Assembly: GCA_951406725.2 (NCBI GenBank)
Contig: OX597815.1
Span: forward strand, 129,704,001-129,768,000
From: Octopus vulgaris
Lineage: Eukaryota
Length of the DNA: 64,000 nt
Direction: 5' to 3'
Positions 1 through 64,000 of the stretch are shown piece by piece (within the stretch, counting starts at the first letter, position 1; each line of letters opens with the position of its first letter). Below the pieces are notes generated by a model that worked only from the letters and a program-made list of their open reading frames with translations, was not told where the DNA came from and did no database searches. A program made the translations under genes and the position numbers.

Positions 1-535
1 TCGTGTATAGTGATCAGGTGCACTCATCAAAGGTGCACATGTAGTACATAGAATTATGTCCCAAAAGCAGGAAAGTGAACAGTGTAAAAGTCATGATATA
101 CATGTGTGCAGTGGCAGACTAGCCAGGTTGCCAGCTTACCTGATGGCAAGAGGGCCCCTGCACCATTAGAATCTATATATGGGGGCCCATGTTAGTATCT
201 AAGGGGCCCATCCCCTCAAGTTTGAAAATTTTTAATTCACTCCTGGAAGAATGCATCAATTATTTCAGCCTGGCTGTGTTTGTAGACAGTTGAAAAGAAT
301 ACTTTTAACAAAAAAATAATTAAATGATAGCTTTGTAGTTGCGTGTGGGCCTCCTTAGTCTCCTAGCAACCAATATTTTTAGACCCAGTCTGCCACTGCA
401 TGTGTGCATGTGTATGGATGGGGTGGATATCAGGTGTAGTGTTGGCAAATTTCAGGAAGCATGGAGGTTTTAAAGGATGCAATGTCTCAGCAACTAACAA
501 CTGATGCAGGTAGTTTGTTCCATGCTTCAGCAGTG
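1..535 (-). mobile_element. CR1/L2-group LINE 3' remnant (interrupted by a MITE)
   Basis: The minus strand of 452-532 reads AEAWNKLPASVVSC*DIASFKTSMLPE, the WN.LP..VV......FK C-terminal motif of CR1-group ORF2. Confidence 0.65.
109..398. mobile_element. hAT-type MITE
   Basis: Perfect 12-bp TIRs cagtggcagact / agtctgccactg and an exact 8-bp target-site duplication catgtgtg (101-108, 399-406). Confidence 0.88.
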
Positions 536-630
536 TCTGACTTTAGATTTTGTATATATGAAATTGTATTCTTTGACCCTTCCTAAATGGTCAAGGATTA
601 CAATTACTCATAAAATTCTAAACAGGTTAC

Positions 631-744
631 CTTTTTGTTCTGCCAAAAAATCTCTTACAATCTTTTGGTGAGTTAAGTTTCCAAACACTCGTGATACTTC
701 AATTAAAGTTTCCATGTGGTTTGGCAGTAATAATTTGACCAAAT
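631..744 (-). CDS. ARMC2: ARMC2 coding exon 16 (gene continues past the left edge)
   Basis: (Y)LVKLLLPNHMETLIEVSRVFGNLTHQKIVRDFLAEQK (RVFGNL motif). Acceptor cacag, donor gtaacc. Confidence 0.94.
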
Positions 745-1334
745 CTGTGAAATATAAAAAGAGATGCTAGAGCAAAAACTGTTAGGTAGTAAGGTACAGA
801 TAGGAGTTAGGTATGCATGCATGTGTGTGTGTGTATGTGCACATAATGTAACAATGAAATTGCTTCTGACAGCTCAAGGGGCCAGTGTTTAAGTAAATAG
901 GAAGAAACCTTAAGCAGATGAGACCTTAATCTTCTTCACGGGATGCCATGTAGTATTGTCTGATAAACTAAGTATATTATTGAAATAAGCCATGAAATGC
1001 CTGCAGTGAATCTGAACTAAAGATCTACAGGCTGATAATTTAATGCTACATCCATCTAGCTATTTCAATTCTGTTCTGTGTGGGTGTATGTGTAATTGAG
1101 AGCGAAAGAGTGAGAGAGAGAGAGGGTGAGAGTATGTATATGTGTGAGAAAGAAGATTAATTAGATCATGCTCTAAAAAGACTGTCAGTGAGTTCCTTGA
1201 TTTGCATTTCTCTACTTTAAGAGTCCCTTGAGTGAGTGTGCTGAAGTTAAATGTGATCTTTATAAAAAAAAATCCCTGATATTTCATTGATAAAGTTTGG
1301 AATCAATGTAATGGAAATTATGAGATTATGTACA

Positions 1335-1470
1335 GCCAATGGTTAAGAAGTTTGCTTGCCAACTACATAGTTCCAGGTTCAGTCCCACTGCATGGCACCT
1401 TGGGCAAGTGTCTTCTACTATAGCCTCAGGCCAACAAAAGCCTTGTGAGTGAATTTGATAGATAGATAGA
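1335..1470 (+). mobile_element. tRNA-derived SINE family A, head fragment (many copies in the window)
   Basis: A/B-box-like tggttaagaag...ggttcagtccc followed by caccttgggcaagtgtcttctactatagcc. The same sequence recurs near 7300, 7850, 26085, 46700 and 53250 (+) and near 12200, 25370, 29000, 37200 and 37940 (-). Confidence 0.75.
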
Positions 1471-2570
1471 TACTCCTAGTTTCCAGCTCTGTAGGCCGAC
1501 TTTGCTTTTCTATTTTCTATGATTGAACTAAGCATCATATTTTACTGGGTTGAACCAAATGCTTCAGCTTTCCTGAAACACTCCTTTGTAAGATTGTTTT
1601 GGATAGATTTGAAGATCTTAGAGTGCTACTGCATCTCTGTAGTTTATACTTGTTTATTTTTACACCACAGTTAAAAAGAAAAACTGTAAATTAAGAAATT
1701 TGTAATAAGGAACTTTAAGGCAAATAACTATGTCAATAATTATAACATTGGTAGACTGGCAGAATCATTAAAGTATCAGACAAAATGCTTTGAGCTATTA
1801 GAGAACTTTTTATTCTGAGTTCAAATCCCTCTGAGGTTGACTTTGGCTTTCAACCTTGAGGACTCCACAAAATAAATATTAGTCAAGTACAGGAATTAAT
1901 ATATTTAACTTTTCTCTCCCAATTAATGTGTACCCTTATGTTTGTATATAAAAAATAATAATAGGTAATTATATACAGTATCATCGTTGTTTAAACAAAT
2001 ACTATTCCAATATTTTCTTGGGTGAGAAGGGAGAATACTAGGGCAGAGTTTTCTATGGCCAGACATCCTTCCTATATGTTGCCAGCTCCCATATGTTCCC
2101 AAGTGAGATTAATAAGTTTCTAATGTGTTAAGCAACAAACAAGGTCAGACATGTTTAAGCAGAGAACTGGAATCAGATGGCACAGTATGAATGAGATTTC
2201 TGTTTACAAAGGCTGAATAACACGTGAAGAAGGCCAAACATGCTTTTATATTGGACTGCAAGCAAATAACATTGTTTACAACCTGCAAGACAAGAGAAAT
2301 ACAAACTTTCTCTCTCTCACACACACAAACGACAGGCTTCTTTTAGTTTCCAGTTACCAAATCCATTCACAAGGCTCAGGGCTCTAGTCAAGTAGACCAT
2401 ATATAACCATAGAGTCATATATATGTGCATATACATATTCTTAGTAATCATCCATTCATATTAGCAAGAAAAAAGCACGAAAGTTTTATTGAGATTTAAG
2501 ATGTATTTCTTGTATCTTGTGTTGTTTGGGAAATGAAAATGAGAAAAGTGTAACATAATCAATTACTTAC

Positions 2571-2690
2571 ATTTAGCAATGTCTAATTGTTTGGCCAATA
2601 TACCACTGGTCTTGCTGTGGTAATAAGAAAGATTGTTGATGGTAGCAACAGTAGTAACAAGTAGATCTTCTTTGTCAATTGAGAATGAAT
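2571..2690 (-). CDS. ARMC2: ARMC2 coding exon 15
   Basis: (D)SFSIDKEDLLVTTVATINNLSYYHSKTSGILAKQLDIAK (ATINNLSYY motif). Acceptor cacag, donor gtaagt. Confidence 0.94.
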
Positions 2691-2719
2691 CTGTGGGAAA
2701 AAAAATAATAATTAAAACA

Positions 2720-2935
2720 ATCTTTTCTGCTTTTGGCACAAGGTCTGAAATTTGGGGGTGGAGGATAGTTGATTACATCAACCCCAGCACTCAGCTGGTA
2801 CTTAATTTATCGACCCTGAAAGGATGAAAGGTAAAGTTGACCTTGGTGGAATTTGAACTCAGAGCGTAGCAATGGGCGAAATACCACTAAGCATTTCGTC
2901 CAGCATGCTAACAATTCTGCCAGCTTGTCATCTTA
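2720..2935 (-). mobile_element. tRNA-derived SINE family B
   Basis: Minus-strand head ctggcagaa..ttagca...gagttcaaattcc, then gtcaactttacctttcatcctttcagggtcgataaa. It is reiterated at about 1750, 5280, 5500, 16800, 22930, 35030, 62240 and 62860. Confidence 0.75.
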
Positions 2936-3016
2936 TAATAATAATAATAAAAAGAATCAGGAAAAGAAATAATGTGGAGAACTAATTATATAATTTATTA
3001 ACTGCTTTTCCATTCC

Positions 3017-3066
3017 TTTTGGGTAAATCACTCATTTTCCATTGTAAATGAGTGATTTACCCAAAA
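3017..3066. repeat. Perfect 21-bp inverted repeat with 8-nt loop
   Basis: ttttgggtaaatcactcattt-tccattgt-aaatgagtgatttacccaaaa. Confidence 0.95.
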
Positions 3067-3540
3067 ATATGTAAGGAATTAATAATTATTAATTCTCTCT
3101 TTATATTGTAGGAAGCTCTTTGTATTATTTCTTTATAGTTTTCTTATTTCATAATGCTTCAAGTGAACCACAGTGCCCTTAGTAACAACAACAGAACATT
3201 TTAAAGACTGCTGCAAAAGCAATGCTACTGAGGGATTTCTCCTCTGGTAGGATTGTTCACGATAATAAAGGTTGAGGATAAGAAATCAGATGAAAAAATG
3301 TTTCTCATAAAACAAAAGGGTGTCCATCAAGCAGCTGCCGTATGGAGTAACAGTGCCACTTCTACTCAATCATATCAAAACAGACTTCATAAAAAAATGT
3401 ATTGATTATAATAAATCATTAGACAATTGGAAAAATTTTAATAGTGAGACATTAACATCAGTCAGGATAGGATAACATCTTGCTTCTAACTGTAAAAAGT
3501 ATCAAATAAAAGTATATTTTATTTCTGACTGCTAACTTAC

Positions 3541-3715
3541 CCAGGATACGAAGAAGTTGTATGACACAATCATGTTCAGCAGCAATAATAGGGCCAATGG
3601 TCTCACCAATTGATAAATTTGCAATTAATCGAACAGTCTTGATAAGTATATCAACACTTTCTTCCATTTGAAAATTTTGGGTATTTGCTTTATGAGACTG
3701 GTTAGTTTTATCTGA
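3541..3715 (-). CDS. ARMC2: ARMC2 coding exon 14
   Basis: SDKTNQSHKANTQNFQMEESVDILIKTVRLIANLSIGETIGPIIAAEHDCVIQLLRIL (D.LIK..R..AN..I...GP motif). Acceptor cccag, donor gtaagt. Confidence 0.92.
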
Positions 3716-4813
3716 CTGGGGAAAAACCAAAAAAAAACATTTATTATTTCTAAATTCATGTCATTGAAATGATGATATTCACATAAAATGTCTTACAAGA
3801 AATATGCTAGGTTTTCTATATCATTTTTTCATACAGTCTCTTGTGAAAGATTTAATTCTATCATCAGAAATTAAACTAAAACATCAGCCCACAAGGGAGA
3901 TATTCTCTGCAGCTATCTACTTAATATAGCTTCTAAATGTTCCTCAACAAGTTGCCTTCCATTTTTAGGATGGAGGCTAACAAATTTGATGGCATAAAAG
4001 ACATATCCCAGTTTCAGCAGCACATTTTGAACAAACGAAGCTTTTAGTGCATTAAAGCTTATAGGAAGACCAATCTTATATATAGGACCTGGGTTTATTG
4101 TTTTGTTTTTGAGACATTTTTTAGAAAATAAAATGCATCATATATACCATCAAATATAATATGTATTTTAAGTTCTAAATCATAGGATAGCATAACCATA
4201 ACTGAAAATCTGATTTAATGAAATATTGTTTGATGTTCCGTTTTTAAAGCCTGCTCAATAAGAGTTGGTTGGGGCTGTTTAACAATAAGCTTCAGGTCAA
4301 TTTTCAGTTTCACTGTGGAGTCAATTTTTATTTCTTTTACTTGCACTGCTAGCAAATAAGCAAAGCAGATAAAGTTCAGGGGAAACAACTGATGCAGAGA
4401 AAAATACGAACTTGCAATTATTCAAATTAAAAGGCATCTTATCTTCTCTGCGAAATTTTGTTGGAATTGTGGTATGAAAAAGTAAAATCAGCTTGAGATT
4501 GGTAAAACCAATTTGAGGTTTATAGATGCAAACATAATCTCTCCATAAATTGATATATTTGTTGTTTACACGCAAAAAATTTACAGTTATAAACTGTCTT
4601 CCTATGAACTAGACACCCACAATACTGATAATTATTGTTGTGAACAAAGAAACCAAGAATAAATTTCCTTTCTTATTTGGAGGAATAATTAATAATGTCA
4701 AAATATTAAAAGCTTTGCTTTATTAGTTTAAAACTTATTTGTTTACAAGTCATCTTTATGTGAATCTATGCATTAAAGGTAACTTGAAAAAATTGTATAA
4801 TTTAAAATCTTAC

Positions 4814-4954
4814 TGTAGAAAATTTATCCAAATAATATTGAAGAACATTCAATATTGTTGCCAAAGAGTTTTTTTCTTCAAATAATTGAACACGAGCTGT
4901 ATCATCTTTTGCAGTCAAGTTGCCGAGAGCAAAGCAGATTCTCACAACAACATC
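4814..4954 (-). CDS. ARMC2: ARMC2 coding exon 13
   Basis: DVVVRICFALGNLTAKDDTARVQLFEEKNSLATILNVLQYYLDKFST (LGNLTAK motif). 141 nt; acceptor tctag, donor gtaaga. Confidence 0.94.
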
Positions 4955-5699
4955 CTAGAAATACAGAAATAATAATAATAATAACAACAATATATTCATT
5001 ATTCAGGGACCTTTTGAGCGGGATGGGCTACTTGACCTGAAGAAAATTCTAACTGGAAAATTCTAACAGTGCATGACCTGCAAGGTCATGCACTGTTAAT
5101 CTTGATATGAGATCACCATATTGTGCATATATGGTTGTGATGCATGTGCCAGGTGTACCCTTATCAGATGGGTAGTCATGATGGGTATACTGGGCTTTGT
5201 ATATTTTACCCCAGTGTCACTTTGATGGCATGCACTGTTCTCTCACTCAATAATAACAATAATAGTAATAATAATAATGGTTTCAAATTTTGGCACCAAT
5301 CCAGCAATTTCAAGTAAGTTGATTACATTGACCCCAGTGCTGAATTGGTACTTATTTTATTGACCCTGAAAGGAAAAAGGTAATGTCGATCGTAGCAGAA
5401 TTTGAACTCAGAACATAAAGATGGACAAAATACTGCTGAGCATTTTGCCCAGCATGCTTATGATTCTGCCAGCTCACCACCTGAATAATAATAATAATGA
5501 TAATAATCCTTTCTACTGTAGGCACAAGGACTGAAATTTGGTGGGAGAGGATAAGTCTTTTCACAAACCTTGAAAGGACAAAAGGCAAAGTTGATCTTGG
5601 CGGAATTTGAACTCAGAACATAAAGATGAATGAAATGCTGCTAAGCATTTTGTCTGGTGTGCTAACAATTCTGCCAGCTTGCTATCTGAATAATAATAA

Positions 5700-6058
5700 T
5701 AACAAGAGCACTCAGAGAGCGCAAACCTCAACCAAGGCAACACCAATGTCCTCTCAATGATTAGCCAGAGATGATTTTTAAAATTAGAATATCTGAAATA
5801 AACTCAACTGCTCTCACAAACGAGAATACTAAAAATGAACCCAACAGCTCTCAAAAATTAAGTAAAGAAACAGGAAAAACAATCCAGAATTCTTGTCCAG
5901 TACTAGATTGGTCCCAAAATCTAATCAGTTTGTGCCAGTCAGGAGGCCAAACATTCCTGAAAGTTTCATCCAAATCCATCCAGCCGTTCTTGAGATATCT
6001 TGTCCATGGACAAACAAACAAATAAACACAACTGAAAACTTAGCGAAGGTGGAGGTAA
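5700..6058. mobile_element. Non-autonomous Helentron/DINE-1-like element
   Basis: One end is taacaagagcactcagagagcgc (short stem-loop) followed by acctcaaccaagg. The other end is a degenerate complementary ...gaaggtggaggtaat preceded by a (caaa)n microsatellite. It is inserted in an (aat)n tract. Confidence 0.6.
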
Positions 6059-6203
6059 TAATGATAATAATGGTTTCAAAGTTTGGTACAAAGCCAGTAT
6101 TTTCAGGAGAGTGGGTAGATAAAATGATGATGATGGTTACAACGACATATTTTATTGCCCCAAACATAGATATAATATCTAGAACGATAAAAATATATTT
6201 TAC

Positions 6204-6303
6204 CTGTCTCGTTATGTGTTTGTTTAAAGCTCGCAAAGCAACTGGATAATGTTGTCTCTGGGCAGCAAGCACAGTACAACAATCTGTATGAAGACTGATC
6301 TTA
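6204..6303 (-). CDS. ARMC2: ARMC2 coding exon 12
   Basis: (S)KISLHTDCCTVLAAQRQHYPVALRALNKHITRQ (DCCT.LA motif). Acceptor tctag, donor gtaaaa; phase 2 to 0. Confidence 0.92.
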
Positions 6304-6641
6304 CTAGAAGACAGGAAAAAGAGAATTTAAAAAATATGGTTAATTAGTAAAAAAAAAAAAAAAGTTGATAACAATGCAATATGTGAATTTTAAAAAAATG
6401 GATTTCATTCTTTCACTATATTTTCAGACATTCTTTCTTTCTTTTACTTGTTTTAGTCATTTGACTGCAGCCATGCTGGAGCACCACCTTTAGTCTAACA
6501 AATTGACCCTTATCCTTTGTAAGTCTAGTATTTATTCTATCGGCCTCTTTTTGCTGAACAACTAAACATTAAACACACCAACATCAGTTGTCAATCGACA
6601 GTGGGGGAACAAATACAGGCACAAATAATACATACATACAT

Positions 6642-7240
6642 GATGGCTGCCCCCTCGTTATTAAGTATGGCCATTGCACGAAGCTTAACTGATTGTTAAC
6701 ATGTTAACAATCATGAACAATGTCGTTATCGTGCAATGCCTGTGCAAGAAGATTTTTTTTAAAGTGAGGAATGGCTGTGCACTGAGTCAATCCCATTCAC
6801 TAAGCAACAGCAGCCATAATCCGAAAAGAAGAACTAGTCAACATCATTCGTAACCACTGAGCCGCAGGTTTTATGTCGGAGTTATCCCAGTTACCTGAGT
6901 TACCTTCTCCTAGAAGGATGCCCTAACAAAGGCTAGGAGTTCTTCACTCCCAATGGTTTAACTGCGTGATTGGGTATTCAGTCCGATTATTTCTATGTCC
7001 CCGCGCATGATACAGCCTTAAGCCTTAAGAAAAAAAAAATTACACATTTATTGGATGGCCGTTGACTCTCAAGAGTTCCTCCGCCCTTTGACGGGTTTTG
7101 TTTTTCATCCCGCAGGGTGTCCAATAAACACCCTCCTCACCAAGCAAGCTTGGTGGAGTTGCCGGTTTAGTCGCCGACGGCCTGACTATGCAACAGGTTG
7201 TACTGGGTTACATGTTACCAGTAGCACTCGAAAGTGACCT
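6642..7240. repeat. Interspersed repeat, probably a non-autonomous retroelement
   Basis: Segments recur at 21082-21180 (gatggctg..cc...tgcaatgcctgtgca) and 38978-39110 (gttgactct...catccc.cagggtgtccaa...ctcaccaagc...ggtttagtc). Confidence 0.6.
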
Positions 7241-8845
7241 GACATACATACATAAATAAATAAATAAATAAATATATTTTTTCTTAAAAATATCTATTCA
7301 TAGATGCAGGTGTGTCTGTGAGGTAAGAGGTTTGCTCCCAAACCACATGGTTCTGGGCTCAGTCCCACTATGTGGCACCTTGGGCAGTGTCTTTTGCTAT
7401 AGCCTTGGACCAACTAAAGCCTTGTGAATAGATTTTGATAGATGGAAACCGAAAGAAGCATGTCATATATATATGTGTGTGTGTATGTGTGTATGAGTGT
7501 GGATTTCTTTGAGTCTGTATTTGTGCCTCACTTCCACTTAACAACCAGTGATGGGATATTTACATCCCCATAACTTAGTGGTTCAGCAAAAGAAAACAAT
7601 AGAATAAATTCTACACTTACAAATGTAAGTACTGGGGTTGATTTGTTTGACTAATAATTCTTTATGGTGGTCCCCTAGCATGGCTGCAGTCTAATGACTG
7701 AAACAAGTAAAAGATTAAAAAGTTCACATAACAACCACTCTTCTTGTGGTTGTTATGGTACAAAAAGGAATCAAACTTGATACCCAGCCATACCTGTGTC
7801 CAGTTAACAACTACAACAGACAAATGACTGTCCCTAATGAAATATGTCAAGGCACTGGTGTGGCCATGTAGTTAAGAATCTTGCTTTGCAACCATGTGGA
7901 TTTGTGTTCAGTCTCATTGTCTGGCACCTTGGGCAACTGCCTTCCACTACAGCTTTGTGAGTGAATATGGTAGATGGAGACCCATTTTATAACTGTCCGA
8001 TAAAATGGGAACGTGAAACTGAGTAACAGTCCTGTGATAATTTTTCAACTTTAATAAAGATTACATTACTCTACCTTTGGTATTCGAGCACTATTTTTCC
8101 CATCTTGTTTTGCACATATGTGCTCACCTCTGTGTGTATGCGTGTGTATATATATATATATATATATATGCTACAGAACCTCTCCCAAACTAGACACCAA
8201 TATTAGAGTGCTATCTGAGCTTAATAAGATTATCTATAAATAAAAAAACCCAATATCAATGTCAGTAATCTCCCCAAACCACAAATATGCATAACAAATT
8301 CCCATCATCAGCTGCCAAACAGATATCAGTATGGTTTCAACATCTGGACAATACCATTCATTTCACGCTGCTCTGTAATCATTTCAACATCTGATGGATG
8401 GCACACTTGTGCACCTGCACAGGTAATGTTGATTTGATGGAGGGAGTATGTACAATACAAACATTTGATCACTATAAATAAATCATTTGTGTAGGTCATT
8501 CAGCAAACATAGAACATTCTATGTTGTCTTTGACAGGAGAGTCCATCATAGATGTATCATCATCATCATCATTTAATGTCCATCTTCCATGTATGTATAG
8601 ATAGATGCCAGGAGCTGGCCAGGTAGAAAAGCTACCCTAGACTACTCTGTTTTGGCTGGATGCCCTTCCTAATACCAACCACTCCTCAGAGTGGAATCAG
8701 TACTTTTTATGCTGCACAAGCACCAACAAAGTTAGTTTTGGCATGATTTTTAGAGCTGGATGCCCTTCCAAATGCCAACCATGTTACAGTGTGGACTGGA
8801 TGCTTTTAATGTGGCACCAGCACTGGCAGGATAACAAACTAACTG

Positions 8846-8878
<33 letters not shown>

Positions 8879-11614
8879 TCCTTATTTGCCAATTAAGGCT
8901 ACCATTGGTTTCATGTCAAGAAGAGTAGGAAAATATCCTAGTATCTTAAAAAGTTTTCAAGTCAATCACATGGAGAAAGGTGTTTGGCTCCATTTTGGAA
9001 AGCAGTCTCATTTCGTTCATGGGATTTCTTTTAAATTAGTGTAAATGAAGCAATGTATCAATGGATGTTACTCTAGAAGTAATTTTTTGAGTTTGTTTCC
9101 CTTGAATTTGTCTTTTCTGTAAATTTCTTAATCCTTTTGCATTATTTGTGTGTTTTTGTTTTGAGTATGGTATTCTTGTACCTGCATATTGAGGTTGTAC
9201 GTCATTAGAACTTATTTCTTCTTTGTGTGACATTTGTGTGCTATGTGAGTTCACGTTTACGAAGGGGCTATCCTGGTAATGTTGCCCACGTTTATAATTA
9301 CCTAGAAACGTTTGAAGATGATCTTATAAAGTTAGTTAGAAATGTAAAATTCAACCAAAATTCAAACAAGTTTCAACACACATTGGAGACATACATTGAA
9401 CCTTTCAAAAACATCAATGAACATGTTTATTAAAGCAGATAAAACAAAAAATATTTACAAAGTAAACAACCAAACACACAACAAATTACTAACTGACAAC
9501 ATAACTAAAAGATACAAGAAAACAAACCCCACCACTTATAATTTCATTAATATAGAAGCAAAAAATCTAGCTGCAAAGTTTAAAATAGAAGACAAAGTAA
9601 AGCTTACCCTACAAAATGCTTTTATAACTCTGAAAGACCATAAAAACAATTTTATGCAAAATCCTAGCTGTAAACTAATAAATCCCATAAAAAGTGAAAT
9701 AGGAATTATTAGTAAATCTATATTAGATAACATTATACGACATATCAGGGTACACACAAATCTTACCCAATGGATATACAGTAGTGCAACTATTGAATGG
9801 TTTAAGAAAATAGATAAGCTCAAATGCAAATTCATACGATTCGCCATCATAGATTTCTACCCCTCGATCTCGAAAAGTTTGCTTCAGTAGACATTTGAAT
9901 TTAGTAAAACATACGTCACTATAACAAATACTGATATAAACATGATAATTCCTACTGGGTAAAAAAGAATGGAGACGAGTTGTTTGATGTAGCAATGGGG
10001 AGCTATAATAGTGCAGAGATAGCTAACCTTATGGGCCTTTATCCTAGATGTCCTTAAAAAAGAAGTAAAAGAAGCTAACATAGGTTTGTACGGGTACAAT
10101 GGCCTGGGAGTAGTACACAATAAAAATGAACATGATATGGATAGAATAAGGAAAAAATTATGCAAAATATTTAGCCAACTAGGCCTAAGAACCACAATTA
10201 ATATAAATCTTAAAGAAGTCAACTTCCTAAACATTAACATGAACATGAATCTTAATACAGGAAAATTTAAACCCTACCACAAAGAAAATGAGGAAGCCTC
10301 GTACATAAACATAAGTTCCAACTACCCACCAGCAGTAATTAAACAAATAGTTAACAACATTAGCAGGTGGGTCTCCAATTTATCCGTCAACAAAGACACT
10401 TTTGAAAAATCTGCCCCATATTATAATGCTGCATTAGAAAGATCCAACTTCAAGAATAGCAAAGACTACATTGAACCAAATATGAATAGAACAAGAAGAA
10501 ATAGAGGAAAATCTTATGGGTCAAGCCACCTTATAGCATGAATGCAGTTAGTAACATATCTAGGAAATTCTTAAAACTAATAGACAACCGCTTCCCTCAT
10601 TCACACAAATACTAAAAGATCTTCAACAGAAACACTGTTAAAGTTAGCTATAGTTGTCTCCCCAATATAAGGTCAATAATACTTAATCACAATAAACATA
10701 AATACACCAGAAACACCCCAGAAAGACAGTGCAACTCCAGATCCTCAAACCGTTACCCTCTAAACAACTGTCTCGAGAAAGAACTCATATACAAGGTCAC
10801 GATTACGGACCCCGATGAAATACTAAAGACGTATATCAGAATGATGGGAAACTCATTCAAGGAGTGTATTTGCAACATCTTGCATCATTCAGAGGCAAAA
10901 ACAAAAAAAAACATGTGACATCCCTATCAAATATGATACGGACATTGAAAGAAGGTGGAATAAACAACCCCCAGATAGAATGGAAAATTATTGCCAAAAA
11001 ATACAGAGAACAGGGTCCCAAATGTGAACTCTGTATTACTGAAAAATTAAATATTATACAAACAACAGGCAACATCTTAAACATTAAGGGTGAAACCTTC
11101 TTCCCCTGCATACATAAGCAATATTTTACACTCAAATATTTTTAAAAAGACCCCCTATAAATGAGGGTAACTATAAACAAGGGCAACCCTTCCAGGATAG
11201 CCCCTTCATAAATGTGAACACATGGTACAGAAACTTCACACAAAGAAGAAATATGTCACAAATTCCACATGAGGAGAAGAAATCAGTCCCAATGCTGTAC
11301 AACCAAACATAAGTACAACAGCCCCATGCCTAGAACAAAAACAAACAAATAATGCAAAATAATTAAGAAATTTACAGAAAAGATAAATTTAAGAGAAACA
11401 AACGCCAAAAAATGACTTCTAGAGTAACGTCACTCGAATCACCATTTCATTTACATGAATTTATGAGAAATCTCAATGATATAAGACTATTTTCCAAAAT
11501 GGAGGCAAATACCTTTTTCCATGTGAACTGATTGAAAAATTGTTAAGATACTAGAATATTTTCCTACTATTCTTAACATGAAACCAATGGTAGCCTTAAT
11601 TCACAAATAAAGAA
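8879..11614 (+). mobile_element. Degraded Penelope-like retroelement (RT + GIY-YIG) with inverted terminal arms
   Basis: Broken ORFs read TLKDHK..F..NPSCKLINPIKSEIG, FAIIDFYPSIS, DVAMGSY, LYGYNGL (decayed YxDD), VNFLNINMN..TGKFKPYHK, YINISSNYP, then CN.R....PL..CL..LIYKV...TYI and CELCITEK. Positions 8879-9276 are the reverse complement of about 11192-11614. Confidence 0.9.
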
Positions 11615-11814
11615 ATTATATATCCACCAATGCAGTATTGAGCACTCATTTCATTGTTCTACATTTATGTATGTATATATATATATATATATATATGCAT
11701 GCATGCCTGTATCATCTCTTGTTTCCTGAGGAATTTACTTTAGCAACACATTGCTATCATCTAACCTTACATACATACATATATATATATATATGCGTGT
11801 ATATCTATTTATTT

Positions 11815-11855
<41 letters not shown>

Positions 11856-11964
11856 TTTTATATATATATACATTTCTTTTATATATATATAAAATAAATA
11901 AATATATATAAAATAGATAAATATACACGCACACACACACACATATATATATATACACACATAT

Positions 11965-12360
11965 ACTCTTACTTGTTTCAGTCATTTGACTGTGGCCATG
12001 CTGGAGCACTGCCTTAGTCAAGCAACTCAACCCCAGGACTTATTCTTTGTAAGCCTAGTACTTATTCTATTGATCTCTTTTGCCAAACTGCTAAGTTATG
12101 GGGACGTAAACACACCAGCATTGGTTGTCAAGCGATGTTGGGGGGACAAACAGACACATAAACACACACACACACACATATATATACATATACAATGGGC
12201 TTCTTTCAGTTTCCGTCTACCAAATCCACTCACAAGGCTTTGGTCGGCCAGAGGCTATTGTAGGAGACACTTGCCCAAGGTGCCATGCAGTGGGACTGAA
12301 CTCGGAACCATGTGGTTTGTAAGCAAGCTATACTTACCACAAAGCCATTCCTATGCCTAT
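11965..12360 (-). mobile_element. Full-length SINE family A copy (head, (CA)n middle, tail ending actgaaacaagtaa)
   Basis: Same organisation as the copies at 7300-7710 (+) and at 25140-25510, 36975-37340 and 37700-38085 (-). Confidence 0.8.
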
Positions 12361-12614
12361 ATATATATATATATTTATTTCTTTTTATACTTTTACTTGT
12401 TTCAGTCATTTGGCTGCGGCCATGCTGGAGCACTGCCTTTAGTTGATTAAATTGACACCAAGATTTATTCTTTGTAAGCCTAGTACTTATTCTATCAGTC
12501 TCTTTTGCTGAACTGTTAAGTTATGGGGATGTAAATGCAGCAGTATCAGTTGTCAAGCGATGCTGGGGGAGCAAATACAGACACAAACATATACACACAT
12601 ACATGCTTATATAT

Positions 12615-13270
12615 CATCATCATCATTGTTTAACATCTGTTTTCCGTACTAGCACGGGTTGGACGGTTCGACTGGGGTCTGGGAAGCCAGGAGGCTGCAC
12701 CAGGCTCCAGTCTGATCTGACAGTGTTTCTACAGCTGGATGCCCTTCCTAGCGCCAACCACTCCGTGAGTGTAGTGGGTGCTTTTTACATGCCAGGGGAG
12801 GCTGGCAGTGGCCACGATCGGTTGGTGCTTTTTATGTGCCACCAGCACAGAAGTCAAGGTGGTGCTGGCATCGGCCACATTTGGATGGTGCTTTTTACGT
12901 GCCACCAGCACAGGTATCACAACGACAATTTCCATTTGATATTTATTTTGATGTTGATGTTCTTGACTCAATAGGTCTCCTCAAGCACAGTAGGTCACGT
13001 GCCACCGGCACAGAAGCCAGTCAAGGCGGCACTGGCATCGCCCATGTTCAGATGGTGCTTTTTACGTGCCACCAGCACAGGTATCACAACTACAATTTCC
13101 ATTTGATTTTTATTTTGATGTTGATGTACTTGACTCAATAGGTCTCCTCAAGTACAGCAGATGTTCGGCAATCCAAGATACTTTGGATGGGCTGGGGCTA
13201 TGCGAAACCGGTGCAGGAAGCAGCCATGACTCACGTTATTTGCCGGGTCTTTGCTGTCACAGCCCATGTT
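12615..13270 (-). mobile_element. RTE LINE 3' UTR fragment with internal duplication
   Basis: (gat)n tail and ggttggcgctaggaagggcatccagctgtag on the minus strand; homologous to 19302-19830. The block 12880-12990 is repeated at 13050-13158. Confidence 0.78.
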
Positions 13271-13470
13271 TCACTACCGTGAACCATAGCAGTTTGCACA
13301 CATGCATCGTACAATCTACCTTTCACTCTGAGCGAGAGACTCTTTGTCACCTGTAGGGGTAGGAGCTTTCTAAATTTTGCCCAGGCTATTCATATTATAG
13401 TGGTGACACTCTCTGATCATCCACCTTCCACTAATAACTTGGTCACCTAGGTAGCAGAAACTATATATAA

Positions 13471-13503
<33 letters not shown>

Positions 13504-16500
13504 AATGCATATGATGAGCTTCTTTCAGTTTCCATTTACCAAATCTACTCACAAGGCTTTGGTTGAACCCATGCAGTAGGACTGAACCCGGAATCAGGTG
13601 GTTGGTAAGCAAGCTACTTATCACACAGCCACTCCTGCACTTGTATATATATCTCACAGGTGCATGTGTCTTTGTGTTTGAGCTTGTTCCCTATCGCCAT
13701 TTCACTACCATGTTGGTTTGCTTAGGGGTACAGCAAAAGAGATACTGATAGTAGTATCAGACTAAAAAAAAATTAGATAAGTATAAGGGTTGATTGGTTT
13801 GACTAAATCATTCAAAGCACTGCTCCAGCATGGCTGGAGTAGAATAACTGAAACAAGTAAAAGATATGTTCCTTAAGCCTCACATTGATCTCAACAGATA
13901 AACCTAATCTTTTGATTCAATCAATATTATTTTAATTCAGCTTTCTTGAGATGTTTGTCACACGTGTACATTGAGCAGACAGGAATAAACGTGTTCTTAC
14001 TAATAACTATTCCAGTTTTGTTTCAGACAAGCTTTTAAATAATGTGTCATTCTTTTTTAAGTTTTGAGGGAGATTTGGTTGCCATTGATAGCAGGTCGAG
14101 CAACTACATAGAAGCTCATTCGTTTGTTTCCTGCTTTTCGGTGGGGAGGGTGCAGGGGAGAGGGGTTTGTGCCTTGTTATATTAGTGTGTAAAGAATTAC
14201 CAAGATAGTAAATACTCCAGTTTCCATTTAAGGTTAAACAATTTAAACAAGATACAAGTGAACATGGATATTAAGGAACTTAATTAAAATAACATATTCA
14301 TATTGAAACTGTTATGATTTTTGGACAACAACAGGTGAGGGAAGAGCATGTCTGTGTTTTGTGTGCAATCTTTCTGTGTGTTCCTTTATCATTCTTCTAC
14401 GTAATTTTTTTTTTATCTGTGTGTGTGTGTGTGTGTGTAATATGTTGAAACTTCATGGGAGGTACAAATGTAAATCCAAAGAATGATATTTGTTGTGTTA
14501 TTCAGGATAGAACAAGCTCATACAAAGAATAAAGAAATCGATGTGTGAGAGAGAGAAAGGGAGGGGAGAGTTGTGAATTTCTGTTTTAATTTATTAAGGG
14601 CTATAAAGTTAGAGATTCATTGATCTAAACTGAAAGACAGAGATATTAATGTAATGTTATCAAATAAATAAAAAATCCCAGAACAAATAAGAAACACAAA
14701 GAACTATTAACAATAAAATCTGCCCAGTTACCTAAGATCAATATTCTCTTTATTTAATAGAATCGATATTTATTCCTTTTGACTGTGGAAGATGAGAATT
14801 TTTTGCAGAAGCAAAGCTGTATAGTTATTTGGATCAACCACAATATATGGTTGGTAATTATCTCATTCCATTTCATTTATTTTCCTTTCATCCATCTGGT
14901 GTGGAATATAAGGTAGCAACTAATCCTGGTTGTTCATTGAAATAAAAATAAAGAGGAATGAAACTTGATATTGTTTCAGCCAACTCAATATCTTTTAGGC
15001 AATATTTACAATATAATTTTTTTACCACACATAAGAACCTTTCTTTGACTATGCTGGCATACTCAGCATTATACAAGTGCTGCATTCCTGCAAATTTGCC
15101 ATAATATGGAATTCATTCTCATCATTATCATCGTTTAACATCTGTTTTCCATGCTGGCATGGGTTGGATGATTTGACTGGTGACTGGCAAGCCAGGAGGC
15201 CGCACCAGGCTTCAATCTAATCTGGCAAGGTTTCTCCAGCAAGATGCCCTTCCTAATGCCAACCACTCAGAGTGTAGTGGGTGCTTTTTATGTGTCACCA
15301 GCATGGGAGCCAGTCAGGCGGCACTGGCATCGGCCACATTCGGATGGTGCCTTTTATGTGCTACCGGCACAGGAGCAACTCAGAGAGGAGGGACTGGCAT
15401 TGACCATGTTCAGATGGTGCGTTTTACACGCCACAGGCATGGGGAGCCAGTCAGGTAGCACTGGCAATGACCCATGCGTATATTTATATATGAGAAAGGA
15501 TCTTTGGATGCTGGGCTTCACTACGGAAATGATAAGGGATCACATTGTTATAATGTCCAATTTTCTAGGCTTGCATGGGTTGGATAGAATTTTTGTAAAG
15601 GCAGATTTTCTATGGCTGCATGCTTTTGTTGTCAACCCTCACCTTTTTCCAAGTAAGATAATAATTCTCTAAGACTAGGCATGTTTCATGGAAGATTGGA
15701 AATGAAGGATACTGACACAATGTTAAGGCAAGGAAACAGTAACATATGCACACACAATAATTTCTTTCAGCTTCTATGTACCAAATCCATTCACATGGCT
15801 TTGGTTGGCCTAGGGCTGTAGTAGATGACATTTGCTCAAGGAACCACGTGGTTGGGAAGCAAACTTTTTACCACACAGCCACATCTGTAATGTAAGACCT
15901 ATTTTCAGTTGATTTCCATGTTAGATAGAAGTAAGTAAGAAATACATTAGTGATATAGAATTTCACATTAGAGGCAGGATTTTCAGGACGGCAATACTTT
16001 CATAAAGTTGGTGGCACCTATATCAGGCTTGCATACTTCTAGGAATTGAAACTGATAAATTTTAGGTGTGTACCAGTACCATGTAAAGAGTACCAAGTAC
16101 ATTCTGTAAAGTGGTTGGTGTTAGGAAGGGCATCCAGTCATAGAAACGTCATCAAAGCAGACAATGGTGCCTGACACAGTCCTCTGGCTTTCCAGGTCCT
16201 GTCTAACCATCCAACCCATTCCAGCATAAAATATGAACATCAAATGGTGGTGAGGATATTTAAGTGGGGAATTTGATGAGAGCCGAGTCATTTAAGGGTT
16301 GTTTTACTAAAAATAAACTGGTACTGCCAGTTACGACAATAAGAGTTCCAGTTGATTCAATCAACAGAGCAGTCTGCTTATGAAATTAACATCCAAGTGG
16401 CTGAGCACTCCACAGACATTCATACACTTAATGTAGTTCGTATGGAGATTCAGAGTGATACAGAATGTGACAAGGTTGGCTTTTTGAAATAGAAGTGAAA

Positions 16501-16794
16501 CCTATTTCTGCTAGCTGAGTGAACTGGAGCAATGTGAAATAAAGTGTCTCGCTCAAGGACATAATGTGCTACCGAGTATCAAACTCACCTTACAATCTGG
16601 AGTTGAATACCTTAACCACTTAATCATGTACCTTCACTATAATCAGTTAAATAAGTTTTATTTTAATGGATAGAACCAAATGCTTTAGTTTGCCATTGAG
16701 GGTGTGAAGAAAGTGCAGTTTGTATCTTGTCATTCACATTGGACAGTGTCTCTTGTAAAGACACAAACTTGCAGAAAGAATCAAATCAATATTC

Positions 16795-17378
16795 TTTACT
16801 TCTCTAGACACAAGGCCTGAAATATTTTGGGGAGGGGCCAGTCAATTAGATTGACCCCCAGTATGCAACTAGTACTTAATTTATTGACCCCAAAAGGATG
16901 AAAAGCAAAGTTGACCTCGGCAGAATTTGAACTCAGAATGTAAAGACAGATGAAATACCTGTTTCTTTATTACCCACAAGGGGCTAAACACAGAGGGGGA
17001 CAAACGAGGACAGACATAGGTATTAAGTCGATTACATCGACCCCAGTGTGTAACTGGTACTTAATTTATTGACCCCAAAAGGATGAAAAGCAAAGTTGAC
17101 CTCGGCAGAATTTGAACTCAGAATGTAAAGACAGTTGAAATACCTATTTCTTTATTACCCACAAGGGGCTAAACACAGAGGGGGACAAACGAGGACAGAC
17201 ATAGGTATTAAGTCGATTACATCGACCCCAGTGTGTAACTGGTACTTAATTTATCGACCCCGAAAGGATGAAAGGCAAAGTCTACCTCAGCGGAATTTGA
17301 ACTCACAACGTAACGACAGACAAAATACCGCTAAGCATTTCACCTGGCGTGTTAACGTTTCTGCCAGCTTGCAGCCTT
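16795..17378 (-). repeat. SINE family B with a 185-bp tandem duplication
   Basis: tacttaattta.tgacccc starts at 16873, 17058 and 17243. The first two units are nearly identical. Confidence 0.85.
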
Positions 17379-18962
17379 AATGATCAATATTGATTTCTTT
17401 ATTTTTTTTGTGGTTGCATAATTTATTCTAGTTAGCTTTTTAATGATACCCACATTAAATATGTAAACACAAACTGATGTGTTTTCATGTCGATGACCTC
17501 TATTCCCTGTTAATATATTTACATTCTGGAGGCCAACAAAAGTGTACATTATTGTGCATTTACTCATTCTCTCATTATGTCTCTGGCAAGTATGGAGGTG
17601 AGTTGATAGTCATTAGAGGGTTGAAATTAGAAAATGTCTTGTGATAGTTGCTTCAGCTCTCTGCACTCTGGGGTCATTTTTGCCTTTTATCCTTTCAGAG
17701 TCTATAAATAACCTACTCTTTGTAATGCAAGCAATCCTTCCATGGCTTTTCTTTCTCTCTCTCTTTCTAGAAGAAATTGGCTGTGTTTAGAGCTGGAGAA
17801 GAATAGGCTCTGCCAGATATAAAATGCCAAGATGCAGCATGTCACAATGACACCTTTACTATGAGAAGCTGAGGGTTCAAGGAATGAAAGACTTTGGCAT
17901 GCATAACGAAATCTTTACTCAGCTGAAGAGGTCTAATAACACTGAAACATGTGTGGAGTTGATTCAATCAATAACTAACATTGTGTTTACTTCAATACAC
18001 TATTTTTTTGTTAGCTACCTTTGTGAAACTCTCAGCATTACATATGTTCACAATAAGTTAACTATTATTTCAAAGTCAGTTTGTTATTGTGAATAGCAAG
18101 AGCACTGTATAATGAAGAAGTATTTTGTTAACTTGCAGTATTCATATTAGGCTTATAAGAAGATGGATTTTATGCAGATTAAAGCCATTACCAGTGGAAT
18201 GATGGGTTAAGTACTCAGTCCATATTTTCATCATCATCACTTAACATCCGTTTTCCATGCTGGCATGGGTTGGATAGTTTGACTGAGGTCTGAAGAGCCA
18301 GCGGCTGCACCAGGCTCCAATCTAGTCTGGCAGAGTTTCTACAGTTGGATGCCCTTCCTAATGCCAACCACTCCAAGAGTGTAATGGGTGCTTTTAACAT
18401 GCCACCGGCACAGGAGCCAGTAAGGCGGGCTTGGTAACGATCACAATCAGATGGTGCTTTCTACATGCTACCAGCACAGGAGCCAGTCTGGGGGTACTGG
18501 CATGGAACATGTTTGGATGGTGCATTTTACATGCCACCGGAACAGGAGCCAATCAAGGGGTACTGGCATCAGTCACAATTGGTTGATGCTTTGATAGTTT
18601 CAAAAAAGTAAAACTTTAATACATTATAAAATATAGTTTAACTATAAACTTCTAATGCTGTTATCATCATCTTTTAGTGTCCATATTCCATGCTGGTATG
18701 GGCCAGACTCCAATGTCTGGTTTGGAAATTTTCTACAGCTGGATGCCCTTCCTAATACCAAACACTTTACAGAGTGTAGAGGGTGCTTTTTTTTTTCCAT
18801 GGTCTCCATGTAATTTACAAGACAAAATTCCCTGAAAGAGTTGGGTGTAGTATTGAGGAAGAAGGTGTTTTGCCAAGTGTTCAGTGGCTAAAGTATGAAA
18901 GAAATGATTAAAATTTAAGAATCAATACAACAGTAATTAAGGTAAAATAAAAAGTTTTTCAC

Positions 18963-19108
18963 CTATATATTCTGGATATATTAAGGATTAGGTCCCCATC
19001 ATCCAAATTAAGCTCCATAGCTGTACTCAAAGCTGGAATAAGCTCACATGCGAGAAGTCGCTGTCGGCTGCTGCTAGCATCTACTAAATTCCGTAGACAT
19101 GCAGTTAA
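18963..19108 (-). CDS. ARMC2: ARMC2 coding exon 11
   Basis: LTACLRNLVDASSSRQRLLACELIPALSTAMELNLDDGDLILNISRIY, an ARM repeat with TA.LRNLVD. Acceptor aatag, donor gtgaaa. Confidence 0.93.
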
Positions 19109-19301
19109 CTATTTATATAAAAAAAAGAAAAAAAGTGCAGGTAAATTATTAAAAATAAACAAAAATGAAACAAATACAACAGTTTATCAATATATTTCTT
19201 CTATGAAACAATACAAAAAAAATGTAATAGAGAATATAATTGATTCACATTACTAAGATATATCACTGGTAGCTAAATTATACATGTGGGTATATACGTA
19301 T

Positions 19302-20047
19302 CATCATCATCATTGTTCAGTGTCCGTTTTCCATGCTAGCATGGGTTGGATGGTTCAATTGGGGTCTGGGAAGCCAGGAGGCTGCACCAGGCTCCAGTCT
19401 GATCTGGCAGTGTTTCTACAGCTGGATGCCAACCATTCCGAGAGTGTTGTGGGTGCTTTTTACGTGCCACCGGCACAGGGGCCAGAGGAGGCTGGCAATG
19501 TCCACAATTGGTTGATGCTTTTTACGTGCCACTGGCACGGACGCCAGTTAAGGTGGCGCTGGTATCGGCCACGTTCAGGTGGTGTTTTTTAGTTGCCACT
19601 GGCACGAGTATCACAACTACAATTTCCATTTGATTTTTATTTTGATGTGAATGTACTTGACTTAATAGGTCTCCTCAAGCACAGCAGGTCGCCCCAAGAT
19701 CCAAGGTAAGCACAGAAGGCCATCCTGTGATCCAAGGTAGTTTGAATGGGCTGGGGCTGGTTGTGTGAAGCTGGTGTAGGATACAGCCTTGAACTCCCTT
19801 TATTTGTCGGGTCTTCGCAGTCACAGCATATCTCCAGAGATCTCAGTCTTTTGTCATTGCCTCTCTGAGGCCCAATGTTTGAAGGTCATGCTTGAGCACC
19901 TCATCCCATGTCTTCCTGGGTCTACCTCTACCCCGGATTCCTTCAACTGTTTGGGAGTGGCACTTCTTCACACATCTTTCCTCATCCATCCTTAGTACAT
20001 GACCATACCAGCGCAAACGTCTCTCCTGCACACCACATCCGATGCTT
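19302..20047 (-). mobile_element. 5'-truncated RTE-clade LINE
   Basis: ORF QERRLRWYGHVLRMDEERCVKK...GIRGRGRPRKTWDE is the RTE ORF C-terminus. It is followed by a 3' UTR and a (gat)n tail. Confidence 0.9.
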
Positions 20048-21513
20048 TTATATAGATGTAAATCATATACAAAGCTGTGGGATTAAGAAGCTTGCTTTGC
20101 CACCATGCAGTTTCAGACAAGTGTCTTCTACTATAACTTTGAACCAACCAAAGCCTTATGAGTGAATCTGGTGGTAGACAGAAACTGAAAGAAGCTGGCG
20201 GTGAGTGTGTGTGTTCCCACTTTGTCTTGACATTGCATGGCAGCTGTAAATGAGCATCATTGTTATACAGGTGGCATTGTTGGTCTCTAATCTTCTATGT
20301 AAACGCCTGGCCATGAGGAAATATCTTATTTTGAAACACGTGAGGGTTGGTGACAGGATGGGCATCCAACTGTAAAAAAATCTGCCTTAGCAAACACCAT
20401 CTCACCCATGCAAGCATGGAAATGTGGATATTAGAATTATATCCACCAAGAATCATGGACTACTAAATGTAGTCCTATGTACCCACCAAAAATCATGGAT
20501 GGTCATGGCTGGAATGTTTGATCCTAAGCCTACTCACTAACAACTGATTTGGGACTGGACAACAATACATAAAATAATTTCTTTTGATCAGTCAAAATAA
20601 AGTAGTCACAAAGTGGATTTTCTATACAGGAAGACTGCAAAGCAATGCCCAAAATAAATATATTTATTACAGAATATCAGAGAAAGACTTCACTGTTGCA
20701 GATTTTTTTCACTTTGTCATGTTTGCTTTTCAAGTTAGCTTTGGTGGATGGGTCTTATTTTTCTTTTTTGTGAGCTTTTACTTTTACCAAAACAGCAGAA
20801 GTATGACGATGAAAATTGATTTTGTTATTTATTGTATGCAAGACTGAAGCCATATTTCTATATTTCAATCAATACACACACATACAGACACAACTATATT
20901 GATCTTATTGATACATCATCATCATTTTATATCCATTTTTCAAAGTCAGAATAAATAAAACAAGTCTGATCCATCATAATGTCACGATACATTTAACAGT
21001 CCATCATCACATAATACACACAATAGAGAAGACCAACAATCTTTGTTGTAGTAGTATATATTATGGTTTATTTAAATATATGATGGCTGTCCACTTGTGA
21101 CCAAGGAAGACCATCACTGACTATTGTCCATGCAATGCCTGTGCATGAAGTTATTGCACTTGGAGTTGGCTTCACCCAGATCGCACACACACACACAGAC
21201 ACACACACGCAAGCACACACACATTATACTGGTGTATATACATAAATATATAAAATATAGTTCTTCTGTATCACCACATGCACATCAATAGATTAATCTT
21301 TATTGATAAATTGTTACACACACAGGACACATTAATAAAATGTAATATACTCCACTGGTAGGAGTAAACAGCCATACACACACACACACACACACATGCA
21401 AACAGAGATGAGTGCATACATACTTATATCATCATCATTTAACATCCATATTCCATGTTGGCACACACACACACACACATACATATTAGTAAACAAATTA
21501 TAATACACTTCAC

Positions 21514-21567
21514 CTGTATTAGTAAATGTCCAAGTTGTTCTTTATTGGCACTGGGTACAGATGGATC
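21514..21567 (-). CDS. ARMC2: ARMC2 coding exon 10
   Basis: DPSVPSANKEQLGHLLIQ (GHLL.Q motif). 54 nt, phase 0 to 0; acceptor ttcag, donor gtgaag. Confidence 0.88.
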
Positions 21568-22247
21568 CTGAAAATAGCAACATTATTATTGATGAAGCAA
21601 AAATCTAGTTAAATTGGACAGTTATGTTTATTTTTTTCAATTAAAATTAATAACATACACACAAGTATTTACTGAGACAAAAATCAATAAAATGAATTAA
21701 CTGCATTCTTTAATCTTCTTCAATGCATCTCTGGTTAGAGAAGTACATTTATCAATTATTCCTCAGCCATCACTACACAAAACGTATGGAAGGTAGGATG
21801 CATCAAATGCACACACCCACAAATACACATTATAAAAAATACATCTCTCTTACCAAATGTCACCAAAAAAAGATCCAATAACCAAGGTATACTTGGTTAC
21901 TTCCTCATCTGTTACTGACAAAATAACCTCCACATTGTCCCCTGACCAGCTAGAAACTGCTGTCAACTCCCTTAAATAACATTATACCAATCTTAATAAA
22001 GACACAAAAAACAAAGTAATGTAAGATGTACAAAATGTTGGGATGGCCACAAGTAGTATGCTTTTGGTGTAAATTGTGCTTAGCCAAAGCTGACCTGGGG
22101 TTAAACATCAGCATCAATGACTGGTGTTACTCCTTCTCCACCTTAACCCTATGGCAGCATTTTCTTTTCTTCATTCCTGGTTCCCACTGAGGATAACAAA
22201 CAAACACACTACCAATTCCTTTTTCCTACAAGTACATCCCTCTAAAG

Positions 22248-22817
22248 CAGTGATTCCCAACCATTTTTTGCCTATATACCCCTTTGATTCCATTTTATTC
22301 TACTGGACCTCAATAGCCATTTGATGTTTTAAAAAATGCTATCATCATCATCGTTTAACGCCCTCCATGCTAGCATGGGTGAGATGGTTCCACAAGAGCT
22401 GGCCAGGCTGAAGTCTGTGCCAGACTTCTGTGACTGTTTTAACAAGATTTTTACAGCTGGATTCCCTTCCTGACACCAACCACTCAGCAGAATGGATTTA
22501 GTGCTTTTTACATGGCACAAGCACAGGTGAGGTGAGGAGTGCTTTTTATGTGGGACAAGCACAGGCGAAGTCAGTTTTGGCATGGTTTTTACAGCTGGAT
22601 ACCCTTCCGAACACCAACTACTTTACAGTGTGAACTGGGTGGTTTTAAGTGGCACCTGCACTGACAGGGTCAGATATTATTAGGAATTATATTTAAAAAA
22701 AATGTTAAAATATATTTTGTGTATTGTAGAAGTATAACCAATTTATTGCACAAAATCTCAAATTAAGGGTCTTATGGACTCCCCAAGGGTCATATGAACC
22801 CTGGTTGAGAATGACTG
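22248..22817. mobile_element. hAT (Charlie-like) MITE with a nested RTE-tail SINE
   Basis: TIRs cagtgattcccaacc / ggttgagaatgactg (13/15 match). Nested repeat at about 22340-22675. No TSD is recognisable. Confidence 0.65.
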
Positions 22818-23449
22818 ATCAACAACTCCCAACTAATTCATCCATCCAACTACCAAATTTCAATAATTACCAGTTTTATTCCTCGTTGTTCCATGTATCC
22901 CAATTTAGGAGAGCCTATGAAGACTATGAGGGGCAGTGAGCTGGCAGAGCCCTTATCACGTTGGACAAAATGCTTAGTGGAATTTCTTTCAGTTCTGACT
23001 CCAAATCTAGCTGAACCCAACTTTGCCTTTTATCCCCTTAGGGGCAATAAAATATAGTACCAGTCAAGTACTGGGATTGGTGTTATTGACTTGCTGGCCT
23101 TGAACCTTACAATGAACTAGTGTCCCATTCAGGGATGAATGTTGTGATCTTGGTCCTTTTATACCATGGAAACCAAGTAACTAGCCTTATGTGTCCAAGG
23201 GCTCAAAAGAAATATGAAGACTATGAGCAAACTTCCACTTCCACAGTTAGAATGATAAAATAAAAAGAAACCAGATTAGGTATGTACTATTGAATATATT
23301 TATAGAAGCATGGATATGATGAAGGAGAAGGGCCTCCATCAGTCAAGGCTGAACACTATTTGAAATAGATTTTTTAAATTGAGAGATAAAGCTAAGACCA
23401 TCAGCATTTGGTGCTCTCAGCTCTATCTCTCAACTTAGTTTGAATGAGC

Positions 23450-23800
23450 TGTGGTATGTCCAAGTGGCAATGACAGAATGAGTTGTTGTGTTGGTGCCCC
23501 TTGAAATATGCTCTATAGAACCTATACTGTTTGTTGATGTAATGCAGGTAGAGACATCAGCCTGATATATGTTTAATTTTTTCACTATTTGCCCTTTAAA
23601 GAGCAGACCTCCATTCAGCAACTGCAGGTCAGCTTCTTTCATTCAACATCTGGATGCAATATTTTCACATTTGGCTCTTTATGACACCAGACATTTTACA
23701 TGCACTGATCCTAGGTTAACATTGTTTCTGGAATTTATGGATGTTGCAGTTAAGGATAGACTTGCACTTAAACCATCATTGTACAATAAGCCAGCATGTA
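23450..23800 (+). mobile_element. Possible highly degraded Penelope-like RT fragment
   Basis: HFTCTDPRLTLFLEFMDVAVKDRLALKPSLYNKPA resembles the PLE FT......L.FLD.......T.LY.KP block. Confidence 0.35.
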
Positions 23801-24467
23801 TATATATATCTCCACCACAAAGGTTAGTCCTAGTTGTGGTGTGGTGGCTTGCAGTTTTGTGACCCTCAGAACTATATGAGCTGAGTGCAAGCTCCTGATA
23901 GGGCATCTCATGCTGGACAGGTCAAAGGACAGAGTCCAGACTAATTTGGACCACCACTTTCAAAGGTAAAAATGGGTTAGTGTTGGTCTAACACCTCTAT
24001 CAAGAAAAGTACAAAGTTACAGAAGCATGGATGATTATTCAAACAAGACTTGGGAGAAGAAAGGAAGCCTAGAATCAAGAAATGTGGAGAAAAGTTGTTG
24101 ATGGCCTATGCTCCATAGGGAACAGAGGTAGGTAGGTAGGTAGGTATATATATATATATACATACACCTATCTATGTTTCACTTCCCTTGTACCACTCCC
24201 CATCTCAGTTGAGGGATCTTTGTCTTGCAATTTACTTGGTGACCTCACTAGTGCTTGTGCCACATAAAAAGCACCTATTTCACTTTGTAAAATGGTTGGC
24301 ATTAGGAAGCAAAACTCATGCCAAAGTGGACAATGGAGCATGGCACAGTCCTCTAGTTTATCAGCACCTGTCAAATTATCCAACACATACCAGCATGAAA
24401 GACGAATGTTGGATAATGATGCTAGATGATATATATGTATGTATGTATGTATATATATATATATATA

Positions 24468-25126
24468 CTAGCAGTATCGCCCGGCGTTGCTCGGGTTTGT
24501 AAGGGAAATAACTATATAGGCATTTTTAGAGAGTTATAGCCAAAAAATAGCAAAAAATGCATTAAAAAGGAATAAAAAATGATGGTAATTTTTTTTTTAA
24601 ATCGTTGACTCATCGTAGACATTTTTAGAGAGTTACTTCCCTTATATAATAGCGAAAAAATGCACTAAAATGGAAAAATTGATGGTAAATTTTTTTTTAA
24701 ATCGTAGACACAACTTCACTTTTATATATTGTTTTGGTGTCTTCAAGCCATGAAGTCGTTGTTCTAAAAGAACGCTGGTCTCCTTGACAATGCTTTACGA
24801 CGTTGATTTCCTTACACTCCCTTCCCCACAGCTTCACGAGGGAGGGAAGAAGGGCCGAAGCAACACAGGTGTGAGCGTGGACGCCAACTCCGCCGCCATC
24901 GACACACGAAAAAATATGCATTAAAATGGAATAAAAAATGATGTTAAATTATTTTTAAAATCGTAGACTCATCGTAGATGCGCGCTAATAGCCAGACGGG
25001 CTCGATATGAATCACGACTATAAGATACCCAAATTTGGTTAAACTGCACCGCAAAATGTGGGAGTAGTTAGGAATCTAAATCGAAGGGGGCAGACACTCA
25101 CACAACTACAGTTTTATATATTTAGA
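24468..25126 (-). mobile_element. Young non-autonomous Helitron
   Basis: The minus strand begins A|TC and ends with the hairpin cccgagcaacgccggg, 8 nt, then CTAG|T. It is inserted in a (TA)n tract without a TSD and retains its CpGs. Confidence 0.88.
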
Positions 25127-27150
25127 TATATATTTACATACTCTTTTATTCTTTTACTCATTTCAGTGCTGGTGCACTGCCTTTAGTCGTATAAACTGAC
25201 TTGAGGACTTATTCTTTGTAAGCCTAGTACTTATTCTATTGCTCTCTTTTGCTGAACTGCTAAGTTATGGGATGTAAACACACCAATATTGGTTGTCAAG
25301 CGATGCTGGGGGTGGGGGGGGGACAAACACAGACACACACCTATATCTATATATATATACAACGGGATTCTTTCAGTTTCTGTTTACCAAATCCACTCAC
25401 AAGACTTTGGTTGGCCTGAGGCTATAGTAGAAGACACCTGTCCAAGGTGTCACACAGTGAGACTGAACCCAGAGCCATGTGGTTGGTAAGCAAGCTACTT
25501 ACCACACAACTCCCACATCATAAAAGATATAAACATCGGTGAGAAACCAATGAAACTCACTGGTGGTGAAACCACCACCATCCTCATTTGACGTCTGCCC
25601 TTAAAGAAACATAGCAGATTGCCATGAATGGTGGCAGGGGCACTGTTACAAGTGACAGGCTATGCCAGTTTGCAATACAGAGATCAAACCTTTAACAGGC
25701 CACTGAAGGAGTAGTGGTGACTGTTAATATGTAATATTAATATTACCCAAGCTTTTCCCCCTTACATTTCCTCTTACTAACTATGGTTGAATTCACTTCA
25801 TTCTATAGTAACTGTGAAACAATCAATACTTAATAACATGTACAAGCAATGTACTTCAAGTAACAGAGCTGATTTACCCGATACTATGGTGATAATAAAA
25901 TCCAGTTGTCAACTATAGACAGTACTATTGATTAAATAGATATTGTACTATCATATTTGACACCAAACATTATTTGCTATGACAATTTTATTGTGAAGTT
26001 TCAATGAAGGTATTTTGTTTTATTTTATCTTTGAAAAACAAATTATTTTCACGAATTGTATACAAGTCTTCATGAAAGAGGCTTAGGTATGGCTGTATGG
26101 TTAACAAGTTTGCTTTCCAACCATGTGGTTGAGAGGTTCAGTCCCACTGCATGTCACCATGGGTCAGTACTTTCTATTATAGACTTGGGCCGACCAAAGT
26201 ATTCTGAATAGATTTGATAATTGGAAACCGAAAGAAGCCTGCTATATGTTTGCAAACATATATGTGTGTGAATGTGAGTGAGTGTGTGTATTTTCTTGTC
26301 TTGATATTGTATAATAGCTGTAAACAAGTGATGCTGCCATACAAATGGTGTCATTTGTTTCCAGTGTTCTGTGAAAACATGTCTGGCTATGGGGAAAATA
26401 TTTTGCTAGGAAACAAGTGAGAGTTGGCAACAAGGAGGGCATCTCATAGAAAATCTAATTAAAAACACCAACCCATGCTAGCATGAAAAATGGATGTTAA
26501 AATGATTATGTTGAACTTTGAAGTTCATATTTGATTTCTATAGAGTTAATCAAATAAGTGATATATCTTCTCTCTTTGCCAGCTGGTATTACTATATGTC
26601 TCTGCTAAAGCATGACACCCTCTATCATACTTATCACCTGGCATAAAAGCCACTTCCCTCAATTCTACTCCCTGCCTTAATTGAGGGGATTTGTCATCTA
26701 AGTTACTTGGTGACCTCATTAGAGTAAGTGATATATAAAAATCAGCCATCATAATCTGTAAAGTGCTTTGCTGTTAGGAAGGGCATCCAGCTGTTACAGC
26801 CTCATCAGAGCAGACGCTAGAGCTTGGCACAGTCCTCCAGCTTACCAGCCCCTATTGAGCCACCCAACCCACATCAGTATAGAAAATGGACATTAGATAG
26901 TTTTAATAATATTCCTCTGGCTAGGAATCTAGTCTATCACATGTGCTTTCTCTGATGTATTCCAATTCTTCCAATGGTTAGGTAAACTGAGGTATGAAGA
27001 ATAGTGTTCCTACCCAGAGACAACACTTCAAACTTCCTGAGTGGATATGAAGAGAAGAACCATAAATTAATAGACTAATAATATTTAATGATTCACATCT
27101 ACAAGGAAGATATAGTAGAGAGAGAAAAAAGCAAATGCTTATAGTCTTGG

Positions 27151-27378
27151 TTAACCCTTCTGTTACTATATACCTGTTGCAATATACTGCTGTTATTTCA
27201 ATTAATTTTGAAATTAATGAAGACTTTATTAAAATAACTGACATTATTATGCTAATATTTGGAATTTAAATTCAAATGATATTTTGATGGAAGGGTTTAA
27301 CTCAAAGCACTTTAAAACATGAAATCTGTAGCATAGGACCAGGGATGGTCTCAGACAGTCTGGAATCAAAAGGGTTAA
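27151..27378. mobile_element. piggyBac-type (TTAA) MITE
   Basis: ttaa-ccctt ... aaggg-ttaa ends. A homologous copy lies at 47805-48031. Confidence 0.7.
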
Positions 27379-28443
27379 GAACTTTGTTTTTCAAGTGGGT
27401 TTCAGTTTCAATTCCACTGAACTGCATCTTAGTTAAGCATATTCTATTGTAGCTTCAGTTTGTCCAATACCTTGTGAGCAGAATTTAGTAAATGAAAACT
27501 ATGCAGAAGCCTCTATATACACACACATACCTTTGATCAAAGTATATCACCAGTGCTTTGTGAATGAAATCTTTCACCATCTTCATCATCCAAATCATTT
27601 TACATTTGCTTTCCACATTGCATAGGTTTGTGAGTCATCATGAGCCATGTCAGTCCTTATATGGAATTACTGGGCTCTTAGTTCTACTGAAGGTCCACAA
27701 CTTGCTCATACATTTCTACTTTGACATGGGGTCTATGGTGGCTGGATGTCTTTCCTATCACTGGTGGCATCAGCACTAGAGATTTGTCATGTCCTCAGCA
27801 AGCTCTTGTGATATGTTCTGCATTGAGTTAGACACTCTCTTTTCACTCTTGTAGCGAACAAGTGATTAGCCTGTTTTTCCAATTAATGACTATTATTCAC
27901 AAATTACAATATAAAATAAATGAAGAGTTAGTGATTAGCCTCAAACTTTTCATTAAAAGCAGATGAGAAACAAATAGTCTCTTGGATAGGATGTCAGTTA
28001 TCACCAGTGTATTCATGCATAATTTAGCAGCTAGGTGAGAAGTGAGCTGTTAAATTCAGTGTAATTCTATATAGACATTGAAATGTCTGGAGTGAGTTTG
28101 AACTTAAGATCTCTGAATTGACAGTCCAAAATCATATTCATCAGGCAAAATGGTTTCCCCTTAATTTTAATAGAAACTTTAACATTTATGCCCTACCCTA
28201 ATGCATTAATAACACAAACAAAGCAAAATGGCTTCAATTCATAATTGAAACCAAGCTGAAGACATAGTTTGTCATGAACGCACTTCCTGTTGTATGGTTC
28301 TCACCAATTATTGATTATTGGGTCAGTTAATTATAAGCAAGTTTCTTGTAATCAAGTGGTCATTTTACTTTCTAGAATATTTACTGTCACAATACACCTG
28401 TGTGATCATATATACCTGTATAATAGGTACATACCATACTTAC

Positions 28444-28616
28444 AGTCAGGTTGATAGACTGCAACAAAGAAGTAAGTAACTCTATACATTCTCTGTGCAC
28501 AAGTTCTTTCATAATGCTGCTGTTACCAGACAGAAGCTTAAGAGTTCCAACACAATATGTCAGAGCTTCAGAACAGGACACTGGATCTGATATAGGAACC
28601 ACCTGCAGCAGCTGAG
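28444..28616 (-). CDS. ARMC2: ARMC2 coding exon 9
   Basis: QLLQVVPISDPVSCSEALTYCVGTLKLLSGNSSIMKELVHRECIELLTSLLQSINLT (EA..YC.G..K..SGN motif). Acceptor ttcag, donor gtaagt. Confidence 0.93.
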
Positions 28617-29399
28617 CTGAAATAAGAAACAACATTAATTACAATACATTATAATGACTTGGATGTAAATGTAACTGAAACAGTAGACACATCACAGTGT
28701 TTAAATTTTGTTAATGTACTTTCATCATCATTATCGTTGTTTTAATGTTCACTTATTCATGTTTATATGAGTCAGACGGAATTTATTGAGGTAGATTATT
28801 TTTACACCTGGATGCCTTTCCTGTTTCCAACACTAACTTGATTCCAAGCCAAGAAATATTTTCCCATAGCTGGACATAGTATTCATGGAAGACTGGAAAT
28901 GAGCAACATTGCTTGTATATGTTGAAACTTGTTTAGAACCATCAATGTGATGTCAAGAAAGGACAGACAGACAGACACACACACATCTGAATCTATATAC
29001 AATGGGCTTTTTTCAGTTTCCATCTACCAAATCCACTCACAAGGCCTTAGATGGACTAGATATTTAGTAGAAGACACTTTCCCAAGGTGCTGTAGCATGG
29101 GACTGAACCTAAACCTACAAGGTCGGAAAGCATGCTTCTTTACTACACAGCCATACCTGCATCTGGGTTCAAATTTCACCATCAACTCTGCATTTCCCCC
29201 CACCACATAGCAGTTATCCAGCCTACTATAACCTTCCCTATCACAAGTATCCTTCATATGTTATATATATAGTTACTGCACAGTGGTAGTTACCAATAGT
29301 TGCCATAGAAACCATGTCAAAAATAAAATGCATGAGCAAGACATGTTCCTCCAACCCAAAGTCTAAGAGTCCAGTTATTCCACATAAGAATTAACTAGC

Positions 29400-30020
29400 A
29401 CCATGATGATCCCTCACCAGCCTAAGTGCACAAATGAAAGGACAACCACAAAGTTCTTGCTGGAGAACTGTTAACCAGGTGACATAACAAATGTCAGAGG
29501 TGGTTGTAGTGAAAGTTTAGTAGCAAGAGTAAGGAAGAGGTGGGAGTAATTCAAAGAGGCATTACATCTGTTTGCAACAAAAAGGCTTCTCTTTTAATGT
29601 TAAAGACAAACTGTGCAAGACATGTGTGAGAAGAGTGATTTTATATGATAGTGAGAGATCAATAATAAATTGGGAGGACTTATGGAGAGTGATGAGAAAC
29701 AAGTGAAGCATGAGTTGGTCAATGTACCATATCAACTTATATGGAGCACAAACTAAATAGAGTGTGGCTAAGAGCTAAGAGTGTGACTAAAAGCTAATTG
29801 TAAGGTGAAGAGCAAAAAGTGTGGTTACATATTTAAAAGCATGAAGGGAGACATAAAGGCATTTGATGTGAATGGATGGTGAATGATGGATGGAAAATGT
29901 GGTAGATACTGAAAGAGAAAGACTGAGAATGACATGGGAAATACAAGTAGCAAGGTCAAATCTTAGGTTACAGTGCATTATCGATGGAATGACAAAAGAC
30001 TATAAGGAATAACAGCATGA
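29400..30020 (+). mobile_element. Old degraded RTE LINE ORF fragment
   Basis: Decayed RTE-like coding remnants (..ARVR..W......L....G.....K..L...CVR.V.LY.SE; later gtggttacat..aaaagcatg and gaatgacatgggaa). Confidence 0.5.
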
Positions 30021-31619
30021 CATGTAGCATGTGATGGAGGTATGTGGCTTAGAAGTTAAGGTGTCAGACTTATGATCGTAAGATTGTGGTTTTGATTCCT
30101 GGACTGGGTTAAGTGTTGCATTCTTGAGCAAAACACTTCATTTTACGTTGCTCTAGTCCACACAGCAGGCAAAAATGAGTATTCCTGAGATGGACAGGCA
30201 TTCCATCCAGTGGGAATATATGCACCACAGAAATTGGGAAACTAGCCTTATGAGCCTATACAACTCAGGAAGAATTTTTATCCTTATATTTTTAAGCAAG
30301 CATGGGAAACACATTAGAATTATGATGATAACAATAATGATACAATACATGAACAATGAGTTAACAGAAACAGCTGGGCATTTATAGTGTTGTAGCTTTG
30401 TAAAAAAAAAATAAAAAAAAGGAAAAATCTATAATCATACCATTAACATAACGACTTTCAAGAATAATTTGTTTGATAATTTTCTAATGCAGCCTTCAAA
30501 AAGGAGGGGAAAAATGTTTCAAGGAGTTATTCACACCAAATATACTTATCCTGTATGATATTTGAATATCATTTATCTGAAATAGCTGGTGCTGCTTTTT
30601 AAATATGCTATAACAAATACCCTTGTAATTCAATGATCTATTTTATATATATATTTAGGTGTTTTATTATATACAAGCATTGATTTTATTTTCCTGATTA
30701 AGCACATTTTTCATAAAGGATGCGTATAATTGATTGAATTGATTTTTATCAGCTTCAAAGACAAGAAACGCAACACTGTTCCTAGAGAGACAAGATGATA
30801 TGACTGCAATGAATTTAGGAAAATCTTCCAGTGATTTTACCCATACTCTTCTTTTGATATGTAGAAATATAAAAATTTTTCTTTACAAGATTTTTGTATA
30901 TTACTTTCTCTTGTATTATCATTAAAATGCCTACTTTTTCATGCTTGTGTGGGTGAAATGAGAGCATGGCGCAGAGGCTTCTACAGTCAAATAGTCTTCC
31001 TGTTACCAACCTCCATATTTCCAAGTGAGTTAATATACAACAACAAACAGCCCAGACATTTATGTGGAGAACTGGAAACAAACACCATATGAATAAGCCA
31101 TTTGTTTACAAAGATTGTGCAACATGTCAAGACATGCTTAAGATACCTGGACATGTTTTCATGGTGGACTGTGAGCAAATGACACAACAAACACACACCA
31201 TGAAAATGAGGGACATATCGACTCACCCAGACATACATACACACACACATATATATATATATATATCCATCAGCTAAGTTATGATGAAGTTATTTTACTA
31301 ACTTCATTATTTTCAAAATTAATTGAAACAATGACAGTGTTTTTTAATAGAAATATGGTAATACAAGGGTTTATCTGTCTGTTGTTCTATAATAGTGTAT
31401 AATGGTTAAGGTCAATAGACTATCTCACTTCAGACAATTAATATATTAGACAAACAATGAAATAATTATGACTATAATTCATAAAATAATTACGAAATAC
31501 TAACAATATTAATCATTAAATTTTGTGTTTAAAAACAACATAAGGAGTTTAATCCCTATTAGGAATATATTTAAACTATTGAAGAAAAATGATGAAAAAC
31601 GAAGAAATTTAAATAATAC

Positions 31620-31722
31620 CAAGGATGTGTCCTTTCAAAAATAAGGGGTCATTCTGTTCATTGCGGCTGACTTTGAAAACCAATTTACAGGTGCTAAGGA
31701 GATTCTTGCCTGTCACTCGAAA
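31620..31722 (-). CDS. ARMC2: ARMC2 coding exon 8
   Basis: FRVTGKNLLSTCKLVFKVSRNEQNDPLFLKGHIL matches the conserved KNLL..CKL.FK.SRNE.ND. Acceptor tctag, donor gtatta. Confidence 0.93.
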
Positions 31723-31811
31723 CTAGAAAAAAATGTAAAAATGAAGAAATATTAAAGAAGATAAATGTCATTTGATTTTCAGTGAATAATAATGATGATG
31801 ATGATGATAAT

Positions 31812-32292
31812 AATAATAATTGCCCTGATGCAATACCAGGCAGTGGCTCTCAAGGCTGCTGATCTTAACTGATTGGAAGTGTTATCATGTACATTGTTTT
31901 GTCTTGGTATAAAAGATGGGTGACAGCAAATATTCTGCTTAATATCACAGATTTGCTTGTCAGTTGCTTGACCGTAACCAGTTGAGCATGTCCCTTAGTG
32001 GATGACGATATGTGCATCTTTGATCACAAGCAGAAGTAGTGGGGGAGCATCATAGCCATGTGTTGAGAGGGATTTTTTGGGGTTTGAATAATTCACCTCT
32101 GGAAACATGGATGTTTTGTTCAACATCTTTAAACAACCCTTATTCAGGGACCTTTTGAGCAGGATGGGCTACTAGACCAGAAGAAAATTCTAACTAGGCC
32201 CCACCTGCAAGGTCATGTGCTGTTTATCTTGATACGAGATCACCATGTCACGCACATATGGTTGTGATGCATGTGCCTAGTGTACCCTTATC
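31812..32292. repeat. Interspersed repeat family C, interrupted by a Penelope remnant
   Basis: 32140-32292 matches 4998-5165 (ttattcagggaccttttgagc...gtgtacccttatc). Confidence 0.75.
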
Positions 32293-32686
32293 TGTCGAAT
32301 GTAGATAATGTAAATAATGTCCATAATTCCTCATCTCTTAAATATAGAACTATATTATCTAATCAGTACGAATCTGACATTAGACTTCAATGGAGACATA
32401 TAGAGAAACTCCATCAAAAACTAGCTTGTCTTTCAAACCATCTAACTTTCTTATGTAGATGTAGACTCTCAAAGCTAATACCACCTGGCTTGAATATAAT
32501 GACACCAGTTGATTCACATAAAGCTAAAAGAGTAGCGGAAAGGGCAGGACATTCCCTCCAGGAATGAGAACCCAGGTTTGAAATTTCCCCAAGACACCTG
32601 AAGAAGACTGGAAGGTATATCAGCCGAAACGCTGTGTTAACAACAAACAAGATGAGGACAAATATCCGTCGAATGTAAATAATGTA
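32293..32686 (+). mobile_element. Penelope-like remnant: ORF N-terminus plus pLTR with minimal hammerhead motif
   Basis: LSNHLTFLCRCRLSKLIPPGL is a PLE N-terminal motif. The direct repeat gtcgaatgta.ataatgta appears at both ends, and CTGAAGA...CCGAAAC lies at 32598-32630. Confidence 0.75.
32594..32638 (+). ncRNA. Minimal type I hammerhead ribozyme-like motif
   Basis: gacac-CTGAAGA-agactg-gaaggtatat-cagcc-GAAA-cgct-gtgtt. Stem I is gacac/gtgtt and stem II is gactg/cagcc; the stem III/cleavage triplet carries a substitution. Confidence 0.6.
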
Positions 32687-32854
32687 AGATATTTCAGGTC
32701 AAGAAATTATTTAAACAGTGATGTCTAAGTTACAAAAATATGACTTTATTAAAAATTTGAAGAAATATAACCAGACAGATTCATCTCCATGAATTTCCAT
32801 TGTTTCCAAAGATATTCAGAAAATTCAAAAAATTTTAGAAGTGTTGAAACTTAC

Positions 32855-33030
32855 AGCTAATATAATTTCTGCCATAGAAAGCAACACATCTGCATTATCA
32901 AAATCCAATAACTTAAACACAGCTTTTAAGATGGTTGAGCGTTGTTTGTAGTTTCTACCAAACAAATTTTCCTTCTCCAGTAAATTGTATAAACTTTCAG
33001 CTGTGGAGCATATCTGGTCCGCAGCTTTTC
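32855..33030 (-). CDS. ARMC2: ARMC2 coding exon 7
   Basis: KAADQICSTAESLYNLLEKENLFGRNYKQRSTILKAVFKLLDFDNADVLLSMAEIILA. Acceptor cgcag, donor gtaagt; 176 nt. Confidence 0.92.
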
Positions 33031-34149
33031 CTGCGTAAAATACAACAATGGATAAAAGATGAAATATTAGCAGGAGAGAATAATTAAAATTATGAGTAAA
33101 TTAATATGGTATTAATTAATTAACAATTAACTACACTCAAGTAGAAATCAAACATCATTATCTAATATGTCATTAACATTTAATTATACTCATGAAGACA
33201 AAAAAATCATTATCTCATTTGTAAAAGGAATACAGGTTATTATACCCACCTGCCTGCTTGCTTTCCTATCATCATCTTTGTTTTTATGTGTAATTATATA
33301 TAAAACATGAAGAATCATGGTTTATATATAAAGATCATACATCTTTCAGTAGAGGAACATGACATTTCATTTTACAAAGAAAAGGTGGACATTTCAAATT
33401 TTCACACTATCCAAAGAAGTACTTGGCTATAAGTCTACAGTATCAATCACTCATTGATGGATAGGACTACTGAAGAAAACTCAAGTAATTCATAATGACT
33501 GAACATCTTCAAACATTTTCCATCATGTTTTCTATTTATATAGACTAACACGGAGAAGAGGATTTTTGTTTGAATATTTGTTTTTAAAACTGGATGAATT
33601 TCCAATTTCTAAATTTTATAACCATGAAATACATATAGACACTATTTTGACAACTAGGTAAATTGAAGTAAGTGTAGTTATGCACTTCAAGTCCCTTGCC
33701 ACACACAGTACTGACAAGCTATGTGGTTATGCAGTCTGATAGAAACAATAGCTAAATTTCCCTCAAATTACATGACTTAAAAAAAATTCTAGATACCTGG
33801 TATGATGAAAATATGGTATGATCATGGCAGATTTTTGATCATAAGCCTGCTCAGGGCAGATCTGGGGTTAAACAACAGACCGATTGATGTAAGCTTGAAA
33901 CTAATAACCAAGTAATTCAATAGTCTAGCATGCTGACCCCACAGCCATTGTACTTCTAACCTAGAATAAAATTCTAATTGATTATTAAAAATACTAAGAC
34001 AGTGATTGTTGAGGTGGTGATAATTGTAATAATGACAACATTGTTGGTTGTATATAATGACAATGTTCTGTCATGCTTTAATTATTTATTAAGCTTATAA
34101 TAATTTAATAAAGCAGTTTTATAGTTTTCTTGTAAATAGAACTGAAAAC

Positions 34150-35010
34150 AGTACTGCTGGTTCTGGTCTAGCAGAGGTACTAGGCTGGACTGCTTCAGAT
34201 GCATGCAGAACAATGGAACTGTACTGCATGCATTCATAGAGTGTCCAAGCTTTGCTGGTATGTGGAGTTATGTCAAACAGATGTTGTTGCATCATCATCA
34301 TTATCGTTTAACGTCTGTTTTCCATGCTGGCATGGGTAGGACAGTTTGACTGAGGTCTGGAGAGCCAGCGGCTGCACCAGGTGCCAATTTGATCTGGCAA
34401 TGTTTCTACAGCTGCATGCCCTTCTTAACGCCAACCACTGAGAGTGTAGTGGGTGCTTTTTATGTGCCACTGGAGTCTGGCAATAGGCTGAGTCCATCAT
34501 AAGGATTGTTCTACTACCCATCTTTAACAACAGAAGGTAGGTGAAAGAGACTGTATGGTAGTCAAGGTCAAAAGGATTTAGAAAAGACACCGTTTTTGAT
34601 CACGTCCTCAATTTCTTTGGAAAAGAAAGTTGAGGAAGAAGAGAGAAGTGCTCTTACTAAGTGAATTTGTCAAAGGGTAGATGATTATGGCAAAAATGGT
34701 CAGAGGACTACAGTTAATCTAAGCATGTGCCTGTAGATTGGAGAATAACAGTTGGGTGAGGACTTGTGCCCTTGGTGGATGGGGTGATCCTAGATCTGTA
34801 TGATTCCTTCAATGACCCTAGTTGGAAGTTCTTCTGTATCAGGAGGGCAGCACCATAGATGTGTTCACATATTTTGTATATGTCTATCTCATTTTACCCT
34901 CCTCTCCCTTTCTTTCTCATCTTCTATGTAAACCCTCACACAAATTGTAAACTGTGCTCGTAATGTACTCCTTCATCAGATATGCCCTGCCACATGGCAA
35001 ACAAAAGAAA
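34150..35010 (+). mobile_element. L1/Tx1-clade LINE 3' remnant split by an RTE-tail insertion
   Basis: DCFRCMQNNGTVLHAFIECPSFAGMWSYVKQML is the C-terminal CxxC..T..H....C......W zinc finger of L1/Tx1 ORF2. It resumes after the 34290-34470 insert with VKETVW*SR. Confidence 0.72.
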
Positions 35011-35255
35011 TTCTTCTTCTTCTTATTAAGGCAGTGAGCTGGCAGAATCATTAGTACACTGGACAGGATGCTCAGCAGCATTTCATCTGTCTTCACGTTC
35101 TGAGCTCAAATTCTGTTGAGGTCAATTGCTTTTCATCCTTTCAGGGTCAACAAAGTAAGTACTGCGGTGGATGGAATCAACTATTCCTTTCCCCACAAAT
35201 TTTAGGCCTTGTGCTTATATTATAAATTATTATTATTATTATTTTAAATACCTAC

Positions 35256-35342
35256 TTTCTTTGTGGTAAAATAAATTATCTAGTAATGGGTTGATATTCA
35301 GGTCAAAGAAACTCGACTCTTCAGTAATTTCTTCATTGATTT
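35256..35342 (-). CDS. ARMC2: ARMC2 coding exon 6
   Basis: (K)INEEITEESSFFDLNINPLLDNLFYHKE aligns by eye with EVFWNTRIVPILREL. Acceptor tgcag, donor gtaggt; phase 1 to 1. Confidence 0.82.
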
Positions 35343-35857
35343 CTGCAAAATGATAAAAATAAACAGTGCCAGCAATTGATAAATTTACTGAGAGGTTAAA
35401 ATTACAAAAAAAAATCTTTTAAATCCATTTTCTCTGGCACTCCATGGGTTACAAGGATGAGGGTTCTAGTTAATATGATTAACAGAACAACCTGCTTATG
35501 AAATTAATGTGCAAGTGGCTGAGCACTCCACAAACACATGTATCCTTAATGTAGTTCTCAGGGAGATTCAGTGTGACACAGAATGTGACATGACCGGCCC
35601 TTTGAAATACAGGTACAACTCATTTTTGTCAGCTGAATGAACTGGAGCAACATGGAATAAAGTGTCTTGCTCAAGGACACAATGCACTGCCGAGAATCAG
35701 AATCACAACTTTACAATCATGAACCAAGCACCCTAACCAGTAAGCCCAGTGCCTTCACCATTCACACTCTGATCAGGAAAACAAAGCAAACAGAAAAAAA
35801 CAACAACAATGACTATAGTGGGAGTGATGGTGGGGGTAAAAAAACATTACTACTTAC

Positions 35858-35922
35858 TGTCAGTATTTACAAGATGTTGTTTAGAACCATCTTGGTTGAT
35901 ATGTTCATCCTCATTAACGACA
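35858..35922 (-). CDS. ARMC2: ARMC2 coding exon 5 (poorly conserved linker)
   Basis: (H)VVNEDEHINQDGSKQHLVNTD. Acceptor tacag, donor gtaagt; 65 nt, phase 2 to 1, which is what the flanking exons require. Confidence 0.68.
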
Positions 35923-37465
35923 CTGTAATGACGAGCAATTGATATAAATCAATGAATCAGATGTAAAATTATCAAGCAGAATTACGACAACACTTTCTCA
36001 CATTTATAGCCATGCATTTTTCTATTTCATGGGGAATTGGAAAATTGGTTTCATTTTTATGTCTGCTTTTCCCATGCTGCGAAAAAACACATAACATTAG
36101 CTCACTGTCTAATATTCTTTTAATTTTGTTGTGTCTGGGGAGAGTCATTCTGTTTTAATGCCTTATTAATTAACACACACACCGGTTCAATTTCTACTCA
36201 TTTACATTTTTTTGCTAAAATTTTCATTGCTTCTTGCAACCTCTTCCATAGTTGTTGACTGCCCGTTATTGGATCTATGTTCTTTTAGTAAATATGGGAG
36301 ATAATTCTAGACATGTTTTGGTATTATTACACTTCATCAGCAAATCATAGGCATAACTGTACTTACTGAAGTAGTGATGAGAGAATCTCTATGAAGATGT
36401 ACAATATTTTGCTAGAGTATGCATGAAAATTAGAATAACTAAACGTATATAATTAAATAAACCACTGAGGTTAATTACACAGAGTATACTCTGTAAAGTG
36501 GTTGGAATCCAGCTGTAAAAACCATGCCAAATCATATAGTGGAGCTTAGTGCAGTCCTCTGGCTTGCAAGTTCCTGTCAAACCATCCAACCTATGCCAGC
36601 ATAAAAGATGGACATTAAATGATGATGATGTCATCTGCATTTAAAACAATAGTTAACTTAGTGCTAACATATTTAATGTAGCATCTATGAAAACCCTCAT
36701 TAGAAATACTTGTGTGGTGAAGGAAAAACAACTGCTGAAGCAAGGCACTGACTGAATGTGCACAATGTGGTTACTTGACCTTTGGCTTCTCACCACCACC
36801 ACCACCACTTTTGCTTTTCCATGCATGCGTATGTTGGAAAGGTTTACTGGAGACAGTGTTCTGCGGCTGTATACCCTTTCTATTGCTGACCCTTTAAGTC
36901 ACATGACACACAGGGATGCATTGCATCTGTTCTAAAACCAGGATATATTCAGTAAGTTTTTATTTATCCTTTTAATCTTTTACTTGTTTCAGTCATTAGA
37001 CTGGGGCCATGCTGGAGCATTGCCTTGAAGAATTTGTAGCTGAATGAATCGATCCTAGCACTTATTCTATTGGTCTCTTTTGCCAAACCACTAAGTTATA
37101 GGGATGTAAATACAATACTGGTTATCAAGTAGTGGTGTAGGACAAACAGAGACACAAAGACAAACGTGTGCACACTCACATATCTATACACGATGGGCTT
37201 CTTTCAGTTTCCATCTATCAAATCTACTCAAAAGGATTTGGTCATCTGAGGCTATAGCAAAAGACATTTGCCCAAGGTGTCACACTGTGGGACAGAACCT
37301 GGAACTATGTGGATGGGAAGCAAGCTTCTTACCACACATCCACCAATTTTTTAAATTTTCATTTCATTTCATTTATTTTGTTTGCCCTTACATCACCTCA
37401 TTCACAACATGAAAAACAGTAAGAGAGAGTGAGAGAGAGAAAGAGAGTGAGGACTTTCAACTTAC

Positions 37466-37541
37466 TGTTCAGAAGTTGCTCTCTTCGAGGCTTGTGTTTT
37501 GTCTTTTCCATCTCTTGTTTCTTTGTTTCTTCTCACTTTTT
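37466..37541 (-). CDS. ARMC2: ARMC2 coding exon 4 (poorly conserved linker)
   Basis: (E)KVRRNKETRDGKDKTQASKRATSE. Acceptor ttcag, donor gtaagt; 76 nt, phase 1 to 2. Supported by phase fit rather than homology. Confidence 0.68.
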
Positions 37542-37887
37542 CTGAAGATTATAAAGAATTATGAAAGATAGCTTGGTTGGTCAAATATTTTTTTCATGAA
37601 TGGAATATAATCATATAATATTTAATAAAAAAATATATAAAAATAAAACAAAGTTATGACATAATATATAGTATATCATATATGTTTGGAATATTCTTTT
37701 ATTTGTTTCAGCCATTTGACTGTGGCCATGCTGGAGCACTGCCTTTAGTCAAACAAATTGATCCTAGGACTTATTCTTTGTAAGCCTAGTACTTATCCTA
37801 TGTGTCTCTTTTTGCCAAACTGCTAAGTTATGGGGACATAAACGCAGCAACATTGGTTGTCAAGTGATGCTGGGGGGACAAACAAAG

Positions 37888-37934
<47 letters not shown>

Positions 37935-38947
37935 TAATGGGCTTCTTTCTGTTTCCATCAACCAAATCAACTCAAAAGGCTTTGGTTGGCCCGAGGCTAT
38001 ACTAGAAGACACTTGCTGAAGTGGGACTGAACCCGGAACCATGTGGTTGGTAAGCGAGCTACTTACGATACAGTCACTCCAGTGCCTATAGGTGTAAATA
38101 TTTAAGAAAATGCTATGAAATCCTAATACACAGAATGTGTGTGTGTGTGTGTGTGTGTCGGTCTGTCTGTCTGTCTGTCTATATATAAAATAAAGATGTG
38201 AATATATAAATAAAATATAAATGATATAAGCAGCAGATGTTGAGAAAAATGAAAAAAAGTGTACAAAGTATAAATATGTAAAAAAAAAACCAGATGTCTC
38301 TCCCAAGTCAGTTTGAATCTGTAGTATGTACCATGGTTTTGTTATTATAGTTGTCTGTCTAGTCAAGAACAGGGAGATATCCTTCCAGCCTTCTCATCCT
38401 TGACTCAGTAAAATATCCAGGGTGTGAGAGCTGGAGGAAAAGGGTGATGCTGCACCAGCACCTGGCTGGTATTTATTTCAGGTGAGTAGACTAATGTGAA
38501 ATAGAGTGCCTTGCTCAGAGACACAATGCACTACCCAGCCCAGGAATGCAATATAGTAAATTGGTAAACAGTATCAACATAATCACACATACATATATAT
38601 GTATACAGACATACACACAGAGTAGATTCTACCATTGGTGTCTATGAATGAGGATCTAACAACCAATATTATAACTATTAGACTACCAAACAGATGATTT
38701 ATTTTCTATGGTGAAGGCTTGTGTAATACCAGCCACACACTTTGGAAATACTGATAACAGAAAGTGGGAGCAAATGTTTGATGTAATTTCAATGAGCAAC
38801 ATACTGCAGGCTTTTCTCATCTCCTGGGTTAGCTGCCTTTACCATAGCTTAGAGTCAAACCTACCTTGGTAGTTAAATATGCACGTGGGCACTAAACTAG
38901 AAATTTCTGCACACCCACACATGCACACGTGTACACACGCACGCATG

Positions 38948-38978
<31 letters not shown>

Positions 38979-39262
38979 GGATGAATGTTGACTCTTCTGA
39001 GTTCATTTGTCTCTTGACATGTCTTGCTTTCCATCCCACAGGGTGTCCAAAAACCAGCCCACTCACCAAGCTGGCTAGGTGGTTTAGTCACCAATGGCCC
39101 ACATGACTGAATCATGTACCATATATTTTTTTCTCTCTTATTAAAAGCAAGGAAAACTTTGTAAATATGTTTTAGTAACAATAAAGAGGTAGAAAAAAAA
39201 AAGCAACAACTAGAAAAAGAAGCAATAAGCAATATTTGACAAATATAATTAGAAATTCTAAC

Positions 39263-39395
39263 CTGATCCTTCAGAGCCTGGCTGGACTAGTTTAGTGTGG
39301 GGACGGATATTTTTATGACCGGAATGTTTACATTCTTCAGGTGGTGGTTTTGGAGGTAAGAATTTTGGTTCTGATTCGGCGTTTAAAGCAGGAGG
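39263..39395 (-). CDS. ARMC2: ARMC2 coding exon 3
   Basis: PPALNAESEPKFLPPKPPPEECKHSGHKNIRPHTKLVQPGSEGS contains the PKPP motif. Acceptor tacag, donor gttag; 133 nt, phase 0 to 1. Confidence 0.8.
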
Positions 39396-39676
39396 CTGTA
39401 ATTATATTTACCTTAAAGTGTTAGACTTCAAACAATCAAATAAAAGGACCATCATTATCATCGTTTTATGTTCACTTTTCCATGGGTTGGGCGAAGTTTG
39501 CTGAGGATGATTTTCTATGGTTGGATGCCCTTCCTGTCACCTGCCCTCACCTGTTCCCAAGCAAGTTAATATTTCACTATGGTCAGACATCCTTTCACAA
39601 AATACTAGAAATGACTGGAACTGTTTCTTTGACAGTGACACTCATTTACAACTATCACATGATATCAAGATAAGGT

Positions 39677-39711
<35 letters not shown>

Positions 39712-40594
39712 TGTGAGTGATCACGAGTACAACACCCTAGCCACCAGACCATGTGCCTTCACTCTATATAACATGCTTCTTTCAGTTTCCATTTATCAAA
39801 TCCACTCACAAGGCTTTGGTTGGTCAGGGGCTATAGTAGAAATGACTCAATGATTTTTGCACATAATCTCCCTAAATCACAGAGATGAGATCATCCATGT
39901 AGCTTTGAGATTTTTACGATGCAATTGCTTATTTTTAGAAGGATACTGAGAGATAGGTGTGAGAGGCTGGATCTGGCTGGTTTTGAACATAAAACAAGTA
40001 GAATATTTAGGCTGGATATGACCAGTCTGAATGCTGAAGGGTTAAAGGAGTACTACTACAGCTGTGTAAGTTTATCAAAAATGACCAACTTATACAAATG
40101 AGTAACCTAAAATATAAACTGACACACAACATACCAAAGGGAATCTTGAGCTTTAAGACGTGACACAAATTTGTGGTATTATAACTCAAGACACTATAAT
40201 CTCTGTCAAGCAACGAATTAAATCTTGAGATAAAATTATAAATCACTCACTGAAAAGCAAGAGTGAATTTTCAAAATGAAAGCATAAAATAAATATCTTA
40301 AGAATGTTAATGAGACAAAAGTCAAACAGACAGTACACCAGTAATCACTATATAAAGTTTATGACCAACAAGATCTAATGAAAAAAAAAAGAACAAAGAA
40401 ACAAAACAAAACAAAAAGTATACCACAGAAGAAAAAGCTTATAAGTTTCCGTTAAAAATAATGTTCAAAAGTTTCACGGAGTATCCAGTTCACCTGAAAA
40501 CTACATTTATTTACAAACTTAGAGTAATAACTAAATGACGTCGAATTTTTTATAAAACTTAAAATAAGTATATATATATATATATATATATAAG

Positions 40595-41403
40595 CGCCCT
40601 GAGAGAAAAGTTGGACTTAAGAAACATCAGATGTAGTGTGCAAGAGAGACGACTGCACTGGTATGGTCAGGTGTTGCAAATGGATGAGGACAGCTGTGTG
40701 AAAAAGTGTCACACCCTAGCAGTTGAGGGAACCTGTGGAAGAAGTAGACCCAGGAAGACCTGGGATGAGGTGGTGAAGCACGACCTTTGAACATTGGGCC
40801 TCACCGTGGCAATGACAAGTGACCGCGACCTTTGGAGATATGCTGTGCTTGAGAAAACCCTGCAAATTAAGTGAGATCATAACCGTGGCTTTTGCTGTAT
40901 AATCAGCCCATTTAAGAGTACCCTTCAATCATTGGACGATAAGCTATGCTTGCAAAGACCTGTTAAGGCAAGTGAAATCACTGTCGTGGCCAATGACAGT
41001 ATCGCCTGATTGGCACCTGTGCCAGTGGAACATTAAAGTACCATTCGAGTGTGATCATTGCCAGGGCTGCTGACTGGCTCTCGTGCTGGTAGCACATAAA
41101 AAAAAGCACCATTCGAGTGTGGTCGTTGCCAGTGCCACCAGACTGGCTCCTGTGCAGGTGGCATGTAAAAAGCACTATTTGAGCGTGGCTGATACCAGTA
41201 CTGCCTGACTGGCCCTCGTGCTGGTGGCATGTAAAAGTACCCACAACACTCTTGGAGTGGTTGGCGTTAGGAAGGCATCCAGCTGTAGAAACTTTACCAG
41301 ATCAGATTGGAGACTGGTGCAGCCTTCTGGCTCGCCAGCCCTCAGTCAAACTATCCAACCCATGCCAGCATGGAAAGCGGATGTTAAACAATGATGATGA
41401 TGA
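40595..41403 (+). mobile_element. 5'-truncated RTE-clade LINE
   Basis: LREKLDLRNIRCSVQERRLHWYGQVLQMDEDSCVKKCHTLAVEGTCGRSRPRKTWDEVVKHDL, followed by a repeat-containing 3' UTR and (gat)n tail. Confidence 0.9.
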
Positions 41404-41414
41404 TTATATATACA

Positions 41415-42271
41415 CAGCACTGGATTAACCATTAAGCAAAATAAGCACATGCTTAGGGCATGAAAGGAAGAGGGGCTCCTCAGAAATAGTAAATGGTTTA
41501 TGGCACAAAAGAAACTACTTTAAACTTGCTAAAATAATATTCGGGATGCCTTACCTCTACAAAGTATAGAAGCAGATGTTTTATGTAAGATTCATTTTGA
41601 GAATCTGATCACAGATTTTGCAATTAAAAAAGATCAGAGGAAACTTTTCAAATATAGATGAAGTGGAAGTATACAAAAATAAACATTATTTTCCATCTTG
41701 CTGTTAGTTTTGTTTCATCATCACCATCATCATCATCATCGTTTGACATCCACTTTCCATGCTGGCATGGGTTAGATGGTTTGACTGAGGACTGGTGAGC
41801 CAGTGGCTGCTCCAAGCTCAATCTGGTCTGGCAAAGTTTCTACACCTGGATGCCCTTCCTAATGCCAACCACCCTGAGAATGTAGTGGGTGCTTTTTACA
41901 TGCCACCGGCACGAGGCCCAGTCAGGCGGTTCTGTTAAGACCATGCTCACACTCAAAAGGTGTTTTTACATGCTACCTGAACGGGAGCCAGTCCAGCAGC
42001 ACTAGCAACAACCACGCTTGAATGTTGTTTTCACGTGTCACCTGCACATGTGCCAGTAAGGCGACGTTGGCAACGATCATGCTTGAATGGTGCATTTTAC
42101 GTATCACCAGCATGGGAGCCAATCTGTGGCCCTGGCAGCGGTCACACTCGGATGTGCTTTTAACGTTCCACTGGCATGAAATGGTTTATTATTGCTTACA
42201 TTTTGAATTCTATATGGAGGCACCAAAATCTTTTGAGTGTTTAGGACCTCTCTGGTTTTAATCCAGCCCTG
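41415..42271 (+). mobile_element. Internally deleted hAT (Tip100-like) transposon with a nested RTE 3' end
   Basis: TIRs cagcactggatta / taatccagccctg. About 41563-41643 encodes SIEADVLCKIHFENLITDFAIKKDQRK, the end of the hAT C-terminal dimerisation domain. Nested insert at about 41715-42178. Confidence 0.75.
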
Positions 42272-42599
42272 ACTGAGTGGTATCCAACAGATTGGAAAAG
42301 GCCTCCGCAATGATGGGGAAATGATCTAGTTAAGCAATTTGGGTCAACATATGAAAGAATGGTGCAATCAAGACAAAATTGGAAGTGTATTGTGACCAGT
42401 GGTGTATAACATCTGGTGGTTTGGTTGATACTGTGATATATTATCAAAAAAAAATCATCACAGCACACTCCACCGTAATCATGAGTAGCACTTGGCTAAA
42501 GCCCGTAAACTCATAATTTCAGTGATACTGAGCTATAATCAACGATCTCTCTGGACAAAAGCACATCCTTAAAAGAAATAGGACTGCATCCCAGCAGCT

Positions 42600-43050
42600 G
42601 GTCCTTCTTTTCAGAGCCAGGAGGTAACCCCCTCAATAATTATTGATACTCTATAAAGCTCAGATGTGGCCCACAATGGAGCATTGATTTCACATTTGAG
42701 ATGGTGCTGCTCATGCATGCACAACCATTTCAGACTGCATCCAGAAAAGGGCCAGCCAAGTGATCATCATGAAGTCACTCAAAGACATGAACTAGCCTCT
42801 AGACAACAGATATGCTGTCTCTTCTCTGAATGCTTTACTGCAACTATAATTGACTGTCTCTTAGAGCTGGCTGAGCTCAGACTCTCACTTAGGCATTCCC
42901 GTCCTATTCATCTCTCATCATCACCCTTGTTGTGTCTAACCTACCAGGATCCACACTAATCGCTATATTCAGGCCTGCCTCCCTGGAATGCTGCTCCTTT
43001 GAGCTTCCTGCCTAGCTCATATCTTTCTTGCATGTGTTGATTTACTAAGA
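42600..43050 (+). mobile_element. Possible old CR1/Jockey-group LINE ORF2 remnant
   Basis: The fragments DCIQKRASQVI and ctggaatgctg resemble the LE.IQ.RA and WN.LP motifs; heavily decayed. Confidence 0.4.
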
Positions 43051-44043
43051 TTTATAAAGAACATTTATGGCGTCAATCCCACTGGTCTATGATGACCTGC
43101 AAAGGCTATTTTGGGCACTGCTCTTTTCTCTAGACCCAGCAAGTAAATTACATAAATCACACACACACACACATTATTCTAATATTCTGAACACACTATA
43201 TGTAGATGCTGGTCAAGTAGTGGTGTCGATACAATCAACTATTTTACTCATCACAAATTTATGACCTGAGTTATAAATCAATAGGTACATCATTATCATA
43301 ACTTTAATGACTACTTTTCCAAGATTGCATGCACCAGACAGAATATGTCGAGGCAGATTTTCAATGGATGGATGCTCTTTTTGTCACCAACCCTCATCTG
43401 TATTCAAGCAAAATGATATTTACTTGTGGCCAGACATGTTTGTCATGGAAAATTGAAAACAAAGGGCACCACTTGTGTGATGGTGACACTTCTTTACAAC
43501 TATCAAGATTCAAGACAAGATGTACAAACTCCCACATATATATCAGACAACTCCCTTCCCCTCTTTTGTTTATAAATGAGATATTTCTACCTCGGGATCT
43601 TATTTAATTTAATCATCAACATCACCACCATCATCATCATCACCATTGTTTAACATCTGTTTTCCATACTAGCAATGGGTTGGATGGTTTGACAGGTGCC
43701 ACTGAACCAGGGGGCGGCATCAAGCTCCAACATTTGCTTCGGATTGTTTCCCACTGTTGGATGCCCTTTCTAACACTAACCACTTCACAGAGTATACTGG
43801 GTGCTTTTTACATGGCACCAGCAACCTGAGGTCCCCAAGTAACTCAGAAGATAAGACCCCTCAAATGAGGGGTGGGGTGTAGTATTGAGGGATGTGGCTT
43901 TATCATTGTTTAATTAAGAAATTGATCACTTCAATCGAATAAATTATTTATTGTTGATATAAAATTTTTAAAAAAAACTTGTGATATTTTCTGGCAATGC
44001 AAGAAAAAACATTTAAATAATAATTTGTTCTTGTTTTACTTAC

Positions 44044-44116
44044 ATTGTTGATGGGAGAGAGTCTGGTTCCAGAGACTGGCCGAGATTCCCAGCCTTCAAA
44101 ATGACGGGAGCCGATA
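44044..44116 (-). CDS. ARMC2: ARMC2 coding exon 2
   Basis: (S)IGSRHFEGWESRPVSGTRLSPINN carries the conserved SRP.SGTRLSP motif. Acceptor taag, donor gtaagt; 73 nt, phase 2 to 0. Confidence 0.92.
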
Positions 44117-44939
44117 CTTAAAAAGACAATATAAATAATAAATTACATTAATACTAATTAACAAAATATTACTGGAAGAAAAGAAAGAAAGAAGTATTAA
44201 AAGATCAAATTATTGAGACCCCCACCTCCCATAGCTATCTTACCAAGGAAACAAAGAAAAAGAAAAAAAAATGAGAGGTGTATTAAGCAACAGAAGATGG
44301 TGGGGGAGGGAGTAATGGGTTGTGCCATGTCTTGCAGATGTGATTGCAAAGGTGTTGCTGCAGAGAATAAACATTGACCAACCCCGAAGGGCAGGGTGGC
44401 TGGTGGCTGTTGCCACCCTACCTTGCGGGGCTCATTTCTCAGATGAGCCTCAATTATCCCGATTCTGTGGAGGAAATCAACAATGCAGGGTTCCAACAAT
44501 ACCTGAGGTCTCAACAACAGTGACTGGAACAAACTGATAGTAGCTGATCAGGCTCATGTATTTGTTTATTTTGCTCTCCTCTGCATTACAGGCAGCAACA
44601 GCAAATTGCAATAAATTATATCACCACTCTGGTTTGTATTTGTTTTATTTTCTTTTTCATTTGTTGCAGAGAAAAGTGTTTGATTGTGTTTCAATCTTCT
44701 GTGGTTGAAAGCAAGCTGGAGAGACAAATTAGGTATACGGAAAGAGAGAGAGAGAGAAAGAGAGAGAATATATCACAGAGGTCATGAGTGAAAGAGAGAA
44801 ACAAAAAAAAAACAAAGATTTTGAGGGGGAGAGGGAGAGGGGCAGACAGTGTGAAGAAGGTTTCTCCAATAAGGGAGAAACCTAAAATTAGTGAGGTACA
44901 TAATAAAGATGGGAGAAGTAAATTGGTGAGAAAAGGTAA

Positions 44940-45680
44940 TGAGAAAAGGAGAGAAAAAGAGAGTGAAGAGAGGAAGAGAGAGAGTGAAGAGAGGAAGATA
45001 GAGAGTGAAGAGAGGGAGAGAGAGAGTGAAGAGAGGGAGAGAGAGTGGAGAGAGTGGAGAGAGAGAGAAAGAGAGTGGAGAGAGAGAGAAAGAGAGTGGA
45101 GAGAGAGAGAGAAAGAGAGTGGAGAGAGAGAGAGAAAGAGAGTGGAGAGAAAGAGAGAAAGAGAGTGGAGAGAGAGAGTGAGAGAAAGAGAGTGGAGAGA
45201 GAAAGAGAGTGGAGAGAGAAAGAGAGTGGAGAGAGAAAGAGAGTGGAGAGAGAGAGAAAGAGAGTGGAGAGAGAGAGAGAGAGAGAGAGTGGAGAGAGAG
45301 AGAGAGTGGAGAGAGAGAGTGGAGAGAGAGAGTGACAGAAAGAGAGTGGAGAGAGAGTGTGGAGAGAGAAAGAGAGTGGAGAGAGAAAGAGAGTGGAGAC
45401 TGAAAGAGAGTGGAGACAGAAAGAGAGAGGAGACAGAAAGAGAGAGAGTGAGAAAAAGTGGAGAGAGAGAGAGAAAGAGAGTGGAGAGAGGGGAGAGAGA
45501 AAGAGAGTGGAGAGAGAGAAAGAGTGGAGAGAGATAGAAAGAGTGGAGAGAGAGAGAAAGAGAGTGGAGAGAGAGAAAGAGAGTGGAGAGAGAGAAAGAG
45601 AGTGGAGAGAGAGAAAGAGAGTGGAGAGAGAGAAAGAGAGTGGAGAGAGAAAGAGAGTGAGAGAGAGAGAGAAAGAGAGT

Positions 45681-45733
<53 letters not shown>

Positions 45734-45948
45734 GAGAGAGAGAGTGAGAGAAAGAGAGAGTGAGAGAAAGAGAGTGGAGAGAGAGAGTGTGGAGAGAGAG
45801 AGTGTGGAGAGAGAAAGAGAGTGGAGAGAGAAAGAGAGTGGAGAGAGAAAGTGGAGAGAGAGAGAAAGAGAGTGGGGAGAGAGAAAGAGAGTGGAGAGAG
45901 AGAAAGAGAGTGGAGAGAGAGAAAGAGAGTGGAGAGAGAGAAAGAGAG

Positions 45949-45997
<49 letters not shown>

Positions 45998-46263
45998 TGG
46001 AGAGAGAGAGAGAAAGAGAGTGGAGAGAGAGAGAGAAAGAGAGTGGAGAGAGAGAGAAAGAGAGTGGAGAGAGAGAGAGAGAAAGAGAGTGGGGAGAGAG
46101 ATAAAGAGAGTGGAGAGAGAGAGAAAGAGAGTGGAGAGAGAGAGAGAAAGAGAGTGGAAAGAGAGAGAGAGAAAGAGAGTGGAGAGAGAGAGAGAGAAAA
46201 AGAGTGAAGAGAGAGAAAGAGAGTGAAGAGAGAGAGAAAGAGAGTGAAGAGAGAGAGAGAGGA
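44940..46263. repeat. 1.3-kb polypurine (GA)n-derived compound satellite
   Basis: Almost pure purine on +, with the recurring unit (ga)n-aa-gagagtg. It generates spurious ER-rich and SL-rich ORFs. Confidence 0.97.
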
Positions 46264-47529
46264 GTCAATGAAAAACAGGTAAAAGAAAGCAGAATATCAA
46301 CAATGATAGAGAGAGAGAAGAGCGAGTAGAGAGACATGGAGTTATTAAAAGACAAGAGGAGAGAATGATTTATTGCCAGAAGAGAAAGGTAAAGAAACAA
46401 ACATGATTTATCTTTCTTTGTGTAAACAATAATTTCTTTTAACTAGGCACAATGCCAATTTTCACTGGAGATAAAGTATAAGCAATTGAATTATCCCTTG
46501 TACCTTCCTGACCCAAATCTGGGGTGGAAATGTACAAAAGTCAAAAAGTTAAACCCATCCCCTGGCACAGTTTCACTCTAGAATCTTGAAGAGGGCAAAA
46601 CTAACAGGTGTAATGTTGCAATTCCTAACCCCTTTATTGTTGTTTTAGTCCCTTTATCTAATTTTGTTTCAGTCCTTTTATCTTAATTATTCGGCTCTGG
46701 CATTGCATGTATGACACCTTGTTTGACAAGTGTCTTCTACCATAGCATCCAGCTAACCAAAGCCCTGTGAGAGGATTTGATAGATGGAAATTACAAGAAG
46801 CCTGTCATGTGTGTGTACGTCTATTTGTCCCCCACCACTGCTTGACAACAGTGTTGGTGCATTTATGTTTGTAACTTAGTGGTTTGCCAAATAGAACCAA
46901 TAGACTATGCACCAGACTTAAAAGAAAAAAAGAAAAATAAGTACTGAGTCAATTTGTTTGGCTAAAATTCTTCAAGGTGGTGCCTCAGAATGGCTGCAGT
47001 CTAATGACTGAAAGAATAAAAAAAACTATCTATATAGGAATGAAAGTTCTAACCAAGGACTACCTGTCACTGAGGAGCTGACACATAAGCTGAAACATCA
47101 GTGTCTGATGGTCCACTGACATCATTCAGGGCAAGCCATATTTTAAACACACAAAGTCTCACAAGAGAAGATTCTCTGAGACACAACCCTATCAGCCATC
47201 CAAAAACAAAAAATAAATCAAAAAAATAAAAACCTTAGTGCTTTCTATGGTTGTTCATATTTCATAAATTATATACACATCATTCTAATATAATGCTGTT
47301 TTAAGTGCATATATTGGTTTACAGGTTTTTGTAATTTTCCATGTGAAGTGTGACAGTATATTTCTTTTTATTCAATCTTTAGTGCATCACAAATTCATAA
47401 AAATTGAAACTCCATCCCAAAAAGCCAAACAAACAAAAAAAAAATAATAAAAAACGACTTTGATCCAATTTTGAAAAAATAAAAACTATTGGCATTTTTT
47501 TCAGCAACTATTTAGACTAACAATATTAC

Positions 47530-47732
47530 CTGTAGGTACTAGCAGGTCGAGCTTCCCGGCTGCGATTGCTCATCTCACCAAACAAAGTTCGTTTTTCATC
47601 TCGAGGTGTAAAAGGCCTCTTTGTAGATAAAGACCGTAGCGTCTTTTTCGCATCTCGAATTATATCAGCACTAGTTCGGCGATGCTCAAGATTTCGGTAG
47701 AATGGAAATTGGTTGGAATTTTTTGCTTCCAT
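47530..47732 (-). CDS. ARMC2: ARMC2 coding exon 1 (start codon)
   Basis: MEAKNSNQFPFYRNLEHRRTSADIIRDAKKTLRSLSTKRPFTPRDEKRTLFGEMSNRSREARPASTY resembles the recalled ARMC2 N-terminus (PFY..TSAEII.EAR..LR....RPFTP....LFG). The acceptor cag|G immediately precedes the ATG; donor gtaata; ends in phase 2. Confidence 0.92.
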
Positions 47733-47804
47733 CCTGTTTTTGCAAAAGTAAAACAAAAAATAAAAGTTATTTTATATTGTAATGTATGTGGTGTGAGTTA
47801 TAAG

Positions 47805-48031
47805 CTAACCCTTTCAATATTATATTTCTGACGAAATACTTCACCTTCATTTCAATTAATTTTTAAAATATAATGAATTTAGTAAACTAACTTTTTTTTA
47901 TTATCAAGTTGGTGTTTGGAGTATAAATATAAAATTTTGATGAAAGATTTTAATTTAGATCACTTTAAGACAGGAAGTTTGTATAATAATACCGAGGGTG
48001 GTCACAGGTGGAATGGTATCGAGAGGGTTAA
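47805..48031. mobile_element. piggyBac-type MITE copy
   Basis: ctaa-cccttt ... gaggg-ttaa ends; the body is homologous to 27151-27378. Confidence 0.65.
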
Positions 48032-50024
48032 ATCCATGTCATGGCTACTCATCTAAAAGGGCAGTTTCTTCAAATATGAACTGATGCAGTGTAAAGAGGA
48101 CCGTTTAGTCCTCTTTGACATAGCTATCTCTCTAGTGCCAGTAGCATGTTGAAATAAACCCAGTACACTTTGTAAAATGGTTAGCAAAAGGAAGAGCACT
48201 CAGCTACAGAAAATGTGCCAAAAACCAGAATGTGACAGAAGGGTAGATTCCATTAGGTGCATTGCAGGCAAACTGTCCAGGAGGGCAGTGATTCAGAATA
48301 AGAAAGGATACAGGTTAGAAAGAGCTCTTTAGAGTTTCTTACATGGGATAATCTATGATAAAATACAATAAGCTAATAATGGTGTCTCTATGTGGTTGCT
48401 AGAACTGCTAAAAACAACAGCTAGATCTCCTTCAAAATACATCTTGCTATCTTAAAAAAATGACGTTGGATAACATTGCAATAGGTTCCTTGCATATAAG
48501 ATGAGATGGTTATGGCTCAAATGCTTGAACAAGGCTGACCTGGGGTTAAACAACAACAAACAATCCTGTCTTAGTTGCTTTGTGTCCAAAATAACAAGGA
48601 CCTTCTAAACCATATAAGAATGGAGAATCATTATTTAATGTCCATTCTCCATGCCAGCATGGACTGGACGATTTGGCAGGATCTGATGAGATGTAAGACT
48701 ATCATGAGTTCCAATGTCAGCTTTGGCATGGTTTCTATATATCTGGAAGCCCTTTCTAACACTATTAACTTTACAGAGTATACTGCATGCCTTTTCTCTT
48801 GAAATGGATGTAACATGGTGATAATGACAATGATAATAGTGATGATGTCTTATCATAGAACAATTTAAGATAAAAAGTGTACAGGGAAGTTGTATTAATA
48901 ACCAAATGATTGTGTTTCTACCCAATTATTTTTGGCTCGTTTAATCAAGTTTAGTATAACCACATACATAACCTGCTTCTAAGTCGATCAAGTATTTATT
49001 ATACGACAAAAGAATTTATAACAAAGCTATTTTTGACTGCACATATTTTCATTGATTTTCTTTGTTTCTTTGTTTTTTTTTTATTGTTCTGTATAATGTT
49101 GCTTCAGACACAAAGAATCTTTCTCAAGGACGAAATAACAACTACAGCAAGAACTAATGATATGATGAATGTTGGTGTAGCAAAGGATTTTTAGGGGCGC
49201 TTTTTGAGGATATGTAACTGAAGCTGATAAAAATCTCCACAAATATTCTCTCCCTCTCACTTCTACTTGCCTTGTATTTTGAGGGGCCACTCAAACACCT
49301 CATCACTTCCCAACTCCACTCCCACTCTTCTAAAATGTGAATAACCATGTTGCTCCTTTAAGCAAGAAAGTTGTTGTACTCTGGCCCCTTCTATTATACT
49401 TAGTAGTAGCTGTTCTACTCTGGCCCCTTCTATCATACTTTAACCCCATCATCTCTTAGCACAATCAAAGGTCTTTCTGAAGCCAACTAGCTTCTTCCCC
49501 TTTCTGTCTACTAAATCTACCCAAAGGCATTGATCAGTCTGGAGCTACACTAGAAGACACTTGCCACAGTGACATGCTGTGGGACTGAACCTAAAACCAT
49601 ATGGCTGAGCAGTAAAATTCTTACTATACAGCCACACCCGTGGCTATTGATGAAGCAAAACCCTTAATTGCCAAAAGGGTAAAAGAGGTAAGTGAAAGAA
49701 AGGAAATTACAGTTGCATCAATAAAAATAGTGGGAAAAATTGTATCAAATTAGGTGCTACATTGAATTTGGGTTCAACCAGGATGTGGAACCATAGATAA
49801 TATTTCTAATGGCACAAATACAAAAACAAATTTGTGGATAAAATCAAACAGCTTAGTTTTGAATTTTGATTGATAGATCTTTATTAGGTATAGCCATGGC
49901 TGTGTAGTTAAAAAGATTGCATTGCAACCATATGTGCACCTGGGCAACACCTTAGACAAGTGTCTTTAAATAAAGCTTTGGGATGACCAATGCCTTGAGA
50001 GTGAATTTGGTAAATGGAAACTGT

Positions 50025-50065
<41 letters not shown>

Positions 50066-50147
50066 TAGTGTGTGTGTGTTTTGTCCCAAGAGACTTATAG
50101 AATAAGTACCAGGCCCTTCTAAGCAATGGCCCAACATGGCTGTAGCC

Positions 50148-50729
50148 CAGGGTTTGCCAAACTTTTTTGACCATTGCCTCTTTTGGCCACTTCTTCTGCA
50201 TCGACCCCACTTTAGCCATTTCTCCTTCTGCATCTCCCCCCCTTTAGCCAATTCTACTTCTGCATCAATTACCATCCTCATTTAAAATATCTTAATACCC
50301 AACCCTGCCGTTCCATATCTTAAATATGTACTAGGGTAATGATGCTGGCAATTAAAATGTTAGCTAAAATATACATGTACGACAAATTAAGAAATTCTAT
50401 TGAAGATGACACATTTTTTTTACATTTAAAACTACGTGTACAAGTATACAGTATTAAACTTGCAATTTTTATGAAATTGTTTCCATGGTTAGAAAATGTG
50501 AAAAACGCATCATATGGCTGGAATACCTTTTATTGAAATTGACAACAATATGAGGTATGAGCATTGTGCTGACTAAGTATTTCAAGCAGTTCATCTGAGT
50601 GAGCTGGTCTTTCACACACCAACCCCCATTTAACCCGTTGGCTATCATCAACCCCTTGGACATCATTGACCCCCTGTAATTCCTTGCCGACCCCTAGAGA
50701 GTCCCTCATACTCCCTTTAACAATCCCTG
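50148..50729. mobile_element. hAT-type MITE inserted into a SINE tail
   Basis: Ends caggg...ccctg and an 8-bp TSD ctgtagcc / ctgtagtc. The SINE A tail resumes exactly after the insert (aatgactgaaacaag). Confidence 0.8.
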
Positions 50730-53700
50730 CTGTAGTCCAATGACTGAAACAAGATATAAAAGACATATAGTAGTAGTTGGGATCATATATGAATGTGCTG
50801 TGAAATCAGTGAATCAGTCACTATACAGGTGGGTATCCATTGAAGTTCTGCCTTCAGCTTTTTTCCTATTTTTAGTTCTTGAAGCAATACTATAGAGGTC
50901 AAAATTAAATAAACAAGTTAAGTTTTGTATGCTACAATCAGGTTCTCATAGCAGAAATAGTTGAAGAAATATCTATAGAAGTTTTTAATACAGAAATGCT
51001 TTTTAAAATGAAAAAGAGAGGCCAAAATTAAGGTACTGTATAAAAACAGAATCCTTGACAGTCAAAGCATCAGGGAAGTAAGCTTGTATAGTAGCCAGGA
51101 TAGAATCAACCCTGATTCTATGGCACAAACTTCCTGTTTAAAGTGATCTCAATTAAAATCTATCAAAATGTAATGTTAATTTTAAGAATGTAGTTGAGTC
51201 AGTCTTCACCTTGAAATATAGAAATACTAGGTAAAACTGCAACTGTTTGTTTTCTTTTCATCTTGTAGTTTACTTTGTACCTCCTTGCTTTGTTCTGGCT
51301 TTATACAACTACATTCTTAAGTTACACTTCACAAAAACTACCTCATTGTAATGTTAATTTATGTTTCAAACACCAGCTAATAATGTCAAAGTTGTTTTAT
51401 CAAATAATATTGAAACAAAAACAGTTGTATCGCAACAAGAATATAATAACAGGTTAAATACAGTCACTATCATAACTGTTCAAGATTTGAACGATTTGCT
51501 GGATTACTAGGTATCTTCTATCTATCAATCATCATCATTTTAACAACAATTTTCTGACCTTACAAAGGACAGGTAGTGTTTATTGAGGAAGATTTTCAGA
51601 GACACTCTTCCATTGCCAGTCCTCACCTGCTTCTAAGAAAGGGAATTTTCCCCCATGACCAGAAGTGTTCTCACAGAATACTAGAAATAAATGACACTGC
51701 TTGTATGACAGTTACACTCATTTACAACTATTACACAGTGTCAAGAGAGAGATATAAACACACACACACTTTATTAAAATGATGAGCTTCATTCAGTTTC
51801 CACCTACCAAATCGACTTACAAGACTTTGGACCCTGAGGCTATGGTAAAATACACTTGTCCAATGCGACATGCAGTGGGATTGAACATATAGCCATACGG
51901 TTAAGAACCAAACTCCAAAACCATACAGCCATGCCTGTCCCTATATGGCTGAAAATGCCTAATGTAGAGCCAGTAGTGATAGAGTTGTCATTAGTATTTG
52001 AGCAAAAATGGAAGGACATTGGAGAGAATTGCTACAAGTATAGCTAACACAAGTCTATCTCTATTTATATAAAGCTGATTAATGTTAATTATGCTCACAC
52101 CACATCTCAGATTGCAAGCAAGCTGTAACATGAAGATTGGGGTGCTACTTTGACAAAAATATGACAGATTATACTTTGTTGATTATACATTAAGATATGT
52201 TGTAGATAATACAGAACATGAGGTATGTGTCTAAGGAGAGTTATGTAAGCTGGAGCTGGCCTTATGGGAAGGCCAGTTCTGGATTACATGACTCTTTAAA
52301 CAAAGTTTAACTCAATAGTCTTTACAGAAAAGGAAACTACCACAGATGAGCTTTGGTATCATATTAAATATTGTGAGATCAATACTTTTCTGTTATAGAG
52401 GATTGATCATGTGATACTAAAGAAGGGCCAGCTGAAAATACAGGTAAATTGAGTGAAGTTGACACATCATGTGTTTGTGTTCTTCAAATTAAAAAAGAAA
52501 AACATGAAACTAATAAATCAAACACTTTATTTAATGAATTCTAAGTTAAAAATGGATCTCTGTTAGCTTTGATGAAGGGGACTTGGTTGTTCAATGGAAT
52601 TAAATGCTCACTGATTTTATAATTTTTCTACAATAGGCACAAGGTCTGAAAATATAGGGGCGGAGTGCCCCTTTTCACATTGTCCTCCTTCAACCTACAG
52701 GTGCATTTACTTGAACCATTCTTGCAACATTCACCCACCTTTTAACAAAATTGCTGGTGGGAGAGCACTTCCATTTCCAAGTGAAAATCCTTTCTACTAG
52801 AGGTACAAGGCCTGAAATTTTCAGGGAGGGGGCTAGTTGATTACATTGACCCCACTATACAACTGGTACTATTTCATCCGACAGATTGAAAGTCAAAGAT
52901 GACCCTGGATAATGAATTTATTGTAGTATGTATGTTACTGAGTACTCCACAGACGTGTATCATTATTGTAACTCTCAGATAGAATTAGAGTGATACAGGG
53001 TGTGGAAAGGCTGTACATCTAACTTACAGACTTAATCCATTCAACAGGCTTCCATATAGTTTTCATTTACCCAGATTTATTCACATGTTATGGGTGGACT
53101 TGACACAATAGTAAAAGAGATACACCTATGATACCCCACAGTAGGACTGAAACTGGGACCGGGTAACTGTAAAATGGATCTCTTCACCATTCAACCATGC
53201 TGTGTCCAAATAATGAAGTGCAATAAGCAGGATATTATAAATTGCAGGTGCAGGCATGGCTGTGGGGTTAAGAATTTTATTTTACAACCGTGTGGTTTTA
53301 GATTCAGTTTCACTGTGCAACACCTTGGAATTGAAAATTGTCTTCTATTACAGCCTGGGCCAAACAAACAATCAAAGCCTTCTGAGTGAATTGGGTAGAT
53401 GGAAACGAAAAGAAACCTGTTGGACGTGTGTATATATATCTGTATTTGTGTGTGTGTGTGTGTAATCATCATCATCATCATTTCATGTCTGTTTTCCATG
53501 CTGGCATGGGTTAGACGGCTTGACCGAAAACTGGTAAGCTGGGGAGCTGCACCAGGTTACAATCTGATCTGGCATGGTTTCTGTAGCTGGATGCCCTTCT
53601 TAATGCCCACATTGGTGGAGAAATATTGTTTATTTGTGAGTTAACAAGGCTACCATTGGCTTCTTGCAGAGAGAAATCTCTCAACAATTATCAAGCCTGT

Positions 53701-53746
53701 CACGGTACTGGTCTTCATCCAAAAAGAAAAAAGTGTGTGTGTGTCA

Positions 53747-53790
<44 letters not shown>

Positions 53791-53791
<1 letters not shown>

Positions 53792-54475
53792 GTCTCGGTC
53801 GCTGGTCACTTTAGGTCTCACTGAGGAAATGACCAGCGACTGAGACCTTTGGAAATATGCTGTGCGTGAAAAGACCAGGCAGGACAAGTGAGTCCAGCCC
53901 ACTTATGCATGCCTTTCCTCCCTTGGACACACAAAGACCTGTTGAGGCAAGCGAAGTCGATATCGAACCTCATCCGATGACAGGCACCTATGCCAACCCC
54001 CTTTGCTTGCGAAGACCTGTTGGGGCAAGTGAAATCGAAATTGAACCAATCCTATGACTGGCACCCGGCAGATGCCAGGACCCCTGGACTGGAGATACGT
54101 AAAAAGCACTATCCGAATCGTGGCTGATGCCAGTGCCGCCTCGACTGGCTTCCGTGTCGGTGGCACGTAAAAAGCACCATCCGAATCGTGGATGAAGCCA
54201 GTGCCACCTTGACTGGCTTCCATGCCGGTGGCACGTAAAATGCACCAATCCGACCGTGGCCGATGCCAGCCTCTCCTGGCACCAGTGCAGGTGGCACGTA
54301 AAAAGCACCCACTACACTCACGGAGTGGTTGGCGTTAGGAAGGGCATCCAGCTGTAGAAATATTGCCAGATAAGACCGGAGCCTGGTGCAGCCTTCTGGC
54401 TTCCCAGATCCCCGGTCGAACCATCCAACCCATGCTAGCATGGAGAACGGACGTTAAACAATGATGATGATGATG

Positions 54476-54476
<1 letters not shown>
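53791..54476 (+). mobile_element. Young 5'-truncated RTE 3' end with a fold-back at the 5' junction
   Basis: CpG-retaining copy with ~57-60-bp subrepeats (gtggcacgtaaaaagcacc) and a (gat)n tail, flanked by (TA)n on both sides. An 18-bp inverted duplication sits at the 5' end. Confidence 0.85.
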
Positions 54477-54506
<30 letters not shown>

Positions 54507-54684
54507 ATGAGTGGTAATGGTGTCGATAAAACCCAAAGGTATCAGGTAATGTTGAATAAGTGCTATGGATAGACCATAGTTAAGCTCCAGGTTCGGTGAT
54601 TATGCGAATTAAAGAGTCCAACGTAGGTCATATATCAGCATGTGTATATATAAAAAATTTTTTTTTTCAGAGTGAGTTAGAAAA

Positions 54685-55606
54685 ATGCTAGTGCCTCAAG
54701 GAAAGCAGAGTTTTGGTCCTCTTTGAAATATAATTTTAATATATTTTTGCATGTGTACAACAACCACAGACGTAGAAATAAATTTATCATTTTCATGCAA
54801 TGGATCAAAACGGTTTGATTCAAATTCGTTGGAACTCTTGAATCAAACTGTTTTGATCTATACATTTAACTCGCAATAAATTGGTTGAGTGCCCTTCTTT
54901 TATTTGTCCACTTACTTGTATATATGTTTGTTTATATATATATATATATTCCTGATGAAGGCAGGTTTATGGGATTATCCTAGGTTTCCTGTCCATATAG
55001 TGTATCATCAGATCATAAGACTTTTTAGAGTGTGCTTCTCCAGATTTATGTTTTACTAAAAACGATCTATATATATATCATTTACTGTCTGCCTTCCATT
55101 CTGGAATGGGTGGGATGGTTTGACAGCAGCTGGTGAGCCAGAAGACTGCACCAAGCTCTGCTATCTGCTTTGACATGGTTTCTATGGGTGGATGTCCTTC
55201 CTACAGCCAGCCACTTTACATAGTGTAATGGATGTTTTTTTATGTGGCACCAGCAAAGTCACCAAGTAATATGAGTGTGTGTGTGTGTGAGAATGTGTGT
55301 TTGTATCTCCCTGTCTTGACATTGTATCAGCATACAATGTCACAACACAAAAGCAAGTATTTGCTAACAATATTCCAGCTATTAATTTGTTTAAGGGTTG
55401 GCAACAAAACGGCCATCTGGCCATAGAACATTGGCACCATCAAAGTTCTTCTGATTCACACAAGCATGGAAAAATAAAGGTTATGATATTCATGATGAAA
55501 ATGATTAATTTATTTCTACATCTGTGGTTGTTATAAAGATGCGAAAATATTTCAAAATTATATTTCAAAGAGTACCAAAACTCTGCTTCCCTCGGGGCAC
55601 TAGCAT
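54685..55606. repeat. Pair of ~110-bp inverted repeats about 700 bp apart
   Basis: 54685-54796 (atgctagtgcctcaaggaaagcagagttttgg...tttatcattttcat) is the imperfect reverse complement of 55495-55606. Confidence 0.85.
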
Positions 55607-57971
55607 AACTAAGGCTGGCCATAAATATAGGGCATAGAATCCTAGCAGTAAAAAAAAATAATAAAGAGCGTGAACGCACACACAAAACTGGAGAGGAATA
55701 AAGAGAAACTAATGATGATCTACTGAAAAGAAAAAAAATTAGTACAAGTTATAAAGAAAGTAACAGAAGATCCAAAGCAATTGATGGATGTGTGTGAGAG
55801 AGAGAGACAGAAAGAGCGAGAGAGAGATACAGCGATTTTGGACCTATGGAAGATACCTGTACTTAGTGGCTATCCTGGGAAGAATTCTAATTTTGAGACA
55901 ACTCCTGTTGCTAATTTCCTCAAACGTCAAAAATTCCCACACTTCATCAGTAGAATTAGCCCCAAATCTATATCCATCTATCTATAGTTACAAATGGCCT
56001 AACCTAAAACTATGTTTTTGAGATATGTACAGTAGTGGGTGGAGGGTAGAGCTTCACATTTTCTTATAAAGTCTTACAAATGCCTATGTAAAAAGTCATA
56101 TTACTGATATATCATTAAAGATTTCTTCAGATTACAATAGAAAAGATCCGTTGTTTTATTTAACAAGGAGAATGAGGAGTTAAATCACTTCCTAATATAT
56201 ATGACAAATATTAAACTTCTGTTGTCCCCACAAATCCCTACTACTACTTTCGCAAGTAATGAAAGATGGTAACGTTAGATGGGAGTAAATAATACTGATC
56301 TTTTTTATATCCTTACACGGGCATTAATGCAATGAAATAAGCTACATGACTAAAGATTTTATATATATATATATATATAATGAAAACGTGAACTTGTAAA
56401 CCTTACTTTGCTGATCCAGAACGCGAACTCAGATATTTAGGAATATCATCCGAACTGATGTATTATAATCTGCTTTACAGAAGGAAACTTACGGATATTT
56501 AATATTTTTTGTCAAAAAAAACAAACACTTTTTCATATTCATTATCAATTTCATTGATAAGTATATTCCTTAAATAATTCACCTATATTCCTAAGCTCCC
56601 TGTTCGCCCGAAATTCTAAGACTATCCTGCAATAGAAAAAAACCCCATCTTTTTGCATGGAATATTTTTAAAAAGACATTTTTGAATTAGCTTAAAAAAA
56701 AATGTAATTTCAGTTTAATTTTTTTTTTTTACACAAGGTAAAGAATTTAAATAGACAAAGTAAATAAAATTATTTCGAGCTCACTTTTGAAAATTTTGGT
56801 GGAATCGGTCAGTGTGTCTTACATCTGAATATATTTTTTTTTACCTTATTTTCCTTCTTCAAGAAAACAAACATCTCAGAATGTCAAAATTATTTGAAAA
56901 AAAAAACATCTCCAATAATTGTTATAAGGTACTAAAAAAGGCTACATCACAAAACATAACCTGTGTGTATATATATATATGTTCTGTAGGTGTGATGGAG
57001 TGTACGTGTGTGGTCTAAATAGTAAGAGAAAATTGAGTAATATTAACTTTCATTCAATCCATGGGTGGTTGTTATAGTAACAGCGAAGAGGACCACACAG
57101 ACTCAGGTAGAGAGAGTTGGAGAGTGATAGAGAAGGCACACACGCATGGAGACAGACACACAAAAACACATGTAATGGAGAGACAAAGACTTGCAAAGAG
57201 ATAGATAGATAGATAGAGAACGACACACGCAGAGAAATACAAACACGTAAAGTCAGAAAGGGAGACTGGCGGAGAGGGAGAAAGACACATGTAGAAAGAG
57301 ACAGGGAGTCAACCTGACACACACACACACGTAGAGAGATATACATACAATTACAGAGAGAGAGAGAAAGAGATACATACAAACACGCCATGGCTCTCCA
57401 GCTGATATGTTTGTTAAATGGCAACAATGTTGTGTTTGGTTCAGCTGTAAAACGCTTTGTTGTTGTTGCTATCTCGAGCTGATAAAAAAAAAATCCTTAA
57501 ACATTTTCACAACTGCAGGAAATAATTCTCCGAACTCAAATGCGGACGACCAAAATAGCATAGGGAAAAAATAAAGCTGAATGATGTAATATTATATTTC
57601 TTTAAAAGTCAGTAAAATAAATGCATTAGATATCAATGTAGCTCGAGAACCACAGGTTAGGGACCCTCATTTTCAGCAAAGCGACTGTTGCGTCTCCGAA
57701 GACTGACCCTTTGATTTACTTGTGCTACGTTCCTGACAATAACGTACGTCAATTCCACCACCCTTTCTTTTCTTTCTTATCTTTTAAAGCAGATTTTCTT
57801 TTCATCATCTCCCCCAAGCTTACATGTAGTCAGGCCTCTAAGTTTATTAAAGAAGTAACATTTTTTATTTGTTGTAGTTACAAGAACACGAGAACATTTC
57901 GATTTTGTAGAGTCAGCTTCCTCAACTAACCATTATAAATGAATAAACGTTACAAAAACAGAAATCCTTAC

Positions 57972-58200
57972 CTTTTTGTTTTGGGCTCAGTTTCCTGACA
58001 TTACAAATTCCGAAGGAGAAAGACAAAAAGCAGATAAAGTAAAATAAAATGGTAACTTAATAATTAATACTGATAAAGTTTTTAAAAAATTGAAATTTAT
58101 GAAGATTTTAAACGTCCAGAAACTTTCTTCTAACTATTATAAAGTTGTATAATGGTAATAACGAGTATTTTACATTATTGCTCTATAGCAACAGGATTTT
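57972..58200 (-). promoter_or_regulatory. ARMC2: Probable non-coding first exon and promoter of ARMC2 (upstream boundary unknown)
   Basis: Coding exon 1 begins with a splice acceptor, so an upstream exon is required. A strong donor AAG|gtaagg sits at 57971 in unique, CpG-retaining DNA, with an RFX-like half site (ATAGCAAC) at 58185-58192. Confidence 0.5.
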
Positions 58201-59978
58201 ATGTGGATGATGTCAGACTAGAGAAAAAAATAATAAAAATCTAATTTGGTTGACGAATGAATGATAAAAGTATAAATAATAGTATTTATAATAATTGTGA
58301 TGATGATGTTGGTAGTGATGATGGTGGTGGCGGTGACAGTAGCGCCACTTCCATAATTCCACTCAAACCAGATCCCATGTCTGAACATGCAGTCGACATC
58401 AACATAAAAACGTCGAGCCAATAAAATGGAGCGATACATTTAGCGAAGAAAGCTCATAAGCTGTACACACGCATATATACACATCCGTTATACATATACA
58501 AACACGGTTTTTTTCTCTACTTCTACCGCACCGAACCGACTGAGTTTGTAGAATTGTACTTCGTTATCTGTCAGTTCTCGCCAAGTGAATAAGGCTAACA
58601 GGGATTAGTAAATCCTACTGCTAGTATTGTCTCTGAAGACTGGGTCATTAGATTCACTTGAGCAACAGTCTGATTGAGAATAATGTTTGTTTATTGCCTC
58701 GAAACTTTAAACTGCTTTTAGTTGTATTTATTTGACTTTCCTAACGTAATAAAGCAGACATTGCGAATGAGAGGTGTCTTTTAACTTGATCAACTGTTGT
58801 CCCTCCACACACACACACACACACAAAGATGCTGAAGAAGAAGAGTGAACGACAATAATATATTTTTATTAGAACATATTAATTTCTTTTTAACTTAGTA
58901 CTCGGATAAATTAGGCTAGTGTATCACTGGTACTTAAATAGCTTTGTGCCAAAATTTGAAACCAATATTATTGGCCTTAGAAAGACCCAATAGCGGTGAA
59001 TTGATAGAATCGTTAAAGAATCGGCGGAAGCGGGCTATAATGCCTTTCTGTATTCCTTATGATATTCAGTTCAAATTCTACCAAGATCAGTTGTTACCTT
59101 TTATTCCTTAGGTGGTTAATAAAGTAAAACTCCAGAGGAGTGGAATATTAAAGTGACGGACCAAGCACTTTGTCGCATTTGTTTCCGCTCTTTGCTATCC
59201 GACAACAACATATCTCACTCAACCTATTTCACTAATCCCAGAAAGCTGGAAGTTTGCTTTGTCAAGATTTGAATTTGCAACGTAAGATAAAGATAACACC
59301 ATAAATCAGTGATGTTAATTACTAAGTAACGACACCTGCACCAAAAATAATGGTTTAGTGACAACACATTTAATGTGTGATCATTAAATGCCCGAAAAGA
59401 AATACAAATGCATCAAGGAAAAGACTAATTAGTATCAATGGCTTATAATTCAGACAAGCATGGGAAATAACTGCAAACATGTTTCGTTATTATTATACCT
59501 CTTCAACACATTACAGTGGCGAATGCCGGGGTATTGCCATAGTTGCCCAGACAACACCCTTTCTAGTCGAGCCGACACCAAAAAAGTCGGGACCAAGGTT
59601 TATTTCCAGCAGTTTCACAGCATTACTGTTTCATATGCATATGGTCTGCTACAGCAAAGTTAGAATACATAAAAATGTGTCCATTTGTAACGAATCGCGT
59701 TTCCCACCTTATATATTGTATTTTTTCGAAACTTTTGGGCAACATAAATAAAAAAAATCCTGAACCCCACTCCCGCATTATACACTTCACAGTATAAGCC
59801 ATATAATAAGGATCTGATTTTTTTATTAGCTATGCGGGCTAACATAGAAGTAACAAAACAAAACATGTGGAACATAAAACATATATAAAAAATAGAAATG
59901 AATATTATAATGTATGAAGACGTGAATATGAAAAATGGAAATGGAACCACTCGCCCCACTTACGAATGGCCTCATTTT

Positions 59979-60377
59979 CTACTTTTTAAATCTTGAACCT
60001 TCCAACACATCGATACCTGTTTCCTCTAACCACCTATCGTACGTAGTAAAGTCTGGGGATGAGCTCCAGCTGCAGTCCACCCCACAAAAATAAAATCCAA
60101 CCATATATTCTTGTATTTTTTCCTCCCGCTTCTTATCTGGTATTACATACAAGTGATATTCCTCCACGTTATCATACCCCTTAGTTCCAATGCACTTTAT
60201 GTCCCATTCCGCCGAATCCCGTAGCAGTTCGTCGCTAAGCAACGTACAAATCCTACACTTTTTCCTTCTCTCTTTTGACTTGGGGGAGGGGTTTGGGGTT
60301 TCTTTGTATGTGTTTACCTCTTGTTTTTGTGTCGGATGGGTCCGAGAGGGTGTGGTGGAATGGGGTTTACAGTTCAC
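59979..60377 (-). CDS. Frameshifted C-terminal continuation of the ORF1-like protein (unrecognised domain)
   Basis: 132 open codons overlapping the end of the upstream ORF in the +1 frame, next to an A-rich run. It has no ATG start of its own and contains a P/T/K-rich linker, then CRIC and an aromatic-rich domain. Confidence 0.55.
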   Translation of the reverse strand: MNCKPHSTTPSRTHPTQKQEVNTYKETPNPSPKSKERRKKCRICTLLSDELLRDSAEWDIKCIGTKGYDNVEEYHLYVIPDKKREEKIQEYMVGFYFCGVDCSWSSSPDFTTYDRWLEETGIDVLEGSRFKK

Positions 60378-61302
60378 TTGCCCTTTTTCTTTTTCTTCCT
60401 GTCACATTTTCCCATTTATTTTTTTCTATTTCTGCTACTTGGTTTTCTTTTTCGGTTACTTCCTTTCTGCGGCTCTCTTCTATCTTCTCTTCCGTATTTT
60501 CTGGTCGCTTTTCCTTTGGTTTTCTTGGCTTTGATGTACATTCTGCTCTTATGTGTCCCTTCAGGCTACATTTAAAGCAGCGTGGCACTCTTCCTTCCAC
60601 CCTGACAGTCATAATTGTTTCTTTCATAATTATTGTTTCCGTAATCTTTTCCATCGTTTCTTTTGAACCCTGGACTATCATCTCCAGTGATTGACCTCTC
60701 CAGTTGACGCAATCTTTTTTCTTGACCTGGAGTACCACTATGTTGTCCTCATTACTAAAGTGGACCGCATCTGCCATCCAGGTCACATCAATCTCTGGTG
60801 GGATTCCTTCAACCAAGACCCTTGTTGCTCTCATGCCTCTATACATGGGCAAAAGCACCACTTCATCACTCCGAATTGTCGACGCTGCATGTTTCCTTGC
60901 TGCTGCTGCATTACAAAACCTTACTTCTACTGTTCCAAATGTTGAGCCTCTAGTCAGGTATATTATGTCTTCCCAAATCTGCTTTAACGCCTTTTCTATT
61001 TGTTCTGTCGTGGCGACGTTTATTCTTTCTTTATTTATCGAAAAGTTTCGATAGATTATCGCCTTTTCCCTTATTCCGTTTTTAACCTCTTGCGGGGGCG
61101 ACAGCTTCACTTCGAACCCATCTCGGTTCATTTCTTCTTTGTGTCTTCCGAATTCCTTGATATCCACTTCTGTTTCCTTGCACCTTGCTGCATCAGTAAA
61201 ATTCCCCTTCTCTTTTATCAGTTTCTGGTCCATTGTCTTAACTGCCTCCAACAACTCCTCGGACGATGACATGTCTGAATAACTATAACTGTCTTCAGAC
61301 AT
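60367..61302 (-). CDS. ORF1/Gag-like nucleic-acid-binding protein (RRM-like region plus CCHC zinc knuckle)
   Basis: Intronless 311-codon ORF with GTVEVRF...RATRVLVEGIPPEI (typical of L1/Tx1 ORF1) and RCFKCSLKGHIRAEC (CX2CX4HX4C), then a K/E-rich tail. Confidence 0.8.
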   Translation of the reverse strand: MSEDSYSYSDMSSSEELLEAVKTMDQKLIKEKGNFTDAARCKETEVDIKEFGRHKEEMNRDGFEVKLSPPQEVKNGIREKAIIYRNFSINKERINVATTEQIEKALKQIWEDIIYLTRGSTFGTVEVRFCNAAAARKHAASTIRSDEVVLLPMYRGMRATRVLVEGIPPEIDVTWMADAVHFSNEDNIVVLQVKKKDCVNWRGQSLEMIVQGSKETMEKITETIIMKETIMTVRVEGRVPRCFKCSLKGHIRAECTSKPRKPKEKRPENTEEKIEESRRKEVTEKENQVAEIEKNKWENVTGRKRKRASEL

Positions 61303-61953
61303 TCTTCAACCAGCTGTCTCTTCTCTTACGTGAAGAGAAAGCACAAAAAACCATCTAAATAAACCTACCGACACAAAATTACAACTGGCACACACTGATT
61401 CGACTTTGGGATCGATCGGTAGCGGACAAGAAGCAATAATTAGGATGGTACACGTGTTATTGCGAAAAAGTAGCACACACACACACACAGCGTCATACGC
61501 ATGAAAAACTCTGCCTTTCATTATTTCGAGGTCAATAAGTACTAGTTGAATACTGGGGTCGATACAATTGGCTCACCCCTTTCTCCAAAATTTTAGGTTT
61601 TGTGCCTTTAGTAGAAAGGATTATTTTGTATTATAAGTAAATATAACGCGCAGTTTTATTACCTTCACAGTATTTACCGTTTTACAAAACTGAACTAGAA
61701 AACTGGACAAAACAGAGAACACAATTGAAAAAATAGAAAATTAAAAAACAAAACAAAACAATTCACGACATTGGGTTGAAAAGTCAGGGACGCAGGGAAA
61801 CCTTTCTAATGGCCATTGAGACACGCCGGTGATGGCGAGGCTGATGCGCTGGAACAGCCAAGCGCCCTCACGAGACTTACCAGTTATCTCTGCATGGCGG
61901 GTTGCCAGTGAAAACAGGAATCTCGCAGTTAGTGTTCCGACCCCACCAAACGT

Positions 61954-62018
61954 GGTACAAGTCCGATCCTACCTAACGTTGGTACAAGTCCGATCCTACC
62001 TAACGTTGGTACAAGTCC
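61954..62018. repeat. 27-bp tandem repeat, about 2.4 exact copies
   Basis: ggtacaagtccgatcctacctaacgtt starts at 61954, 61981 and (partially) 62008. Confidence 0.9.
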
Positions 62019-62019
62019 A

Positions 62020-63080
62020 ACAGTTTCGGGACAGGGGCGTAAGTCGATTACATCGACCTTATTACTGAACAGGTATTTATTTTATCGACCCCGAAAGAAT
62101 GAAAGGCAAAGTAGACCCCGGCGCCATTTGAACTCAGAACGTAAAGATGTACGAAATGTCGCTATGCATTTTGCTCGACGTGCTAACGGGTCGAATCGTT
62201 AGTATCTGCAAACGGTATTTCGCCCGTTTTGGAAACGGCGGCGGGCTGGCAGAAACGTTAGCACGCCGGGCGAAATGCGTAGCCGTATTTCGTCTGCCGT
62301 TACGTTGTGTGTTCAAATTCCGCCGAGGTCGACTTTGCCGTTCATCCTTTCGTACTGGGGTCGATGTAATCGAATTAATACCCATGTCTGTCCTTGTTTG
62401 TCCCCTCTGTGTTTAGCCCCTTGTGGGTAATAAAGAAATAGGCATTTCGCTCGGCTCTTTACGTTCTGAGTTCAAATAACGCAGAAGTCAACTTTACCGT
62501 TCATCCTACTGGGATCGAGAAGCTAAAGTACCAGTCAAATATTGGAGTCGCTGGTATCACTTACCTCCTCCCCTAAACTAGAAAGCTTTATTTGGAACGA
62601 GTATTTGGAAAACATCTGAAGAAAATATTTACTTATGAGAGTTGTCTTTCCTTATTTATTTCCAAATCAAAAATAGTGTTCTGCGATGAGCAAATGGATC
62701 TCCGTCGGTTTCGACGATAAGTTTTCAGTTGATAGCCCAACTGGACTATATGCTCGCTGCTTATTGAACAATCGTGCAAGTGGCAGATTATCCCACAGAC
62801 GTGTGTTCTTTTAGAGCAAGCTTCTCACAGAATCCGAATGATATTGTTTGGCAAGGCAAGGCGGCAAATTGGTAGAAACGTTAGCACATCGGGCGAAATG
62901 CTTAGCCGTATTTCATCTGTCTTCACGTTCTGAGTTCAAATTCCGCCGAGGTCAACTTTGCCTTTCATTCTTTCGGGGTCAATAAATTAAGTACCAGTTG
63001 CGTACTGGAGTAGATCTAATCGACCGGCCCTCCTCCTCCCCCAAAACTTCGGGCCTTGCACCTAGAATAGAAAAGGATAT
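62020..63080. mobile_element. Cluster of CpG-intact SINE family B copies in both orientations
   Basis: Minus copy at about 62020-62190; plus copies at 62237-62570 and 62860-63078 with intact A/B-box-like motifs (ctggcagaaacgttagc, gttcaaattcc). Confidence 0.8.
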
Positions 63081-63769
63081 TGATTGGCAACTTTTGAATT
63101 GCAGTCTTCGTCTCTCCAAATTACACTTACAAAACTTGGACCGATCCAAAACCACAGTAAATGACTCTTGGATAAGATGCTGCATAATGGGATCGAATAC
63201 GGGACCTTGTGATTGCGAAGCGAACTTCTTAACCATTCTTTCAAAGTACAATTAAAAAAATTAAGCGTAAAATAAAGATAATGAAGTACAAAGATTGGAA
63301 GAAATTAAGGAAACAACAACAACAAAAACATACATATGGCGATCTTTCGATAAGATCGCCAAACAGGCGATATTTATAGTAAACAATATATCTATGTTTA
63401 AAATATATTTATAATGAATAAAAATGGTTTCAAATTTTGGTACAAGGCTAGCAATTTCGGAGGAGGTGGGTGAGTCGAGATCATCGACCGCAGTGTCCAA
63501 CCGGTACTGATTTCATCGACTAAAAAGGTCGGAATTTGAACTCAGAACGTAAAGACGGACGAAATGCCATTAAGTATTTTGCCCTGCTTGCTGATGATTC
63601 TTGCAATAATAGCAAAAAAAAAAATGATATTCGTTTGTATTTGGTAAATTCAGGGGATAATACTTGATTATCTACGATCAAAATATACATCTCTACAATA
63701 ATAACAGCTGCCTCAAGTGTGGAAGAGACGAAAGGGTTTGTAGTTAGCAAAACCTAAATCCTTGTTTAG

Positions 63770-63947
63770 AACTGAAAATCGGAAGCGGAAATCACAATGT
63801 GTATAGCGGTGTCTCTGAAACTGAGAAACAACGAATCACAAGAGCTTTTACAGACAACCTTGTCGAATCGTATTAACCTTCAGTGAGGGTCGGTCTTCAA
63901 CGTTAACTCCAAACCGGCCATGTGCGCTGAGGAATCGTATTGCACAG
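63770..63947 (+). other. Possible first exon/promoter of a divergent plus-strand gene
   Basis: Unique CpG-rich DNA with an ETS-like ggaagcggaa, gccATG at 63920 (MCAEESYCT) and donor CAG|gtaacc at 63948. Confidence 0.3.
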
Positions 63948-64000
63948 GTAACCTCACTTCTTCTCTATTGGTTTCTCTATATCTTATGATTTGCTCCTCG

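Follow-up and report, generated by a model that had tools for sequence, protein, structure and literature searches.

The window analysed here, a stretch of 64,000 bp from the Octopus vulgaris genome (contig OX597815.1, positions 129,704,001 to 129,768,000), carries on its minus strand an intron-free reading frame that resembles the ORF1 of a LINE and is followed by a polyadenylation signal and no reverse transcriptase. This raises the question of whether the locus is a "half-LINE" mobilised in trans or a domesticated RNA-binding retrogene, the two readings offered by the initial annotation. We give a probability of about 0.88 to the window element being an old, frameshifted, off-target copy of an ORF1-only half-LINE family, which was likely copied by the EN-RT of a target-specific L1-group (Tx1-like) LINE sharing its 3′ tail and insertion site.

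Layout of the window copy

The window copy is one element of a multicopy ORF1-only retroelement and occupies positions 59815-61430 of the minus strand. Homology among the copies starts at 61430, which moves the 5′ boundary outwards from the 61397 proposed initially. The first 17 nt (61414-61430) match what lies immediately 5′ of the cut in the HINE-like target described below; the off-target copies L001 and L024 both start at this position, their outer flanks being unrelated, and it is likely that these nucleotides represent the RNA start of the donor. Next comes a target-like 5′ head (61384-61413), a diverged look-alike of the insertion site, with comparable diverged heads in siblings L002, L005, L006, L012 and L032 and a related one in the full-length helper-type LINE L091. 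The remaining 5′ UTR (61303-61383) is, according to the alignment, about 40 bp shorter than that of the siblings.

The intron-free ORF of 311 codons runs, as annotated initially, from the ATG at 61302 to the TAA at 60367, and the CX2CX4HX4C knuckle, the AATAAA signal, the overlapping second frame and the absence of a reverse transcriptase from the element were all confirmed. This N-terminal part of ORF1 (60367-61302) consists of two predicted RNA-binding domains, the single zinc knuckle (residues 242-255, positions 60538-60579) and a charged linker, and ends early at a frameshift. The second open frame (60401-59979, 140 codons from stop to stop) overlaps the end of the first and harbors the C-terminal domain of about 93 aa (59979-60260), which is conserved across the sub-clade and is now out of frame. 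The 3′ UTR (59815-59978) includes a tail common to the helper-type LINE, as seen in the alignment with the tail of L031, AATAAA at 59827-59822 and a run of adenines at 59824-59818, which had been described as an A tail and amounts to A7 with the AAA of the signal counted; the run is equally short in the siblings.

In the Pfam search the knuckle of the window copy was matched by zf-CCHC with an E-value of 0.011, which does not reach the curated cut-off, and the same profile matched 26 of 50 family members. RRM_1 was found in one of the 50 (E = 0.019) and Transposase_22 in none of them. The ESM Atlas neighbors of ORF1 are arthropod CCHC/RRM clusters (0.92) and a ZCCHC3 two-RBD cluster (0.90), which together with the RRM_1 match lends modest support to the "RRM-like" block of the initial annotation. 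Database searches with the ORF1 core brought up just two relatives, both of them Octopus bimaculoides proteins. None of the 75 other frames in the window matches Pfam at E ≤ 1e-4, and the 311-codon frame is the only one there with any Pfam signal; the claim that this coding sequence is far more intact than any other of its kind in the window was nevertheless not confirmed, as the copy is frameshifted.

Copies, ends and insertion site

A DNA search of the 2.8 Gb genome of the animal itself returned 59 matches to the element. Siblings L002-L005 are 91-93% identical and L006 is 87-88% identical, and in the near-full-length siblings some 740 nt separate the knuckle from the tail in which they end. 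Multiple copies, target-site duplications (TSDs) and 5′ truncation, the hallmarks of retrotransposition, are all present in the family.

The window copy is flanked by a decayed 5′ TSD copy of 17 nt (61431-61447) and a 3′ copy (59796-59814) which starts with GATCC like the canonical target. The two match with an anchored score of 9, a value reached by 9 of 5000 random flanks, and the duplication is degenerate, with 15 of 18 aligned columns in agreement and a length of 17-19 bp. A contig from run X14 (from the related organism E, with 24 differences over the 420 letters of one flank contig) connects 59803 with 61482, retaining a single TSD copy, and represents the empty orthologous site, which confirms the target-site duplication of 17-19 bp. 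Both element junctions are spanned by contigs of run X7.

Downstream of most siblings there is one common sequence, which is the middle of a non-coding HINE-like repeat of about 400 bp. The 25-mer of the target site has 657 exact occurrences in comparison with zero for the reversed control, and all 20 occurrences that were fetched are empty. Twelve exact matches to the tail were found, seven of them at the HINE-like site, two in another ORF1-only copy, at its target-like head, and three elsewhere, with an ORF2 located upstream in four of the twelve. Insertion by this family is specific to a target site, with the window copy and L010 as off-target cases. L010 possesses its own TSD of 21 bp (0 of 2000 in the null), and the TSDs of both off-target copies begin with GATCC, as does the canonical one.

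A candidate helper LINE

Four copies of a LINE referred to here as LINE-A (L031, L060, L061 and L065) contain ORF2 sequence, end with a nearly identical tail and occupy the same HINE-like site, and the full-length L091, which is of the LINE-A type, begins at this site, its head being related to that of the family. Judging by the shared tail, head and target, LINE-A is likely to be the helper, and we infer from the same features that the family was mobilised in trans by the ORF2 of this partner. No intact LINE-A copy was found among the sequences searched. The LINE-A pieces are 44-75% identical to their relative L050, whose ORF2 contains the Pfam domains APE, RVT_1 and zf-RVT and has human L1 ORF2p as its closest solved structure (E = 3.5e-71) and a Ciona pol-like protein as its named relative. 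APE, RT and zf-RVT domains characterize the related LINEs that are intact. The likely helper is a member of the L1 group with an APE-RT ORF2 and a target preference, the label Tx1-like referring to its behavior and not to an RT phylogeny. A sister LINE (L066/L067) shares another target with the ORF1-only copies L007, L008 and L020. The trans-mobilised half-LINE of the initial annotation is supported by the number of copies, their shared ends, the TSD with its empty site, the LINE matched in tail and target, and the lack of continuation into ORF2.

Target-primed reverse transcription is the established chemistry of LINEs. In the case of this family, transcription of a donor lying within a HINE-like repeat would start some 17 nt before the cut site, and the resulting RNA would be coated by the element's own ORF1 protein. 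Recognition of the tail by the ORF2 protein of the helper would be followed by a nick at GATCC in the target and by reverse transcription of the RNA in place, leaving a duplication of about 20 bp. The target-like head may aid the joining of the 5′ end, and since it recreates the landing site, later insertions could stack on it head-to-tail. As for the window insertion, the site cut by the helper would have resembled GATCC by chance.

A deep ORF1-only lineage

An alternative is that a present-day autonomous LINE recently lost its ORF2 by a simple internal deletion, in favor of which are the 3′ tail and the target, both the same as in LINE-A, and the related 5′ head. The window ORF1 core is, however, 32-43% identical to the 11 LINE ORF1 cores located upstream of an ORF2, and the values for the LINE-A type are only 35% and 41% (L091 and L097). 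Moreover, no ORF2 was sampled among the ORF1-only relatives, whose identity goes down to about 40%. The initial annotation would have been refuted by copies running on into an APE-RT ORF2, and among the 20 next-best ORF1 hits there is none in which an ORF2 directly follows ORF1. In one locus, L103, ORF1 is followed by a piece of RT; on inspection, this proved to be the middle of an ORF2 fused to the 3′ UTR of an ORF1-only copy.

The fetched loci contain 140 ORF1 copies, 120 of which cover at least 150 aa, and the removal of 43 near-duplicates left 77 rows for tree building. In the quick tree the window copy falls into a clade of 51 rows which includes none of the 11 LINE ORF1 rows (SH-aLRT 97), and in a careful tree of 32 hand-picked rows it falls into a clade of 20 rows with a support of 98/97. 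Grouping the family with the LINE-A ORF1 is rejected by the AU test (p-AU 1e-82), which likewise argues against an internal deletion. The window copy belongs to a deep ORF1-only clade; a second, separate group devoid of ORF2 is also present in the ORF1 tree. Of 19,866 protein candidates only 127 were scored, and the loci were chosen by similarity to the window copy, so that a LINE whose ORF1 is closer may have been missed. This incompleteness is in favor of the internal deletion, which we nevertheless consider improbable.

Among the intact ORF1-only families, dN/dS values in the ORF1 core are 0.10-0.18 (with two pairs saturated), and those in the C-terminal domain are 0.35-0.39 for deep pairs and 0.6-0.76 for close pairs. 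ORF1 is under purifying selection between families.

A single protein and the decay of the window copy

The two separate ORFs described initially are a peculiarity of the window copy, as the siblings read through. A stop-free frame extends from the knuckle into the C-terminal domain in L015 (391 aa), L005 (261 aa) and L020 (215 aa), and from the linker into this domain in L004 (199 aa). Four deletions are private to the window copy, namely 5 bp at 60375, 12 bp at 60356, 36 bp at 60339 and 3 bp at 61261. The first three deletions form a cluster (60339-60375) that splits the single ORF, and the bases concerned are kept in L002-L005. The unbroken frames of the siblings and the restriction of the deletions to the window copy indicate that the family protein is encoded by one ORF of about 460 aa. 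The alignment with contigs from runs X1, X2 and X7 is free of gaps throughout the deletion cluster, so the lesion is old.

Could the truncated product have been retained by the host as a 311-aa RNA-binding protein, in the manner of ZCCHC3 or L1TD1? The first 311 codons are free of stops, in comparison with one or two stops there in four of the five siblings, the insertion and the deletions are common to three related samples, and the ZCCHC3 cluster mentioned above is found among the ESM Atlas neighbors. Despite that, the private changes in the first frame of the window copy comprise 23 non-synonymous and 5 synonymous ones (dN/dS 1.2), the frameshift removes a domain conserved in the family, the element is multicopy, and organism E lacks the insertion at the orthologous locus. 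A single conserved locus under purifying selection, as expected of a domesticated gene, is not what was observed, and this branch of the initial annotation is very unlikely to be correct. ZCCHC3 does resemble the octopus protein in having two predicted RNA-binding domains and a knuckle, and L1TD1 is described as ORF1-derived (PMC4161310), but both are conserved host genes, whereas the octopus copy is multicopy, frameshifted and neutrally evolving. The window copy decays neutrally, although this picture is clouded by its own C-terminal frame (dN/dS 0.37 from a small count of 7 vs 4 changes) and by the private dN/dS values in four of the five siblings, which are 0.26-0.6 and not 1, also from small counts.

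The C-terminal domain

Structure prediction was applied to the C-terminal domain of sibling L015. With an alignment of 30 rows, AF2 produced a model with a pLDDT of 85 and a β-α-β-β-α-β order, in comparison with a pLDDT of 34 for L015 as a single sequence. Foldseek returned no match for this model at E ≤ 0.001, and the VIA structure comparison gave weak matches to generic folds of the ferredoxin-like kind, with a Z-score of 4.6 at best. Pfam and ESM Atlas provided no known family to which the domain could be assigned, and the best E-value of the PDB sequence search (0.21) was taken as chance. A domain of comparable length also closes the LINE ORF1s and the proteins of other families, yet the four C-terminal types (those of the window clade, the young family described below, the LINE ORF1s and the second ORF1-only clade) showed no profile-profile homology to each other, with a best probability of 5% and reversed controls reaching 1.7%. 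The domain, which had been called novel, is family-specific with a predicted generic ferredoxin-like fold, and a lack of matches does not amount to a new fold. It is conceivable, as a guess, that it binds RNA.

The HINE-like target

The repeat that serves as the target has several features of HINE / DINE-1-like elements, namely a 3′ terminal palindrome, a short microsatellite and no coding capacity. AAAC repeats are present in 17 of 21 empty copies and the end motif in 12 of 21, the hairpin being read by eye. The published feature set (PMC4067079) also includes subterminal inverted repeats of 12-15 bp and T-rich flanks; here, the 5′ and the 3′ subterminal motifs were each detected in 9 of 21 copies and, when compared by eye, agree in 10 of 13 positions. 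The site also hosts another ORF1-only family (L033, L034) and the 5′-truncated inserts L031 (a LINE), L037 (about 43 bp) and L141, each with its own TSD of about 21 bp.

The amplification of one old insertion by hitch-hiking in a rolling-circle HINE/Helentron element, which the same HINE-like position and the similar 5′ junction of most siblings might suggest, is largely refuted by the flanks: filled sites are 82-83% alike in their flanks, hardly different from the 81-82% they share with empty sites, whereas the inserts are 91-93% alike. It is rendered highly improbable by the use of the site by different families and truncated inserts with TSDs of their own and by the off-target position of the window copy and L010, each likewise with its own TSD.

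Young relatives in arrays

A young family about 42% identical in protein includes many stop-free copies and numbers at least 176 by an exact 25-mer. Its members form head-to-tail arrays with a period of about 1.7 kb, one of which consists of 14 units. The arrays are interstitial, embedded within other repeats and distributed over the interior of many contigs. The similarity between units is 97-100% in most cases, and the nearest unit lies in a different array for 23 out of 33; one array contains a local duplication of three units. Eight of ten array 3′ ends lie on one site in ORF1-like sequence, three of these eight via a near-intact L043-type LINE, and seven of ten 5′ ends share one flank. 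Mosaic units also occur, as can be seen from L042 and L044, which have a synonymous distance of 0.77 in the core and 0.20 in the C-terminal part.

It is tentatively suggested, as a possibility well short of an even chance, that the ancient ORF1-only lineage is a satellite parasite of Tx1-like LINEs which changes its helper and target by swapping the 3′ tail and the 5′ head while keeping its own ORF1. The target-mimicking head would build chains at the 5′ end of the helper and in related ORF1-like sequence, and these chains, if the suggestion is true, could interfere with helpers or seed silencing. One hint is that the insertion target does not track the ORF1 tree, in that the window family, L033/L034 and LINE-A share one site and the sister L007/L008 shares another with L066/L067. 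Further hints are the mosaic units and the young arrays of up to 14 units, eight of ten of which end on one site.

Relation to known elements

The window locus itself is a fossil, and the family matters more, being of specialist interest. As catalogued by Kojima in 2018 (PMC5786205), ORF1-present non-autonomous LINEs comprise HeT-A, HAL1 and Ag-Sponge and thus stem from three clades only. The octopus family agrees with this definition in having ORF1 only and in the homology of this ORF1 to those of autonomous LINEs (32-43%). What is new is a target-specific, array-forming counterpart of the HAL1/HeT-A/Ag-Sponge elements, with ORF1 kept under purifying selection over deep divergence, young in places and found beside near-intact helper LINEs.

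HAL1 of mammals is likewise non-autonomous, contains ORF1 only and originates from the L1 group (PMC5753468, PMC5786205). The octopus ORF1, however, is of the type with RNA-binding domains and CCHC, unlike the Transposase_22 type of HAL1 (types as in PMC5203782), and the octopus family is target-site specific, array-forming and resident in an invertebrate. HeT-A (Jockey clade) and Ag-Sponge (CR1 clade) are similar as ORF1-present non-autonomous LINEs (PMC5786205), and HeT-A and its autonomous partners are arranged in head-to-tail arrays as well (bioRxiv 10.1101/445429), but the partner in octopus is from the L1 group, and the arrays are interstitial and not at chromosome ends; the family shows neither the telomeric location nor the Jockey-clade origin of HeT-A.

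No published account of the family was found in the literature searched; Repbase Reports, Dfam and most subscription papers lay outside this scope, so the families may already have library names. A paper on octopus LINEs reports an RTE element and does not mention Tx1 (PMC9115989). Some caution is warranted with regard to ORF1-only knuckle-bearing "genes" in octopus annotation, which may be mobile elements. The family lends itself to studying in nature why a passenger retains an ORF1 of its own, how the tail sets the choice of helper and whether passengers restrain their helpers.

The closest parallels in insertion behavior are from the Tx1 clade, which inserts into DNA transposons and for which tandem passengers have been described (Kojima 2015, PMC4494074). 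Examples are SINEU-3, found in tandem in Mariner-N4_AMi, and the LINEs Tx1 and Kibi, which target Tx1D and (TC)n, respectively. These elements share with the octopus family the insertion at one site in a non-autonomous DNA transposon, the tandem copies around a TSD and the 5′ extension derived from the target of the donor (PMC4494074). They differ in that the octopus passenger is protein-coding and that its target is HINE-like or, in the young family, ORF1-like sequence. The LINE L050 sits in (TC)n.

Young ORF1-only arrays and mosaic units

The young intact ORF1-only family (loci L038-L049, L055 and L142-L161 of the source genome, for example G000:C2:138769004-138791872) numbers at least 176 copies. 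It forms head-to-tail arrays, the longest of which consists of 14 units, and these are nested inside ORF1-like sequence at a fixed site, with a near-intact LINE sometimes located at the 3' end of the array. The ORF1-only units L042:2204-3697 and L044:7259-8752 are mosaic: when they are compared, the synonymous distance is saturated in the core but equals 0.20 in the C-terminal part, which suggests that 3' modules have been exchanged.

Target sites and their occupants

The HINE-like repeat that carries the canonical insertion site of the window's family has a second site near its 5' end, where further elements of ORF1 type lie in the reverse orientation. Occupants of this second site were recorded upstream in L002, L005 and L029, and at L031 and L091, the family in L005 differing from that in L002 and L029. 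A third target repeat is used by another subfamily at L017, L018 and L022, and at L017 there is a tandem copy upstream. The canonical site itself also harbors, at L032 (G000:C4:163453715-163456745), a derivative of about 250 bp that stems from the window's family, has lost internal sequence and does not code for protein.

In run X14 from the related organism E, the summed contig depth over window positions 59815-61430 is far above that of the flanks although the site is empty there, hinting that the window's family may be more abundant in this organism.

LINEs and the shared tail

Loci L050-L054 represent a near-intact LINE family of the L1 group, with an ORF1 of 534 aa and an ORF2 of 1138 aa in L050. 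The latter locus is flanked by (TC)n, resembling the (TC)n setting described for Kibi in PMC4494074.

A very abundant short repeat, SINE-like in appearance, is found in the window at 62385-62440 (+) and at about 17159 (-) and 16974 (-). It ends in the same tail of about 45 nt as the LINEs and the ORF1-only elements and, because of this common tail, may also be mobilized by the LINEs possessing it.

Other features of the window include a 42-aa remnant at 34191-34316 (+) matching the zf-RVT region of LINE ORF2, and an extremely G/A-skewed stretch at 45001-46000, which is probably a simple repeat.
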